This document shows positions 1 to 64,000 of a stretch of DNA of 64,000 nt, one piece after another. Every line of letters begins with the position of its first letter. Within the stretch, counting starts at the first letter, position 1. Below the pieces are notes generated by a model, which worked only from the letters and a program-made list of their open reading frames with translations, did no database searches and was not told the origin of the DNA. The position numbers and the translations under genes were made by a program. This stretch comes from an uncultured Chloroflexia bacterium (GTDB taxonomy: Bacteria > Chloroflexota > Limnocylindria > Limnocylindrales > CSP1-4), in assembly GCA_963778815.1 (NCBI GenBank), contig CAVZVS010000003.1, positions 72,895 through 136,894 of the forward strand, written 5' to 3'.

Positions 1-701
1 AGCCTGAGCGCCTCGACCACCGCCTCGAGCTTCGAGTGGACGTGGAGCTTGGCGGTGATGTTCTGGACGTGCGTCCGGAGGGTGTTCGGGGCGATGGTCA
101 GTTCGGTGCAGATCTCCTTGGTCGTCCGCCCGGCACTGAGCAGGCGCAGGATCCCGAGCTCGCGCGTGGTCAGCGCCTCGACCGGTTGTCCATCGGGCGC
201 CGGCTCGCGGGCGATCCGGACCCGCAGCGCGATCTTGGCGATGACTGACGGGGGCAGGAGGGTCTCGCCGGCGAAGGCCGCCCGGACGGCGCCCAGGATC
301 TCGTCCATGGAGGCGGTCTTGGCCAGGAACCCGTCGGCCCCGGCCTGGATCGACTCGAGCACGGTCTCGTCGTCGTCGTAGGCGGTCAGCATGATGACCG
401 AGACCCGCGGCCAGCGAGCCTTTGCGGCGCGGGCTACCTCGGCTCCGGTGCCATCGGGTAGGACGTAATCCATCAGGACCACGTCGACCGGCTGACGGAG
501 GCGGACCCGGGCCTCGACCGCCGAGTAGGCACTGCCGACCATGGTGATCCCGGGTTCGGTCGCAAGCATCCGGCTCAGCGCGTCGGCCAGCGCTCGATGA
601 TCGTCGACCAGGAGGACCCGGATCGCCGGCGGATCGACGCCGGGGACCGGGCGGCTCGCGTCGGCTCGTTGGCCCTGGGTGGATGTCGCGCGACCAGGCA
701 C
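1..701 (-). CDS. NarL/LuxR-family response regulator (REC + HTH), 3' end runs off the window
   Basis: Not in ORF track. Manual translation gives IRVLLVDDH..VVLMDYVLPDGTG..IMLTAY..GADGFLAK..LTTRELGILRLLSAGRTTKEI..TLRTHVQNITAKLHVHSKLEAV. In-frame GTG at 701 with TAGACT 6 nt upstream. Confidence 0.9.
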   Translation of the reverse strand, partial: MPGRATSTQGQRADASRPVPGVDPPAIRVLLVDDHRALADALSRMLATEPGITMVGSAYSAVEARVRLRQPVDVVLMDYVLPDGTGAEVARAAKARWPRVSVIMLTAYDDDETVLESIQAGADGFLAKTASMDEILGAVRAAFAGETLLPPSVIAKIALRVRIAREPAPDGQPVEALTTRELGILRLLSAGRTTKEICTELTIAPNTLRTHVQNITAKLHVHSKLEAVVEALR

Positions 702-789
702 ACCATGAGTCTAGCGCCCGCAAGTCAAGTCGTTTTGGACTTTCTGCACGAACCGGCGGTCGCGATCCGGACCTGCGATGATCGGCCGC

Positions 790-1653
790 GTGCGGATCGC
801 GATCCTTGGCTTCGGGCTCATCGGCGGATCCATCGCCCGTGCCCTCCGGGCGCCAGGGGTCGTGGCCTCGCTCGGCGAGCCGCTCGAGCTGGTCGCCTGG
901 AGTCCCACTGCCAAAGGTCCGCGCGCGGCGCTCGATGCGGGCATCCTCGATGCTGCGCCGGCCGATCGGGCGGCCGCGATCGCCGGGGCCGACCTGATCG
1001 TCCTGGCTGCCTCGCCGCTCGCTTGCCTGGGTCTCGTCGACGAGCTGGCCGGTCAGCTGGGTGAAGCGCTCGGATCGACGGCCACCGTGACCGATGTCGC
1101 CAGCACCAAGCAGGTGATCGTGAAGGCCGCCGAGGCGGTCGGCATCCGGTTCGTCGGCGGTCATCCGATGGCGGGCCGGGAAGCCTCCGGCTTCGAGGCG
1201 TCGAGCGCGGACCTGTTCGTCGATCGGCCCTGGCTGATCTGCCCGAGTCGGTCGGCCGACGCGCAGGACATCGCCAGGGTCGAGGCGCTGGCACGGGCCT
1301 GTCGCGCTCGTCCGATCGCGATGGACCCGACCAACCACGACCGGACCGCCGCCTTGGTCAGCCATCTGCCCCTCATCCTGAGTGCGGCCCTGGTCGAGGC
1401 GGTGACCGGCGACCCGGGTTGGCCCGAGGCGCGACCGCTGGCGGCCGGTGGCTGGCAGAGCATGACCCGACTGGCCAAGGGCGATCCGGTCATGGGCGCG
1501 GGGATCGCCGCCACCAACGCCCCGGCCATCGCTCACGGTCTGCGCCAGGTCCGCGACGAGCTGACCGACTGGATCGCCGCCCTCGACGGGGAAGCCGATC
1601 CGCTCGAGCTCGAGGCCCGCCTGCGGGCCGCCCGGGAGCGACTCGAGTCCTGA
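790..1653 (+). CDS. tyrA: Prephenate/arogenate dehydrogenase
   Basis: GFGLIGGS Rossmann motif, TDVASTK, FVGGHPMAGRE, HD..A.VSHLP, MTRLA. Start at GTG 790 (ATG 778 is an alternative). Confidence 0.9.
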   Translation: MRIAILGFGLIGGSIARALRAPGVVASLGEPLELVAWSPTAKGPRAALDAGILDAAPADRAAAIAGADLIVLAASPLACLGLVDELAGQLGEALGSTATVTDVASTKQVIVKAAEAVGIRFVGGHPMAGREASGFEASSADLFVDRPWLICPSRSADAQDIARVEALARACRARPIAMDPTNHDRTAALVSHLPLILSAALVEAVTGDPGWPEARPLAAGGWQSMTRLAKGDPVMGAGIAATNAPAIAHGLRQVRDELTDWIAALDGEADPLELEARLRAARERLES

Positions 1654-2273
1654 TGGTGGAGCGGGCGCCGAGCGACCCGAACGGGCCGGCTGTCGAGCAG
1701 GTCTACGTCGTGCCCCGTGCGGCGGTCATCCCCGACGAGGGCTGGCTGGGCATCCGGACCGATGACACGGATCGCCTGCTCGAGACGATCCGGGCGACCG
1801 GCCGCTTCGGACCGCGCCCAACGATGGAGCTCGATCCCGACTTCAAGCAGGTCATCCCGTACCTCGTCCTGCGCGACGGGCCGCGCTGGTTCCTGATGCG
1901 TCGGACCAGGGCCGGGGGGGACGCGCGATTGCACGACCGCTGGTCGATCGGCATCGGCGGTCACCTCAACCCGGGTGACGGCGACATCGCCGGCGGTCTG
2001 GCTCGCGAGTGGGCCGAGGAGGTCGTGGCCGACTTCAGCCCGGTCCCGCGCTTCATCGGCTTGCTCAACGACGACACGACCGAGGTCGGTCGGGTCCATC
2101 TCGGGGCGGTCTTCGAGGCTGACGCGAGGGGACGGGCCGTGACCGTTCGCGAGACAGACAAGCTGTCCGGCGAGTTCGTCGAGGCGGCCGATGTGCGGGC
2201 GGTCCGCGATCGACTCGAGACCTGGAGCGCCATCGCGTTCGACCTTCTGGACGACGCCGCGGCCGTCGGCTGA
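1653..2273 (+). CDS. Nudix/MutT-like predicted phosphoesterase
   Basis: KQVIPY, RLHDRWSIGIGGHLN, REWAEEV, VGRVHLG motifs. ATG overlaps the tyrA stop. Confidence 0.75.
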   Translation: MVERAPSDPNGPAVEQVYVVPRAAVIPDEGWLGIRTDDTDRLLETIRATGRFGPRPTMELDPDFKQVIPYLVLRDGPRWFLMRRTRAGGDARLHDRWSIGIGGHLNPGDGDIAGGLAREWAEEVVADFSPVPRFIGLLNDDTTEVGRVHLGAVFEADARGRAVTVRETDKLSGEFVEAADVRAVRDRLETWSAIAFDLLDDAAAVG

Positions 2274-2316
2274 CCCCGTACAACGGTCCCATGTCGGGGT
2301 CCCGTTCGGCTATGCC

Positions 2317-2322
2317 TATAAT
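2317..2322 (+). promoter_or_regulatory. Sigma70-type -10 box (TATAAT) upstream of the REC-CpaE gene
   Basis: Perfect TATAAT in a GC-rich intergenic gap. GGGGAG RBS precedes ATG 2374. Confidence 0.55.
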
Positions 2323-2373
2323 CGGCGCTGGGCCCAGGGTGCGGCCCGGCACCGGAGCGATCCAGGGGAGCGC

Positions 2374-3546
2374 ATGGCGGCCAAGATCCTCGTCGTCGAC
2401 GACGACCCGAACGTCCAGCGAGTACTGACCTACACGCTCAAGCAGGAAGGCTATGAGGTCCTCGTCGCCAGCGACGGCGCCGAGGGGTTCAAGTTGTGGA
2501 GCACCGAGGAGCCTGCGCTCATCCTGCTCGACGTGATGCTGCCCAAGCTGGACGGCTACCAGGTCGCGGCCAAGATCCGGGAAGAGGAGACGACCTCCCA
2601 CGTCCCGATCATCATGCTCACCGCCGAGCGTGAGATCGAGCAACGAGTGCGGGGCCTGCGGGCCGGCGCGGACGACTACCTGATCAAGCCCTTCCACCAG
2701 GCCGAGCTGCTGGCCCGGATGAAGAGCCTGCTCGCCCGCTTCGCTCCCCGTGAGGGTCTCGTCGGTCGGCCGCTGCTCGGGCGGGTCGCGGCGTTCTATG
2801 GTGCCAAGGGCGGGGTGGGTACGACGACCATCGCCATCAACGCCGCGATCGCCCTCCATCGCGAGCTCGGTCGCAAGGTCGTCCTGGTCGACGGCAACCT
2901 CCAATTCGGCGATCACCGGGTCTTCCTCGATCTCGGGCTCGATCGCAAGAGCATCCTCGACGTGGTCACGGCCACCTCGATCGACGCCGACATCATCAAG
3001 AGCGTGGTCGTCCGCCACGACTCGGGCATCGACCTGCTCCTGGCGCCACCTTCGCCGGAGACGGCCGAGCTGGTGACCGAGGAGCACATCCCGCTCATCC
3101 TGGACAACCTGCGCACCCTGTACGACTACGTGATCATCGACATCGATAAGCGGCTCGACGAGGTCAACCTCAAGATCCTCGACGCCGCTGACGTCTTCTA
3201 CGTGGTCATGACCGCCGACCTGTCCTGCCTCAAGAACGTCCGGCTCGTGCTCGAGACGGTCGGCCACCTGGGGGTCGAGCAGCACAAGGTCCGATTGGTC
3301 CTCAACCGCTCGAACGCGTTCACCGGGATCAACGTCAAGAACGCCGAGAGCGCTCTGAAGCGGCCGATCGATCACCAGGTCCTGAACGAGTACCGCGGCG
3401 CGATCAGCGCGCTGAACAGCGGCTCGCCGTTCATGTTCACCAAGGCCGATTCGCCACTCGGTCGTTCGCTCCTGGATTTCGCCCGGGCGATCGACAAGAC
3501 CGCCGCCACCGGCGACGCCCCGCAGCTGGCCGCGCCCGCCCGATAA
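2374..3546 (+). CDS. Response-regulator receiver fused to CpaE/TadZ-like MinD/ParA ATPase
   Basis: REC: KILVVDDD, LLDVMLP, MLTA, DDYLIKPF. Deviant Walker A GAKGGVGTTT, VLVDGNLQFGD, YDYVIID, LVLNR. Confidence 0.85.
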   Translation: MAAKILVVDDDPNVQRVLTYTLKQEGYEVLVASDGAEGFKLWSTEEPALILLDVMLPKLDGYQVAAKIREEETTSHVPIIMLTAEREIEQRVRGLRAGADDYLIKPFHQAELLARMKSLLARFAPREGLVGRPLLGRVAAFYGAKGGVGTTTIAINAAIALHRELGRKVVLVDGNLQFGDHRVFLDLGLDRKSILDVVTATSIDADIIKSVVVRHDSGIDLLLAPPSPETAELVTEEHIPLILDNLRTLYDYVIIDIDKRLDEVNLKILDAADVFYVVMTADLSCLKNVRLVLETVGHLGVEQHKVRLVLNRSNAFTGINVKNAESALKRPIDHQVLNEYRGAISALNSGSPFMFTKADSPLGRSLLDFARAIDKTAATGDAPQLAAPAR

Positions 3547-3580
3547 GTCCGCGGTGAGCGCCCGCCGGTAGGGTGGGCCG

Positions 3581-5159
3581 GTGCTTGCCACCGTCCACGC
3601 CGCCACGCTCCAGGGCATCGAGGGTCAGGGTCATCCGGGTCGAGGTCGATGTCGCGCCCGGGCTGCCGGGGTTCACCATCGTCGGCCTGGCCGATACGGC
3701 CCTGCAGGAAGCGCGCGAGCGGGTCCGCGGAGCGATCCGCAACAGCGGACTGGCCTTCCCGCCGCGTCGGATCACGGTCAATCTCGCCCCGGCCGACCTG
3801 CGCAAGGCCGGAGCCTCGCTCGATCTGGCTATCGCGGTCGGGATCCTGCTCGGTTCGGAGCAGGTTCGGGCGGCCGGGCGCTGGGCATTCATCGGCGAGC
3901 TGTCCCTGGGCGGCGACGTCAGGACGGTCCCGGGTATCCTGCCCATGGTCATCGCTCTGGTCAGCCGCGGTGCACGCCGGGTCGTGGTGCCAGCCGACGC
4001 CGCCGACGAGGCGCGGCTGGCGTCAGGCGTGGAATGCCACCCGGCGAGCAGCCTGGCCGAGGTCCTGGCCGACCTGCGGCTGGCGGGCACTCGCCGCGGT
4101 TCGAGTCTTAGCGCGCCGGCCCGGGTCGAGCTCACGGCGGTTCGACCGTCCACCGACGGCCCACCACGGTCGAGCCGTCTGACGCAGGTGCCGGGCGACG
4201 TCCCTGATCTCGCCGAGGTCCGGGGTCAGGCGCTCGGCCGGCGGGCCCTCGAGATCGCCCTGGCCGGCGGCCACGGCCTGTTGTGCATCGGTCCGCCCGG
4301 TTCGGGCAAGACCCTGCTGGCCCGGACCATCCCTGGCTTGCTCCCGCCACTGGCGGACGACGAGGCCCAGGTCGCCTCGGCGATCGTGTCGGCGGCTGGC
4401 GACGGGCCTCTGACCGAGCTCGTCCGGACCCGCCCGTTCCGGGCTCCCCATCACACCATCAGCTATGCCGGGATGCTGGGCGGCGGTCCCCGGCTGACTC
4501 CGGGCGAGGTGACCCGGGCCAACGAGGGCGTCCTCTTCCTCGATGAGCTGCCGGAGTTCGGTCGGGACGTCCTCGAGGCCCTCCGCCAGCCGCTCGAGGA
4601 CGGCCATGTGGCGATCGTCCGGGTCGGCGGCTCGGTGGTCCTGCCGGCCCGGTTCCAGTTCATCGGAGCGATGAACCCATGCCCCTGCGGTGGGTCGGCC
4701 GGGGATGACGGCGAGTGCCGCTGCCGGACGGGTGTCCGCGACCGATATGCGGCTCGGGTCTCGGGTCCTCTGCGCGATCGGATCGACATCTGGGTCGAGA
4801 TGCCGCCGGTCGCTCAGGCGGCTCTCATCGGCACGGGCGGCGCCGAATCCAGCGCGGAGGTCGGTCGACGGATCGCCCAGGCCCGCGCGGTCGCCGTCGC
4901 CCGGAGCGGCACGGTGAACGCGCGCCTCGACGGCGTTCGTCTGCGGACCGTCTGCCGCTTGACCGCCGCCGATCAGCGCCTGGCCGGGTCGATCGCCCTC
5001 TCGAGCAGGTTGTCCGCTCGCGGCGTCGGCCGGTTGCTCCGGGTCGCGCGGACCATCGCCGATCTCGATGGCGCCGCGATCGTCGGCCGCCAGCACCTCG
5101 AGGAAGCCGCCCGCTTCCGGGTCCCGAGCGGTCCCTACGCCGGCGCCCTGGCGCGATGA
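3581..5159 (+). CDS. comM: ComM/YifB Mg-chelatase-like AAA+ ATPase (one frameshift near 3626)
   Basis: MLATVHAATLQGIEG (3581 frame) joins RVIRVEVDVAPGLPGFTIVGL. ITVNLAPADLRK, GPPGSGKT, PFRAPHH, LFLDELPEF, AMNPCPCG, SGPLRDRID. Confidence 0.9.
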
Positions 5160-6424
5160 CCCGATCGATCGACGAACGCGGCTGTTGGGCGATCCTGGCC
5201 TCGGTCACCGGCCTGGGACCGCGGACGTTCGCCCTGCTCTTGTCAGAGCATGGCAGCGGGCGCCGCGTGGTCGAGCTGGCCGCGACCGCCGCCGGTCGGC
5301 GGCTGATCCGGGACGGACCGAAGCGAGACCGCGATCGGCTGCCTGGTCCGATGATCGAGGCGCTCGGGGTCGCGGTCGCCGAAGGTGAGGATCTCCTCGG
5401 TCGCCTGCGGGATCTGGCGATCGACGTCCTGACCGTCGATGATGCGGCCTATCCGGGCCGGCTTCGGGCGCTTGCCGAGCCGCCGCTCGTGCTCTTCGTT
5501 CGGGGCGACGTCTCAGCCCTCTCGGCCGAACGAGCCGTGGCGATCGTGGGCACCCGTCGTCCGACCGAGTCGGGCCGTCGGATCGCCGCACGCATCTCCG
5601 ACAGCGCCACCCGACTCGGTGCGGTGGTCGTGTCCGGGCTGGCGCTTGGCATCGACGGCGCGGCGCACGCGGCTGCGGTCACGGCGGCGGGTCCGACCGT
5701 CGCTGTCCTCGGGTCGGGCCACGATCGCCTCTACCCGCGGGCTCACGCCCGACTCGCAGAGCGGATCGTCGCTGGGGGAGGCACCCTCGTCTCGGAGCTG
5801 CCACCGGAAGCCCGGCCGACCAGCGGCACCTTCCCACGGCGCAACCGACTGATCAGCGGTCTGGCCGATGCGACGGTCGTCGTCGAGGCGGCGTCGGGCA
5901 GCGGTGCCCTCATCACGGCACGCTGGGCTCTCGAGCAGGGTCGGGATTGTTTCGTCGTCCCGGGCTCGATCGACGCGCCGGCCTCCGCCGGTTGCCTTGC
6001 CTTCCTGCGCGAGTACGCCGGGGAGGCGCGGATCGTGGCCGGCCTGGCCGAGCTCATCGACGACCTGGGCCTGGTGCCGGCTGACACCGACGCGGGGGTG
6101 GGCTCTCGGATCGTCTCGGGGGAGGCCCTCCTGGCGACGATGGGCGCGGTCGAGGCACTCGTCGCACGGGCCCTGGTCGACGGTCTCAGTAGCCTCGACG
6201 AGCTCGCGGAGCGGACGCGACTGCCCGTCGCGACGATCCTTGGGACCCTGACGATCCTCGAGATGCGCGGTTGGGTCGCGTCGGTCTACGGCCGCTTCCG
6301 ACCGAGCGGATCGCTGGCGGCCGTGCCTCCGGGGTTTGCCCTTGGTCGCGAACCGGTGCTAACCTTGCCGGCGATCGACCAACCCGCGAAGTCCGTCGAT
6401 CAGACAGCCGCACGAAGCCGCTGA
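5156..6424 (+). CDS. dprA: DNA-processing protein DprA/Smf
   Basis: YPGRL..PPLVLFVRG, VAIVGTR, VVSGLALGID, FPRRNRLISGL, VVVEA..SGALITA, C-terminal winged helix. Confidence 0.93.
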   Translation: MTRSIDERGCWAILASVTGLGPRTFALLLSEHGSGRRVVELAATAAGRRLIRDGPKRDRDRLPGPMIEALGVAVAEGEDLLGRLRDLAIDVLTVDDAAYPGRLRALAEPPLVLFVRGDVSALSAERAVAIVGTRRPTESGRRIAARISDSATRLGAVVVSGLALGIDGAAHAAAVTAAGPTVAVLGSGHDRLYPRAHARLAERIVAGGGTLVSELPPEARPTSGTFPRRNRLISGLADATVVVEAASGSGALITARWALEQGRDCFVVPGSIDAPASAGCLAFLREYAGEARIVAGLAELIDDLGLVPADTDAGVGSRIVSGEALLATMGAVEALVARALVDGLSSLDELAERTRLPVATILGTLTILEMRGWVASVYGRFRPSGSLAAVPPGFALGREPVLTLPAIDQPAKSVDQTAARSR

Positions 6425-6453
6425 CCCCAGGCAACGAGCCAGGAGACTGTCTA

Positions 6454-8112
6454 TTGCGAAAATTCGCCGCCACGGCGCTTGCCATCCCCATCCTCGCACT
6501 GGTCTATGGACCGGTCTTCGTCCGGCGCATGCTCGCCGGGCGGATGGGTATCGGGATCGGCACCCTGGCGATCAGCGCGATCGTGGTCGTCGGCCTGGCG
6601 GCTCCGGTCCAGACCCAGGCGCACCCCCCGGTCACCGCGAGCCCCATCGGCCCGGCGGCGCTGGCCGGCAACATCGAGGCCCATCACGGGCTGCGTGAGC
6701 CTGTCCGTCTGTCCTTCAGCAGCCCGATGGATCAGGCCAGCGTGGCGGCCGCCTTGACCGTCGACCCGGCGACTCCGGTCGTGCTCACCTGGGACGCCGC
6801 CGGTCAGGCACTCACGGTCGCGCCGAAGTCCGGCTGGAAGACGAGCACCTACTACACCGTCACGGTCGCGCCGACCGCCGCCGATGCCACCGGCCAGAAG
6901 TTGGCCGGGCCGGCGCGGGCGATCTTCACGACTCGCTCCTCGATCGGCGGACGGATCGTGGCGCTGGACGCCTTGGTCGCGGGTCGACTGCCGACAGCGA
7001 CGGGTTTCGTCGTCAGCTATGAGGGTCCGGTCGACGTCGCCGCCGTCGAGGCCGCCTTCCACATCGATCCCGCGGTCGAAGGCTCGTTCTCGACCGAGAC
7101 CACCGCTGCAGGCGGCACCGCGGTGACCTTCACCCCGGATGAGAGCCTCGACTCGAACACCGCCTACACGGTCTCGGTCGATGGACCCGTGGTCGACCAG
7201 GATGGCTCGACCACCACCGCTCCGGCCAGCCTGTCCGTGCGCACGGCGAAGGGGCCAGGGGTCGTTCGATTCCGCCCGGTCACCGGCAGTACCGATGCGT
7301 CGCGCTCGTCGGCCCTGTCGGTGCGCTTCAGCGCCCGGATGGACCGGGCGTCCACGGCGACGGCGTTCAGCGCCACGGTCGCCGGCAAGAAGCTCAAGGG
7401 AACCGTGACCTGGGCCGAGCGGGACACCGTCCTGGTCTTCCAGCCGAGCGCTCCGCTGGGCTACGGGACCAAGGTCGTCCTGGCGGTCGCCACAAGCGCG
7501 ACCGATCGAGCTGGAACGCCGCTGGCGGCGGCCAAGTCGGCGACCTTCAGCGTCGAGAAGAAGCCGGTGGCCGCGCGCAAGACCGCCAAGACGGGCGGCG
7601 GGGGCGGTGGCGGTGGCGGGACCAGCCACATCGGCCACGGCGGCAGCGTCGGGTCGGGCTCCTGGCAGGCCGTCGAGGCCTATTACCTCAGGCTCATGAA
7701 CTGCACCCGCCAGGGCGGCTGGGTCACCTCCGGCGGCGATTGCAGCAGTCCCGGCGGGAGCGGCATCTCGGCACTCATCCTCAGCTCCGGGATCAGCCGG
7801 AGTGTCTCGCGACCCTACGCCAAGTACCTCGCCAACAGCGGCATCTGCAGCCACTTCGCCGACGGTGACCCGGGCGATCGCCTCCGTCGGGCGGGCTACG
7901 CCGGTGACTATCGCGAGAACATCGGCTGTCGGGACATGGCCAACGCCTACGCCTCGGTCCTGGGCACCCACCTGTTCTTCCAGAGCGAGAGGCCGTGCGG
8001 TGGGTATTGCCACTACGCCAACATCATGTCGACCAAGATGAAGTACGTCGGCATCGGCATCTGGGTGGCCCACGGTCATACCAGGCTGGTCATCGACTTC
8101 TGGGAAGGCTGA
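6454..8112 (+). CDS. Membrane-anchored/secreted protein with ~3 Ig-like (Big_5-type) domains and a C-terminal CAP/SCP domain
   Basis: TTG start with AGGAGA RBS, hydrophobic N-terminus, repeated FS.PMD..S..A.F...Y.VTV units, Gly-rich linker, then SH..RL.RAGY..ENIG..HYANIM...VGIG CAP motifs. Confidence 0.7.
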   Translation: MRKFAATALAIPILALVYGPVFVRRMLAGRMGIGIGTLAISAIVVVGLAAPVQTQAHPPVTASPIGPAALAGNIEAHHGLREPVRLSFSSPMDQASVAAALTVDPATPVVLTWDAAGQALTVAPKSGWKTSTYYTVTVAPTAADATGQKLAGPARAIFTTRSSIGGRIVALDALVAGRLPTATGFVVSYEGPVDVAAVEAAFHIDPAVEGSFSTETTAAGGTAVTFTPDESLDSNTAYTVSVDGPVVDQDGSTTTAPASLSVRTAKGPGVVRFRPVTGSTDASRSSALSVRFSARMDRASTATAFSATVAGKKLKGTVTWAERDTVLVFQPSAPLGYGTKVVLAVATSATDRAGTPLAAAKSATFSVEKKPVAARKTAKTGGGGGGGGGTSHIGHGGSVGSGSWQAVEAYYLRLMNCTRQGGWVTSGGDCSSPGGSGISALILSSGISRSVSRPYAKYLANSGICSHFADGDPGDRLRRAGYAGDYRENIGCRDMANAYASVLGTHLFFQSERPCGGYCHYANIMSTKMKYVGIGIWVAHGHTRLVIDFWEG

Positions 8113-8118
8113 ACTCCG

Positions 8119-8529
8119 CTGATCCGGAACGTCGTCCTGCACATCAATAACGAGCAGCCGCTCCTGGCCGACCTCTTCGCGCTCCCGTCCAACGCCGACG
8201 TCGCCGTGCTGTGCACCAACCTGCGCGAGCTCAACGGCAAGCGCCCCGTCTTCGCGGACCACATCGATTCGGTCTTCCTGTTCCCCCTGGTCCATCTCCG
8301 CTTCATCGAGATGGCCTCGAACACGGTCTCGGAGTCCGGCGAGGTCCGTGATGACACGGCTCCGAGCCGACCCAGCCCAGCCCGGCCCGGGGCCGACGCC
8401 GAGGCGGAGGAGCGTCCCCGCCTGCCCGCCGGCGCCCCCGTCGGCGCGTCGGCCAAGGACGCTGCGGTCGAGGCCGAGAGCGATCTGGATATCGACGAGG
8501 ACTTCCTGCGGCGCGTCCGCGACGTCTGA
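8119..8529 (+). CDS. Small hypothetical protein (start uncertain: CTG 8119 or GTG 8206)
   Basis: Frame open and protein-like from 8119 (IRNVVLHINNEQPLLADLFALP...), typical codon usage, acidic tail DIDEDFLRRVRDV. Confidence 0.65.
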   Translation: MIRNVVLHINNEQPLLADLFALPSNADVAVLCTNLRELNGKRPVFADHIDSVFLFPLVHLRFIEMASNTVSESGEVRDDTAPSRPSPARPGADAEAEERPRLPAGAPVGASAKDAAVEAESDLDIDEDFLRRVRDV

Positions 8530-8606
8530 CCCGACCGTAGGTCGAAGGTCCGCTCGACGGCCGATGGATCGTCCGATGAGGGGCCGGTGCTAGACTCCCG
8601 CACGTC

Positions 8607-11087
8607 ATGAAGTCAGATCTGGTCATCGTCGAGTCGCCGGCCAAGGCCAAGACGATCGAGCGCTACCTTGGCCCCGGCTACACCGTCCTCGCCTCCTACG
8701 GCCACGTCCGCGACCTGCCCGAGAACCCCGGTAAGGGTCAGCTCGGCGTCGATGTCGAGCACGACTTCGCGCCGACCTACGAGATCTCGCCGGACCGCCA
8801 CCGCCAGCTAGCCGCCATCGAGAAAGCCGCTCGCGGGGCCAAGATCGTGTACCTCGCCACCGACCTCGACCGGGAAGGTGAGGCGATCGCCTGGCACGTG
8901 GCCGAGGCGATCCACCTGGCCCCGGAGCGCACCGCCCGGGTGACCTTCAGCGAGATCACCGAGCCGGCCATCCGTGAGGCCTTTGCCCACCCGCGCAAGA
9001 TCGACCAGGATCTGGTCGACGCTCAGCAGACCCGCCGGATCGTCGACCGGATGGTCGGCTACACCCTCAGTCCGCTCATCTCGCGCAAGGTCCGGGCCGG
9101 TCTGTCGGCCGGTCGGGTCCAGTCGGTGGCCGTCCGTCTGGTGGTCGATCGCGAGCGCGAGATCAGGGCCTTCAGCGCGGTCGAGTACTGGACCGTCGAG
9201 GCCATCCTCGTCGCACCGGACGGCAGCCTGTTCAGTGCCGACCTCGTCCGGATCGACGGCCAGAAGCCGGTGGTCGGGGACGCCGAGACCGCCGAACGCC
9301 ACGTCGCCGGCCTGCGCGCCGCTCAGCCGGTCGTCGAGACCATCACGGTCAAGCGCTCGAAACGGAGTCCGGCCCCGCCGTTCACCACCTCGACACTCCA
9401 GCAGGAAGCCAGCCGCAAGCTCGGTTTCAGCCCCAAGCGGACGATGTCGGTCGCCCAGCGCCTGTACGAAGGCGTCGAGACGCCCGACGGCCAGATGGGC
9501 CTGATCACCTACATGCGGACCGACTCGGTGGCGTTGTCGGGCCAGGCCCTCGGCGAGGCTCGCGAGGTCATCGGCGATCGCTACGGGATCGACTACACGA
9601 TGCCCAAGGGCCGTCCGTTCAAGACCAAGACCCGCAACGCCCAGGAGGCCCACGAAGCCATCCGGCCGACCTCGTTCCGACGCGACCCGGAGGCCCTCGA
9701 GCCGGTCCTCGGCCGCGACGAGGCCCGGCTATACCGGCTCATCTGGCAGCGTGCCCTGGCCAGCCAGATGAAGGAGAAGGAGCTCGAGACGACCGCGGCC
9801 GAGCTGTCGGCCGGCGTCTACGACCTTCGGGCGAGCGCGACCAAGACCGTGTTCGACGGCTTCAGCCGGGTCTACACCGAGGGTCAGGACGATTCCGCCG
9901 AGGAGGCCGAGCGGGCCCTGCCGAAGCTGGCCAAGGGCGACATCACGGACGTGTCCGAGGTCGTGCCGACCCAGCACTTCACCGAGCCACCGCCGCGCTT
10001 CACCGAGGCGACCCTGATCAAGGCCCTCGAGGAGCACGGCATCGGCCGGCCGTCGACCTACGCCGCGACCATCTCGACCATCGTCGATCGCGGCTATGTC
10101 ACGGTCGTCGAGCGGCGCCTCCACCCCGAGCCCATCGGCGAGGTCGTGACCGACCTCCTGGTCGAGCACTTCGGCAAGTACGTCGACCTGACCTTCACCG
10201 CCGGGATGGAGGAGGAGCTCGACGAGATCGCCCGTGGCGAGCGGGCGTGGGTGCCTCTCCTGCGCGAGTTCTACGGCCCGCTCAAGAAGCTGGTCGACGA
10301 GAAGCGGGCAGAGCTCCGGCGCAAGGACTTCACGACCGAACCCTCGGACGAGGTCTGTTCCGAAGGCCACCCGATGGTCATCCGGCTGGGCCGCAATGGA
10401 CGGTTCCTGGCCTGCTCGCTCTATCCCGAACACAAGGAGTCGCGCCCGCTGCCCGGCGAAGAGGAAGAGACTCCCGTCCTGCCCGGGATCGGCGAGACCT
10501 GCCCGAAGTGTGGCGCCGCCGATGGCGGCACGCTGGTGGCCAAGCGTGGCCGGTTCGGGCCATTCGTGGGCTGCTCGCGCTACCCGGACTGCGACTACAT
10601 CAAGAAGGATGGACCGCCTCCGCCGGACCCCCTCCCGTTCGAGGTGATCTGCCCGCGCTGCACGGAGGGACGCCTCACCCCGCGCCGGGCACGCAAGAGC
10701 GGATCCGTGTTCTGGGGCTGTTCACGCTACCCCAAGTGCGACTTCACGACGTCACATGAGCCGCTCGGCGCGACTCATGATCTGGATGACGGTCCGGTCG
10801 CTCGGAAGGGCGAAGATGCGGCGATGTGCCTGAAGTGCGGTGCCACGATGGATGCGGCGCCCGATGCGATCGTGCCCGGTGCAGCGCTCGCGGGCGGGCC
10901 GCCCGATCCAGCCGCCCTTGCTCGACCCAAGCGCGGCGGAGCACGAAGCGGGGCGGCTCGCGGGGCCGCCCGCCCGGCGCCACGAGCGGGAGTACGGGCT
11001 GGGTCGCGGACACGCCCGGGACGAGCCCCCGGCAGCCGCTCCAGCGCAGCCCGCAACGACGAGACCGAGAGCGCGCCCGGGGCGTGA
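8607..11087 (+). CDS. topA: DNA topoisomerase I
   Basis: LVIVESPAKAKTI, ATDLDREGEAI, SAGRVQS, ITYMRTD, GIGRPSTY, Zn-ribbon repeats and an Arg-rich tail. Confidence 0.97.
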   Translation: MKSDLVIVESPAKAKTIERYLGPGYTVLASYGHVRDLPENPGKGQLGVDVEHDFAPTYEISPDRHRQLAAIEKAARGAKIVYLATDLDREGEAIAWHVAEAIHLAPERTARVTFSEITEPAIREAFAHPRKIDQDLVDAQQTRRIVDRMVGYTLSPLISRKVRAGLSAGRVQSVAVRLVVDREREIRAFSAVEYWTVEAILVAPDGSLFSADLVRIDGQKPVVGDAETAERHVAGLRAAQPVVETITVKRSKRSPAPPFTTSTLQQEASRKLGFSPKRTMSVAQRLYEGVETPDGQMGLITYMRTDSVALSGQALGEAREVIGDRYGIDYTMPKGRPFKTKTRNAQEAHEAIRPTSFRRDPEALEPVLGRDEARLYRLIWQRALASQMKEKELETTAAELSAGVYDLRASATKTVFDGFSRVYTEGQDDSAEEAERALPKLAKGDITDVSEVVPTQHFTEPPPRFTEATLIKALEEHGIGRPSTYAATISTIVDRGYVTVVERRLHPEPIGEVVTDLLVEHFGKYVDLTFTAGMEEELDEIARGERAWVPLLREFYGPLKKLVDEKRAELRRKDFTTEPSDEVCSEGHPMVIRLGRNGRFLACSLYPEHKESRPLPGEEEETPVLPGIGETCPKCGAADGGTLVAKRGRFGPFVGCSRYPDCDYIKKDGPPPPDPLPFEVICPRCTEGRLTPRRARKSGSVFWGCSRYPKCDFTTSHEPLGATHDLDDGPVARKGEDAAMCLKCGATMDAAPDAIVPGAALAGGPPDPAALARPKRGGARSGAARGAARPAPRAGVRAGSRTRPGRAPGSRSSAARNDETESAPGA

Positions 11088-12064
11088 CCGGCGCCGACGC
11101 CCTCGAGCGGTTCCTGGCCGGGCTCGCCGCCCGTGACGCTTCCGACCACACGACCCGTTCGTACACCGCCTCGGTCGGCACCTATCTGGCCTGGCTCGAT
11201 TCGCGCTCGCTCGACTGGCAGCGGCCGGGCCGGAACGATCTGCGGGCCTATCTCGAGGTCCTGTCGACCGGGCGGTCCCGGACCTCGGTCGCGCAACGCC
11301 TCGCCGCGATCCGCTCGTTCTATCGATTCGCCGCCCGACACGAGTTGTGCGCGGGTGATCCGTGGGGAGCGATCTCGACCCCGCGCCAGCCCAAGCGCCT
11401 GCCCCAGGTCCTCGAGGCGCGCGAGGTCGAGCGGCTCCTCGAGACGATCGACGAGGAGGCTGCCCAGGCCGCTGCCGGGACGAGCCGAGCGCCGGTCCTG
11501 ACCAGCGCCCTGGTCCTGCGCGACCGGGCCCTGGTCGAGACCGCCTACGCCGCCGGACTCCGGATCAGCGAGCTGGCCTCGGCCAGGCTCGGTTCGGTCG
11601 ACCTCCGACGGGGCGAGATCCGGGTCGTCGGCAAGGGCCGCAAGGAGCGGATCGGCCTGCTCGGGCGGCCGGCTCGGGCGGCCATCGCCGAGTACCTCGA
11701 GACCGGTCGCCCGATCCTGCTCGCGCGCCGGACGGCGACGACGGGCAACTCGGCTGGCGAGCCGCCGCCCGAGGTCTTCCTGAATCAGCGCGGCGCGCCC
11801 CTCGGCGTCCGTGGGCTGCGCTTCCGGCTCGACCGACTCCGCCAGCGCGCCGGATTGCCGCTCGGGGTCTCGCCGCACACCCTCCGCCACAGCTTCGCCA
11901 CCCACCTTCTGGACGGTGGGGCCGACCTGCGAGTGGTCCAGGAGCTGCTCGGCCACGAGAGCCTGGCCACGACCCAGATCTACACCCACGTGTCGGGGGC
12001 GCGGCTGCGCTCGGCCTACCTCGACGCTCACCCGCGAGCCCGCAGCGCCACTCGCTCGTCGTGA
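11084..12064 (+). CDS. xerC: Tyrosine recombinase XerC
   Basis: RDRAL.E..YAAGLRISEL, GKGRKER, SPHTLRHSFATHLL.GGADLR.VQELLGH, TTQIYTH. Follows topA. Confidence 0.88.
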   Translation: MTGADALERFLAGLAARDASDHTTRSYTASVGTYLAWLDSRSLDWQRPGRNDLRAYLEVLSTGRSRTSVAQRLAAIRSFYRFAARHELCAGDPWGAISTPRQPKRLPQVLEAREVERLLETIDEEAAQAAAGTSRAPVLTSALVLRDRALVETAYAAGLRISELASARLGSVDLRRGEIRVVGKGRKERIGLLGRPARAAIAEYLETGRPILLARRTATTGNSAGEPPPEVFLNQRGAPLGVRGLRFRLDRLRQRAGLPLGVSPHTLRHSFATHLLDGGADLRVVQELLGHESLATTQIYTHVSGARLRSAYLDAHPRARSATRSS

Positions 12065-13632
12065 CCAGCGGCCGTTCGCTTGCCCGCGCCGGGCTGATCG
12101 TCACCGGCGCGTTCCTCGTCGCGCGGGTCCTGGGCTGGGTCCGCCTGGTGGTCATCGCCGCGACCTTCAACGTGTCCGGGGAGCTCGACACGTTCTTCGC
12201 CGCCTTCCGGGTCCCGGACCTGATCTTCCAGCTGGTGGCGGCCGGCGCCCTGTCGTCGGCGCTCATCCCGGTCCTGTCGGGCTTGCTGGCGACCGGCGAG
12301 GAATCGCGGGCGTGGCGGGTCGCCTCGAGCGTGGCCAACGCGATGCTGGCAGTCCTGCTCGGGCTGGCTCTGGTCGTCCTCGTCGCGACGCCCCAGATCA
12401 TCGCCGTGGTCACCCCTGGCTTCGGTCCGGCCCAGCAGGCCCAGACGGTCGACCTGACCCGGATCATGCTGGCCAGCCCGATCCTCCTGGCGATGGGTGC
12501 CCTGGCCACGGCCCTGCTCAACTCCAAAGGGCGATTCGCCGCCGCCGCCAGCGCACCGATCGTGTACAACCTGGCCATCATCGGCGGGGCGATCCTCCTG
12601 GCCCCGACCTATGGCGTCGTGGGGCTGGCCCTCGGCGTCGTCGCCGGGTCGCTCTGCCATCTCGGGATCCAGGCGCTGCCGTTGCGCCGGATCGGCTTTC
12701 GCTGGACCCCCCGGATCGACCTGGCTGACCCATCGGCGCGTCAGGCGCTCCTGCTGATGGTCCCGCGGGCGATCGGTCTGGGTGCCAGCCAGCTGACCTT
12801 CCTCGTCGTGACCTCGCTGGCGACGACGATCGGGGTCGGGGCGGTCAGCGCGTTCTCGTTCGGGTTCTCGGTCTTCCAGATCCCGATCGGGGTCATCGGC
12901 ATCCCCATCGGGGTGGTCATGCTGCCGTCGCTCGCCCGGGAGCTCGCCCTCGGTGAGACGGCTCGCTACGTCAGCCTGGTGAGCCGGGCGCTGCGCCTCA
13001 TCCTGTGGGTGATGCTGCCCCTGGCCGGCTTGACCATCGTCCTGCGGACGGAGATCGTGACCCTCCTGTTCGGCTACGGCCGGTTCGACGCCCGGGGGGT
13101 CGAGATGACGGCTGCCGTGCTGATGTTCATGTCCCTCGCCCTGGCCTCCGAGTCGCTCATCGCGATCCTGGCCCGGGCCTTCTATGCCAACCTGGACACG
13201 CTGACCCCGGTCCTCGCGGCGGTCCTGGCCGTCGCGGTCAACGTGACCCTGGCGATCCTGTTCGTGGGTTCCTGGGGACTGGCCGGGATCGGCTTGGCCA
13301 TCGCCGTCGGATCGTGGGCGGAGGTCGTCGTCCTGATGGTCGTGCTCCGGCGCCGGATCGGGGGCTTCGACATCCCCGACCTGGTCCGCCTGGGCGGTCT
13401 GGCCCTGGGCTGCGCCCTGATCGCGACCGCGCTGGCAAAGGCCGCGCTGGCCGGCGCCGAACAGGTCGTCGGGATCGATCCCCCCCGAGCGGTCCTGCTC
13501 CTCGAGCTCGGTTTCGTGACCGGGTTGGCTGGCCTCGCCTACCTCGGGCTGAGCCGAGCGTTGCGGATCCCCGAGCTCGGCACTATCGTGCGGCTCATGT
13601 CCGACGCCGTCCGCCGTCCGGCGCAGCCGTGA
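12061..13632 (+). CDS. murJ: Lipid II flippase MurJ/MviN
   Basis: RVLGWVR, DTFFAAFRVPD, GALSSALIPV, FQIPIGVIG, ARAFYA, many TM segments. Confidence 0.92.
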   Translation: MTSGRSLARAGLIVTGAFLVARVLGWVRLVVIAATFNVSGELDTFFAAFRVPDLIFQLVAAGALSSALIPVLSGLLATGEESRAWRVASSVANAMLAVLLGLALVVLVATPQIIAVVTPGFGPAQQAQTVDLTRIMLASPILLAMGALATALLNSKGRFAAAASAPIVYNLAIIGGAILLAPTYGVVGLALGVVAGSLCHLGIQALPLRRIGFRWTPRIDLADPSARQALLLMVPRAIGLGASQLTFLVVTSLATTIGVGAVSAFSFGFSVFQIPIGVIGIPIGVVMLPSLARELALGETARYVSLVSRALRLILWVMLPLAGLTIVLRTEIVTLLFGYGRFDARGVEMTAAVLMFMSLALASESLIAILARAFYANLDTLTPVLAAVLAVAVNVTLAILFVGSWGLAGIGLAIAVGSWAEVVVLMVVLRRRIGGFDIPDLVRLGGLALGCALIATALAKAALAGAEQVVGIDPPRAVLLLELGFVTGLAGLAYLGLSRALRIPELGTIVRLMSDAVRRPAQP

Positions 13633-14723
13633 CCGACGGAGCCGCCGCCGACCAGCGGGCGGATGCCTGGGACGCGTTCGTGGCCGGTCATCCCCTGGCG
13701 ACGTATCTGCAGACCTCGGGCTGGGCCAAGGTCAAGGCGCCCAACGGCTGGACCGAGCGGCTGGTCGAGGTCCCCCTGGCTGACGGCGGACGGATCGGGG
13801 CACGAGTCCTCCTGCACCGTCCGCGGGCGGTTCCCTGGACCTTCGCCTATGCGCCGCGCGGCCCCCTCGCCACCGATTGGACCGAGGCGACCCTGGCGGC
13901 CTGGGGTGACGCGCTTCCGGGCGCGCTCAGGGCGGCGGGTGGCCTCGGTCGGCGGGTGGCCCATGTCCGGATCGATCCCGAGATCGAGCTGGGCGGTCCG
14001 CTCGACTTCGACGGGGCCGCTCGAACGACGCTCATCCGACTCGGCTGGCAGCCCGCCCCGGAGGTCCAGCCGAGCGTGACCCGGATCGTCGACCTGACCG
14101 CCCCGGAGGACGTCATCTGGGGCGATCTCCGCTCCAAGTGGCGTCAGTACGTCAACCGGGCCCGGACCGCCGGGGTGAGCGTGGTCGACGTCGACGCCGA
14201 TGCGGACCCGACAGCCTTCCCGACCTTCCATCGGATCATGGCCGAGACGTCCCGGCGGACCGCCACCCCGATCCGTACCGAAGCTTCTTACCGCGACATC
14301 TGGGACGCGTTCCGACCCGGCGGGGGAGCCCGGCTTCTGTTCGCCCGAGACGATCCGGGCGAGGTCCAGGCCGTGCTTCTCCTCGTTCGCTGCGGGAGCC
14401 GCGTCGTCGAGCCCTACGGCGGGATGACCGCGGCCGGGGCCGATCGCCGGGCGAACTACCTGCTCAAGTGGGAAGCGATCCGGACGAGCCGCGAAGCGGG
14501 CGCGACGTCGTACGACATGTGGGGCCTGGTCCATCCCGGCATCCGCCAATTCAAGGAGGGCTTCGGCGGTCGTGAGGTGCGCCTGATCGGCGCCTGGGAC
14601 CTGCCTCTCAGCGGCCTCGGCTGGAGCGCCTACCGGCTGGCCGAACGACGACGTCGGGCCCCCCGGGCGGTCACCGCCACGACCGCCGACCCGACCGCCA
14701 TGCCGGCCAAGGCCTCGCGATGA
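13629..14723 (+). CDS. FemABX-family peptidoglycan interpeptide bridge transferase
   Basis: YLQTSGWAKVK, YAPRGP, IDPE, KWRQYVNRA, NYLLKWEAI, YDMWG, FKEGFGG. Confidence 0.85.
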   Translation: MTDGAAADQRADAWDAFVAGHPLATYLQTSGWAKVKAPNGWTERLVEVPLADGGRIGARVLLHRPRAVPWTFAYAPRGPLATDWTEATLAAWGDALPGALRAAGGLGRRVAHVRIDPEIELGGPLDFDGAARTTLIRLGWQPAPEVQPSVTRIVDLTAPEDVIWGDLRSKWRQYVNRARTAGVSVVDVDADADPTAFPTFHRIMAETSRRTATPIRTEASYRDIWDAFRPGGGARLLFARDDPGEVQAVLLLVRCGSRVVEPYGGMTAAGADRRANYLLKWEAIRTSREAGATSYDMWGLVHPGIRQFKEGFGGREVRLIGAWDLPLSGLGWSAYRLAERRRRAPRAVTATTADPTAMPAKASR

Positions 14724-16363
14724 CCATCCGGTCGACCGATGACGAGGCCGGGCTGGTGAGTGCGCTGACGGCGATCGAACCCGGTCAGCCAAGGCCGCTC
14801 GGCGAGTTGATCGCCCGCCTCGGCGCCGAGCGGAACCTCGCCTCGATCGTGGGGCTGGGCGGGTCCACGGACGTGGGCACGATCGCCGCGACCGCACTGA
14901 CCGGCATCGCCGACGACTCCCGGACCACTGATCCGGGCGATCTGTTCGTGGCGGTCCAGGGCGGTCATGTCGACGGTCACGATCACGTGCTCGGCGCATT
15001 CGCAGGCGGAGCCGCCGCAGCACTGGTGGAACATCCGGTCCCCGGCGCCGACGGTGTCCAGGTGGTCGTCGAGCGGACCGCCACGGCGCTCGCGTCGGCT
15101 GCAGCCTGGTGGTACGGCGATCCGAGTCGGGAGCTCGCCGTGGTCGGCGTCACCGGGACCGACGGCAAGACGACGACGTCGTTCCTGGTCGCCGCGGGAC
15201 TCGAAGCCGCGGGCCTGCCGACCGGCCTGGTCGGAACGGTCGAGACACACGTCGGCCCGATCCACGTGAGGACCCCGGGCCACGTGACCACGCCCGGGGC
15301 CATCGCCCTCCAGCGCCTCCTGCGGGCGATGGTCGCCGGGGGCGATCGGGCGGCGGTGATCGAGACCACTTCGCACGGACTGGCCGCCGAGCGGGTCGGC
15401 TCGGTCGCCTACGACGCGGCGATCTTCACCAACCTGTCCCACGAGCACCTCGAATTCCACGGGACGTTCGGCGCGTACCGGGCGGCCAAGCTGAGCCTGT
15501 TCGAGCGTCTCGCCGGCGACGGTCGCGCCAAGACGGCTGCACGGCCGCGTCTGGGCATCGTCAACGCCGACGACCCGGCCGCCGACCGGTTCGCCGACGC
15601 GACCCTGGCCGCTGGAGCACGCCTCATCCGCTATGGGACCGGCCGTGATGTGGATGTGCGCGCGCGTTCTGTCCACGAACGGCCGGGTGGGTTGCGCATG
15701 GACGTCGTCAGCGAGACCTGGTCCGGCGGGGTGACCCTCCGACTGAGCGGTCGGTTCAACGTCCACAACGCCTTGGCAGCATTGGCCCTCGGCGTCGGCT
15801 GGGATCTCGACATGGACGGCGTCCGGGCGGGCCTGGAGGCGCTTGGCGGCGTCCCCGGCCGGATGGAACGGGTCGATCGGGGTCAGCCGTTCGAGGTCGT
15901 CGTCGACTTCGCCCACAGCCCGGCGGCGCTCGAGCGCGTCCTCGATGAGCTCGGTCCGGTCGCAGCGGCGTCCGGGGGCGGGCTCGTCGTCGTCTTCGGC
16001 TCGGCTGGCGAGCGCGACACGGCCAAGCGCTCGATGATGGGCCGGATCGCCGGCGAGCGCTGCCGGCTGGTCGTGGTCACCGACGAGGATCCGCGCGGCG
16101 AGGACCGCCTGCACATCCTGGACCAGATCGCCGCCGGGGCAGAGGCTGCCGGTCGAAGACGAGGCTCGGATCTGCTGGTCGTGCCGGACCGGTCCGAGGC
16201 GATCGCGACGGCAATGAACGCGGCGGTTCGGGGCGACATCGTGATCCTGGCCGGGAAGGGCCACGAGCCGACCATCGAAGGTCCCGACGGGACGGCCCCC
16301 TGGGATGAGCGGGCGACGGCCGAGGGGGCCCTGGCCAGGCTGGGGTTCGGGTCGGTCGACTGA
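14720..16363 (+). CDS. murE: UDP-MurNAc-tripeptide synthetase MurE
   Basis: DSR, GVTGTDGKTT, TTP, FTNLSHEHLEFH, GRFNVHN, VPGRME, VDFAHSP, EDPR, AGKGHE. Confidence 0.93.
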   Translation: MTIRSTDDEAGLVSALTAIEPGQPRPLGELIARLGAERNLASIVGLGGSTDVGTIAATALTGIADDSRTTDPGDLFVAVQGGHVDGHDHVLGAFAGGAAAALVEHPVPGADGVQVVVERTATALASAAAWWYGDPSRELAVVGVTGTDGKTTTSFLVAAGLEAAGLPTGLVGTVETHVGPIHVRTPGHVTTPGAIALQRLLRAMVAGGDRAAVIETTSHGLAAERVGSVAYDAAIFTNLSHEHLEFHGTFGAYRAAKLSLFERLAGDGRAKTAARPRLGIVNADDPAADRFADATLAAGARLIRYGTGRDVDVRARSVHERPGGLRMDVVSETWSGGVTLRLSGRFNVHNALAALALGVGWDLDMDGVRAGLEALGGVPGRMERVDRGQPFEVVVDFAHSPAALERVLDELGPVAAASGGGLVVVFGSAGERDTAKRSMMGRIAGERCRLVVVTDEDPRGEDRLHILDQIAAGAEAAGRRRGSDLLVVPDRSEAIATAMNAAVRGDIVILAGKGHEPTIEGPDGTAPWDERATAEGALARLGFGSVD

Positions 16364-16364
16364 C

Positions 16365-17075
16365 GTGCGCGGTTGCCTGGTCACGATCGTCGTGCTCGTG
16401 CTGGTCATGGGCACGGCCGCCTGGTTCCTCCTTCCGCCGCTGGCCGGGGTCGTCGCCGAGGGCGCCCTGGTCGCTGCCGGGTTCGACGCGGACACGTCGA
16501 CCGTCACGGTGGGTTCGGATCCGCCGCTCAGGCTCCTGACCCTGCGCGCCGACTCGCTCAGGATCCGCGCCACCAACGTCGCCTTTCGAGGCGTCGAGGC
16601 AGCCTCGGCCGACATCACCTTGGAGGACGTCGCGGTCCTCGACCGCTCGTTCAGGACCCTCAAGGGCTCGCTCAAGGGCGTCCGGTTCAAGCCCGAGCAC
16701 GGACCCGAGGTCGGCATCCCGCTCGTCGAGTTGAGCGGGACGCCGACCAGGATCAAGGCCACGGTGACGCTGCCGCCCGCGGACGCCGAGGCACTGGCCG
16801 TCGCGGCGGTCGAGAACGCGGTCGGGATCAGCCCTTCGTCGGTCCACTTCAGTGCCCCGGATCGTGTCCAGCTGACGGCGGGAGGGCTGGCCGTGAACGC
16901 GCGACTCGCGGTCGGCGCTGACGGGGCGCTCGTGCTCAAGGCGCCGTCGGGGAGCAACCTGGGCTCGATCGACATCATCTCGCCCAGCTCGGAGCTGCCC
17001 ATCCGGATCGCCTCGTTCGCCATCGTCGACGGCGGTCTCACCCTCGTGGCCACCCTCGACCCCGACCTCGGCTGA
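16365..17075 (+). CDS. Membrane-anchored hypothetical protein (DUF2993/LmeA-like)
   Basis: N-terminal TM followed by a beta-rich periodic domain. The family call is tentative. Confidence 0.55.
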   Translation: MRGCLVTIVVLVLVMGTAAWFLLPPLAGVVAEGALVAAGFDADTSTVTVGSDPPLRLLTLRADSLRIRATNVAFRGVEAASADITLEDVAVLDRSFRTLKGSLKGVRFKPEHGPEVGIPLVELSGTPTRIKATVTLPPADAEALAVAAVENAVGISPSSVHFSAPDRVQLTAGGLAVNARLAVGADGALVLKAPSGSNLGSIDIISPSSELPIRIASFAIVDGGLTLVATLDPDLG

Positions 17076-17107
17076 GGTCCGCGGACACGCTGCTATCCTT
17101 GGCTGCG

Positions 17108-19345
17108 ATGTCGATCGAACCGGTGAGCAGCAGTCCCAAGGCACCTCGTCCGAGCAGCCGCCGCCCGACCCCGGCGGCGGTGGCGAAGCCCGTCGGTCGG
17201 AAGTCCTTCGAACCGCTCCGGCGCGATCTCCTGGCCTCGCTCGAGCGGCACTACCCGCAGGCCGACCTCGCTTCCGTCGGGCAGGCATTCGACCTGGCCA
17301 TCGAGGCTCACGGTGAGCAGCGCCGCGCATCGGGCGAGCCGTACGTCACCCACCCGATCGCCTCCGCCCAGATCCTGGCTGACCTCGGGATCGACCCGAT
17401 CGCGGTCCAGGCCGCCCTGCTCCACGACGTGCCCGAAGACACGGAGTACAGCCTCGCCGACATCGAGGAACGCTTCGGGGCCGAGGTGGCCCACCTCGTT
17501 GACGGGGTCACCAAGCTATCCAAGTTCAGCACCCATACCCACGAACAGCAACAGGCGGAGAACATCCGGAAGATGTTCCTGGCCATGGCCGAGGACATCC
17601 GGGTCGTCCTGATCAAGCTGGCCGATCGCCTCCACAACATGCGTACCCTGTCCGCCCTGCCCCTCGATAAGCAGCAGCGCATCGCCCGTCAGACGATGGA
17701 GATCTACGCCCCGCTGGCCGAACGCCTGGGCATCTGGCAGATGAAGTGGGAGCTCGAGGACCTGGCCTTCAAGGCCCTCGAACCGGAGCGCTTCCGGGAG
17801 CTGGCCAGGCTGCTCGACACCCGGCGCAAGGGCCGCGAGGGGTTCATCGAGTCAGCCATCGCCGAGCTTCGGCCGGCCCTCGCCGCCGCCGGCATCGAGG
17901 CCGAGATGGAGGGCCGCCCCAAGCACATCTACAGCATCGACAAGAAGATGCAGCGCAAGGGTGCCGGGTTCGAGGAGATCTACGACGTCTACGCGATCCG
18001 CTGCCTGGTCGACGAGGTCAAGGATTGCTACGCCGCGCTGGGTGTCGTCCACTCGATCTGGCGGCCGATCCCGGGCCAGTTCGACGACTACATCGCGGTG
18101 CCCAAGAACAACCTCTACCAGAGCCTCCACACGGCGGTCATCGCCAGCGAGGGCAAGCCCCTCGAGATCCAGATCCGGACCCACGCCATGCACCAGGTCA
18201 GCGAGGTCGGCATCGCCGCGCACTGGCGCTACAAGGAAGGCAGCCGCTCGGATCGCGAGTACGACGCCAAGCTGGCCTGGCTGCGCCAGCTCATGGACTG
18301 GCAGCGCGAGGTGTCCGACGCGACCGAGTTCGTGGAGGGGATCAAGCTCGATATCTTCCAGGACCAGGTCTTCGTGTTCACCCCGCGTGGCGACGTCAAG
18401 GACCTGCCGGCCGGCTCGACCCCGCTCGACTTCGCCTACCGGATCCATACCGACGTCGGCCACCGCTGCATCGGGGCCAAGGTCAACAACCGGCTGGTCC
18501 CGCTCGACTACCGGCTCAAGAACGGCGACATCGTCGAGATCGTCACGACCAAGGGCGAGCACGGCCCATCGCGTGACTGGCTGAACGTCGTTCGGACGAG
18601 CCACGCCCGCGAGAAGATCCGGGCCTGGTTCAAGCGCCAGGAGCGCGACGACAACATCGTCCACGGTCGCGAGTCGCTCGAGCGAGAGCTCCGGCGCCTG
18701 GCCCGCAAGTCGATCCAGGCCGTCGGCAACGACAAGGTCGCCGAGGTCGGCAAGCTCTACAACTTCAATTCGCTCGACGACTTCTATGCGGCCATCGGCT
18801 ACGGCGCGGTCGGCGCCACCCAGGTGGTGATGCGCCTGGGCGTGGTCGACGACGCCGAGTTGGCCCTGCCGACCGTGGCCCCCTCGAACGTCCCGGAACG
18901 GACCGGCGGGGTCCGGGTCAAGGGCGTCGGCGACCTGCTGGTCCGCTTCGGCAAGTGCTGTCACCCCATCCCGGGTGACCCGATCCAGGGCTTCATCACC
19001 CGGGGCAAGGGGGTGACCGTCCACCTTCGATCCTGTCCGACCGTGATGAACGAGCGCGAAGTGAGTCGCCTGATCGAGGTCGAGTGGGAGGCCGCCCCGG
19101 CCCAGACCTACCCGATCGCCATCCGGGTCGAGGCCTTCGACCGGACCGGCCTGCTGTCCGACATCACCCAGGTCGTGGCCGAAGCCAAGGTCAACATCCT
19201 GGCCGCATCGGTGAACGTGATGCAGGACCACATGGCCGTCGTGATCGCCACCCTGCAGGTCGCCTCGGTCAGCCAGCTGGCCCGGGTGATGGGTCGGATC
19301 GAACAGCTCAAGGACGTCATCTCCGTGCAGCGCGACCTCGGCTGA
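17108..19345 (+). CDS. relA: Bifunctional (p)ppGpp synthetase/hydrolase Rel
   Basis: HD hydrolase (LLHDV, KLADRLHNMRTL), synthetase (GRPKHIYSI, YQSLHT, EIQIRT), TGS, ZFD (KCCHPIPGD) and ACT domains. Confidence 0.96.
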   Translation: MSIEPVSSSPKAPRPSSRRPTPAAVAKPVGRKSFEPLRRDLLASLERHYPQADLASVGQAFDLAIEAHGEQRRASGEPYVTHPIASAQILADLGIDPIAVQAALLHDVPEDTEYSLADIEERFGAEVAHLVDGVTKLSKFSTHTHEQQQAENIRKMFLAMAEDIRVVLIKLADRLHNMRTLSALPLDKQQRIARQTMEIYAPLAERLGIWQMKWELEDLAFKALEPERFRELARLLDTRRKGREGFIESAIAELRPALAAAGIEAEMEGRPKHIYSIDKKMQRKGAGFEEIYDVYAIRCLVDEVKDCYAALGVVHSIWRPIPGQFDDYIAVPKNNLYQSLHTAVIASEGKPLEIQIRTHAMHQVSEVGIAAHWRYKEGSRSDREYDAKLAWLRQLMDWQREVSDATEFVEGIKLDIFQDQVFVFTPRGDVKDLPAGSTPLDFAYRIHTDVGHRCIGAKVNNRLVPLDYRLKNGDIVEIVTTKGEHGPSRDWLNVVRTSHAREKIRAWFKRQERDDNIVHGRESLERELRRLARKSIQAVGNDKVAEVGKLYNFNSLDDFYAAIGYGAVGATQVVMRLGVVDDAELALPTVAPSNVPERTGGVRVKGVGDLLVRFGKCCHPIPGDPIQGFITRGKGVTVHLRSCPTVMNEREVSRLIEVEWEAAPAQTYPIAIRVEAFDRTGLLSDITQVVAEAKVNILAASVNVMQDHMAVVIATLQVASVSQLARVMGRIEQLKDVISVQRDLG

Positions 19346-19367
19346 GCGCGGAGCGCCCGACCGGCCG

Positions 19368-19826
19368 ATGATCCACGTCTTCCGCCTGCCTGAGCCGGGC
19401 AGCCCCGAGATCAGCGTGGACCACAGCCAGCTCATCGGGTTGCGGGTGTCTGTCGCGGGCGAGCGTCTGCCCCGGCTGCGCGAGCGCGGCCGCCCGGCCT
19501 GGAGCATCCCGATGGCAGACGGGACCACGCGGCGGGTCAGCTTCGGCGGCCAGATGACCGGCCTCCAGGCGATCGTCGACGACGGTCCGACGATCCAGCT
19601 CGAGCGTCGCCTGGCGATCTGGGAGCTCATCCTGGCGGCGCTCCCGTTCGGGTTGATCGGGCTGACCGGTCTGGCCGGTGGGGTGGTCGGTCTGTTCGCC
19701 GTCGTGGTCGACCTGCGCCTTCTGCGGATGTCCTGGCCGCTGTTGGTGCGGGTGCTCGCGACGCTCGGCGTCTTCGTCCTGGCATTCGCGGTGTCGTACG
19801 TCATCACCCGGGCGCTATTCGCCTAG
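19368..19826 (+). CDS. Hypothetical membrane protein
   Basis: Fills the rel-hisS gap. Three C-terminal hydrophobic segments. Confidence 0.65.
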   Translation: MIHVFRLPEPGSPEISVDHSQLIGLRVSVAGERLPRLRERGRPAWSIPMADGTTRRVSFGGQMTGLQAIVDDGPTIQLERRLAIWELILAALPFGLIGLTGLAGGVVGLFAVVVDLRLLRMSWPLLVRVLATLGVFVLAFAVSYVITRALFA

Positions 19827-19836
19827 ACTTCCGGCC

Positions 19837-21123
19837 ATGCCCGCCTATCGCGCCCCGCGCGGCACCCGAGACCTGCTGCCGGACGAGCGCACGACGTGGT
19901 CCCGCCTCGAACGACTGGCGGCCGAGATCGCCGGGCGCTACGGCTATCGCCAGATCGAGACCCCGATGTTCGAACAGAGCACGGTCTACGAGCGGGGCCT
20001 GGGCGAGGCGACCGACGCCGTCGAGAAGGAACTCTTCCGGCTGGCCCCCCGGACCGAGGACGGCGAGGCCTGGTCGCTCCGACCGGAGCCGACGGCGGGC
20101 ATCGTCCGGGCCTACATCCAGCATGGGATGCAGACCTGGCCGCAGCCCGTGAAGCTGACGCTCACTGGTCCGATGTTCCGCTACGACCGACCGCAGGCCG
20201 GTCGCTTCCGCCAGTTCTGGCAGTTCGACGTCGAGGCGATCGGCGATCCGGGCCCGGCCGTCGATGCCGAGATCGTCGAGCTCGGACTGCGCTTCTATCG
20301 TGAGGCGGGGCTGAACGATGTCGAGGTCCGGCTCAACTCGATCGGGGACGGAACTTGCCGGCCGGCCTACATCGCCGACCTGGCGGCCTACTACCGCGAA
20401 CGCCTCGACGCGATCCCCGCGTTCGAACGCGAACGGCTCGATCGGAGCCCGCTTCGACTGCTCGATTCGAAGGACCCGGCGATGGTCGAGATCAACGCCC
20501 GTGCACCCCGGATCGTCGAGCGCCTATGCGCCGCCTGCGCCGAGCATTTCGCCGGGGTCCGATCGCATCTCGAAGCGCTGGGCGTCGCCTACCGGCTCGA
20601 ACCCGGCCTCGTCCGCGGCCTCGATTACTACACCCGGACGGCCTTCGAGTTCTACCGAGCCGGGGCGACCGGCCAGCAGTCGGCGCTCGGCGGTGGCGGC
20701 CGCTACGACGGGCTGGTCGAGCTGCTGGGCGGCCGCGCGACGCCGGGTATCGGCTTCGGTCTGGGGCTCGATCGGGTCGTCCTCGCCCTGGCCGAGACCG
20801 GGGCAGGGGAGGGCCGGACGTTCGGACCGTTGGCCGTCGTCGTCGGGGTCGACCCGGACGCGACGGTAGAACGACTGGCCCTGGCGACCCGGCTGCGGGC
20901 CGCCGGCCTACGGGCTCGAGCCGAGCTCGGCCGTCGCAAGCTGGGCCGCCAGCTCGAGGCGGCGGCCAAGGAGGGCGCCCACTTCGCCGTCATCGTCGGC
21001 GGCGAGGGCGGCGCCGATCATCTCGAGCTGCGCGACCTCCAGGCGGGGACCCAGCGTTCGGTGCCGATGGCGGACCTGGTTCGCGAGCTGACCCGGGCCG
21101 CCGAGACCCACCAGCACGGTTAG
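19837..21123 (+). CDS. hisS: Histidine--tRNA ligase
   Basis: APRGTRD, LRPEPTAG, FRYDRPQAGRFRQF, LVRGLDYY, GGGRYDGL. Confidence 0.97.
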   Translation: MPAYRAPRGTRDLLPDERTTWSRLERLAAEIAGRYGYRQIETPMFEQSTVYERGLGEATDAVEKELFRLAPRTEDGEAWSLRPEPTAGIVRAYIQHGMQTWPQPVKLTLTGPMFRYDRPQAGRFRQFWQFDVEAIGDPGPAVDAEIVELGLRFYREAGLNDVEVRLNSIGDGTCRPAYIADLAAYYRERLDAIPAFERERLDRSPLRLLDSKDPAMVEINARAPRIVERLCAACAEHFAGVRSHLEALGVAYRLEPGLVRGLDYYTRTAFEFYRAGATGQQSALGGGGRYDGLVELLGGRATPGIGFGLGLDRVVLALAETGAGEGRTFGPLAVVVGVDPDATVERLALATRLRAAGLRARAELGRRKLGRQLEAAAKEGAHFAVIVGGEGGADHLELRDLQAGTQRSVPMADLVRELTRAAETHQHG

Positions 21124-21131
21124 GCCGTCGA

Positions 21132-21521
21132 TCAGACGCTGGCGTCCTCGAACTGGACGATGCCGATCAGATTGCCGTCGGGATCCTTGAACCAGGCCGC
21201 TCGATTGGGTCCGACCGCGGCGATGCTGTCGACGGTCTTGAAGCCGGGGAAGTCGTACTCCTCGAAGACCAGCCCGAGGGCCTTGGCGGCAGCGACCTCG
21301 GCTTCGAGGTCGTCGGTCGTGAAGCCCATCTGCGTGTGTGTGCCCGCCGATAGCGCGGTGCCTCTGGAGACCGCGAACAGGGTACCTTCGCCTGCGCGGT
21401 AGAGGACCGCGGTGGGTTGGACGCTATAGGGCTTGAAGCCTAGCGTTCCCTCGTAGAACGCCCGCGCTCGATCGATGTCGGCGGTGGGCAGGGTGACGTG
21501 GACGCGTCGCTCGGCGAGCAT
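21132..21521 (-). CDS. VOC/glyoxalase family protein
   Basis: LPTADIDRARAFYEGTLG...AAWFKDPDGNLIGI. AGGAGG RBS before ATG 21521. Confidence 0.88.
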   Translation of the reverse strand: MLAERRVHVTLPTADIDRARAFYEGTLGFKPYSVQPTAVLYRAGEGTLFAVSRGTALSAGTHTQMGFTTDDLEAEVAAAKALGLVFEEYDFPGFKTVDSIAAVGPNRAAWFKDPDGNLIGIVQFEDASV

Positions 21522-21572
21522 GGGGGCCTCCTGATCGTGCGCAGCTGGGTCGTCGACTACGATACGCCGGCC

Positions 21573-23465
21573 ATGACCCACCACCTTGCCCTGTCCACCC
21601 TCGCGACACCCTACCGAACGCACACCTGCGGTGAGCTGCGGGCGACCGACGTCGACGCGACCGCCCGGCTGAGCGGCTGGGTCCATCGCCGGCGCGATCA
21701 CGGCCAGCTCATCTTCCTCGACCTACGCGATCGGCATGGCCTGACCCAGGTGGTCATCGACGCGACCGAGGCGCCCGAGGCGCACGCCGTGGCCAGCCGC
21801 GTCCGGAACGAGTTCGTGGTGACCGTGGAGGGCAGCGTCGACCGGCGCATGACCGGCAAGGAGAACGCCGAGCTGGCGACGGGCGAGATCGAGCTGCGGG
21901 CATCGACCTTCGCCATCCTGAGCGAAGCCAAGACGCCGCCGTTCTACATCAACGAGCCGGATGCCACCGTCGACGAGGCCCTCCGGCTGCGCTATCGCTA
22001 CCTCGATATCCGGCGCGAGCCGATGCAGCAGCGGCTGCTCCTAAGGTCGCGCCTCGTCCACAAGATCCGCGAGGTCCACCACGCCCACGGCTTCGTCGAG
22101 GTCGAGACGCCCAACCTGATCAAGTCGACCCCCGAGGGCGCCCGCGACTTCATCGTTCCCAGCCGGCTCCAACCCGGCTCGATCTACGCCCTGCCCCAGA
22201 GCCCCCAGCAGCTCAAGCAGCTGCTGATGGTCGCTGGCATCGATCGCTACTTCCAGATCGCCCGCTGCTTCCGGGACGAGGACCTGCGCGGTGACCGCCA
22301 GCCCGAGTTCACCCAGCTCGATCTCGAGATGAGCTTCGTCGACGAGGCCACGGTCATGGCCTTCGTCGAGACGATGGCCATCGAGGTGACCCGGTCGGTC
22401 GTCCCCGATCGCCCCCTCCAGAGCGTCCCGTTCCCGCGCTTCACCTACGACGAGGCGATCGACCGCTTCGGCTCGGACAAGCCCGATCTGCGCTTCGCCA
22501 TGGAGCTCGTCGACCTCGGCCCCGTCCTCGTCCACGCTGCCGGGACGCCGGCGTCCGGCTTCCGCGTCTTCGACGAGGTCCTGGCCGTTGGCGGCCTGGT
22601 CAAGGCGATCGTCGCACCCGGGCTGGGCAGCGCGACCCGCTCCCAGACCGACGAGCTGACGGAGCTCGCCCGGCGCTTCGGGGCCAAGGGTCTGGCCTGG
22701 CTAGCCGTGGAAGCCGATGGCACGATCCGATCGCCGATCGCCAAGTTCCTGGGCGAGGAACGAGTGGCTGCCCTCGTCGAGCGGAGCGGGGCGGGGGAGG
22801 GCGACCTCATCCTGGTCGTGGCCGACGCTCCGGCGACCACCGCCGATGTCCTGGGGCGGCTGCGGGCCGAGCTCGGTCAACGCCTCGGCCTGGCCGATCC
22901 CGAGGTCCTTGCCTACGCCTGGGTCCATCGCTTCCCGATGTACCAGTGGGACGCCGAGAACGGGCGCTGGGACGCGACCCACAACCCGTTCAGCGGCGTC
23001 GTGCCCGAAGACCTCGAGCTGATGACGACCGTCAGCGGCGACCTGTCGCAGGCGACCCCGGACGACCCGGCCGGTCGGGCCCGGGCGCTCCAGTACGACC
23101 TGGTCCTCAACGGCTGGGAGCTGGCCGGCGGGAGCATCCGGATCCACCAGCGCGAGCTGCTCGAGCGGAGCTTCGCCCTCCAGGGCCAGACGCTCGAAGG
23201 GATGCAGGAGAAGTTCGGGGCCGTCCTCGATGCGTTCGAGTACGGTGCGCCGCCCCATGGTGGGATCGCCGCCGGGATCGATCGCTGGGCCGCCCTGCTC
23301 ACCCACCAGACGACGATCCGCGAGGTCATGGCCTTTCCCAAGACCCAGTCGGGCGGGGACCTGATGCTCGAGGCGCCGTCGCCGGCCGAGGCCGGCCAGT
23401 ACGCCGAGCTCGGCCTGCGCTTCGTCGGTCCGCCCGAGCGGGAGCCTAGACCCGGATCGCGATGA
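21573..23465 (+). CDS. aspS: Aspartate--tRNA ligase (probably non-discriminating Asp/Asn)
   Basis: YRTHTCG, RRRDHG, YRYLDIRR, TPEGARDF, LPQSPQ, DEDLRGDRQPEFTQLD, GAPPHGG. Confidence 0.97.
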   Translation: MTHHLALSTLATPYRTHTCGELRATDVDATARLSGWVHRRRDHGQLIFLDLRDRHGLTQVVIDATEAPEAHAVASRVRNEFVVTVEGSVDRRMTGKENAELATGEIELRASTFAILSEAKTPPFYINEPDATVDEALRLRYRYLDIRREPMQQRLLLRSRLVHKIREVHHAHGFVEVETPNLIKSTPEGARDFIVPSRLQPGSIYALPQSPQQLKQLLMVAGIDRYFQIARCFRDEDLRGDRQPEFTQLDLEMSFVDEATVMAFVETMAIEVTRSVVPDRPLQSVPFPRFTYDEAIDRFGSDKPDLRFAMELVDLGPVLVHAAGTPASGFRVFDEVLAVGGLVKAIVAPGLGSATRSQTDELTELARRFGAKGLAWLAVEADGTIRSPIAKFLGEERVAALVERSGAGEGDLILVVADAPATTADVLGRLRAELGQRLGLADPEVLAYAWVHRFPMYQWDAENGRWDATHNPFSGVVPEDLELMTTVSGDLSQATPDDPAGRARALQYDLVLNGWELAGGSIRIHQRELLERSFALQGQTLEGMQEKFGAVLDAFEYGAPPHGGIAAGIDRWAALLTHQTTIREVMAFPKTQSGGDLMLEAPSPAEAGQYAELGLRFVGPPEREPRPGSR

Positions 23466-24340
23466 CCGATCAGCCTGGGGCCGGCGATCGGCCGATGTCC
23501 TACTCCGAGAAGTACCAGGGTACGGAGTGGGGTCGACCGGAGCCGCCGGCCCCGCCCCCTTCGACCCGGTCTGGCCGACCGTTCCTGATCGCGATCGTGG
23601 CGGTCGTGATCATCGCCGTCGCGGGGCTGGCCCTGATCGGCTTCGCCATGGCGCCGAACGGCTCCCGGTCCAGCGCCGGGAGCACGCCCGCCGCAGCGGT
23701 CGGGGCCGTCGCGTCGCCGACCCTCGCGCCGACGCCGTCGCCGACGCTCGACCCGGGCAAGGCGGTCCTGGCCAGGTTCTGGGCGATCGCGGGTGATCCG
23801 GCATTGAGCTATCACATGACCGCGTCGGGCAAGTCGGTCCTGGACAAGAAGACCGTCGCGTCGTACAAGGAATTGGTCGACGTGGTCGGCGACGAGTACT
23901 CCGGCTGGATCGACAGCAGCTCCACGCCGAAGAGCCAGATGGCGCGCAAGGACGGCGTCGTCTGGGTGAAGCTGCCGGGCAAGGCCCGGGTCGGACGACA
24001 AACAAGTGCCCGCTACTTCCGTCTCACGCCGTTCATGTACCTCGAGATGCCGGCCTGGCTCGACTACGTAAAGCCGGTCACAGTCGCTGGCCGTCCCCTC
24101 CATCTCCTCCGCTCGAACACGTTCTACCGGCCCGACATCGCCCGGATGCTCGACTTCCAGAAGTTCCTGGTCGAGCCGGACAGGATGGTCCTCGACATCT
24201 ACGTCAGCGACGACGGCGTCCCGGTGAGTGCCGTGTTCAGCGCGGACGTGGATGTGCAGGACCATGCGTTCCACGGCCGGACCGAGTTCGCCTTCTCGAA
24301 GGTCGGCCAGAAGCTGAAGATCCTCGTCCCCAAGCGCTGA
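23462..24340 (+). CDS. Single-pass membrane protein with Pro/Thr linker and a beta-rich external domain
   Basis: One TM, PTLAPTPSPT linker, strong codon bias, overlaps the aspS stop. Confidence 0.7.
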   Translation: MTDQPGAGDRPMSYSEKYQGTEWGRPEPPAPPPSTRSGRPFLIAIVAVVIIAVAGLALIGFAMAPNGSRSSAGSTPAAAVGAVASPTLAPTPSPTLDPGKAVLARFWAIAGDPALSYHMTASGKSVLDKKTVASYKELVDVVGDEYSGWIDSSSTPKSQMARKDGVVWVKLPGKARVGRQTSARYFRLTPFMYLEMPAWLDYVKPVTVAGRPLHLLRSNTFYRPDIARMLDFQKFLVEPDRMVLDIYVSDDGVPVSAVFSADVDVQDHAFHGRTEFAFSKVGQKLKILVPKR

Positions 24341-24385
24341 CCGTCAGGGCCAGGTCCTGATCGCCGCCCGCGGGCAGCCTCGTCG

Positions 24386-25138
24386 TCAGGGGGCGGCGCC
24401 TGCGACTCGGCTGAGCAGAGCGAGGGTCGCGTCGACGAGCTGACCCTGCTGGTCGGCCCTGGCGATCGTGGCCGCCGGGTCGTTCGGCTGACCCGTGTAC
24501 CAACCCATCTGCTCGTGGTTGCCGCCGGCGATCGTCGTGGTGGTGACGTCCGGACCGAGCCTGGCCAGATTGGTCGCGCTCGTGTACGAACCGACTCCGC
24601 CGTCGAGCGTCCCATAGATCGAGGCGACCGCCAGGTCCTGGGCGGCGAGGTCCGCCGCGGAGTACGACGCCCAGAGCGCCAACCCATCGACCGCATCGGG
24701 GTGCGACGCCGCGAACTGGGCCGCCATCGAGCCCCCTAGCGAGTGTCCACCGACGACCCACCTGGTGATCTCAGGATGCGCGTCGATCACCGCCTGGGCC
24801 GCGTCGATGTCGAAGACAGCCAGGTTGAACGGGACGTCGACGATCGCGGTCAGGTAGCCCTTCTCGGCGATCGCCCGCGCTGCCGGGGCGTACGCCGCCG
24901 GCGGGACCTTGCCGCCTGGGTACAAGATCAGACCGGTCGTAGGCGGAGCGGCCGTGGGGGTGTAGGTGAGGGTCCCGGCTCGGTCCTCGAAGCTCGCCCG
25001 ATCGGTCGACGCGAGGGCGGCCGTCGCTTCGGGCAGGAGGGGCTGGGGCTGGGCGTACCACAGGAACCCGGCGACGCCGAGCGCCAGGAGGACGACCAGC
25101 CCGATCAGGGCGGACTTGAGGATGCGCGATCGACTCAT
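24386..25138 (-). CDS. Membrane-anchored alpha/beta hydrolase
   Basis: LYPGGKV, GGHSLGG nucleophile elbow, GTLDG, GGNHEQMGWY. Confidence 0.88.
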   Translation of the reverse strand: MSRSRILKSALIGLVVLLALGVAGFLWYAQPQPLLPEATAALASTDRASFEDRAGTLTYTPTAAPPTTGLILYPGGKVPPAAYAPAARAIAEKGYLTAIVDVPFNLAVFDIDAAQAVIDAHPEITRWVVGGHSLGGSMAAQFAASHPDAVDGLALWASYSAADLAAQDLAVASIYGTLDGGVGSYTSATNLARLGPDVTTTTIAGGNHEQMGWYTGQPNDPAATIARADQQGQLVDATLALLSRVAGAAP

Positions 25139-25184
25139 CGTTGGCCCATTCGGCTCGACGACGCCCGGCGGATGGGTGGTCCGG

Positions 25185-25856
25185 TCAGTCGAGGGCCAGA
25201 TCGGGCTCGGGCAGACCGGCGCCTGCCGCCACCTCGGCGCCCCATTCGTGGCTGTGGCCGGCCGGTGGGTCGGGCGGACCCTCGTACGCGGGCAGGTCCG
25301 TGAACGGCGTGTCGACGCCGTGGACGACCCCCGGGTCGCCCAACTCGATCGAGCGCGACGGGACCGCCGCGACGAGCGCCTCGACGATGTCGGGTGGCAT
25401 CCGATCGGGGGCGATGGCCTGAAGGGTATCGAGACGCGAGATCGGCACGAGGACCGGCCAGCCGGGCTCCCCGTGCCAGGTCGGTCGGAGGACGGTCCCC
25501 GGATCCGTGCCGTGGGCCTCGATCAGCGAGGTGACGGTCTCCGGGCCGACCCAGGCCATCCGGGCGGGCCAGAGCAGGGCGGCCGAGGTATCGCTGACCT
25601 CCGCTTCGGCCAGCTCCACCCCGCGGACCATCTGCCCGACCGGGCCTGCCGCGTCCGGAGCCGGAGCGCCCCAGGTCGCCTCGGTCCCGCCGAGGGCCGC
25701 CACGACACTGCCATCCGGGTCTGGCGAGACGACCACGATCGGCAGCGCCCCGCCCGACCAGGCAAGGTCGACCAGACGCCGGACCCGCGGCTGACCGAGT
25801 GTGTCCGAGAGCGATCCCTCGGCGGTGGCGGACAGGATGACGGCGGCGACGGTCAT
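25185..25856 (-). CDS. MocA/MobA-like NTP-transferase-fold protein (degenerate)
   Basis: AAVIL N-terminus, G.PGWPV, DPGVVHGVDTP match the fold. The canonical Gly/Arg/Lys loop is absent. Confidence 0.7.
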   Translation of the reverse strand: MTVAAVILSATAEGSLSDTLGQPRVRRLVDLAWSGGALPIVVVSPDPDGSVVAALGGTEATWGAPAPDAAGPVGQMVRGVELAEAEVSDTSAALLWPARMAWVGPETVTSLIEAHGTDPGTVLRPTWHGEPGWPVLVPISRLDTLQAIAPDRMPPDIVEALVAAVPSRSIELGDPGVVHGVDTPFTDLPAYEGPPDPPAGHSHEWGAEVAAGAGLPEPDLALD

Positions 25857-25913
25857 GGCCGGATGCTAGCAGGCGGCGACTCCGGCGATGATGTGGCACA
25901 CTGCGGCGGTCCC

Positions 25914-27845
25914 ATGACCGCCCGAACGAGTCCGACCGTGCCCGCCACAGCCCCATCCGCGATCCGAACCGACCTCCGCAATATCGCCATCGTCGCTCAC
26001 GTCGACCATGGCAAGACGACCCTCGTCGACGCGATGCTCCGCCAGACCGGCACCTTCCGGGCGAACCAGGCGGTCGTCGATCGGGTGATGGACTCGGGCG
26101 ACCTCGAGCGCGAGAAGGGCATCACCATCCTGGCCAAGCAGACCACGGTCGACCATGCCGGCATCCGGCTCAACATCGTCGACACGCCCGGCCACGCCGA
26201 CTTCGGCGGGGAAGTGGAGCGGTCGCTGCTGATGGTCGACGCGGTCCTGCTCCTGGTCGACGCGGCCGAAGGCCCCCTCCCGCAGACCCGCTACGTCCTC
26301 AAGAAGGCCATGGCCCGGCACCTACCGGTAGTCGTCGCGCTCAACAAGATCGACCGGGGCGACGCGCGCCCGTCAGAGGTCCTCGACGCCGTCTATGAGC
26401 TGTTCATCGACCTGGGTGCCGACGAGCACCAGATCGACTTCCCGGTCATGTACACCAACGCCAAGGCCGGTACCGCCACAGCCGACCTCGATCGACCCGG
26501 GACGGACCTGGCGCCGCTCCTCGACCTGCTGGTCAAGGTCACTCCGCCACCGACCTACGAAGAAGGTCATCCTCTGCAGCTGCTGGTCACGAATCTGTCG
26601 GCCAACGAATACGTCGGGCGGATGGCGGTCGGACGGATCTGGAACGGCCGGATCCGGATGGGCCAGCGGGTGACGGTCGTGCGCGAAGAGGCCGATGACA
26701 CCGCCGGCTCGGTCGAGCCGGGCCGGATGATCTCCCTGTCGGGCACGGTGACCAGCCTCCAGACGGCCCATGGGATCGATCGGATCGACATCGCCGAGGC
26801 CGGTCCCGGCGACATCGTATCGGTGGCCGGCCTGCCCGAGGTGACCATCGGCGACACCCTCACCGACCCGGCCGATCCGCGCCCGATGGCCCGGCTTGAC
26901 GTCGATGCGCCGACCCTGCGGATGACCTTCGGCGTCAACACCTCGCCCCTGTCTGGGCGCGACGGGAAGTACGTGACGAGTCGCCAGATCAAGGCCCGAC
27001 TGGCCAAGGAGACCCTGGGCAACGTGTCCATCGAGGTCTATCCGACCGAATCGGGCGACACCTACGAGGTCCGTGGCCGCGGCGAGCTGCAGCTGGCCAT
27101 CCTGATCGAACAGATGCGCCGCGAGGGTTTCGAGCTGACGGTCAGCCGGCCCGAGGTCATCCTGCGCACGGTCGACGGCAAGACCGAAGAACCGTACGAG
27201 CGGATCACCATCGACATCCCGCCGGACTACATCGGCGAGGTCCAGACAGCCTTGGCCGGACGCAAAGGCCGGCTGGAGCAGATGAGCTCGGACGCCGACG
27301 GGCGGGTCCGGATGGAATTCATCATCCCGGTCCGTGGCCTCATCGGCTATCGCGGCCAGCTCCTCACCGACACTCGCGGGACGGCCCTCCTCCACCAGCT
27401 CGGCGAGGGCTACGGGCCGTGGGCCGGCGAGGTCACCCATCGGACCAACGGCGTCCTGGTCGCCGACCGGACCGGCATCTCGAACGCCTACGGCTTGTTC
27501 AACCTCGAGGAGCGCGGCGAGCTGTTCATCGGCGGCAGCGAGGACGTCTACGAGGGGATGATCGTCGGCGAGAATTCGCGCTCGGGCGATATGAACGTCA
27601 ACGCGACCAAGGCCAAGCAGCTGACCAACATCCGGACCCACTCCCACGACGAGTCGCTCCGGCTGACCCCGCCTCGTCCGCTCACCCTCGAATCGGCCAT
27701 CGAGTTCATCTCCGAGGACGAGCTGGTCGAGGTGACCCCGACCTCGATCCGGTTGCGCAAGCGCTTTCTCTCGGAGCATGAGCGACGGCGTGCCCTCGGT
27801 CGCGAGGCGGATCTGCGCAAGAGCGCGGAGAGCGGCCCGGGCTGA
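25914..27845 (+). CDS. typA: Translational GTPase TypA/BipA
   Basis: [57 protein letters not shown]. Confidence 0.97.
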
Positions 27846-27968
27846 GCCGACTCGGGGTGGCCCGGCTGTCGCGCAGACGACACTCCGCTGGTCGCACCCG
27901 GGCGTTGTCCGGCGGCGCGCGATGGCTCACTCTTGGAGGGACGACCCGCCGCACCGAAGGGGACTCTG

Positions 27969-28199
27969 ATGACCAAGGATGAACTCGACCGACCGATCGA
28001 CGGCAGTGACGTCCCGGATGCCGCGACGACCGACGACGAGCTCGACGCCGAGGGTCATTCGATCGGCTTGCTGATGGGCGTCAACGCTCTCGGGGGCAGT
28101 CGGAGCGCAGACACCCGACAGCAGTCAAAGAAGGCCGACGAGGACCTCCCGCCGCTGTCCAAGAAGTGGCCCAGCATGCGCGACGACAAGAAGGCCTGA
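27969..28199 (+). CDS. Small hypothetical protein (76 aa)
   Basis: GAAGGGG RBS, charged composition, followed by a hairpin. Confidence 0.65.
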   Translation: MTKDELDRPIDGSDVPDAATTDDELDAEGHSIGLLMGVNALGGSRSADTRQQSKKADEDLPPLSKKWPSMRDDKKA

Positions 28200-28213
28200 T
28201 CGGCACGAACCTG

Positions 28214-28244
28214 GCCGACCGTCGGAGGCAGCGGGACGGTCGGC
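28214..28244 (+). terminator. Hairpin, putative terminator
   Basis: Perfect 10-bp inverted repeat GCCGACCGTC/GACGGTCGGC just after the 28199 stop. No U-tract. Confidence 0.45.
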
Positions 28245-28290
28245 GGTGGCGGGTCCGCCGCGTGCGATGGCGGGCTACGATACGGCTCCA

Positions 28291-29472
28291 ATGCCCATCT
28301 ACCTCGACCACGCCGCGACGACCCCGGTTCGACCCGAGGTCGTCCAGGCGATGCTGCCGTATCTGACCGAGGTCTTCGGCAACCCGTCCTCTGCCCACGC
28401 CTACGGTCGGCGCGCCCGGACGGCGCTCGACGAGGCCCATGAGCGGCTGGCCGCTCGCCTCAATGCCGGAGCGCGCGAGATCGTGTTCACCTCCGGCGGC
28501 ACCGAGTCCAACAACCTCGCCCTCAAGGGCGCGGCCTGGGCCGGCAAGGCGCGCGGTCATCGGATCGTGACCAGCTCGATCGAGCATCACGCCGTCGGAC
28601 ACGCGCTGCGTTACCTGGAGAAATTCGGCTTCGAGATCGTCGAATTGCCGGTCGACCGCTATGGCCGGGTCGACCCCGAGGCCGTTGGCGCCGCCCTGAC
28701 CGATCGGACGATCCTGGTCAGCATCATGCTCGCCAACAACGAGGTCGGGACGATCCAGCCGATCGCCGAGATCGCCGAGCAGGTCCGTGCTCACCGAGAC
28801 GTGCTGCTCCACGTGGACGCGGTCCAGGCCGCTCCGTGGGTGGATCTCGACGTCGAGGCACTGGGGGCCGACCTGGTCAGCCTGGCCGCCCACAAGTTCG
28901 AGGGCCCGAAAGGTGTCGGCGCGTTGTACGTCCGACAGGGCACGCACCTCCTGGCACAGCAACACGGCGGGTCGCAAGAGCGCCACCGACGAGCCGGCAC
29001 GGAGAGCCTCGCGCTGACCGTCGGGATGGCCGCCGCGTACGAGTTGGCATGCGCCGAACGGGCAGTGACGGTGCCCCGCGTCCAGGCGTTGCGTGACCGC
29101 ATCCGGGAGGCCGTCCTGGCCGTCGAGGGCGCTGAGCTGACGGGCCATCCCCGCGAGCGTCTGGCGGGGATCCTCTCGATCGTCGTCGCCGGGACGGACG
29201 GTGCGGCCGTCGCGCTCGGTCTCGACCTCGAGGGGATCGCCACGTCGGTCGGGTCCGCCTGTGCGACCGGCTCGGCCGAGGTCAGCCACGTCCTGTCGGC
29301 CATGGGCTACCCCGATGACGAGGCCCGCGGCGCGCTCCGCATCTCGCTCGGACGGACGACCACCGACGACGAAGTGGACAGCGCGATCGAGATCATCCCG
29401 CCGGTGCTGCGGGCGCACCGTTCCGGATCGTCGGTGTTGGCCGCCGATCCGCTGGCGGAGCTGACCGTCTAG
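28291..29472 (+). CDS. iscS: Cysteine desulfurase (IscS/NifS family)
   Basis: IYLDHAATTP, GNPSS, FTSGGTESNN, ANNEVGTIQP, HVDAVQA, AHKFEGPKG, SVGSACATG. Confidence 0.93.
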   Translation: MPIYLDHAATTPVRPEVVQAMLPYLTEVFGNPSSAHAYGRRARTALDEAHERLAARLNAGAREIVFTSGGTESNNLALKGAAWAGKARGHRIVTSSIEHHAVGHALRYLEKFGFEIVELPVDRYGRVDPEAVGAALTDRTILVSIMLANNEVGTIQPIAEIAEQVRAHRDVLLHVDAVQAAPWVDLDVEALGADLVSLAAHKFEGPKGVGALYVRQGTHLLAQQHGGSQERHRRAGTESLALTVGMAAAYELACAERAVTVPRVQALRDRIREAVLAVEGAELTGHPRERLAGILSIVVAGTDGAAVALGLDLEGIATSVGSACATGSAEVSHVLSAMGYPDDEARGALRISLGRTTTDDEVDSAIEIIPPVLRAHRSGSSVLAADPLAELTV

Positions 29473-30398
29473 CTTCGCTCGCGCCCGCGTCGGTAGCTGC
29501 CCGGGCGAACCTGGCGACGGCCCCAGGCGACCCGGACCAGGACCGCGGCCCACATCCGGAACGGCCGCCAGCCATCGCTGATCGCGGCATAGGCCGCCGG
29601 ATCGGGTGTCGTCGCCAGCCCATATAGCTCGGCCACGGCCTCAGGTCCCATCCGGTCGGCCGCCGGAACCTCGTCGACGACCCCGCAGCCACGGAGCAGG
29701 ACCGCCTCGGCCGTGAACTCGCCGACGCCCCGCAGCGCCCGCAGCTCGGCCAGGGCCTCCGCCGTCGGCAGCGCTCGCAAGTGCTCGGTATCGAGTCGCC
29801 CCTCGAGGGCCGCCTGGGCGAGGCCATGCAGCCGCACGACCTTCTCGGCACTCAAACCCGGGATCTCGGCAACCTCGAGCAGTCGTTCCGGCCGAGGAAA
29901 GGTCATGAACCCGACTCCGTCGAGCTCGAGGCGGTCACCGGCCAGCTCGCCGAGGTTGGCCTTGATCCGGGCCGACTGGGTCCGGGCGATGCGCTGCCCG
30001 ATGACGAACGAGGTGGCCGCCTCATAGGCGGAGTAGAAGCAGACCGGGCGGAGGGAGCGCTGCTCACGCTGGAGCGTGCCGATCACGGGGTCGCGCCGGC
30101 CGACCTCGGGCCAGGCGGTCCCGTCGTGGTCGAGCGAGACGGACCGCAGGGCCTGACGCAGGGCAGTTTGTGGGTCGCCGTCGGTGATGACCCGGACCGT
30201 TACCGGCGCGTCGTCGCCGGCCTGGCTCAGCTCGACGACGGCGCCGTGGGTCCAACCTGGATGTTCGACCGGAAAGGCCATGGCCAGGCTGGTCGCGCTC
30301 GTCCGTCCGGCCCCGATCCCGGCCGGGAACCCATCGGCGAAGTCGCGCGCGGCGATCAGGCTGAACGGTCCACGGGGCTCGATGGTGAAGGTCTCCAT
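29469..30398 (-). CDS. DNA-3-methyladenine glycosylase II (AlkA/HhH-GPD family)
   Basis: YEAATSFVIGQRI, FPRPE, LRALRGVGEFTAE HhH, WRPFRMWA. Confidence 0.85.
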   Translation of the reverse strand: METFTIEPRGPFSLIAARDFADGFPAGIGAGRTSATSLAMAFPVEHPGWTHGAVVELSQAGDDAPVTVRVITDGDPQTALRQALRSVSLDHDGTAWPEVGRRDPVIGTLQREQRSLRPVCFYSAYEAATSFVIGQRIARTQSARIKANLGELAGDRLELDGVGFMTFPRPERLLEVAEIPGLSAEKVVRLHGLAQAALEGRLDTEHLRALPTAEALAELRALRGVGEFTAEAVLLRGCGVVDEVPAADRMGPEAVAELYGLATTPDPAAYAAISDGWRPFRMWAAVLVRVAWGRRQVRPGSYRRGRERS

Positions 30399-30459
30399 CT
30401 GGTGATGATGCCCCATCGCGGTACCATCCCCACCTGATGAGCCCGACCGTGACCCTCGC

Positions 30460-31577
30460 ATGAGCCGCATCCTCGTCGCCATGTCCGGTGGCGTCGACTC
30501 GTCGGTCGCCGCCGCCCTCCTTCACGAGCAAGGCCACGAGGTCATCGGGGTCTGGATGCGCCTGCACGACGTGGCCGACTCCTACTCCGAGTTCAAGAAG
30601 AGCTGCTGCTCGCTCGACGCAGCCGACGACGCCCGGCGGGTCGCCGGTCAGCTCGGCATCCCGTTCTACGTGATGAACCTCGAGCGCGAGTTCGATGCCG
30701 GCGTGATGCGCCCGTTCCTGGCCGCCTACCTCGGCGGCGAGACGCCCTCGCCGTGCGTCGATTGCAACACCTACGTGAAGTTCGGAGCGCTCCTCGGTCG
30801 GGCTCGTCACCTGTACGAGTGCGAGGCGGTCGCGACCGGCCACTACGCCCGTCGAGACACGGCTGACGACGGCCATGCCCGCCTGCTCAAGGCCCACGAC
30901 GAGGACAAGGATCAGACCTACTTCCTGTACGGACTGCGCCAGGATCAGCTGCTCCACGCCCGGTTCCCGTTGGGTGAGGTGACCAAGCCCGAGGTGCGCG
31001 CTATCGCCCGGAGCCTGGGTCTGGTCACGGCCGACAAGCCGGAGAGCCAGGAGATCTGCTTCGTCCCGGGCGGCGATTACCGCGATGCGCTGCGCGAACG
31101 GGCCGGCTGGCAGCCGACCAACGGCCCGGTGGTCGATGCCGACGGGACGACGATCGGCGAGCACGGCGGTTCGGCCGGCTTCACCGTGGGCCAGCGTCGC
31201 GGGCTGGGTGTCGCGGTCGGTCAGCCGCGCTACGTCAGTCGGATCGACGCCTCGACCAACACGATCGTGCTCGGGCGCCGAACCGACCTGGAGACCCACA
31301 CCGTCCAGCTCCGCGACGTGTCCTTCGTGGCCGGCGATCCGCCGACCGGTCCGGCGACGCCGTTCCGGGCCGAGATCCGGATCCGTCATCGCGCCCGACC
31401 GGTCCCGGCGACCATCCGTCCGGCCGACCCGGTCGGCAGTGGAGCGGCCTCGGATCCGAGCCTGGGTCGCCGAGACCGATAGCCCGGTCTGGGCCGTCTC
31501 GCCCGGCCAGGCCGCCGTCCTCTATCGCGCCGAACTCGTCCTCGGTGGCGGTCGGATCGGCGCCAGAGCGGGACTAG
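30460..31577 (+). CDS. mnmA: tRNA 2-thiouridylase MnmA (frameshift near 31450; 3' end approximate)
   Basis: [47 protein letters not shown]. The C-terminal [17 protein letters not shown] lies in another frame. Confidence 0.92.
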
Positions 31578-31602
31578 CCGGCGCGCCGGTCCGTTCGACA
31601 GA

Positions 31603-31626
31603 AGGTGGTGCGTCCTGGCACCACCT
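31603..31626 (+). terminator. Hairpin downstream of mnmA
   Basis: AGGTGGTGC-N6-GCACCACCT inverted repeat. Confidence 0.45.
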
Positions 31627-31715
31627 GTGCAGATGGCCGCATCCACCAAGGCCCGGCGCTGTGATACTGCGGAGACCGCGGGCAGTTGCCGACGCGGACT
31701 GGAGGAGCGGGTCGA

Positions 31716-33638
31716 ATGTCCAACGCGCATCGCGGTGCGCCGTCGTCGATCGTCGGCCGCGCCGCGGGCTGGTCGCGTCGGCCGCCCTGCTGGCCGGGAC
31801 GCTAGCCGGCCCGCTGGCTACCGTGGCGGCGGCCGGTTCGCCCGCGACCGGTCATCGGACCACCGCCCCGGTCGTTCGCCTCGGTCACGCCAACGGTTTC
31901 GCCGGTGCGGCTCCGACCGTCGCGAGCGCTGCCCCTCGCATCGGATCGTCCGCCGCGAGCAAGGAGTTCGTGAACGACCCAGAGCACGAGCGCCCGGCAT
32001 CGACACGCCACCGTCTGCGCCTCTCCCGACCGACGCCCCGAAGGTCGGTGGCAAGGCGGTCGGAGGTGGCGGGCCGGGCTTGCGCGGGTTCGTCGGGCTC
32101 GATCACTACGACCAGCGGACGGCCTCGGGGGGCAACCAGTTCTCGACCGAGCCGCCGGACGGTGCGATCTGTGCCGGAGCGGGTCGCGAGATCGAGATGG
32201 TCAACAGCGCTCTTGCTGCGTACGACCGGCGCGGCCACATGATCGCCGGCCCGATCGGGCTCAACGAGTTCTTCGGGTTGAAGCCGTCCATCAACCGGAC
32301 GACCGGCGAGTACGGCCCGTTCACCGGTGACATCAAGTGCCTGTTCGATCCCGGCACGCAACGCTGGTTCCTGACCAGCTCGACCTCGAGCAGGACCCCG
32401 TCGACCGGGGACTTCACCGGGCGTCACGGCGGTCGACTGGGCGGTCAGCAAGACGAGCGACCCGACCGGGGCCTTCACGGTCTTTACGATCGATACGACC
32501 AACGGCGACGGGACTGTCCCGGGCCACCCGGGTTGCCCTTGCCTGGGTGACCAGCCGCTGATCGGAGTGGATGCCTACGGCTTCTACATCTCGACCAATG
32601 AGTTCTCGTTCTTCGGAGAGGAATTCAACGGCGCCCAGGTGTACGCCATCGAGCAAGGCCGGCCTGGCTCGGGCCGCTCGGGGCGGATCCGTTCCCGCAG
32701 GCAGTCGCGTGCGACCGGATCCCGCTGGCCGAAGGTCAGTCGTATAGCCTCCAGCCGGCGTCGGCCTCGACCGATCGGCAGTTCGTCCGGACTGACCGGG
32801 GTACGCGCCTACTTCCTGAGCGCCCTCGACTTCAACGGAACGTACTGGACAACCGGATCGCGGTCTGGTCGATCACCAACAGCCGCGTCGCTCGGGGACG
32901 CCCATCCTCGGCCGCTGCTTCAGAGCACGGTCATCCGATCGCAGACCTACGGCCTGCCGCCGCTGGTCACCCAGAAGCGCGGCCCGACTCCCGCTCCGCG
33001 ACGCGATCGCGGCCGGGCTGCTGGGCGACCCGGTCGACAACAAGATCTCGCCACTCGACGGCGGCGACGACCGGATGGCCTCCGCGTCGCTGGCCGCTGG
33101 CCTCGTCTGGGGCGCCCTGACGACTGCCGTCAAGTTCGACACGGGCGGCGCCATCCACGACGGCGCGGCCTGGTTCGCGGTCAAACCGTGGATGGACCAC
33201 GGGCGCCTGCGGGCGAAGGTGACGCCCAGGGCTACGTCGCGGTGAAGGGCCAGGATGTGACCTATCCCGGGCATCTCGGTCAATGCCGGGGGCAAGGGTG
33301 CGATGGCCTTCACCCTGACCGGCCGGAACCGGTTCCCGAGCTCGGCCTTCGTCACGGTCAGCCGGTCCGGGACCAGTCCGGTCCGGATCGCCGCCGCCGG
33401 CGTCGGCCCCCAGGACGGCTTCAGCGGCTACAAGCTGGCCCCGACCGATCCGGAGCCGCGTCCGCGCTGGGGCGATTACACCGGAACGGCGGTCGACGAG
33501 ACCGGCCGGATCTGGATCGAGACCGAGTACATCGGTCAGTCGTGCACCTTCGACGAGTACCTGGCCGACCAGACCTGCGGTGGGACCCGGACCTTGCTCG
33601 CCAACTGGGGCACGTTCGTCGGCCGGCTCGATCCGTGA
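31716..33638 (+). CDS. Secreted protein of unknown function, broken by multiple frameshifts
   Basis: GGAGGAG RBS plus ATG 31716. Fragments across frames: signal-like RRGLVASAALLAGTLAG, NQFSTEPPDGAICAG, GDIKCLFDP..RWF, DAYGFYISTNEFSFFG, RPRWGDYTG, NWGTFV. Confidence 0.7.
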
Positions 33639-33725
33639 GCTGACCGGACGGTCGACACGGTGAGGGTCGGACGATGGCGCCCGGCCCTTCGTCGAAGCGT
33701 CGGGAACGACGCCTATACTGGGCGG

Positions 33726-34005
33726 GTGATCGGCCCGGCCTTCGTGCTTGCGGTCCTCGTGGGGATCTTCAGCACCGCGCTCTATGCCCTGGTCCGGGGC
33801 TCCGTCGGCGGTCGTCTGCCGCTCCTCCTGGTCGCCGCCATCCTCGGAGCGTGGGCCGGTGACTCGCTTGGCGATCGACTCGGCTTCGACTTCATCCGGT
33901 TGGGCGACTTCCGGGTGCTTGCGGCATTTCTCGGCGCCGGTCCCTTGGGCTCGGTCTGGTGGCTCGTGGTCGCGGCGCTCGGTCCACAGCGGCGATGGGA
34001 CATGA
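33726..34005 (+). CDS. Small multi-TM membrane protein (end approximate, indels likely)
   Basis: [35 protein letters not shown] 6 nt before the GTG. Confidence 0.6.
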
Positions 34006-34038
34006 GCTCGTCGGATGCTGACGGCGACGGACGCGTGG

Positions 34039-34143
34039 ATGACCCCGTTCCTGCGCGGTCTGACCATCGGGGCCCTGGTCGGGGCGGCGATCGCCGGCTC
34101 GCGCATCTGGCGTCGGTTCATGAGGCGGTCCGAGCAGCACTGA
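34039..34143 (+). CDS. Very small membrane peptide (YtxH-like N-terminus)
   Basis: Manual translation: [34 protein letters not shown]. The true start may be at 34002 with an indel. Confidence 0.5.
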
Positions 34144-34211
34144 CCCGGAACCGACCATCACGGACGCCTGCGGCTTCGGTCGGCAGGCAGGGTTTGGTAC
34201 CGTTACGGCCG

Positions 34212-37015
34212 ATGCCGACTCCTGCAGTCACCCTCGACCCCCGGATCAAGGCCCTGTCCGCCGCTGAGATCCGGCGGCGCTTCATCGCGTTCTTCGACGA
34301 ACGCGGTCACGAGGTCGTCCCGTCGGCAAGTCTGGTCCCGGCGGGGGACCAGACGTTCCTCTTCACGAACTCCGGGATGGTCCAGTTCAAGGAGGTCTTC
34401 ACCGGCGCCGAGACGCGCACGCTACAAGCGGGCGGTCGACGCTCAGCGCTGCCTGCGGGTGGCCGGCAAGCACAACGACTTCGAGGAGGTCGGCCGGACG
34501 CCTCGCCATCACACCCTGTTCGAGATGCTCGGCAACTGGAGCTTCGGCGACTACTTCAAGCGCGATGCGATCCACTGGGCGTGGAGCTTCCTGACCCAGG
34601 ACATGGGCATCCCGCCCGACCGCCTGGCGGCGACGACGTACACCGACGACCAGGTCGCCTGGGACATCTGGCGCGATGAGATCGGCCTGCCTCCGGAGCG
34701 GATGGCGCAAGTGGGGCGACGTCGACGCCGGTGACGACAAGAACTTCTGGCGGATGGCCGAGACCGGCCCATGTGGGCCCGTGCAGCGAGATCCACTTCG
34801 ATCGAGGGGCGGAGTTCTCGGAAGGCCCCCAGTGCGTGCCCGACCATGACGAAGCATTGCCCGCGCTGGGTCGAGATCTGGAACCTCGTCTTCATGGAGT
34901 TCGACCAGCGACCCGATGGTCGCCACCCGCTGCCGTTCACCAGCGTCGACACCGGCCTGGGCCTGGAGCGACTGGCGGCCGTCATGCAGCAGGTCCCCAC
35001 CAACTACGACACGGACCTGTTCACGCCGATCCACGCTCGCCTGCGCGAGCTGCTCGGGCACGATCCGGATGTCTTCGAGCAGGAGCGCTTCAGCTACCAG
35101 GTCATCGCCGACCACTCGCGAGCGATCACCTTCCTCATCGCCGACGGCGTGCTGCCCGCGAACGAGGGGCGCGGCTACGTCCTCCGTCGGATCCTCCGCC
35201 GGGCGGTCCGCCACGGGCGCATCCTCGGTCGCCGCGAGCCGTTCCTGGCCGAGCTGGCCGAGGTGGTCATCGAGCTGATGTCCGAGGCCTATCCGATCCT
35301 GGCCGAGCGCCGGTCCGAGGTCCTGGCGGCGATCGTCCGCGAGGAGGCCCAGTTCGCGCGGACCCTCGACGCCGGCACGATCCAGCTCGAGGAGGCGCTC
35401 ATCCCGCTGACCTCGAGCGCCGAGCGCCTGATCGGCCGTCGCGCCGAAGAGCTGCCCCGGCGACGCGCCGGTCCTCGGCGGCGAGGTCGCCTTCCGGCTC
35501 CACGATACGTACGGCTTCCCGGTCGACCTGACCGTCGAGCTGGCGGCCGAGTACGGGGTGGCCGTCGATCGGCCGGGCTTCGAGGCGGCCCTGGCCGAGC
35601 AACGCGCCCGGAGCCGGAGCGGGCGCAAGGCGGAGCTGTCCCAGCATGCCGAGCTGACCGCGTCTGTATCAGGCCATCCAGGCGCGCACCGGCGACAGCC
35701 GTCTTCAAGGGTTACGAGACCACCCGTCTCGACGACGCGACGGTGGTCGCGATCGTCCGCGACGGGCTCGAGTACCAGGAGCTCGAGGCGGTCGGCGACA
35801 CCGGCCTCGGGGCGCCGGCCGGAGCGACCGCCGAGATCGTCCTCGACCGGACCCCGTTCTATGCCGAGGGCGGTGGCCAGATCGGCGATCGGGGCGTCCT
35901 GTCGCTCGGCGGCGAGACGGTCTTCGAGGTCGAGGACACGCAACGACCGCTGGGCGGGCTGATCGTCCATCGGGGGACGCTGCGGGGCGGTCTGCGAGTC
36001 GGCCAGCAGGTCGTGGCCGAGGTCGATGCCGAACGGCGCGCCCGGACCATGCGTAACCATACGGGGACCCATCTCCTCCACCGAGCCCTGCGCAACGTGG
36101 TCGGGGAGCGTGCCCGCCAGGCCGGCTCGCTGGTCACGCCCGACTATCTGCGCTTCGACTTCCCGCTCGAGCGCGGCCTGACCGACGAGGAGCGCGGCGC
36201 GATCGAGGCCGAGGTCCGCCGGGTCATCCGCGACGATCGGCCGGTCACGCCCTCGTCGATGACGCATGCCCGAGGCGATCGAGGCCGGGGCCGATGCCTT
36301 CTTCGACGAGAAGTACGGCGAGACCGTACGGACCATCCGGGTCGAGGGCTACAGCCACGAGCTGTGCGGCGGCACCCACTGCCGGGCGTCGGGCCAGATC
36401 GGCGGCTTCGTCATCGTCGGCGAACGGAGCATCGGCAGCGGGATGCGCCGGATCGAGGCGCTGACCGGTGACGGCGCGGACAGCTTCCTGACCGGCCGGC
36501 TGGCGACCCTCGAACGAGCGAGCGACGCCGCTGGAGCGAACACCGTCGACGCCCTGCCCGAGCGGATCGCCGCCCTCCAGGACGAGCTGCGCGAGTCCAG
36601 GCGCCGACTCAAGGCCGCGGCGGCAGCGGGTGGGCTGCCCAAGCCGGCCGATCTGGTCGGGCGGACGGTCGAGCCGGCGGCCGGCGTCCGGCTGATCGCC
36701 TACGCCGGCCCGTTCGACTCGATGGATGCGCTCAAGAGCACGGCCAAGGACCTGCGCGGCCTGGTCCCCTCTGGCGTCCTCGCCCTTGGCCTTGAAGCTG
36801 ACGAGCCCCAGGTCTTCGTGACCGTCAGCCCGGATCTCGTCGCTCGGGGGATCGCCGCGGGCGACCTCGTCCGGGCTGCGGTCGGACCGATCGACGGCAA
36901 GGGCGGCGGTCGACCGGAGATGGCCCAGGGCAAGGGCACTCGGCGCGACGGTCTGCCGGCCGCCCTCGAGGCCATCTCGGCCGCCCTCGGCGCTTCGAAC
37001 GGAGCGTCTGGCTAG
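34212..37015 (+). CDS. alaS: Alanine--tRNA ligase (multiple frameshifts)
   Basis: Fragments: [96 protein letters not shown]. Confidence 0.95.
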
Positions 37016-38278
37016 ATGGCCTTCTGGCGTCGCCTCTGGCAGCGCGACGACCTGCCCGCCCTGGCGGCCTGTACCGCGCTCGACATCGGCACAGAATTCG
37101 CCAAGGCCCTCGTGTTCGAGATCGACGACCAGGGGATGGGCACGGTCCGGGGCGTCGGCCGCAAGCGCCAGGGCCTCTCCCACATGCAGTCCGGGACGGT
37201 GGCCGACATCGCGGCGGTCGTCGACAACTGCGCGGTCGCCCTCCAGGAGGCCGAGGAGATGGCCGGCTTCCGGCCGACCCAGGTCGTCATCGGGATCGCC
37301 GGTGAGCTGGTCAAGGGCTTCACCACGACCAACAGCCAGGAACGCAAGAAGCCCGACCAGCCGATCACCGAGGCGGAGCTCCAGAAGCTGATCGACGCGG
37401 TCCAGCAGGACGCCCTGCGCGAAGCCGAGCGGTCGATCACCTGGGAGACGGGCCTGCCCCACGTCGACGTGCGCCTGGTCCACGCGGCGATCACCTCGGC
37501 CAGCATCGACGGCTATGCGGTGACCAACCCGGTCGGCTTCCGCGGGCGCTACGTCAAGATCGGGATCTTCGATGCGTTCGCCCCGCTGGTCCACCTCGGG
37601 GCGCTCGAGAGCGTAGCCAGCCAGCTCGACCTGGAGCTTCTCGAGATCGTGGCCGAGCCCTACGCGGTCGCCCGCGTCCTCGGTGCGGAGCAGGTCCAGC
37701 AGGCGGGCGCCATCTTCATCGACATCGGCGGCGGCACGACCGACGTGGCCCTCGTCAGGCAGGGTGGCATCGAAGGGACCCGGATGTTCGCCCTGGGCGG
37801 ACGTGCCTTCACCAAGTCCATCGCCGACCGGCTCGACCTGCCCTTCCCGCGGGCCGAGGCACTCAAGGTCGACTACGCCCGGGGTCTGGCCGTCGACCGA
37901 CGCGACGAGGTCGAGGCCATCGTGACCGACGACGTGACGGTCTGGTCGGCCGGGGTCGAGCTGGTCATCGAGGAGCTCTCGGGCGGCGATCTGCTGCCCA
38001 GCCGGATCCATCTGTGCGGCGGCGGCTCGCGCCTGCCCGAGATCCTGGCCGCTCTCCAGGCCGAGCGGTTCTGGAAGCACCTGCCGTTCGCCCGGCGGCC
38101 CGAGGTCACGATCATGGCCCCCGACCAGGTGGCATCGATCGTCGACGCCACCCACCTGCTGGTCGACCAGCAGGACGTCACCCCGCTCGGGCTGGCCCAC
38201 CAGGCGATCGAACTCCAGTCGACCGATGACCCGCTGGATGCGGCCCTCCGGCGCGTCCTTCGGGCGATGAAGGTCTAG
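37016..38278 (+). CDS. FtsA-like actin-family ATPase
   Basis: ALDIGTE, IVAEPYA, FIDIGGGTTD, LGGRAFT..IA..L..AEALK, LCGGGSRLP. No ftsZ nearby. Confidence 0.85.
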   Translation: MAFWRRLWQRDDLPALAACTALDIGTEFAKALVFEIDDQGMGTVRGVGRKRQGLSHMQSGTVADIAAVVDNCAVALQEAEEMAGFRPTQVVIGIAGELVKGFTTTNSQERKKPDQPITEAELQKLIDAVQQDALREAERSITWETGLPHVDVRLVHAAITSASIDGYAVTNPVGFRGRYVKIGIFDAFAPLVHLGALESVASQLDLELLEIVAEPYAVARVLGAEQVQQAGAIFIDIGGGTTDVALVRQGGIEGTRMFALGGRAFTKSIADRLDLPFPRAEALKVDYARGLAVDRRDEVEAIVTDDVTVWSAGVELVIEELSGGDLLPSRIHLCGGGSRLPEILAALQAERFWKHLPFARRPEVTIMAPDQVASIVDATHLLVDQQDVTPLGLAHQAIELQSTDDPLDAALRRVLRAMKV

Positions 38279-38280
38279 CG

Positions 38281-40155
38281 ATGGCCTCGATCATCTATCT
38301 CGACGTCGATGACGAGATCACGACGGCGGCCGCCCGGATCCGGACGGCCACCGAGACCAAGGTCGCCCTCGTCCTGCCGCCGGGTTCTCGCCTGGCGACG
38401 TCGCGGATCAACTTCCGGCTCCTGTCACGCGAGGCGCTCGAGCGCAACCGGGTCCTGTCGATCGTGGCCGCAGACCCGGCCGCCAGGTCGATCGCCGCAT
38501 CGGCCGGGCTGCCCGTCCACGCCACGGTGGCCGAATTCGAAGCGGCCATCGCGCCGCCGGCCCCGAGCGCTCCCCCGACGCCGGTGCCGCCGGTCATCCC
38601 GATCGTGCCGCCCGCGTCGGTGGCGGCGGACGGTCCCGTCGCGGACCCGGCGCCCGGCGGGTCGGGCCGATCCCGTCGGCGGACGACCGCTGCGGCCGCC
38701 GGGCTCGCTGCGGTTGGCAGCGGGTCGCCTGGTGAGTCTGCCGATGCAGATGGCTCCAACCTCGAACTCGGCCTCGCGGTCGAGCCGGACGCTCCCCCCG
38801 AGACCAGCCTCCCACTCGCGCCGGCCGCGGCGTTCGTGCCCAGCGCACCGATCGTCGCACCCGCTGCCACGTCGCTGGAGATGCCGCCACCGGAGATGCG
38901 TGCCCGCTCGAGTGCGGCGACCGCGGCCGCCGTGCCGGGTACCGGCGCCGGTCGGAGCCTGCCCAGCGGCATCGTCGCCGTCGTCGGTTCGGTCCTGGTC
39001 ATCGCCGTGATCCTGGCCGTCATCGGCTACGTCGTCCTGCCGGCCGCCAGTGTTGTCGTGACGCCGGTGGCCGTGCCCATCGGACCGGTCGAGTTCGTGG
39101 TCCGAGCCGACCCCGATGCGACCACGGTCGACACCGACGGCGGGGTCATCCCGGCGACCCGGTTGAGCCAGGACTTCAGTGCCGCCGGCAAGTTCGACGC
39201 GACCGGCAAGAAGGTCGTCCAGAAGAAGGCCAGCGGCCAGGTCACCTTCACCAGTGAGAACACCTTCGTGCCGGTGACGGTGCCGGCCGGCACGAGCGTC
39301 CGGACCGGGTCGGGGGTCGCCTTCGTGACCACGGCCGACGTGACCATCCCGCGGGCATCGTTCGCGACCGGTCCCTCCCGCAAGAACGCTCCGATCACGG
39401 CGGTCCGGGCGGGCCCCGCCGGGAACGTGAACCCGGGCACGATCATCGTCGAGCCGAACGAGATCAAGGATCTCCTGGTCAGCGTGACCAACCGGCAGGC
39501 GACCGAAGGCGGCACCCGCGAGGAGTTCACCCAGATCTCCCAGAAGGACGTCGACGACGCGACGGCTCGACTGGCCAAGGACCTGGCGACCCAGTTCGAC
39601 GCCTGGGCGGCCGCTCCCGACGACCTGCCCAGCGGGACGACCGCGTTCCCCGCGACCGGTCATCTCGGCAGCCCGGTCGCCGAACCGGATCCGGCCGGTC
39701 TGGTCGGCCTCGAGCAGCCGACCTTCGACCTGGCCGCGACCGCGACCGGGACCGTCGTGGCGGTCGACACCGCAACGATCGATCAAGTGGCGGCCGGACG
39801 GATCGCGGCCAACGTCCCGGCCGAGCACGTCCTCAAGGACGGCTCGGTCACCTCCAAGAACGACGGCGGTCAGGCCGACGGCGACCTGGTCGACTTCCGG
39901 GTGACCGCCCGGGCGGAGGCGATCCCGGTCCTCGACGCGACCGCCCTGCGGGCCGCGATCAAGGGCAAGTCGGTGGCCGAGGCGCGGCGCATCCTGGAGC
40001 GCTACGGGACCGTCGCGATCGACACCTGGCCGGGCTTCGTGTCATCGATCCCGACCCTCGACGCCCGGCTCGACCTGACCGTGACCGGGATCGCCGGTGC
40101 CCCCAGCGCCCCGTCTGCGACACCGACGGTCGCACCCTCGAGCAGCGCTCCATGA
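38281..40155 (+). CDS. Bitopic membrane protein with baseplate J/gp47-like external domain
   Basis: N-terminal IYLDVDDEIT domain, Pro/Ala linker, TM, then KASGQVTF, VPAGTSV, AGPAGNV..GTI, VTN..ATEGG. Confidence 0.7.
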   Translation: MASIIYLDVDDEITTAAARIRTATETKVALVLPPGSRLATSRINFRLLSREALERNRVLSIVAADPAARSIAASAGLPVHATVAEFEAAIAPPAPSAPPTPVPPVIPIVPPASVAADGPVADPAPGGSGRSRRRTTAAAAGLAAVGSGSPGESADADGSNLELGLAVEPDAPPETSLPLAPAAAFVPSAPIVAPAATSLEMPPPEMRARSSAATAAAVPGTGAGRSLPSGIVAVVGSVLVIAVILAVIGYVVLPAASVVVTPVAVPIGPVEFVVRADPDATTVDTDGGVIPATRLSQDFSAAGKFDATGKKVVQKKASGQVTFTSENTFVPVTVPAGTSVRTGSGVAFVTTADVTIPRASFATGPSRKNAPITAVRAGPAGNVNPGTIIVEPNEIKDLLVSVTNRQATEGGTREEFTQISQKDVDDATARLAKDLATQFDAWAAAPDDLPSGTTAFPATGHLGSPVAEPDPAGLVGLEQPTFDLAATATGTVVAVDTATIDQVAAGRIAANVPAEHVLKDGSVTSKNDGGQADGDLVDFRVTARAEAIPVLDATALRAAIKGKSVAEARRILERYGTVAIDTWPGFVSSIPTLDARLDLTVTGIAGAPSAPSATPTVAPSSSAP

Positions 40156-40613
40156 GCCGGATCCTGGGCATCGACCTGGGCGAGAAGCGGATCGGGATCG
40201 CCGTGGCTGATGCCGACGGGGCGGCGGTACCGTTGACCACGCTCCGCCGTGCCCGGGATGTGGCCGGGGACGCCGAGGCGATCGTCCGGCTCGCGACCGA
40301 GCACGGCGCGCTCGAACTCGTCGTCGGGCTGCCGCTTGAGGCGTCCGGTGAGAACGGGCCCCAGGCCAACGTCACGCGAGCGTGGGTCGAGTCCGTCTCA
40401 CCCCTCGTGCGCCTGCCGGTCACGCTCCGCGACGAGCGTCTTTCCAGTCACCTGGCCGAACAACGCCTGGGCCCGATGAAACGCGGTCGCTCGGGCGGGC
40501 CGCCCAGCGCTACCCAGCGCGACGCGTACCGCGCCCGGGTCGATCGCGAGGCCGCTTCGATCATCCTCCAGGACGAGCTCGACGCCCGAGCTCGGGCCGG
40601 GGCCGAGCGATGA
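40152..40613 (+). CDS. ruvX: RuvX/YqgF nuclease
   Basis: ILGIDLGEKRIGIA, VVGLP, DERLSS, VD..AA.IILQ. Confidence 0.92.
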   Translation: MSRILGIDLGEKRIGIAVADADGAAVPLTTLRRARDVAGDAEAIVRLATEHGALELVVGLPLEASGENGPQANVTRAWVESVSPLVRLPVTLRDERLSSHLAEQRLGPMKRGRSGGPPSATQRDAYRARVDREAASIILQDELDARARAGAER

Positions 40614-42004
40614 CCATCCGCGGGGGTGGCCGGCCACGGGACAGCCAGGCGTACGGTCTGGCCGATGTCGACATCGACGACGAGCACTACGCCCGAGCCC
40701 CGGAGCCCAGCGTCAGCAGCTCACGACGTGGCTGGCGGTCGGGCGACCCGCCGCGGGCGGGCGGCCGTCCGCCGCAGGCGCCTAGGGTCGGCGGTGGCTT
40801 CGGCTTCGGTGGACTGCTGCGCCTCCTGGCGTTCATGTTCGTCCTGGCCGGGATCGTCCTCATCGTCTCGTTGACCGTGCTCCGCCCGGTCGTCGCCGGT
40901 GCCGTCGTCGACTGGGCGGCGGAGAACCCGAGCGCGCTCCGGCTGCCCTTCGTCGAGGCTCTCGTCCGAGAGGATCTGGGACCCGCCCTGACCGATGCCC
41001 CCGGGACGGATCCGACCCAGGTCGAGTTCACCGTTGCCGACGGCGACACGGCCGGGATCATCGCCGCTCGCCTGGCCGATCAGGGCTTCGTCCGGGACGC
41101 CCGCTCGTTCGTGTTCATCTCGTCCGAACGTGACCTGGCCGACAAGCTCGAGGCCGGCACCTACCTCCTGCGCAAGGACATGACCCCGGACCAACTGGTG
41201 ACCGCGCTCCTGGTCTCGCACGATCTGGCCGTCACGGTTCCCCTTCGCGAAGGCCTTCGGCTGGAGCAGGTCACCGCCAAGCTGCTGACCCTGCCGCTCA
41301 AGATGGACGTCAAGGAGTTCTACAACGAGGCGATCCATCCGCCCAAGAGCCTGCTGGCCGACTATCCCTGGCTGGACCTGCCCAAGGGAGCCTCGCTCGA
41401 GGGCTTCCTCGCCCCGGCGACCTATCGGGTCCTGCCCGACATCACCCCGGATGCACTCATCCGGCAGATGCTCGACCGCTTTTACGCCACGGTGGGACCG
41501 GACCGGTTGAAGGTGGCCAAGGACCGCGGGATGTCGTTCTATGAGGTCCTCACGCTGGCCTCGCTGGTCGAGCGCGAGGCCTTCCTCGACGAGGAGCGGC
41601 CGCAGATCGCCGGGGTCTACCAGAACCGCCTCGCGCCCCATACCGAGACGGCCGGCTTCCTCGGTTCAGACCCGTCGATCTTCTACCTGTATGACTCGCT
41701 CCAGCTGGCCGACCTGCCGCTGGCCAAGTGGGCCGACTACACCTTCTGGGCGCCGCACAAGGATGGCCTCACCGGTCTGACCATCCCGCCGGCGCTGGCG
41801 GGCTACAACACCTACACCAGCAAGGGTCTGCCGCCCGGTCCCATCGCCACCCCGACGGTCCCGTCGATCGACGCCGCGCTCGATCCGGACACCAAGGGTG
41901 GCTACCTGTACTTCGTGGCCAAGAACGACGGGTCGAACACGACGGCCTTCGCCAAGACCTACAAGGAGCACCAGGCCAACCTGAAGAAGTACGGCTACCG
42001 GTGA
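40610..42004 (+). CDS. mltG: Endolytic transglycosylase MltG
   Basis: TM, REGLRLEQ, LEGFLAPATY, LASLVEREA, VYQNRL, YNTY..GLPPGPI, YLYFVA. Confidence 0.92.
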   Translation: MTIRGGGRPRDSQAYGLADVDIDDEHYARAPEPSVSSSRRGWRSGDPPRAGGRPPQAPRVGGGFGFGGLLRLLAFMFVLAGIVLIVSLTVLRPVVAGAVVDWAAENPSALRLPFVEALVREDLGPALTDAPGTDPTQVEFTVADGDTAGIIAARLADQGFVRDARSFVFISSERDLADKLEAGTYLLRKDMTPDQLVTALLVSHDLAVTVPLREGLRLEQVTAKLLTLPLKMDVKEFYNEAIHPPKSLLADYPWLDLPKGASLEGFLAPATYRVLPDITPDALIRQMLDRFYATVGPDRLKVAKDRGMSFYEVLTLASLVEREAFLDEERPQIAGVYQNRLAPHTETAGFLGSDPSIFYLYDSLQLADLPLAKWADYTFWAPHKDGLTGLTIPPALAGYNTYTSKGLPPGPIATPTVPSIDAALDPDTKGGYLYFVAKNDGSNTTAFAKTYKEHQANLKKYGYR

Positions 42005-43233
42005 CCGAGCCGGGGCTCGACCGGTCGCCGCGGCCGGACGACATCGCCCCGGCACCGACGGCTACCGACCGAGCCGCCTGGGCGAGGGCCGACCGGCTGG
42101 CCCGCCCAGCCCGCCTGGAGCGGTTGCGCGAGCGCTTCGCCGGCGCCGGGGTCGACGCCTATTTCGGGGTCCGCTCTGAGCACGTCCGCTATCTGACCGG
42201 GTTCGTCCTGGGCGATGGCGAGGACCGGGTGGCCGGATCCTCGGGCTGGTTCCTGGTCGGCGCGGACGAGGTCATCGTCTTCGCCGACAGCCGCTATCGG
42301 ATCCAGGCCGAACGCGAGGCGACGGGAGCACGGATCGAGCCGGTCTACGGCGACGTCGAGAAGCGTTGGCCGGAGCTGATGGCCTCGCTTGGGGCGCGTC
42401 GGGTCGCGGTCGAAGCGGATCGGGTCAGCCAGGCGACCTGGGCCAAGCTGGCGGCGGCGGCGCCCGACGTGGAGCTGGTCCCGGCCGGTGCCTGGCTCGA
42501 GACCCAGCGGGCCACCAAGGAGCCAGCCGAGCTGCTCCGGGTCGCCGCGGCCTGTGCCGTAGCCGACCTGGCCCTGGCCGCGCTCCTGCCCGAGATCCGG
42601 ATCGGGGTGAGCGAGCGGGAGTTGGCCTTCCGGCTCGAGTGGCTGATGCGGACCGGCGGCGCCGACGGACTCGCCTTCGACGTGGCCTGCCTGGCCGGCC
42701 CCGAAGCGGCCTTGCCCCACGGCTCGCCGGGCGACCGCCCGGTCAGTGCCGGACAGGTCCTCCTGTTCGACTTCGGGGCGCAGGTCGACGGCTACCGGAG
42801 CGACATGACCCGGACCCTGTTCGTCGGCGAACCGTCGCCGCGCGACCTGGCCATCTACGAACTGGTGGCCCAGGCCCAGGCGGCGACCATCGACGCCATC
42901 GCCGCGGCCATCCGGACCGGCCGACCGCTGCCCAGTGGTCGGGCCGCCGATGGCCTCGCCCGAGGTGTGATCACGGCGGCCGGTCACGGCGCCCACTTCG
43001 GTCACGGAACGGGTCACGGGATCGGGCTGGCCACCCACGAACTGCCCAGCCTCGGTCGGATGGCCACCGACGAGCCGTTGCCCAGCCCGACCGTCTTCAG
43101 CGTCGAACCGGGCGTCTACCTCGACGGTGAGCTGGGCGTCCGGATCGAGGACCTGGTGGCCATCGATGCCGCTGCCGGCCGGTGCGTACGGCTGACCAAC
43201 TTCCCGCGCGAGATCGTGGTCGTCGACGGCTGA
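42001..43233 (+). CDS. Xaa-Pro aminopeptidase (M24)
   Basis: YLTGF, DSRY, ALPHG, DFGA..GYRSDMTRT, HGTGHGIGL..HE, SVEPGVY, VRIED. Confidence 0.92.
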   Translation: MTEPGLDRSPRPDDIAPAPTATDRAAWARADRLARPARLERLRERFAGAGVDAYFGVRSEHVRYLTGFVLGDGEDRVAGSSGWFLVGADEVIVFADSRYRIQAEREATGARIEPVYGDVEKRWPELMASLGARRVAVEADRVSQATWAKLAAAAPDVELVPAGAWLETQRATKEPAELLRVAAACAVADLALAALLPEIRIGVSERELAFRLEWLMRTGGADGLAFDVACLAGPEAALPHGSPGDRPVSAGQVLLFDFGAQVDGYRSDMTRTLFVGEPSPRDLAIYELVAQAQAATIDAIAAAIRTGRPLPSGRAADGLARGVITAAGHGAHFGHGTGHGIGLATHELPSLGRMATDEPLPSPTVFSVEPGVYLDGELGVRIEDLVAIDAAAGRCVRLTNFPREIVVVDG

Positions 43234-43257
43234 TCGTCGGGACGCTACGCTGCCGCC

Positions 43258-43500
43258 ATGACCGAGGCGTTCCCGTTCGGACCCGGCTTCTTCGACTTCT
43301 TCGGGATGACCATGCTGGTGGCCCTCCTCGTCCCGATCCTGATCACCGTGCTGGTGGTCGGGGTCGTCGTCTGGGCGATCCGGCGGAGCGCACCGCCGCG
43401 CGAGGATCCGGCCATCGCCGAGCTCAAGGCACGCTACGCCCGGGGCGAGATCGACACCGCCGAGTTCCAGGTCAGGCTGCGCGAGTTGAGCGGGGAATAG
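43258..43500 (+). CDS. SHOCT-domain small membrane protein
   Basis: TM followed by LKARYARGEIDTAEF. Confidence 0.8.
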   Translation: MTEAFPFGPGFFDFFGMTMLVALLVPILITVLVVGVVVWAIRRSAPPREDPAIAELKARYARGEIDTAEFQVRLRELSGE

Positions 43501-43504
43501 CCGC

Positions 43505-43510
43505 TACAAT
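43505..43510 (+). promoter_or_regulatory. -10 box (TACAAT) for efp
   Basis: Near-consensus hexamer 70 nt upstream of the efp ATG. AGGAG RBS present. Confidence 0.5.
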
Positions 43511-43579
43511 CCGGCGGCACACCCGGACCCGACCGTCGCCTCGGCCTTGCCCGAGGCGACCCCCAGGAGCCTGACGTCC

Positions 43580-44137
43580 ATGATCTCCACCGGTGAGTTG
43601 AAGAAGGGCGTCGCGATCGAGCTCGATGGCGACCTTTGGCAGATCCTCGACTACCACCACATCAAGATGGGCCGCGGCTCGGCCCAGGTCCGGATCACCC
43701 TCCGCAACATCAAGAAGGGCCAGACCGTGGAGCGCTCGTTCCAGGCCGGCACGAAGTGGCCGCGCGCCTCGATGGAACGTCGCCCGGTCCAGTTCCTGTA
43801 TCGCGATGGCGACGATTTCCACTTCATGGACACCGACACGTACGACCAGTTCGTGCTCAGCGCCGAACAGCTCGAAGGCACCGTGCCCTACCTGACTGAC
43901 GGGATGACCCTCGACCGGACGAGCTACCAGGGCGAGACGATCGGGGTCGAGCTGCCGATCACCGTCGACCTGGTCGTGACCGAGACCGAGCCCGGCTTCG
44001 CCGGCGACACCCAGACCGGGGCGCGCAAGCCGGCGACCACCCAGAGCGGGCTGGTGGTCACGGTGCCGATCTTCGTCGAGGAGGGCGACACTATCCGGGT
44101 CGACACCCGGACCGGCGAGTACCAGACCCGGGTCTGA
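43580..44137 (+). CDS. efp: Elongation factor P
   Basis: HIKMGRGSA, FLYRDG, FMDTDTYDQ, PGFAGDT, KPA, VPIFVEEGD.IRVDTRTGEY. Confidence 0.97.
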   Translation: MISTGELKKGVAIELDGDLWQILDYHHIKMGRGSAQVRITLRNIKKGQTVERSFQAGTKWPRASMERRPVQFLYRDGDDFHFMDTDTYDQFVLSAEQLEGTVPYLTDGMTLDRTSYQGETIGVELPITVDLVVTETEPGFAGDTQTGARKPATTQSGLVVTVPIFVEEGDTIRVDTRTGEYQTRV

Positions 44138-44146
44138 GCTGATCGG

Positions 44147-45599
44147 GTGACCCAACGCGAGCCACCGGACTGGGCCCTGCCCGCCTGGGACCAGACCGAC
44201 GACGAGCCGGTCCGGACGCCACCGGTCGCCGGATCCGCTCCGAACCGCGTCCCGCCGCGTCCCGCTGAACGGGCCACGCCTCCAGGAACGTTCGGGCTGA
44301 CCATCCTGGGGGTGTCGGACGTCACCCGAGCCGTCCGTGAAGCCGTCCGGAGCGATGATCGACTGCGCGACGTGTGGGTCGAGGGCGAGGTCGGTCGGGT
44401 CACCGTTTCGAGCGCCGGTCACGCCTACTTCACGCTCAAGGACGAACGTAGCCAGCTCCAATGCGTCTGGTTCCGGGACGACCGGATGGCCTCGCCCTAC
44501 GAGCCGAGGACCGGCCTGCGGGTGGTGGCCAACGGGCGGGTCGACGTGTTCGATGCCAATGGCGTCTACCAGCTCTACGTCAGCGCGGTCCAGCCGGCCG
44601 GCTTCGGCGATCTGGCCCTGCGATTCGAGGCGCTCAAGGCCCAGCTCAGTGCGGAGGGCCTGTTCGACGCTGCGCGCAAGCGCCCGCTGCCCGATCGGCC
44701 GGCCGTCATCGCCGTGGTGACCAGCGAGACCGGCGCCGTGTGGCACGACATCCGCAACGTCCTGGCCCGGCGCTGGCCGCTGGCCAGGGTGGTCCTGTCG
44801 CAGTGCCAGGTCCAGGGCGCCGGTGCCCCACCGAGCATCGTCCGGGCCCTGGCCTGGGTCGATCGCTATGCCCAGCGCTGCGTCCGCGAGGGTCGTCGCG
44901 AGGACGCCCCGACGGTGACCATCCTGGCTCGTGGCGGCGGCTCGCTCGAGGATCTGTGGTCGTTCAACGACGAGACGGTCGTGCGGGCCATCGTCCGCCA
45001 CTCGTTGCCACTCATCTGCGGGGTCGGCCATGAGACCGACGTGACCCTGGCCGACTTCGCAGCGGATCGTCGGGCGCCGACACCGTCGGCGGCGGCCGAG
45101 ATCGTGGTCCCGGATCGGGTCGAGCTGGCGGGCATCCTGCGGGCCGAGACACGGCGCCTGCGGGCGGCCGGTGAACGGACCGTCAGCGCGGCCGCTCGCG
45201 ATGTGGCCGCCGAACGGCGCGCCCTGGATGCCCTGAGTCCGATCGCCCAGCTGGCGGCATCGCGCGAGCGAGCGGGGCTGCTCCTCGATCGGGCCAGCCT
45301 GGCGGTCCGGCGACGGCTGGAGGCGGGTGCTGTCGGGGCGGACCGATCGGCCGCTCGGCTCCACCCGGCGGTCGGGGTCCGACTGAGCTCGGCGCCGATC
45401 GTCCCTGAGCGCGGCGACCGCCTCGCTCGGCGCCCTCGGCCCGGAGGCGACCCTCGAGCGTGGCTATGCCATCGTCCGACGCTCCGGTGACGGACGGATC
45501 GTGCGCGAACCGGCCGAGGCGCCGGCCGGGGAGGGGCTGGCCATCCGCCTCGCCCGGGGCGAGGTCCGCGCCACCGTCGACCGTGAGGATCGCCGGTGA
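44147..45599 (+). CDS. xseA: Exodeoxyribonuclease VII large subunit (frameshift near 45400)
   Basis: VWVEGEV, GHAYFTLKD, EGLFD, RGGGSLEDLWSFN, GVGHETD, APTPSAAAE. TLERGYAIV tail is in a shifted frame ending at TGA 45599. Confidence 0.92.
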
Positions 45600-45754
45600 C
45601 CGGCGACCTGCTCGTCTTCACTGCCATCGTCCTGGTCGGGGCGGTCGCCGGGATCGGCCTTGGTATGCTCCTCGCACCACGGATCGGCCGACTCGTGGAG
45701 CGCGGCGACGATCAGCCGACGATCGAGGAGACCGGTGACGACCGCCAGCCCTGA
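45596..45754 (+). CDS. Small single-TM protein (52 aa)
   Basis: Manual translation: MTGDLLVFTAIVLVGAVAGIGLGMLLAPRIGRLVERGDDQ... Overlaps the xseA stop and xseB start. Confidence 0.55.
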   Translation: MTGDLLVFTAIVLVGAVAGIGLGMLLAPRIGRLVERGDDQPTIEETGDDRQP

Positions 45755-46049
45755 CCCGAGCCCGGATCCCGCAATTGCCGGTCCCGTTGCCGCCGATCCG
45801 GCCTTGCTGACCTTCGACCAGGCGCTGGCTGAGCTCCAGGGCGTCGTCCAGGCGCTCGAGGCGGGCGGAACGCCGCTCGAGGCATCGATCTCGCTGTATG
45901 AGCGCGGCGTCGCCCTCCACGCCCGCTGTGCCGCCCTGCTGGCCGACGCCGAACTGCGGGTCAGCCGGCTGGTCGAACGGGCCGGCGGCGCGATCGAGGC
46001 GCTTGAGCTCAAGCCGACCGACGACGGCGACCCGACCGCGCTCGGGTGA
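45735..46049 (+). CDS. xseB: Exodeoxyribonuclease VII small subunit
   Basis: TFDQALAELQGVVQALEAG..LEASISLYERGVAL...L..AELRV. GAGGAG RBS. Confidence 0.9.
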   Translation: MTTASPDPSPDPAIAGPVAADPALLTFDQALAELQGVVQALEAGGTPLEASISLYERGVALHARCAALLADAELRVSRLVERAGGAIEALELKPTDDGDPTALG

Positions 46050-46071
46050 GCCCCGCAGTAGACTCCGCCCG

Positions 46072-48108
46072 ATGACCATCCTTTCGGGACTGAACGGTCC
46101 GGCCGACCTGCGCGGCCTTGACGAGGCGCAGCTCGAGCAGCTCGCCGAGGAGATCCGCGAGGTCATCATCTCGACCGTGGCCACCACCGGCGGCCACCTC
46201 GGCTCCTCGCTGGGGGTCGTCGAGGTCACGATCATCCTCCATCGATTGCTCGAGTCGCCGCGCGATCGGATCGTCTGGGACACCGGCCACCAGGCCTACC
46301 CGCACAAGCTGCTGACCGGTCGACTGGGCCGCTTCGGCACCCTCCGCCAGCTGGACGGCATCGGCGGCTTCCCGCGCCGGAGCGAGTCGCCCCACGACGT
46401 GTTCGACGGCGGTCACGCCGGGACCGGCCTGTCGATCGCCCAGGGCCTGGCCGAGGCGCGCGACCTGCGCCACAGCTTCGAGCGGGTCGCGGTCGTGGTC
46501 GGCGATGCGGCCCTGATGAGCGGGCTCAGCCTGGAGGCACTCAACGATATCGGCCAGCGTGGGACCCAGATGCTGATCGTCCTCAACGACAACGAGATGT
46601 CGATCAGCCCGACCGTCGGGGCGTTCAGCAAGTACCTCAGCCAGATCAAGCTGTCGCCGGCCTGGCAGCAGAGCCGGACCGCGTATGACCGGGCGATCGA
46701 ACGTCTGCCGGTAGTCGGTGAGACGGCCCTCGAGCTGTCCCGCCGGTTCCGCAAGTCGGTCGTCAACTTCGCTCAGCCCGGGCAACTCTTCGAGGACCTC
46801 GGGATCACCTACATCGGAGTCGTCCCGGGTCACGATCTGCAGGCCCTCGAGCGAACGTTCGCCCAGGCTCTCGAGCTCCGCGAGCCGGTCATCGTCCATG
46901 TCCGGACCCACAAGGGCCGAGGCTACCAGCCGGCCGAGGCCGACCAGGTCGGCTTCCACGGCGCGGCGCTGCCGCCGATGGCCCCGACCAACGGGGCGGC
47001 GGCCAACGGCGCGATGGCCAACGGCGCGGGCCGGCCCGCCCACGACCCGGGGATGGCCGACGATGCCACTCCAGCCAGGGTCGGACCGGATGCGCCCCGA
47101 AAGTCACCGAACTACACCGCCTACTTCAGCGCGGAACTGGTCGAGCTGGCCCGGACCGATCGGCGGATCGTGGCCATCACCGCGGGGATGCCCACGGGGA
47201 CGGGCCTCAATCGATTCCAGGCCGAGTTCCCGGAGCGCTTCTTCGACGTCGGGATCGCCGAGCAGCACGCGGTGGCCATGGCGACCGGCTTGGCGATGGG
47301 TGGATCGCGACCGGTCGTGGCGATCTATTCGACCTTCCTCCAGCGGGCGTTCGACCAGACCGTCCATGACGCCTGCCAGAACGACCAGCCGGTGGTCCTG
47401 GCCGTCGACCGGTCGGGTCTGGTGGGCGAGGACGGCACCAGCCACCAGGGGATGTTCACCCTGCCCGCCCAGCGTCAGATCCCGCATCTCGTGATCGCCA
47501 GCCCCAAGGACGAACAGGAGCTCCGCTCCCTGCTCCACACCGCCTTCGCCCAGGAGCACCCGTTCGCCCTGCACTACCCGCGCGACGCCGGCTTCGACGT
47601 GGCCCCGGTCGCCCCGACGATCCTGCCCATCGGTCGGGGCGAGAGCCTGCGCGAAGGGTCGGACATCCTGATCGTCGGGTTCGGCCCGATCGTGGCCCGG
47701 GGCATGGCAGCGGCCGACGCACTGGCCGCAGACGGCTGGTCGGTCGGGCTCATCAACGCCCGCTTCGCCAAGCCGCTCGACCGCGAGTTGATCCTGGACG
47801 CCGCCCGGGGGAAGCGTCTGATCGTGACCCTCGAAGAGAGCGTCGTGACCGGTGGCTTCGGTTCGGCGGTCCTGGAGCTCCTCGAGGAGGCCAGGCTGGT
47901 CGATCGCACCTTGCGCGAGGTGGCGCTCAAGATCGTCGGGATCCCCGGCGATCGCTTCATCGACCATGGCTCGGTGGCCGACCTGCGCACCCTCATCCGG
48001 CTGGATGTGGACGGCATCGTCGGTCAGATCCGCGAGACGCTGGCCTCGATCGGTGGCAAACCGCCCGTTCCGGTCGTGCGCATCGCGCCGATCATCCGCG
48101 AGGCCTGA
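46072..48108 (+). CDS. dxs: 1-deoxy-D-xylulose-5-phosphate synthase
   Basis: GGHLGSSLG, WDTGHQAYPHK, LNDNEMSI, DVGIAEQHA, YSTFLQRAFDQ, GEDGTSHQG. Confidence 0.96.
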   Translation: MTILSGLNGPADLRGLDEAQLEQLAEEIREVIISTVATTGGHLGSSLGVVEVTIILHRLLESPRDRIVWDTGHQAYPHKLLTGRLGRFGTLRQLDGIGGFPRRSESPHDVFDGGHAGTGLSIAQGLAEARDLRHSFERVAVVVGDAALMSGLSLEALNDIGQRGTQMLIVLNDNEMSISPTVGAFSKYLSQIKLSPAWQQSRTAYDRAIERLPVVGETALELSRRFRKSVVNFAQPGQLFEDLGITYIGVVPGHDLQALERTFAQALELREPVIVHVRTHKGRGYQPAEADQVGFHGAALPPMAPTNGAAANGAMANGAGRPAHDPGMADDATPARVGPDAPRKSPNYTAYFSAELVELARTDRRIVAITAGMPTGTGLNRFQAEFPERFFDVGIAEQHAVAMATGLAMGGSRPVVAIYSTFLQRAFDQTVHDACQNDQPVVLAVDRSGLVGEDGTSHQGMFTLPAQRQIPHLVIASPKDEQELRSLLHTAFAQEHPFALHYPRDAGFDVAPVAPTILPIGRGESLREGSDILIVGFGPIVARGMAAADALAADGWSVGLINARFAKPLDRELILDAARGKRLIVTLEESVVTGGFGSAVLELLEEARLVDRTLREVALKIVGIPGDRFIDHGSVADLRTLIRLDVDGIVGQIRETLASIGGKPPVPVVRIAPIIREA

Positions 48109-48180
48109 CGAGCCCCACTCGACGAGCCAGCTCGCCCTGGAGATATGTCGCAGTGAAGCGGGCTGTGCCACGATAGGCCA

Positions 48181-49047
48181 GTGAGTGCGGAGACCATCGC
48201 CGGAACCCGACCGTCCCGGCGTCGCCTCGACCAGCTGCTCGTGGAGCGGGGCCTGGTCGAATCGCGGACGCGGGCCCAGGCCCTGATCCTGGCCGGCAAG
48301 GTCCGGGTGGGGGACGGCGACGCTGCTCGGCGCGACCTCAAATCGGGCGACCTGGTCGACCTCGCCGCGGTCATCTCGGTCGAAGCTCCCGATCCGTATG
48401 TATCACGCGGCGGCCACAAGCTCGCCGCGGCGCTCGATGCGTTCGCGATCGACCCGTCCGGCCGCGTCTGCCTCGACGCCGGTGCCTCGACCGGCGGCTT
48501 CACCGACGTGCTCCTGCAGCGTGGTGCGACCCGCGTCTACGCCGTCGACGTGGGTCGTGGCCAGTTGGCAAACGCACTCAGCCTTGACCCGCGGGTCGTG
48601 TCGATGGAACGGACCAACGCTCGGACGCTCGCACCCGGCGTCCTGCCCGAGGTCGTGACCGTGGCGGTGGTCGACGTCTCGTTCATCTCGCTGGGGTTGG
48701 TCCTCGGCCCGATGGCCGCCTGCTTCGGTCCGACCGGCGGTCCCATCGTCGCCCTGGTCAAGCCTCAGTTCGAGGCCGGACGGGGAGCGCTGGACAAGGG
48801 TGTGGTGCGCGATCCGGCCATCCATCTCGAGGTCGTCCGGAGGGTCGTCGCCACGGCCCGAGAGCTGGGACTGGCGGCGATCGACCTCATCGCCTCGCCG
48901 ATCCTGGGGCCCGAGGGCAATCGCGAGTTCCTGCTCCAGCTCGAGGTCGGCAGCGAGGGGATGCCGACCCGGGCTGGTGGCCTGACCGACGCGCGGCTGG
49001 TCGAGGTCGCCGCGCCCGCTCCCGAGACCAGGACCCCGTCCCGATGA
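48181..49047 (+). CDS. tlyA: TlyA-family rRNA 2'-O-methyltransferase
   Basis: S4 domain [46 protein letters not shown]. Confidence 0.93.
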
Positions 49048-49889
49048 GCGCGGTGGCCCGGATCGGATTCGCCTACAACCCCACCAACGATGCCGCCGAT
49101 GAGCTGCGCGAGCGGGCCGAGGGCTGGTGCGGCGCGCGTGGCCTGGCCCACTGGGCGGCTCCCTCGGGCGAGTTCGAGACGCTCCTGCGGGAGCTGCCGA
49201 CGACCGATGTCCTGGTCGTCCTGGGCGGTGACGGGACCTTCCTGCGAGCCGCCCGAGCGGTGTCAGAGGTCGATGTCCCGCTGCTCGGGGTCAACCTGGG
49301 CAAGGTCGGCTTCCTGTCCAAGGTCGAGGCCGATGGCCTCGAGGCGGTCCTGGCCCAGATCGCGGCCGGCGCGTACAGCATCGACGAGCGGATGAGCCTG
49401 CGCGGGGTGATCCGACCGGCCGGCAGACCTGGCGGCAATGCCTTCTTCGCCCTCAACGATGTGGTCGTGGCACGTGGGTCGCTGGCCCGGGTGGTCCGAC
49501 TCGACGTGGCCATCGGACCGAGCCACCTGGCTACATTCGTCGCCGACGGCCTGATCGTGTCCAGCCCGACCGGTTCGACCGGCTATTCGTTCTCGGCCGG
49601 CGGTCCGATCCTCGATCCGATCAGCCGCAACCTGGTGGTCACCCCGATCGCCGGCTACCTGTCGGCCATCCGTTCGGTCGTGGTCGACCCGACCCACACG
49701 GTGACGGTCCGGGTCGTCGAGGCCTACGAAGCCCTGGTCAGCATCGACGGCCGGGAGGACCTGCCCGTGTCAGTCGGCGACGTCGTCGAGGTCTCGGCGG
49801 GCGAGCACTCGATCCGCTTCGTCGAGCCCGAGGGCGGCGTCCCGTTCTGGGATCTGCTTCGTCACAAGGTGGAGCTCCTGCCGTCGTGA
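49044..49889 (+). CDS. nadK: NAD kinase
   Basis: [44 protein letters not shown]. Confidence 0.94.
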
Positions 49890-51631
49890 ACGACGAGCCG
49901 GCCGGGCGCCTGCTCGAGCTGACCGTGGTCGACCTGGCCCTGATCGATCGGCTGCGTCTCGAGCTGGGACCCGGACTGAACGTCATCACCGGCGAGACCG
50001 GTGCCGGCAAGAGCCTCCTGATCGACGCCCTGGGGCTCGCTCTCGGGGCCCGGGCCGACACGGGACTGGTCCGCCATGGCGCGGATGCTGCGAGGGTCGA
50101 GGCCCTGTTCGATCGACTGCCGGAACCGCTGATCGTCGTCCGGGAGGTCCAGGCGGGCGGCCGGTCGACGGCGCGTCTCGACGACGAGGCGGTCACTGCC
50201 GCTCGGCTTGCCGAGACGGTCGGACCGCTCGTCGAGGTCCACGGCCAGCACGATCAGCAGCGTCTGCTCGACGAACGGGTCCAGCGCGACTTGCTCGACG
50301 CCTATGGTGGTTGCTGGGTCAGCCGGGAGCTGGTCGCCGGGGCGGTCGAGCGTTGGCGGGCCAACCGGGCCACGCTGGCCGAGTTGAGGGTCGATCCGCG
50401 CGAACTCGTTCGGCGGATCGAGCTGGCCGAGCACGAGGCGGCCGAGATCGTCTCGGCCCGGATCCGGGTCGGCGAGACGGCTGAGATCCAGGCTCGCCTG
50501 GGGGCGGCCCGCAACGGCGAGGCGATCGTCCGGGGCAGCGAGGCCATCCACACCGCGCTCCTGGGCGACGGCTCGGGTGGGGAGGGGAGTCCTGCGGCCC
50601 GCGAGGCGGTCGGTTCCGCGGCCCAACAGGCCCGCGAGCTGGCCCGGTTCGACCCACGCTTCGCCCCGCTAGCGGATCGGCTGACCGGCCTCGACGCCGA
50701 GATCGACGACGTCGCGAGCGAGGTCCGCGGCCTGGTCGAGGGCCTCGATCACGATCCCGCCGACGTGGCCCGCCTGGAAGAACGACTGTCGGCGATCTAT
50801 GCCCTCGAGCGGCGCTACGGCGACGATGAAGCGGCGCTGCTGGCTCACGCCGAGGCGATGACCGCCGAAGCGGACCGGCTGCGCAGCCTCGAGGGCGAAC
50901 GGGACCGGCGCCTGGCCGAGGACGCCGAGCTGCTGGCCGGCGTGGCCGCGTCCGCCGAGGTGCTGTCCAGCCTGCGGGCCGAGGCCGGCGGGCGGCTTGC
51001 CGCGGCGACCGCGATCGTGCTGGAGGAGCTTGGCTTCGATCACGTCCGGTTCGAGGTATCGCTCGGGCGTCGGCCGGCTGCCCAGGGCGAGCCTGCGGTC
51101 GAGGTCGGTGGCGACGCCCTGGCCTTCGACGCCAGCGGGATCGATGAGGTCGTCTTCCGCTTCGCCCCGAACGTCGGCGAGCCACCCCGTCCGCTGGCCC
51201 GGATCGCTTCGGGCGGCGAGCTGAGCCGGGTCGCCCTGGCCCTCAAGGAGGTGCTGGCCGCGGCCGACGCGACCCCGACCCTCGTCTTCGACGAGGTCGA
51301 TACCGGGATCGGCGGTCGGAGCGCCGACCCGGTCGGTCGCAGCCTGTGGTCGCTGGCCCGCCGTCACCAGGTCCTATGCGTGACCCACCTGCCCCAGATC
51401 GCGGCCCACGCCGACGTCCACTTCCGGATCTCGAAGCGGGAACGGGATGGCCGCACGGTGACCGAGGTCCAGCGTCTCGACGAGCCCTCCGAGCGGGTCG
51501 CCGAACTGGCCCAGATGCTGGGTGGCCCGGCGGGCGGGACGGCGGCGACGGCCGGGGCCGAGGAGCTTCTCGAGCGCGCGTCGAGCTGGCGCAGGGACGC
51601 GGGCAAGCTGCCACGGGCCACCATGGCGTGA
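49886..51631 (+). CDS. recN: DNA repair protein RecN
   Basis: TGETGAGKS, VHGQHDQ, ASGGELSR, FDEVDTGIGG, VTHLPQIA. Confidence 0.95.
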   Translation: MNDEPAGRLLELTVVDLALIDRLRLELGPGLNVITGETGAGKSLLIDALGLALGARADTGLVRHGADAARVEALFDRLPEPLIVVREVQAGGRSTARLDDEAVTAARLAETVGPLVEVHGQHDQQRLLDERVQRDLLDAYGGCWVSRELVAGAVERWRANRATLAELRVDPRELVRRIELAEHEAAEIVSARIRVGETAEIQARLGAARNGEAIVRGSEAIHTALLGDGSGGEGSPAAREAVGSAAQQARELARFDPRFAPLADRLTGLDAEIDDVASEVRGLVEGLDHDPADVARLEERLSAIYALERRYGDDEAALLAHAEAMTAEADRLRSLEGERDRRLAEDAELLAGVAASAEVLSSLRAEAGGRLAAATAIVLEELGFDHVRFEVSLGRRPAAQGEPAVEVGGDALAFDASGIDEVVFRFAPNVGEPPRPLARIASGGELSRVALALKEVLAAADATPTLVFDEVDTGIGGRSADPVGRSLWSLARRHQVLCVTHLPQIAAHADVHFRISKRERDGRTVTEVQRLDEPSERVAELAQMLGGPAGGTAATAGAEELLERASSWRRDAGKLPRATMA

Positions 51632-51648
51632 GCGCTCGCGACGGATCC

Positions 51649-52557
51649 ATGAGCACGCTCGAGCGGGCGATCGAGGCGTACTTCCTGCACCTGCGCGTCG
51701 AACGGGGTCTGGCCCCGGCGACGCTGCGCGCCTACGCCGGCGATCTGTCGGGATTCGCCGCGGCCCCCAGCGTGGCCGACGGCTGGTCGAGCTCGGCCGA
51801 ACCGGCGACCCGCTACCTGGCTCGCTCGGCGGCCACCATCCGGCCGAGTAGCCTCCGCCGGCGGACCGCCTCGATCCGCGGCTTCTACCGCTTCGCCTAT
51901 GGCGACGAACTGATCGAGATGGACCTGGCCGCCCGGATCGACCTGCCTCGCCAGGTCCGCCGACTGCCCGAGACGCTCGACGTGGGCGAGACCGAGCGTC
52001 TGCTCGAGGCCGCCAGCGGGACCTTGCCGGACGAGCCGGTCCGGATCCGCGACCGAGCCCTGCTCGAGCTCCTCTATGCGGCGGGTCTGCGCATCAGCGA
52101 GGCGCTCGGGCTCGATCGCGAGGACCTGTCCCTCGATGGCGGCTTCGTGCGGGTGATCGGCAAGGGCGACAAGGAGCGCCTGGTCCCGGTCGGGGAGGTC
52201 GCCCTTGAATGGCTGGTCCGCTACCTCGACGAGGTCCGACCCGAGTGGCTTGCCCTCCACCACGTCGAACCGGTCGGCGGCGGCCCGCTGTTCCTGAGCG
52301 GGCACGGCCGGCGGCTCGGGCGGCAGCAGGCCTGGTCCATCGTCAAGCACGCGTCGCTCGAGGCGGGATTGCCCGAACGGGTGACCCCCCATACCCTGCG
52401 TCACTCGTTCGCCACCCACCTGCTCGAGGGCGGGGCCGACCTGCGCGTCGTCCAGGAGTTGCTCGGGCATGCGAGTATCAGCACGACCCAGCTGTACACC
52501 CACCTGAGCGGGGAACGGATCCGCGAGGTCTACGCTCGCGCCCACCCGCGAGCCTGA
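51649..52557 (+). CDS. xerD: Tyrosine recombinase XerD
   Basis: VERGLA, RDRALLELLYAAGLRISE, GKGDKERLVP, TPHTLRHSFATHLLEGGADLR, HPRA. Confidence 0.9.
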   Translation: MSTLERAIEAYFLHLRVERGLAPATLRAYAGDLSGFAAAPSVADGWSSSAEPATRYLARSAATIRPSSLRRRTASIRGFYRFAYGDELIEMDLAARIDLPRQVRRLPETLDVGETERLLEAASGTLPDEPVRIRDRALLELLYAAGLRISEALGLDREDLSLDGGFVRVIGKGDKERLVPVGEVALEWLVRYLDEVRPEWLALHHVEPVGGGPLFLSGHGRRLGRQQAWSIVKHASLEAGLPERVTPHTLRHSFATHLLEGGADLRVVQELLGHASISTTQLYTHLSGERIREVYARAHPRA

Positions 52558-52573
52558 GGAGGAACGACGGTCC

Positions 52574-53290
52574 ATGGCCCGCTACGCGGACGGACTCATC
52601 GCCGATGGCGAGCACATCCTGCTCCGGACACGCCAGCACTGGTTCTCGATCGTCGCCTACACGCTCGCGTTCTGGGTCATGGTCGCGGTCGCCATCGGCT
52701 TCTTCATCCTCAAGCAGATCATCGATTGGCAGCCGCTGGCCTGGATCGCCCTCATCTCGTTGGTCGGCGCGGTCGTCTGGATCCTGTGGCGCTATGCCAG
52801 CTGGACGTTCCAGGACTACATCATCACCAACCGCCGGGTGATGCAGGTCGAGGGCATCCTGAACAAGATCTCGCGGGACAGCTCGCTCGAGAAGATCAAC
52901 GACGCGGTCCTGCGCCAGGGCCTGTTCGGACGATTGCTCCATTTCGGCGATCTGGAGGTGCTGACCGCCTCGGACACGACCGTCGACCAGTTCAAGATGC
53001 TCAACGACGCGGCCAACTTCAAGAAGACGATGCTCAACGCGAAGTACGCTCTCGAGCGCGAGGTCGCCTCACCGATGCCCAGCCCGCCCCTCCGTGTGGC
53101 CGGTCCCACGAGCTCACCGGCCGATGGTTCGCCAGGCGAAGCACATCCGCCGGCCGCGGAGGAACCCATGGCGATGACGTCCGAGGAGGTCACCGACACC
53201 CTCCATCGCCTGGCCGACCTGCGCGACCGGGGCGCCATCAGCCCCGCCGAGTACGAGGCCAAGAAGGCCGAGCTGCTCGATCGCCTCTGA
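52574..53290 (+). CDS. Membrane protein with bacterial PH domain and SHOCT
   Basis: 2 TM, YIITNRRV..GIL, GRLLHFGDL, C-terminal LADLRDRGAISPAEYEAKKAELL. Confidence 0.82.
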   Translation: MARYADGLIADGEHILLRTRQHWFSIVAYTLAFWVMVAVAIGFFILKQIIDWQPLAWIALISLVGAVVWILWRYASWTFQDYIITNRRVMQVEGILNKISRDSSLEKINDAVLRQGLFGRLLHFGDLEVLTASDTTVDQFKMLNDAANFKKTMLNAKYALEREVASPMPSPPLRVAGPTSSPADGSPGEAHPPAAEEPMAMTSEEVTDTLHRLADLRDRGAISPAEYEAKKAELLDRL

Positions 53291-53323
53291 GCCCGGCCGT
53301 CGCGCGGACGGTACGATAGGCCG

Positions 53324-53965
53324 ATGTTCGACCTGACTCCCGATGCTCTGATCCAGGACGCGATCCTCATCGTGATCTTCCTGGGGATCGCCTTCCCCAT
53401 CCACGAGTTCTTCCACGCCTGGACCGCCTACCAGCTGGGCGACGGGACGGCCAAGATGTTCGGCCGGTTGACCCTCAACCCGGTGGTCCACTTCGACCCG
53501 GTCGGCGGCCTGATGCTCATCCTGAGCACGGTCCTCGGTGCGGGCTTCGTCTTCGGTTGGGCCAAGCCGACCCCGGTCAACCCGTCCAACCTGCGCGACC
53601 GCCGCAACGGCGATGTCTGGGTCGCGATCGCCGGCCCGGCCTCGAACCTGGTGATGGCGGTCCTCGGCGCGATCGTCTTCCGGGTGATGATGGCGGCCCA
53701 GCTGGACGCTCCCCAGATCGTCTGGCAGATCGTCTATTCGTTCGTCGTCTTCAACATCAGCCTGGCCATCTTCAACATGATCCCCGTCCCACCGCTGGAC
53801 GGATCGGCGGTCCTCTTCCGGCTGCTGTCGCCGCAGACCGCCTACCAGCTCCGCCCGACGTTGACCCAGTACGGCTTCGTCATCGTCATCGCCGTCGTGC
53901 TCTTCGGCGGGCGGTACCTTGGAAGTGCGATCGATGGCCTCACCAACGTTCTCCTGGGGGTCTAA
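53324..53965 (+). CDS. Site-2 protease (M50)
   Basis: HEFFH, GRLTLNP, GWAKP, AGPASN, FNMIPVPPLDG. Confidence 0.92.
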   Translation: MFDLTPDALIQDAILIVIFLGIAFPIHEFFHAWTAYQLGDGTAKMFGRLTLNPVVHFDPVGGLMLILSTVLGAGFVFGWAKPTPVNPSNLRDRRNGDVWVAIAGPASNLVMAVLGAIVFRVMMAAQLDAPQIVWQIVYSFVVFNISLAIFNMIPVPPLDGSAVLFRLLSPQTAYQLRPTLTQYGFVIVIAVVLFGGRYLGSAIDGLTNVLLGV

Positions 53966-54437
53966 GGCTCGCCAGTTCCGGGCGCACCTGACGGCCAGGG
54001 TGGATCCGGCCGAACGGGCAGCCCTCCAGACGTGGCTGAATCCGGCTCAGGTGGCCCTGTTCGACGGGATGCACATCGCCGACCAGCGCCACGGGCTCGA
54101 CGTGGTGGCCACCCTGCGGGTCGGCGGATCGACCGACGACGAGCTGCTCCTGGCCGGACTCCTCCACGATTGCGCCAAGGGCCCGACGGTCGGGGTGCTG
54201 CCCCGGGTGACCTGGTCGCTCGGCGAGGCCTGGGGTCCCTGGGTCGTCTCGAGCACACGCCACCTGCCGGGCTTCGCCCCCGCCCTGGACCGGTTGCGCG
54301 ACCACGCCGAGCTGTCGGCCCGGATGGCCCTGGCGGCAGGTTGCTCGGCCCGCACGGCCGAGTTGATCCGGCACCAGGCCGACCCGGCCGACCCGACCGC
54401 CGGCGAGCTGCTGCGTCTGGCCGACGAGGCAAACTGA
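53934..54437 (+). CDS. HD-domain protein
   Basis: DQRHGLDV, AGLLHDCAK, DHAELSA, LIRH, ADE. Confidence 0.75.
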   Translation: MASPTFSWGSKARQFRAHLTARVDPAERAALQTWLNPAQVALFDGMHIADQRHGLDVVATLRVGGSTDDELLLAGLLHDCAKGPTVGVLPRVTWSLGEAWGPWVVSSTRHLPGFAPALDRLRDHAELSARMALAAGCSARTAELIRHQADPADPTAGELLRLADEAN

Positions 54438-54439
54438 CG

Positions 54440-55309
54440 ATGGTCGAGGCCACCGCGCCGCTGGCTGCCCAGACCTCGATCGTGTTCGACGAAGGTCGGC
54501 GGGCAGAGCTCGTGACCCAGGTCCGGATGGATGCCTTCGAGGGTCCGCTGGGCCTCCTCCTGTCGCTCATCGAACAGCGCCATCTCGACGTGATGACAGT
54601 TCCGCTTGGTGCCCTTGCGGGGGCCTACCTCGATGCGCTGGCCGGTCTGGAGGCCGATCGGCTCGGCAACGTCTCCGGGTTCGTCGCGATCGCCGGCCAG
54701 CTGATCCTGATCAAGAGCCGGGCGATGCTCCCGCGCAGGGTCGATCCGGCCCTGCTCCCCGCCGAGGAGGCACCCGACCCGGAAGCCGAGCTGCGGGCCC
54801 GACTCATCCTGTATCGAGCGCACCGCGATGCCGGAGCGCTCATCCAGGCGGCGGCCCTGGAGCGCGTCGGGCTATTCCGGCGGGAACCGTCGGTGGCCGC
54901 GGCCTCGGGGCGGGCCGGGGCCATCGTGACACCGCGACCCATGGATCCCCGGGCGCTCGAGGCCGCGCTCATCCGGATGCTCCGGGTCGTCCCGCCACCG
55001 CCACCGCCACCGGAGACGGTCGCTCGGACGATCACCATCGCTCAGCGCGCCGAGTTCGTCCGAGCGGCTCTGCAGGGAGTCGATTCGATCGTCCTGCAGG
55101 ACCTGTTGGCGGGGGTCCACGACCGGGTCGTGATGGCGGTCACCTTCCTGGCCATGCTCGAGCTGATGAAGCGGCGGGAGATCGTCGTGGAGCAGGAACG
55201 ACCGTGGGGACCGATCGTGGCCCGGGCGACGACCGCCGAGGAGCGGGCCGCCGCCGGCGGGATCCTGACCGACGCGCCGATCGACGAGTCGCTCGAGTCG
55301 TTCGCATGA
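54440..55309 (+). CDS. scpA: Segregation/condensation protein A
   Basis: FEGPLGLLLSLI, LILIKSRAMLP, VTFLAMLELMK. Confidence 0.9.
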   Translation: MVEATAPLAAQTSIVFDEGRRAELVTQVRMDAFEGPLGLLLSLIEQRHLDVMTVPLGALAGAYLDALAGLEADRLGNVSGFVAIAGQLILIKSRAMLPRRVDPALLPAEEAPDPEAELRARLILYRAHRDAGALIQAAALERVGLFRREPSVAAASGRAGAIVTPRPMDPRALEAALIRMLRVVPPPPPPPETVARTITIAQRAEFVRAALQGVDSIVLQDLLAGVHDRVVMAVTFLAMLELMKRREIVVEQERPWGPIVARATTAEERAAAGGILTDAPIDESLESFA

Positions 55310-56037
55310 CCGAGCCGTCGCTCGACGAAGCCGGCGCGGTCGTCGAGGCCGGGGATGGTCCAGACACCAGCCACGCGCCGGAGACGCCCGAGGCGCCCGA
55401 GGCGCTCGGGCTGACCGAGGCGACTCTGGAAGCGCTCCTGTTCGTGGCCGAACGTCCGCTCGACCGGCGCGAGATCGGCTCGCTGGCGGGAGTCGATCGG
55501 GCGACCGTCGACGCCCGGATCGGTGACCTCGAGGTGAGCCTCGCCCAACGGGGCATCCGGCTGATCCTGTCGGGTGAGCGGGTCGAGCTGGCGACCGCGC
55601 CCGAGGCCGGCCGGCTGATCGGCCGCTACGTCGGCGCGGGAGCGACCCGGCTCTCCCCGGCGGCCCTGGAGACCCTGGCCATCGTGGCCTACCGGCAGCC
55701 GGTGACCCGGGGTGGCGTCGAGCGGATCCGTGGGGTCGACTCGGACTACTCCATCCGGGCGCTGCTCCATCGCCGGTTGATCGTGGAGCTGGGCCGGTCC
55801 GAGACCCCCGGCCGACCGTACCTGTATGGCACGGACTTCGAGTTCCTCGAGCGCTTCGGGATCGCCAGCCTCGATGAGCTGCCGCCGCTCGATGCCGACG
55901 TCGCGGCCCGTCTGGTCGAGGAGGCCGCTGAGCGCGGCACGGAGACCGACATCGGCCCCGGGACCGCCGCGGACTCCCAGCCTGAGCCGAGTGACGGGAC
56001 CACGGTCGGTGTCGCGGTGGGGCCGGGTCCCGGCTGA
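55306..56037 (+). CDS. scpB: Segregation/condensation protein B
   Basis: LEALLFVA, LSPAALETLAIVAYRQPVTR, IRGV, GRPYLYGT, FG..SLDELP. Confidence 0.94.
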   Translation: MTEPSLDEAGAVVEAGDGPDTSHAPETPEAPEALGLTEATLEALLFVAERPLDRREIGSLAGVDRATVDARIGDLEVSLAQRGIRLILSGERVELATAPEAGRLIGRYVGAGATRLSPAALETLAIVAYRQPVTRGGVERIRGVDSDYSIRALLHRRLIVELGRSETPGRPYLYGTDFEFLERFGIASLDELPPLDADVAARLVEEAAERGTETDIGPGTAADSQPEPSDGTTVGVAVGPGPG

Positions 56038-56817
56038 TGGCCCCGGAACGGATCCAGAAGGTCATCGCCGCGGCGGGGGTCGCCTCGCGCCGCGAAGCCG
56101 AGCGGCTGATCAGTGCCGGCCGGGTGACGGTCGACGGGAAGGTCGCCACGCTGGGCGAGTCGGTCGAGCCGTCGACCGCCGTGATCGCCATCGACGGGCG
56201 TCCGGTGGGGGAGGCGTCGGCGCTCATCCACCTGGTCGTCCACAAACCGCTCGGGGTCACCTCGACGACCAAGGATCGCCACGCCGAGCGGACCGTGGTC
56301 GATCTCGTCCCGCGGGGGATGATCGGAGCTGGTCGGCTGTATCCGGTCGGCCGGCTCGACCAGGACTCCGAAGGGCTCATCCTGATGACCAACGATGGGG
56401 CGTGGGCCGATCGCGTCCTCCATCCGCGCTTCGGGGTCGAGCGCGAGTACGCCATCGGCCTCGGCGGCGCCGCTCAGCGCGGAGCAGATCAGCGCCCTTC
56501 GCGCCGGCGTCCGCCTCGACGAAGGCCACGCCACGCTGGGTCATCTCCGGCCGATGACCGCGACCGAGGTCCGCGCCCTGGTCGAGGTCCTCGATCCGCC
56601 GCCGGGTCCACTGACCTGGTACCGAGCCACCCTCCAGCAAGGCTGGAAGCGCCAGCTTCGGCGGATGTTCGCGGCGACGGGGACGCCGATCGCCCGCCTG
56701 GCCCGGGTCCGCATCGGGACGGTCCGATTGGCGACCCTCCGAGCCGGGGCGACCCGACCGCTCAGTTCTGCCGAGGTCCGTTCGCTCGGAGCCGGCCGGG
56801 TCGCCCCGAGCCGATGA
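56037..56817 (+). CDS. rluB: RluB/RsuA-family pseudouridine synthase (frameshift near 56468)
   Basis: ERIQKVIA.AGVASRR, HKPLG, YPVGRLDQDSEGL. The C-terminal GWKRQLRRM..L.RVRIG is in the shifted frame. Confidence 0.88.
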
Positions 56818-58250
56818 CGGCTGCCCGCCCGACGGTCGCCATCGACGGTCCGGCGTCATCGGGCAAGAGCAGCGTCGGCGCCGCCGCCGCCGGCCAGCTC
56901 GGCTACCGCTTCTGCGACACGGGTCTGCTCTACCGGGCACTGACCGGCCTCGCCCTCAAGCGCGGGGCGGACCTGAGCGATCCGGCGGCACTCGTCCCGC
57001 TGGTCGGCCAGGTCCAGCTCGCCGCCGACGACGAGGGTCGCCTCGCCCGGGTGATGGTCGACGGGGTCGATGTGACCGCCGAGGTCCGCGGCCCCGAAGT
57101 GGACCGCAGCGTCAGCGAGGTCGCCCGCGTCCCCGAGGTCCGGGCCGCGCTCCTCGAACGCCAGCGGGCGCTTGCGGCGGACGGTGGGATCGTGATGGCC
57201 GGGCGGGACATCGGGACGGTCGTCCTGCCCGACGCGGATCTCAAGATCTTCCTTGACGCATCGGCCGAGGAGCGAGCCCGGCGCCGGACCGAGGAGCGCG
57301 GTCTGGCCCCCGACTCGAGCGAGGCCGAGGACATCCTGGCCGATCTGCGCCGGCGCGACGCGCTAGATCGCGACCGTGCCGTGGCCCCGCTCAGGGCGGC
57401 CGACGACGCGACGATCATCGCCACCGACGGCAACACCTTCGAGCAGACCGTGGCCGCGGTCGTGGCCGCCATCCTGGCGGTCGACCCGCCACCCGTGCCG
57501 ACGCCTGCGCCGACTCCCACCAGGGCCAGGCCGACCAAGGCGAGGCCCCTGGCCGATGAGCGGACCTGGTTCATCCGGGCCACCGACCTGGTCGGTCGCG
57601 TCGTCTGGCGCCTCTTCGCCCGGATCGAGCTCCGCGGGATGGACAACCTGGAGGGCCTTGACGGCCCGATCCTGCTCGTCGCCAACCACATCTCGAACGC
57701 CGATCCGCCCCTGTTCGGGTCGTTCGTCACTCCCGCCCTCGGTCGGCGGATCTACTGGCTGGGCAAGCAGGAGGCGCTCGACTGGCCGATCGTGGGCAAG
57801 TTCATCGAGCTCAACGCGGTCATCGGGATCCAGCGCGGCGCGGCCGACGTCGATGCCTTCCGAACCGCCAAGCGAGTTCTCGACGAAGGTCACTGCCTGA
57901 TCGTCTTCCCGGAGGGGACGCGCAGCCCGACCGGTAGGCTCCAGGAAGCCAAGGAAGGGACGACCATCCTGGCCCTCCGAACGGGGGCCCGGATCGTGCC
58001 CATCGGCATCTCGGGCACACCCCAGGTCTGGCCGCGCGGTCAGAAGCTGCCCCATCCGACCCGCCGTCGGGTCACCTTGAGCGTCGGCAAGCCGTTCACG
58101 GTCAGCGCACCCGGCGCCGGGGCCGAGCGACGAGCCGCCCAGGTCGCCGCGACGACCGAGATCATGGGTCGGATCGCCGCGCTCCTGCCGCCCGAGCAGC
58201 GTGGCTTCTACGCCGACACCGAGGGGCCGCTCGGGGACCCCGTGCGATAA
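56814..58250 (+). CDS. cmk: Cytidylate kinase fused to 1-acyl-sn-glycerol-3-phosphate acyltransferase
   Basis: AIDGPASSGKS, DTGLLYR, GRDIGTVV. Pro/Thr linker, then NHISNAD, FPEGTRS, IVPIGI. Confidence 0.9.
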   Translation: MTAARPTVAIDGPASSGKSSVGAAAAGQLGYRFCDTGLLYRALTGLALKRGADLSDPAALVPLVGQVQLAADDEGRLARVMVDGVDVTAEVRGPEVDRSVSEVARVPEVRAALLERQRALAADGGIVMAGRDIGTVVLPDADLKIFLDASAEERARRRTEERGLAPDSSEAEDILADLRRRDALDRDRAVAPLRAADDATIIATDGNTFEQTVAAVVAAILAVDPPPVPTPAPTPTRARPTKARPLADERTWFIRATDLVGRVVWRLFARIELRGMDNLEGLDGPILLVANHISNADPPLFGSFVTPALGRRIYWLGKQEALDWPIVGKFIELNAVIGIQRGAADVDAFRTAKRVLDEGHCLIVFPEGTRSPTGRLQEAKEGTTILALRTGARIVPIGISGTPQVWPRGQKLPHPTRRRVTLSVGKPFTVSAPGAGAERRAAQVAATTEIMGRIAALLPPEQRGFYADTEGPLGDPVR

Positions 58251-58258
58251 TCGAGGCG

Positions 58259-59248
58259 ATGGGTACCGTTCGCGACGTCAGGATCGCCAAGCGCACCGGC
58301 TTCTGCTATGGCGTTCGGGAGGCGATCGACAAGGCCAAGGAGTCCGCCGCTGCGGGCAAGGCGACCCATACCCTGGGCCAGGTCGTCCACAACGAGGGGG
58401 TCATCCGCGATCTCGAGCAGATCGGGGTCGAGACGGTCGAGACCCTCGACGACGTCGATCACGGTGCCGCGGTCGTCATCCGGGCCCACGGCGTCCGGCC
58501 GGAGGTCATGGAGCGGGCCGCCGCGCGCGGCCTCGAGGTCATCGATGGGACGTGCACCTGGGTGATCCAGGAGCAGCGCGAGCTCGTCCGGCTGGTCGAG
58601 GAGGGCTACACCATCGTCCTGCTCGGCACGCCCAAGCACCCCGAGGTCGTCGGTCTGCTCGGCTTCGCGCCCGATGCGATCGTCGTCGACGAAGAGGACG
58701 ACTGGGGACTCATCCCGCGGCGCAAGAAGATGGCCCTCATCTCGCAGAGCACCCAGCCGCCCTGGAAGTTCGAGAAGCTGGCCGGCTACATGGTCTCGCG
58801 CAGCCACGAACTCAAGATCGTCAACACCGTCTGCCCGGTCACCATCCGCCGCCAGGAGGACACCCTGGAGACGGCCCGAGAGGTCGACCTGATGGTCGTC
58901 GTCGGTGGGCGCTCGTCGGCCAACACCAAGGAACTGACCCGGCTGTGCGAGATCGCCGGGACCCACGCCGTCCAGATCGAGAGCGTGCGCGACCTGATCG
59001 ATCCGTCCGTGTTCGGGTCTGCCGAGGTCGTCGGGGTGACCGGCGGGACGTCGACCCCGATCGAGGATCTCCAGGCGGTCGTCGAGCGTATCCTCGAGCT
59101 GGCCGGTACGGAGGCCGCGGCCGCCGACGCCCACGGCCTGGCCATGGCCGCCCTGCTCGCGGCGGCCACGCCAGCCGGGCGGACGACCTCGCTGCCCACC
59201 CGCGATTCGAACGCCGGTCGACCGCGGCGCGGCCTGAGCCGCTGGTGA
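58259..59248 (+). CDS. ispH: 4-hydroxy-3-methylbut-2-enyl diphosphate reductase
   Basis: GFCYGV, VHN, IRAHG, DGTC, HPEV, NTVC, SSANT, GGTSTP. Confidence 0.93.
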   Translation: MGTVRDVRIAKRTGFCYGVREAIDKAKESAAAGKATHTLGQVVHNEGVIRDLEQIGVETVETLDDVDHGAAVVIRAHGVRPEVMERAAARGLEVIDGTCTWVIQEQRELVRLVEEGYTIVLLGTPKHPEVVGLLGFAPDAIVVDEEDDWGLIPRRKKMALISQSTQPPWKFEKLAGYMVSRSHELKIVNTVCPVTIRRQEDTLETAREVDLMVVVGGRSSANTKELTRLCEIAGTHAVQIESVRDLIDPSVFGSAEVVGVTGGTSTPIEDLQAVVERILELAGTEAAAADAHGLAMAALLAAATPAGRTTSLPTRDSNAGRPRRGLSRW

Positions 59249-60910
59249 ACGCGCTGCCGATCGTCGCCGTGGTCGGTCGTCCGAACGTCGGCAAGAGCAC
59301 CCTGTTCAATCGGGTCCTCGGCACGCGCCACGCCATCGTCGAAGATCGGGCCAGGACCACCCGAGATCGGCTGTACGGTGAGAGCGAGTGGAACGGTCGA
59401 CGATTCCTGATCGTCGATACCGGCGGCCTCGAACTCGATCCGGACGATCCGATCGAGGCGCGCGTCCAGGAGCAGGCTCGACTGGCCATCGCCGAGGCGG
59501 ACGTCATCGTCTTCGTGGTCGATGCGATGACCGGCATCACCCCGCCCGATCTCGAGGCGGCCGAGCTGCTCCGCCGGGCCAAGTCGCCCGGTCCTGGTCG
59601 CGGTCAACAAGGCCGACAACGATCGACGCGAGCTCGAGGCGGCCGAGTTCTACGCACTCGGTTGGGACGAGACCTACGCCATCAGCGCGGCCCACGGACG
59701 GGGAACCGGCGATCTCCTCGACGCCATCGTGTGGGCGCTGCCCGTCGAGTCGCCCGAGGAGCTCATCCGCAAGACCCGTGAAGCCGAGGCCGAGCAATGG
59801 GCCCGCGACATGGCCGACGGTTTCCTCGAACCGCAGGTGGTCGGCGACCAGCCCCTCGACGGTGACGACGGGGAGGACGGCGAGGACGCCGACGGCGACG
59901 AACCCGACGGCGAGGACTTCGGGGCGAACCGGGCGCTCGACGCCGAGGCGCGCAAGTGGGACGCCGCGATCGCCGCCGAGGCCGAGGACGCGCCGGTGGC
60001 GATCGCCATCGTCGGTCGACCGAACGTCGGCAAGTCGAGCCTGCTCAACTCGCTCCTCGGCGAGGAGCGCTCGATCGTCAGCGATATCCCGGGGACGACC
60101 CGCGATGCGATCGACACGACCCTGGCCTACGGCCGCAGCGAGGTCGTCCTGATCGACACCGCCGGGATGCGTCGCCGGGGCAAGGTCGCCGGCGGCCTCG
60201 ACTCGGAGAAGTACTCGGCCCTGCGCGCACTTCGGGCCATCGCCCGCTGCGATGTCGCGATCCTGGTCCTCGATGCCGTCGACGGGCTGACCGCCCAGGA
60301 TGCCCATGTCGCCGGCTATGTCGCCGAGGAGGGCAAGGGCCTGATCGTGGCCATCAACAAATGGGATCTGCTCGAGGACAAGACGGATCGGACCTTCGAC
60401 GAGTACGTCAAGACCATCCGCCGTGACGTGCCCTTCCTGGACTTCGCCCCGGTCGTGTCGATCAGCGCCAAGACCGGCCAGCGTGTCGGGCGCGTCCTCG
60501 AGGCCGCCGTCGACGTCTGGGGCGAGCGTCGCAAACGGGTCTCGACCGGCGAGCTCAACCGTCTCCTGGTCGAAGCGGCTCGTCGCCAGACCCCGCCGCT
60601 GGTCAAGAACAAGCGACCCAAGATCTTCTACGGGACCCAGGCCGGGGTCGCCCCGCCGACGTTCGTGATCTTCGCCCGCGAGGCCGGCAGCGTCCACTTC
60701 AGCTACCGGCGCTTCCTCGAGAACCAGCTGCGCGAGGCGTACGGCTTTGACGGGACCCCCATCCGACTGATCTTCCGCGAACGCAGCTCGGTCGAGCTGC
60801 CCCGTCGGCGCCGGGCGGGTGGCGCGGGCGCGAAGGCCAACACCAAGGGCGGCGTCTCGACCGGCAAGAAGGCGGCTCGATCAGCCGCCAAGGGCAGCCG
60901 CCGGGCGTGA
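59245..60910 (+). CDS. der: Ribosome biogenesis GTPase Der/EngA (frameshift near 59590)
   Basis: Two G domains (GRPNVGKSTLFN, DTGG; GRPNVGKSSL, DTAG, NKWD) and a KH-like end (YRRFLENQLR..FDGTPI). Confidence 0.94.
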
Positions 60911-61949
60911 CCGCGGGACCGCCGGTCGCGGTCGTCGGGAGCGGTGCGTGGGGCACGACGCTCGCGATCCTCCTCGCCAGACGCGAGCCGACGGTCCTTC
61001 TGGCCCGTTCCGAGGAGAGCGGCCGCCCGGCTGGCGGCAGACCGGGCCAACGACCGGCGTCTGCCCGGCATCGCATTCCCGGCCTGGCTGTCGGTGTCGG
61101 CCGACCTGGCCGTCCTCGGTTCGGCTGAGCTGGTCGTCTTCGCCGTCCCGTCGGGTCATCTCCGGGCGGAGGTCGCCCGGCTGGCCCCGTCGCTGCTCGC
61201 CGACCGCCGACATCGTGTCGGTCGTCAAGGGCCTCGAAACGGGCACGCTCTTCCGGATGAGCCAGGTCATCGCCGACGCCGGGGAACTCGATCCTGCCCG
61301 GATCGCAGTCCTGTCCGGGCCGAACCTGGCCCTCGAGATCGCCCGGGGTCTGCCGGCCTCGGCCGTCGTCGCCGCGGAGGATCAAGCGCTGGCGCAACGC
61401 GTCCAGGCCCGGCTTCGGCGGCGTCGGTTCCGGCTCTACGTCAACGAGGACCTGGTCGGGGTCGAGTTGTGCGGCGCCCTCAAGAACGTGGTGGCGATCG
61501 CGGCGGGCGCCGCCGAGGAACTCGGCTTCGGTGATAACGGCAAGGCCGGCCTGATGACCCGTGGGCTGGCCGAGATGACCCGCCTGGGGATCGCGGCGGG
61601 TGCCAACCCCTTGACCTTCGCCGGACTGGCCGGGATCGGTGACGTGATCGCGACGTGCGGCTCACCGCTGTCGCGCAACCATCGACTGGGGGTGGAGCTG
61701 GCCCGCGGCCGGTCCTGGACCGACATCGAGGCGGATCTGCCCGGGGTCGCCGAGGGTGCCTACACGGTCGACGCGGCGATCGCCCTGGCCGACCGCTACG
61801 GCGTCGAGATGCCCATCGCCCGCGAGGTCCATCGGGCCCTGTTTGAAGGCAAGAGCGCCAAGCGCTGCCTGGTCGACCTGCTCGCTCGCGAGTCGACCGA
61901 CGAGCTGGCCGACTACCGGACCTGGATGGCCACCCTCGAACCGACCTGA
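60907..61949 (+). CDS. gpsA: NAD(P)H-dependent glycerol-3-phosphate dehydrogenase (frameshifts near 61020 and 61203)
   Basis: VVGSGAWGT, FAVPS, KGLE, LSGPNLA, GVELCGALKNV, GLAGIGD, SRN, AEG. Confidence 0.92.
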
Positions 61950-61962
61950 GTCACGTCTCTGC

Positions 61963-61968
61963 TAGACT
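61963..61968 (+). promoter_or_regulatory. Extended -10 promoter of tRNA-Pro
   Basis: TGC-TAGACT 11 nt upstream of the tRNA 5' end. Confidence 0.55.
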
Positions 61969-61979
61969 CCGGCTCTCGT

Positions 61980-62056
61980 CGGGGCGTGGCGCAGTCTGGT
62001 AGCGCACCAGTCTGGGGGACTGGTGGTCGTCGGTTCAAATCCGGCCGCCCCGACCA
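61980..62056 (+). tRNA. tRNA-Pro(GGG)
   Basis: CGGGGCG/CGCCCCG acceptor stem, D-arm GCGCAGTCTGGTAGCGC, anticodon arm CCAGT-CTGGGGG-ACTGG, GGTTCAAATCC T-loop, encoded CCA. Confidence 0.97.
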
Positions 62057-62071
62057 CTTTCTGAGCACAAA

Positions 62072-62105
62072 CAGAGGCCCGCGGGCATCGCCCTTCGGGC
62101 CTCTG
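62072..62105 (+). terminator. Hairpin after tRNA-Pro
   Basis: CAGAGGCCCG...CGGGCCTCTG inverted repeat. Confidence 0.6.
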
Positions 62106-62196
62106 ACCACGGTTGTCTGACCTCGATTTCGGACGACAGACCCCGGCGTACCGTCGGTCGCTCCCTTAGTGGACGCGGGACGGCCGTCGAAGTTGA

Positions 62197-63541
62197 GTGA
62201 TCAACGCCCGCGACTTCGGCGTGATCGTGCTGGCCGATCGGCACGATGGCGTAGCTCGACGCATCGGCGAGGCCCTGGAGCGTGTACTGGTCAGACGACA
62301 GGCCGCCCGGCGGGCAGTCGACCACCGTCTCCGGCCGGGTCGATGCGTCACAAGGCCCGACGTCCGAGGCGTGTGGACGTCGGAGCGCTCTGACCCGAGC
62401 GGACTTCGCCACTGCACTGAAACGCCACGGGCTCAGCGCGGCACACGTCGACGAGTGGTTCGGGGACCCGGACAACAGCGGCTACCGCATCTTCGAGATC
62501 GAGATCGGGAATGGCCGCTGGTTGGAGAATGAGATCGTTCAAGGCGTCACCGTCGGCGGTTGGGCCGGAGACTTCGTGCCCGCAAGTGGGGACACGGTCG
62601 TCGCCACGGACGATTCGCTTCACTGCGCTGTCACTTACGGCGTCGGCCGAGATGGGGGCACGCTCTCTGTCCGCGTCGCGCATGACGCTTGCCCCGATCC
62701 GGACGACCTGTCGATCCAGACAGTGATTTACGAGTCGTCGACCTTCCGGCTCGTCCAAGCAGCCGATTGGACCCCGCCCACACCGGCACCGCAGCCGCCT
62801 GTGTCGCCCAGCGATGGACCGCCGACGAGCCAGGCGTCGACCGCCAGTACGCGCCAGACGGTTCACCCGATCGGCACGGTCAAAGGTGCGCCGCTCGGCT
62901 ACTTCGAATATCTCCCGCCGGACTACGGCACGCAGCCGAGCCCGCTGCTCGTGTTCCTGCACGGCTCGGGCGAGAGCGGCGCTGGTGACGAGGAGTCCCT
63001 GGCCAAACTTACGGCCACCGGCATCCCCTCGTTCATCGCCAGCAACAAGTGGCCCGATGCGCGCCCATTCGTGGTCCTTGCGCCGCAGCACAAAGAGGAC
63101 CCGCCGTCGTACTGCATGGAAGCCAAGGAGATCGATGCGTTCCTGCGCTTCGCGATGGCGCACTACGACGTGGATCCCAAGCGGATCTACCTGACCGGCC
63201 TGAGCTGTGGCGCGATCGGGCTCTGGAACTATCTCGCGGTACACAGCGATGAGCTGGTCGCTGCCGCGGTCCCCATCGCTGGCTATGGGATCGGCCCAGT
63301 GGAGTTCGCCGGCTGCAACATCGCGCGCGTGCCGATCTGGGCATTCCACGGCAGCGCCGACGAGAACGTCCCCGTTCGTGGCGACGTCTACCCGGTGACG
63401 ACGCTCCAAGCGTGCACGGATCCGCCACCCGTCGATGCTCGAGTCAAGGTCTACGTGGGCGAGCACCACGACGTGTGGAACGAGACATATGACCCGCCGC
63501 CGTACGACATCTACGCTTGGATGCTCAGCCACCACAAATGA
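62197..63541 (+). CDS. Probable lipoprotein with C-terminal alpha/beta hydrolase (predicted peptidase/esterase); 5' part frameshifted
   Basis: YLPPDY, LLVFLHGSGE, VVLAPQ, RIYLTGLSCGA, PIWAFHGSADENV, HDVW. The N-terminal pieces are spread over three frames. Confidence 0.75.
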
Positions 63542-63685
63542 CCGGCGACTATGCAGACGTCGGCAGGAATTGGTCGCACCTGGTCGGCCTGCTGATCGCC
63601 TCGGGAGCTCACCCGATCGCTCGGGTTCACCAGCTGAGAGTGGGTCGTCCGACCGATCCGACGCCCGTCCCGCTAGCCTATCGGG

Positions 63686-63720
63686 GAGCCCCACCTCCTT
63701 CCCCCCGGACGGTGGGGCTC
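63686..63720 (-). terminator. Hairpin between convergent genes
   Basis: GAGCCCCACC...GGTGGGGCTC 10-bp inverted repeat just past the minus-strand stop at 63726. Confidence 0.55.
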
Positions 63721-63725
63721 AGCTC

Positions 63726-64000
63726 TCAGGCGTCGGTGTCGGCTGGGGCGTGTGGAGTGGGTTCTGGCGTAGGGGTGGCCGGCGGCGTCGGTGTCGGCGC
63801 GGCGGTCGGAGCGGCGGTCGCGCTCGGCTCCCAGCCACCCGATGGCAGGACGGCATCTGAGGCGAGCGGGACGATCGCCACGAACTGACCTTCGAGGCGG
63901 TCGTCGAGGCGGGCGTCGTGATACGGCGTGAAGTTCTTGCCAAGTGAGCTCATGTACAAGCGCATGCCGGGTCGATAGACCCGATGGTTCGCCGAGTGGT
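63726..64000 (-). CDS. 3' end of a hypothetical protein with Pro/Thr-rich tail (start outside window)
   Basis: ...RLYMSSLGKNFTPYHDARLDDRLEGQFVAIVP...PTAAPTPTPPATPTPEPTP*. Confidence 0.6.
   Translation of the reverse strand, partial: HSANHRVYRPGMRLYMSSLGKNFTPYHDARLDDRLEGQFVAIVPLASDAVLPSGGWEPSATAAPTAAPTPTPPATPTPEPTPHAPADTDA

Follow-up and report, generated by a model that had tools for sequence, protein, structure and literature searches.

What does an FtsA-like ATPase do when it is encoded away from ftsZ, next to a membrane-anchored protein whose outer domain resembles a phage baseplate component? Current accounts of how bacteria keep their shape and divide rest on two actin-like systems: MreB with RodZ, and FtsA with FtsZ and FtsN. 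The window analyzed here (the whole stretch of 64,000 nucleotides, from an uncultured Chloroflexia bacterium) carries a pair of this kind in the gene order alaS-ATPase-partner-ruvX-mltG (Table 1). The names that databases give to the pair genes are “cell division protein FtsA,” “rod shape-determining protein,” and “baseplate J/gp47 family protein”; we found no published study of the pair. A preliminary description, made from the letters of the DNA, had proposed a domesticated trans-envelope module in which a cytoskeletal ATPase binds a bitopic partner, possibly in division, wall synthesis, or surface scaffolding.

Table 1. Positions of the genes and of the domains of their products in the window
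Feature	Position	Strand	Remarks
alaS (alanyl-tRNA synthetase)	34212..37015	+	split over at least 3 reading frames in this assembly
FtsA-family actin-fold ATPase (420 aa)	37016..38278	+	intact ORF
C-terminal amphipathic helix of ATPase (residues 406-418)	38231..38269	+	helix predicted in model
Bitopic partner protein (624 aa)	38281..40155	+	intact ORF
Cytoplasmic alpha/beta head of partner (residues 1-95)	38281..38565	+	compact, pLDDT about 95; STAS-like fold
Pro/Ala-rich disordered linker (residues 96-228)	38566..38964	+	variable length and sequence
Single transmembrane helix (residues 229-251)	38965..39033	+	helix in model
Extracytoplasmic multidomain region (residues 255-603)	39043..40089	+	pLDDT mostly >90
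Baseplate-J-type beta-barrel domain (residues 310-417, 108 residues)	39208..39531	+	PF04865, phrog_6, VIA-align
ruvX (YqgF-type nuclease)	40152..40613	+	PF03652, 97.6 bits
mltG (YceG-family lytic transglycosylase)	40610..42004	+	PF02618, 221.9 bits

An FtsA-Type ATPase and a Single-Pass Partner in a Housekeeping Operon

The preliminary description had read the pair as two genes 2 nt apart and tightly packed in a housekeeping run, and this is confirmed, with both ORFs intact on the forward strand at the positions given. The alaS stop codon (TAG) abuts the ATG of the ATPase gene (a junction of 0 nt), the dinucleotide CG separates the ATPase gene from that of the partner, and the partner stop overlaps the ruvX start in the sequence ATGA; a second ATGA joins the ruvX stop to the ATG at 40610, which is the likely start of mltG. 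In tblastn, the intact AlaS of a congener aligns with the split alaS in frames 3, 1, and 2, and the C-terminal domains of AlaS (tRNA_SAD and DHHA1) lie within 36266-37015. Farther downstream of mltG are genes for an M24 peptidase, EF-P, and XseA. No ftsZ was found in the window’s own assembly (66.5% complete), in which Baseplate_J also has no match besides the partner; mreB is present as two separate genes at other sites of the genome, one adjoining an ORF that we read by eye as a putative mreC.

The translated ATPase contains the motifs LDIGTE, DIGGGTTD, and GGGS, begins with MAFWRRLW, and ends with LDAALRRVLRAMKV, all of which had been quoted beforehand; its nucleotide-binding motifs are invariant across 16 orthologues. 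FtsA is the best family match, with 55.8 bits against Pfam PF14450 and 107.6 bits against the NCBIfam FtsA equivalog TIGR01174, the latter below the cut-off of 175.85 and covering profile positions 3-258 of 371 only. Scores against PilM (TIGR01175, 29.8 bits; cut-off 133) and MreB (TIGR00904, 25.4 bits; cut-off 365.75) are also below their cut-offs, and that for EutJ is likewise not reached. The structure model (pLDDT 85.5) has the FtsA-type actin fold, in which 1C replaces subdomain 1B, and the phmmer alignment passes through the 1C region. FtsA again gives the best fold match (7q6f: Z 39.9, rmsd 2.7, 352 of 382 residues aligned), followed by PilM (2ych, Z 32.6; 3jc8, Z 32.4); MreB matches with Z about 24.5. 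The last 14 residues have a hydrophobic moment in the top 0-5% of each protein’s windows in 16 of 16 orthologues, so that the modeled C-terminal helix is a candidate membrane-targeting helix.

One concern raised at the outset was that the ATPase might simply be the sole canonical FtsA of these organisms. The results argue against this: canonical FtsA coexists with the ATPase in all four pair-bearing Chloroflexota checked, and in one of these, a congener, it is a separate dcw-type gene (412.7 bits) adjoining ftsZ (419.7 bits). A quick tree of 28 ATPase orthologues with six FtsA and five MreB sequences separates the orthologues at an SH-aLRT of 99, identity to canonical FtsA is ∼23-24%, and the ATPase gene adjoins neither ftsZ nor ftsQ in any of 180 loci examined. 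The ATPase is an old paralogue of FtsA, not canonical FtsA.

The partner has the layout anticipated for it (a compact N-terminal domain, a linker, one transmembrane helix, and a baseplate-J-like outer domain), which matches both the model and the assignment to PF04865. The head matches no Pfam or NCBIfam family. It is modeled as beta-alpha repeats and matches STAS-type folds, not helix-turn-helix folds; alignments of ∼90 residues with the STAS domains of SpoIIAA (1h4y), RsbR/S (7b0u), and SLC26 give Z scores of 8.4-7.0, which are borderline and within the range that the tool calls common. Size and alpha/beta topology resemble those of STAS/anti-sigma-factor antagonist domains; unlike these, the head has no sequence family match and its operon encodes no kinase or sigma partner. 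Conserved head residues include D11, E12, I13, T14, S41, N44, R46, L47, and R50. The linker has pLDDT <50 over residues 103-228 and is unconserved in the homologue alignment, and residues 229-251 are hydrophobic in all aligned homologues. Arg residues precede this transmembrane helix, which suggests an N-in orientation.

The preliminary description had left room for an external domain unlike baseplate J, and Foldseek, VIA-align, and phrog_6 all show a likeness. Foldseek aligns the ectodomain with baseplate wedge proteins over ∼340 columns (E 4.8e-9), but with TM-scores of 0.23-0.26 and a very large rmsd; in VIA-align the well-superposed part is the barrel (310-417) only. PF04865 matches residues 316-415 with 39.5 bits (cut-off 21.1), using profile positions 22-113 of 255 only, and phrog_6 (“baseplate wedge subunit”) matches the barrel with 60.5 bits. 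Among structures, VIA-align pairs the barrel with phiCD508 9gb2_G (Z 14.5, rmsd 2.2, 98 residues aligned, 30% identity), GlxA 5lqi_A (Z 13.6), and Mu 9ki1_H (Z 12.4); the best matches to Baseplate J/gp47/T4 gp6 wedge proteins span Z 14.5-9.5, rmsd 2.2-3.3 Å, and 22-30% identity. In contrast to the wedge proteins, with which its global TM-score is low, our partner is membrane anchored, has a cytoplasmic head, and is encoded outside tail clusters. The same barrel occurs in GlxA of Streptomyces lividans (4unm, 5lqi; PF21110 barrel; Z 13.1-13.6, 24% identity), a non-phage envelope protein (PDB title “secreted protein”), and is therefore not confined to phage tails. GlxA itself differs in being a radical copper oxidase with a propeller domain, and its family model NF052501 scores 15.1 bits on the partner (cut-off 800). 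Domestication is one possible direction of descent, the part firmly shared with phage proteins being one barrel that non-phage GlxA has too.

Conservation of the Pair and Its Predicted Complex

The five-gene order is kept in 79 of 80 Limnocylindria-type loci, the single miss being a locus that begins at the partner. At 20 loci from other Chloroflexota families, the partner precedes ruvX in 19 and mltG in all 20, alaS is detected upstream in 17, and the ATPase is in place in 12 (nine at ≥46% identity, three divergent). A further 80 low-GC metagenome loci have the five-gene order, with an adjacent ATPase, in 75 cases; the ATPase lies 3 kb off in one, and four have no room for it. Six ATPases and one partner looked up from these low-GC loci are named Nanosynbacter, Saccharimonadaceae, or Saccharimonadales, or cluster with members so named, and the window ATPase is 46% identical to that of Nanosynbacter. 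The pair, whose conservation in other genomes had been in question, is thus found in 79/80, 12/20, and 75/80 loci, and its occurrence in both Chloroflexota and Patescibacteria, as given in the preliminary description, is borne out, for Patescibacteria by the Saccharimonadia- and Nanosynbacter-named proteins. Among six segments compared across 75 loci, the ATPase is in every case the most conserved, with a median identity of 83% (C terminus of AlaS, 67%; RuvX, 63%; MltG, 55%).

Of 401 Chloroflexota genomes, 352 have MltG, 269 have the partner, and 120 have the ATPase. None of the 30 families tallied has the ATPase but lacks the partner, and none has the partner but lacks MltG; MltG occurs without the partner in several (six). 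The tie of the pair to MltG is one of gene order only.

Structure prediction for the ATPase with the partner head gives an ipSAE of 0.67 (runs of 0.67, 0.73, and 0.64), compared with 0.00 for the best of three controls; at least 94% of contacts are shared between the runs, and pLDDT of the partner is ≥86. Of 80 solved complexes, 58 attain the tool’s mark, as do 2 of 110 mismatched pairs; these counts are a rough guide here because we used our own alignments. The predicted site on the ATPase is formed by helices 262-272 and 296-322. On the head side, 10 of 24 interface residues are among the 21 conserved positions (expected 5.3; hypergeometric p 0.010), and the conserved polar residues of the head fall in the interface; on the ATPase side, 5 of 26 interface residues are conserved (expected 6.6; p 0.84), which is no enrichment. 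An interface with clean controls is predicted, the lack of which the preliminary description had named as a point against its reading, and the model supports binding of the cytoplasmic head by the ATPase. The proposal that a cytoskeletal ATPase binds a bitopic partner gains from the complex prediction and its controls at 0.00, while the binding itself is a predicted one.

Proposed Function and Alternative Readings

In two phyla the pair forms one tight translational unit with ruvX and with mltG, the gene of a glycan-strand terminase, and the likeliest job of the pair is therefore to organize cell-wall or envelope growth or septation. We infer a function in division, wall, or surface, and put at about even the chance that the pair is a membrane-spanning scaffold and adaptor for cell-wall/envelope growth or septation. 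The ATPase would be attached to the cytoplasmic side of the membrane by its C-terminal amphipathic helix, would probably polymerize like FtsA, and is predicted to grip the STAS-like head of the single-pass partner. The state of the cytoplasmic filament could in this way be coupled to the position or clustering of the baseplate-wedge-like domain outside, and the pair would organize wall/envelope growth or septation alongside the classical MreB and FtsA systems, working in the manner of MreB-RodZ, FtsA-FtsN, or PilM-PilN. In two Ktedonobacteraceae-type proteins a Ser/Thr kinase is fused to an orthologue; Hanks kinases act in Gram-positive division, and the fusion fits a regulated role in division or the wall.

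Among known systems, MreB-RodZ (2wus) likewise joins an actin-like filament protein to a bitopic adaptor and is linked to wall growth. RodZ has a folded cytoplasmic N-terminal domain, a linker, a transmembrane helix, and an outer beta-rich domain, and its bitopic layout is like that of our partner, whose alpha/beta STAS-like head nevertheless differs from the MreB-binding helix-turn-helix domain. The ATPase, moreover, is FtsA-like rather than MreB-like in both fold and family score, and this genome encodes its own MreB separately. The FtsA systems (FtsA-FtsN, 7q6i; FtsA-FtsZ tail, 4a2a) share with the pair the actin fold with 1C (Z 39.5-39.9), a C-terminal amphipathic helix, and the pairing of a cytoplasmic ATPase with a single-pass membrane protein. 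They differ in that our ATPase is of low identity, scores below the family cut-off, is encoded away from ftsZ, and coexists with a true FtsA in the pair-bearing genomes checked, and in that our partner has a folded head of 95 residues in place of a short peptide, together with a baseplate-like ectodomain.

The FtsA likeness can also be taken at face value. The ATPase would then be a second divisome FtsA that anchors FtsZ at the membrane and might, in Saccharimonadia, be the main FtsA, with the partner a late-divisome bitopic protein like FtsN or FtsQ. FtsA is indeed the best match in fold, including 1C, and in family, and the amphipathic helix is as in FtsA. In a TM7x transcriptome preprint, “ftsA” and ftsZ carry distant locus tags, so that the annotated TM7x ftsA could be this ATPase gene. 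Against this stand the separation from ftsZ and ftsQ at every locus, a TIGR01174 score far under the equivalog cut-off, and the canonical FtsA present in each of the four pair-bearing Chloroflexota. The predicted partner site bears on the question as well: the two helix segments belong to what we take to be subdomain 2B, the FtsZ-tail site of FtsA in 4A2A, and the partner and FtsZ would consequently compete for it. We consider a second divisome FtsA unlikely.

PilM is the second-best fold match, and in pilM-pilN the gene for an actin-like protein is followed by that for a bitopic protein with a cytoplasmic N terminus, the order seen here (PilM-PilN, 2ych and 5eou). The pair might on this basis form the inner-membrane platform of a surface fiber or of a secretion or uptake machine, and pili are reported to be needed by Saccharibacteria. 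The PilM family model, however, scores far below its cut-off, the neighbors are alaS, ruvX, and mltG instead of pilO/P/Q or pilins, and no PilM family match was found at E 1e-10 in five Chloroflexota genomes, three of them pair bearing. The partner, for its part, is much bigger than PilN and folds differently, with a folded N-terminal domain where a short peptide would be expected. A PilM-PilN-like platform is quite improbable.

Do the two proteins act together at all? Seven of the 30 tallied families have the partner but no ATPase; in eight genomes of this kind the ATPase orthologue is absent elsewhere too, the best profile scores being 53-72 bits compared with >250 for orthologues. With so many Chloroflexota families having the partner but not the ATPase, the partner is independent of the ATPase; most ATPase-less partners retain the head, which cannot then exist solely for binding this ATPase. 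The partner could accordingly be an envelope protein of the ruvX-mltG operon, into which an ATPase acting elsewhere has been inserted, and the unremarkable conservation of the ATPase side of the interface is in keeping with this. Yet the ATPase is absent from every tallied family that lacks the partner, it is adjacent to it at nearly all Limnocylindria-type and low-GC loci of two phyla, the complex prediction passes with its controls at zero, and the head places its conserved polar residues in the interface. Neighbors without a joint function are highly improbable.

It is extremely improbable that the pair is a leftover or domesticated part of a contractile tail or injection system, or that it serves in anti-phage defense: the ectodomain does match Baseplate_J, phrog_6, and baseplate wedge structures, but only one barrel does so firmly and GlxA shares it, the Baseplate_J match is the single one in the genome with no tail genes nearby, PADLOC gives no hit, and a fixed slot in a housekeeping operon of two phyla is unlike mobile or defense genes.

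The scaffold and adaptor for envelope growth or septation can be carried further, into a joint reading that we regard as rather unlikely. The pair would make up an ancient actin-like cytoskeleton of the envelope, a third one next to MreB and FtsA, dating from the common ancestor of Chloroflexota and Patescibacteria. Its filament would act across the membrane to set up a surface ring or lattice of baseplate-wedge-like domains, which would direct wall growth or septation together with MltG. On that view the ectodomain could be related to the lineage that gave rise to the wedge proteins of tail baseplates, or could be an extremely early capture of such a protein, and the pair may be indispensable in the tiny Saccharibacteria.

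Significance of the Pair

The locus adds a further FtsA-family protein, one under stronger constraint than the surrounding housekeeping genes, and a dedicated membrane-spanning partner whose combination of domains is new; in Chloroflexota and Saccharimonadia the two have a fixed place next to mltG, the gene of a wall enzyme. The “baseplate J” barrel is a domain of cellular envelope proteins, too, and not of phage proteins alone. The names now attached to the pair genes in databases mislead genome-based inference of division machinery. Chloroflexota are abundant in soil and water, and within the candidate phyla radiation it is the Saccharimonadia that are genetically tractable. If the pair organizes envelope growth, it would be a new module of the bacterial cytoskeleton and would provide a handle on how ultra-small epibionts build their envelope and divide.

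Genomic organization and conservation of the ATPase-partner pair

In the window, the genes for AlaS, the FtsA-family ATPase, its bitopic partner, RuvX and MltG form a five-gene run. The ATPase ATG comes directly after the alaS stop codon TAG (0-nt gap), the ATPase and partner genes are 2 nt apart, the partner stop overlaps the ruvX start (ATGA), and the ATG of mltG overlaps the ruvX stop. These junctions, with two ATGA overlaps and two intact ORFs, bear out the tight packing of the pair between alaS and ruvX-mltG noted in the preliminary description. Pfam assigns AlaS C-terminal domains, RuvX (97.6 bits) and YceG/MltG (221 bits) to the flanking genes and, beyond mltG, an M24 peptidase, EF-P and XseA. 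The G+C content is 67 to 74% throughout, and near-identical proteins carry the source names Chloroflexota or Candidatus Limnocylindrales.

Features of the five-gene run, its surroundings and the partner protein
Feature	Position	Strand	Description
alaS	34212-37015		broken over at least three frames
alaS piece	34212-34427		frame 3
alaS piece	34423-36264		frame 1
alaS piece	36266-37012		frame 2
ATPase ORF	37016-38278	+	420 aa
Partner ORF	38281-40155	+	624 aa
mltG start	40610		ATG
SHOCT-domain ORF	43258-43500		80 aa
Partner head	residues 1-95		compact α/β; pLDDT about 95
Partner Pro/Ala stretch	residues 103-228		disordered in the model
Partner helix	residues 229-251		from the model
Partner ectodomain	residues 255-603		confident in the model
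Barrel within ectodomain	residues 310-417		from the model
Partner C-terminal tail			disordered in the model

The frame-1 piece of alaS shares only 70% identity with the gene of the congener G006, which is unbroken (930 aa). Because the source assembly (2.28 Mb) is in 7 contigs and rated 66.5% complete, assembly indels seem a likelier cause of the frame splits than a pseudogene. The SHOCT-domain ORF (30.8 bits), which has one hydrophobic stretch, separates the M24 peptidase gene from efp.

A pattern scan using one genome per species returned 362 loci of the Limnocylindria type, the best 80 of which were analyzed, all titled Chloroflexota-type metagenome-assembled genomes. The ATPase gene is directly upstream of the partner gene on the same strand in 79 of these 80, the one miss being a locus that begins at the partner; ruvX (79/80) and mltG (78/80) lie downstream, and the end of alaS lies upstream in 76. 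The ATPase has the highest identity among six segments in all 75 complete loci, with a median identity to the window of 83%, compared with 67% for the AlaS C terminus, 67% for the partner head, 63% for RuvX, 55% for MltG and 42% for the partner ectodomain. When 1.84 billion representatives are searched with a profile, 13,218 relatives of the partner are recovered at E 1e-3, falling to 4,685 at E 1e-30.

The ATPase and the canonical FtsA

The ATPase scores 55.8 bits against PF14450 (Pfam FtsA) and 107.6 bits against TIGR01174 (FtsA), the latter below the cut-off of 175.85 and covering profile positions 3 through 258 only; the PilM, EutJ and MreB models give 29.8, 47.5 and 25.4 bits against cut-offs of 133, 182 and 365.75, respectively. 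FtsA proteins are also its closest solved sequences (E 1e-13). An AlphaFold model built from 16 orthologs (pLDDT 85.5) matches Vibrio FtsA (7q6f) with a Z score of 39.9 (rmsd 2.7, 352 residues), PilM (2ych) with 32.6, EutJ with 26.1 and MreB with about 24.5. All 16 orthologs share the same residues in their phosphate and adenosine motifs (D23, G25, T26; D236, G238 through T242, D243; G335, G336). A helix is predicted for the C-terminal 14 residues, and its hydrophobic moment ranks in the top 0 to 5% for the respective protein in 16/16 orthologs; the N-terminal helix is less consistent.

All 18 same-genus genomes carry an ATPase ortholog (86 to 97% identity; the G007 copy is in pieces), and a second FtsA-like ORF, with 23 to 25% identity, is listed in most of them. 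The second ORF of G006 reaches 412.7 bits on TIGR01174; next to it lie an ORF that scores 419.7 bits with the FtsZ model and one weakly resembling FtsQ (50.2 bits). Other ORFs nearby resemble ddl, murC, murG and ftsW, judged by eye only. A separate canonical ftsA beside ftsZ, for which the preliminary description had proposed a search, is thus present in the congener. In three genomes from other families (G167, G141 and G047), a canonical FtsA (450.2, 449.4 and 424.8 bits) likewise coexists with an ATPase ortholog (93.8, 95.2 and 98.3 bits). That the ATPase is the sole canonical FtsA is therefore rejected for Chloroflexota. Neither FtsZ nor a canonical FtsA was found in the window's own assembly, which is uninformative at 66.5% completeness.

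In a quick maximum-likelihood tree (39 sequences), the 28 orthologs are set apart from six canonical FtsA and five MreB proteins (SH-aLRT 99). In the same tree, read for vertical descent versus transfer between the two phyla, ten ATPases from Saccharimonadia-type loci form one clade (SH-aLRT 99) within an unresolved comb of Chloroflexota lineages; two long branches (L138 and L139) are unreliable. In the Chloroflexota genomes examined, the ATPase is an FtsA paralog and not the divisome FtsA. The window's own genome also has two MreB-type genes (L002 and L003), one followed by an ORF read by eye as MreC-like, which indicates a rod system beside the FtsA-like pair.

Partner architecture and predicted docking of its head

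The partner model, based on 20 homologs (pLDDT 79.3), comprises a head, a disordered stretch, a helix, an ectodomain and a tail; this five-part layout is kept in 20/20 aligned homologs, down to 24% identity. The barrel resembles a baseplate protein of phiCD508 (9gb2_G; Z 14.5, rmsd 2.2 Å, 98 aligned residues, 30% identity) and, with decreasing scores, cyanophage A-1(L) (8kea_b; Z 14.4), Streptomyces GlxA (5lqi_A; Z 13.6), Mu (9ki1_H; Z 12.4) and T4 gp6 (5iv5_B; Z 9.5); the same stretch matches phrog_6, "baseplate wedge subunit," with 60.5 bits. Foldseek aligns the partner to wedge proteins over about 340 columns (E 4.8e-9), and the whole modeled ectodomain may share the wedge's domain set in a different arrangement. 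Because the TM score of this alignment is only 0.23 to 0.26, the firm likeness between the modeled partner and the wedge is limited to the barrel. The head has no family match in Pfam and NCBIfam searches and resembles STAS domains with Z scores of 8.4 to 7.0, a level that the structure-comparison tool flags as common. Partner-like ORFs (about 840 to 1070 aa) number two or three per genome in family f24 (e.g., G141:C1:313719-314822 and G141:C1:2348006-2349364), and partner paralogs are therefore indicated in this family.

Complex prediction, in which the ATPase alignment was paired with partner residues 1 through 100 alongside three controls, supports binding of the ATPase to the partner head. 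The ipSAE of the modeled complex is 0.67 (runs of 0.67, 0.73 and 0.64), compared with 0.00 for the best control, contact agreement among the runs is 94% or higher, and pLDDT in the partner does not fall below 86. In calibration, 58 of the 80 solved complexes reach the ipSAE mark, as do 2 of the 110 mismatched pairs; these rates are approximate here as we used our own alignments. This model is the one that the preliminary description had suggested for the ATPase and the partner N terminus, and it points to the interface envisaged there. Predicted contacts on the head are residues 10-15, 17-18, 21, 37, 40-44, 46-47, 50-51, 66-67, 70-71 and 74; 10 of 21 conserved head positions are among them (D11, E12, I13, T14, S41, N44, R46, L47, R50 and S74; 5.3 expected, p 0.010). 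The modeled ATPase contacts (residues 54, 58-59, 97, 143-147, 258-272 and 305-317) are not enriched for conserved residues (5/26 versus 6.6 expected, p 0.84). Helices 262-272 and 296-322 of the ATPase would correspond to subdomain 2B, where FtsA docks the FtsZ tail in the FtsA-FtsZ peptide structure 4A2A.

A search for longer relatives returned 17 proteins, among which only P0424 and P0431, both singletons from assemblies, have FtsA and Baseplate_J domains together. As the gene gap is just 2 nt, these fusions are possible indel artifacts; most of the other longer proteins likewise run on into AlaS or RuvX domains. We gave the two fusions no weight as proof of interaction.

Two proteins from outside the window (P0428 and P0430; 791 and 792 aa) join an N-terminal Ser/Thr kinase (Pkinase, residues 12 through 258) to an ATPase ortholog with 48 to 50% identity across 95% of the ATPase; one is source-named Ktedonobacteraceae. 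The kinase fusion, the STAS-like head and the invariant head residues T14 and S41 suggest, as a lead, control of the pair by phosphorylation.

Distribution in two phyla and proposed role

Among 401 evenly sampled Chloroflexota genomes (322 high-quality), the partner occurs in 269 (220 of the high-quality genomes), the ATPase ortholog at E 1e-60 in 120 (97) and MltG in 352 (277). Genomes flagged as unpublished contribute to the tallies for the partner (G068, G300, G256, G202 and G371), the ATPase (G202, G300 and G371) and MltG (G174, G068, G371, G202 and G256), and no claim hangs on any one of them. Across the 30 families tallied, the ATPase is confined to partner-bearing families (f1, f3, f6, f8, f15, f18, f22, f23, f24 and f27), and the partner occurs without the ATPase in seven (f4, f10, f13, f14, f16, f19 and f21). 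The three families without MltG (f12, f20 and f30; 11 genomes) have neither the partner nor the ATPase; as a test by wall-less lineages, this is weak, because six tallied families have MltG without the partner.

Among twenty diverse loci, ruvX lies downstream of the partner in 19 and mltG in all 20, and alaS was detected upstream in 17; the ATPase is present at 46 to 56% identity in nine, divergent in three and missing from eight. In these eight (L133-L136, L141-L143 and L145), the partner gene lies between alaS and ruvX, and the genomes hold no ATPase ortholog elsewhere (best scores 53 to 72 bits). The head persists in most partner-only proteins, though its DDEIT/S-x-x-N-x-R-L motif has drifted; the L133 protein is headless. 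The persistence of the partner, head included, in many lineages that lack the ATPase is the main unexplained fact, and the head may serve another binder as well.

A metagenome scan seeded by three distant partner homologs yielded 80 loci of 36 to 56% G+C. The ATPase is adjacent in 75 of these and 3 kb upstream in one, with no room in four; ruvX is next in 76 (no room in three, absent from one), and mltG is present in 65 (no room in 14, absent from one). L150 is the sole rearranged locus of the 80: its ATPase gene sits 3 kb before the partner gene, which has neither ruvX nor mltG after it. Look-up of ten sequences from seven of the loci found seven (six ATPases and one partner), which, or whose cluster members, are source-named Candidatus Nanosynbacter, Saccharimonadaceae or Saccharimonadales; one cluster also includes Moranbacteria and archaeon bin labels. 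The 420-aa ATPase and 543-aa partner of L164 share one 90%-identity cluster of 3649 members, possibly through a read-through ORF. The window and Nanosynbacter ATPases are 46% identical, and the partners about 30% identical in both head and barrel. ESM Atlas look-alikes come from Chloroflexota and Saccharimonadota and, for the ATPase, also from Peregrinibacteriota; we treat these as leads only. The neighborhood survey proposed at the outset thus finds the pair and its ruvX/mltG order common to Chloroflexota and Saccharimonadia-type loci (ATPase adjacent in 79/80 Limnocylindria-type loci and 75/80 low-G+C metagenome loci).

A defense system is rejected, as PADLOC has no match for the ATPase or the partner, and so is a pilus part, as the PilM family has no match at E 1e-10 in five Chloroflexota genomes. 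Our searches on FtsA-like proteins with baseplate J, Limnocylindria, Saccharibacteria and Patescibacteria division found no publication on the pair. The passages on FtsA in Limnocylindria deal with dcw markers only, and those consulted on actin/FtsA division in Patescibacteria do not describe the pair. The papers retrieved for the phylum names make no mention of baseplate J, and the Southlakia Tn-seq paper (PMC10633639) does not use "FtsA," "MltG" or "baseplate" in its main text.

In anatomy, the pair is like MreB-RodZ, FtsA-FtsN and PilM-PilN, each an actin-like protein with a bitopic adaptor; unlike them, it combines a new branch of the FtsA family with a partner of new make-up. The pair keeps its position next to mltG in two phyla, the ATPase is under very strong constraint, and ATPase-bearing lineages nest within partner-bearing ones and these within MltG-bearing ones. 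From these three features, we infer that the ATPase and partner form one complex at the envelope, most likely for wall growth or septation.
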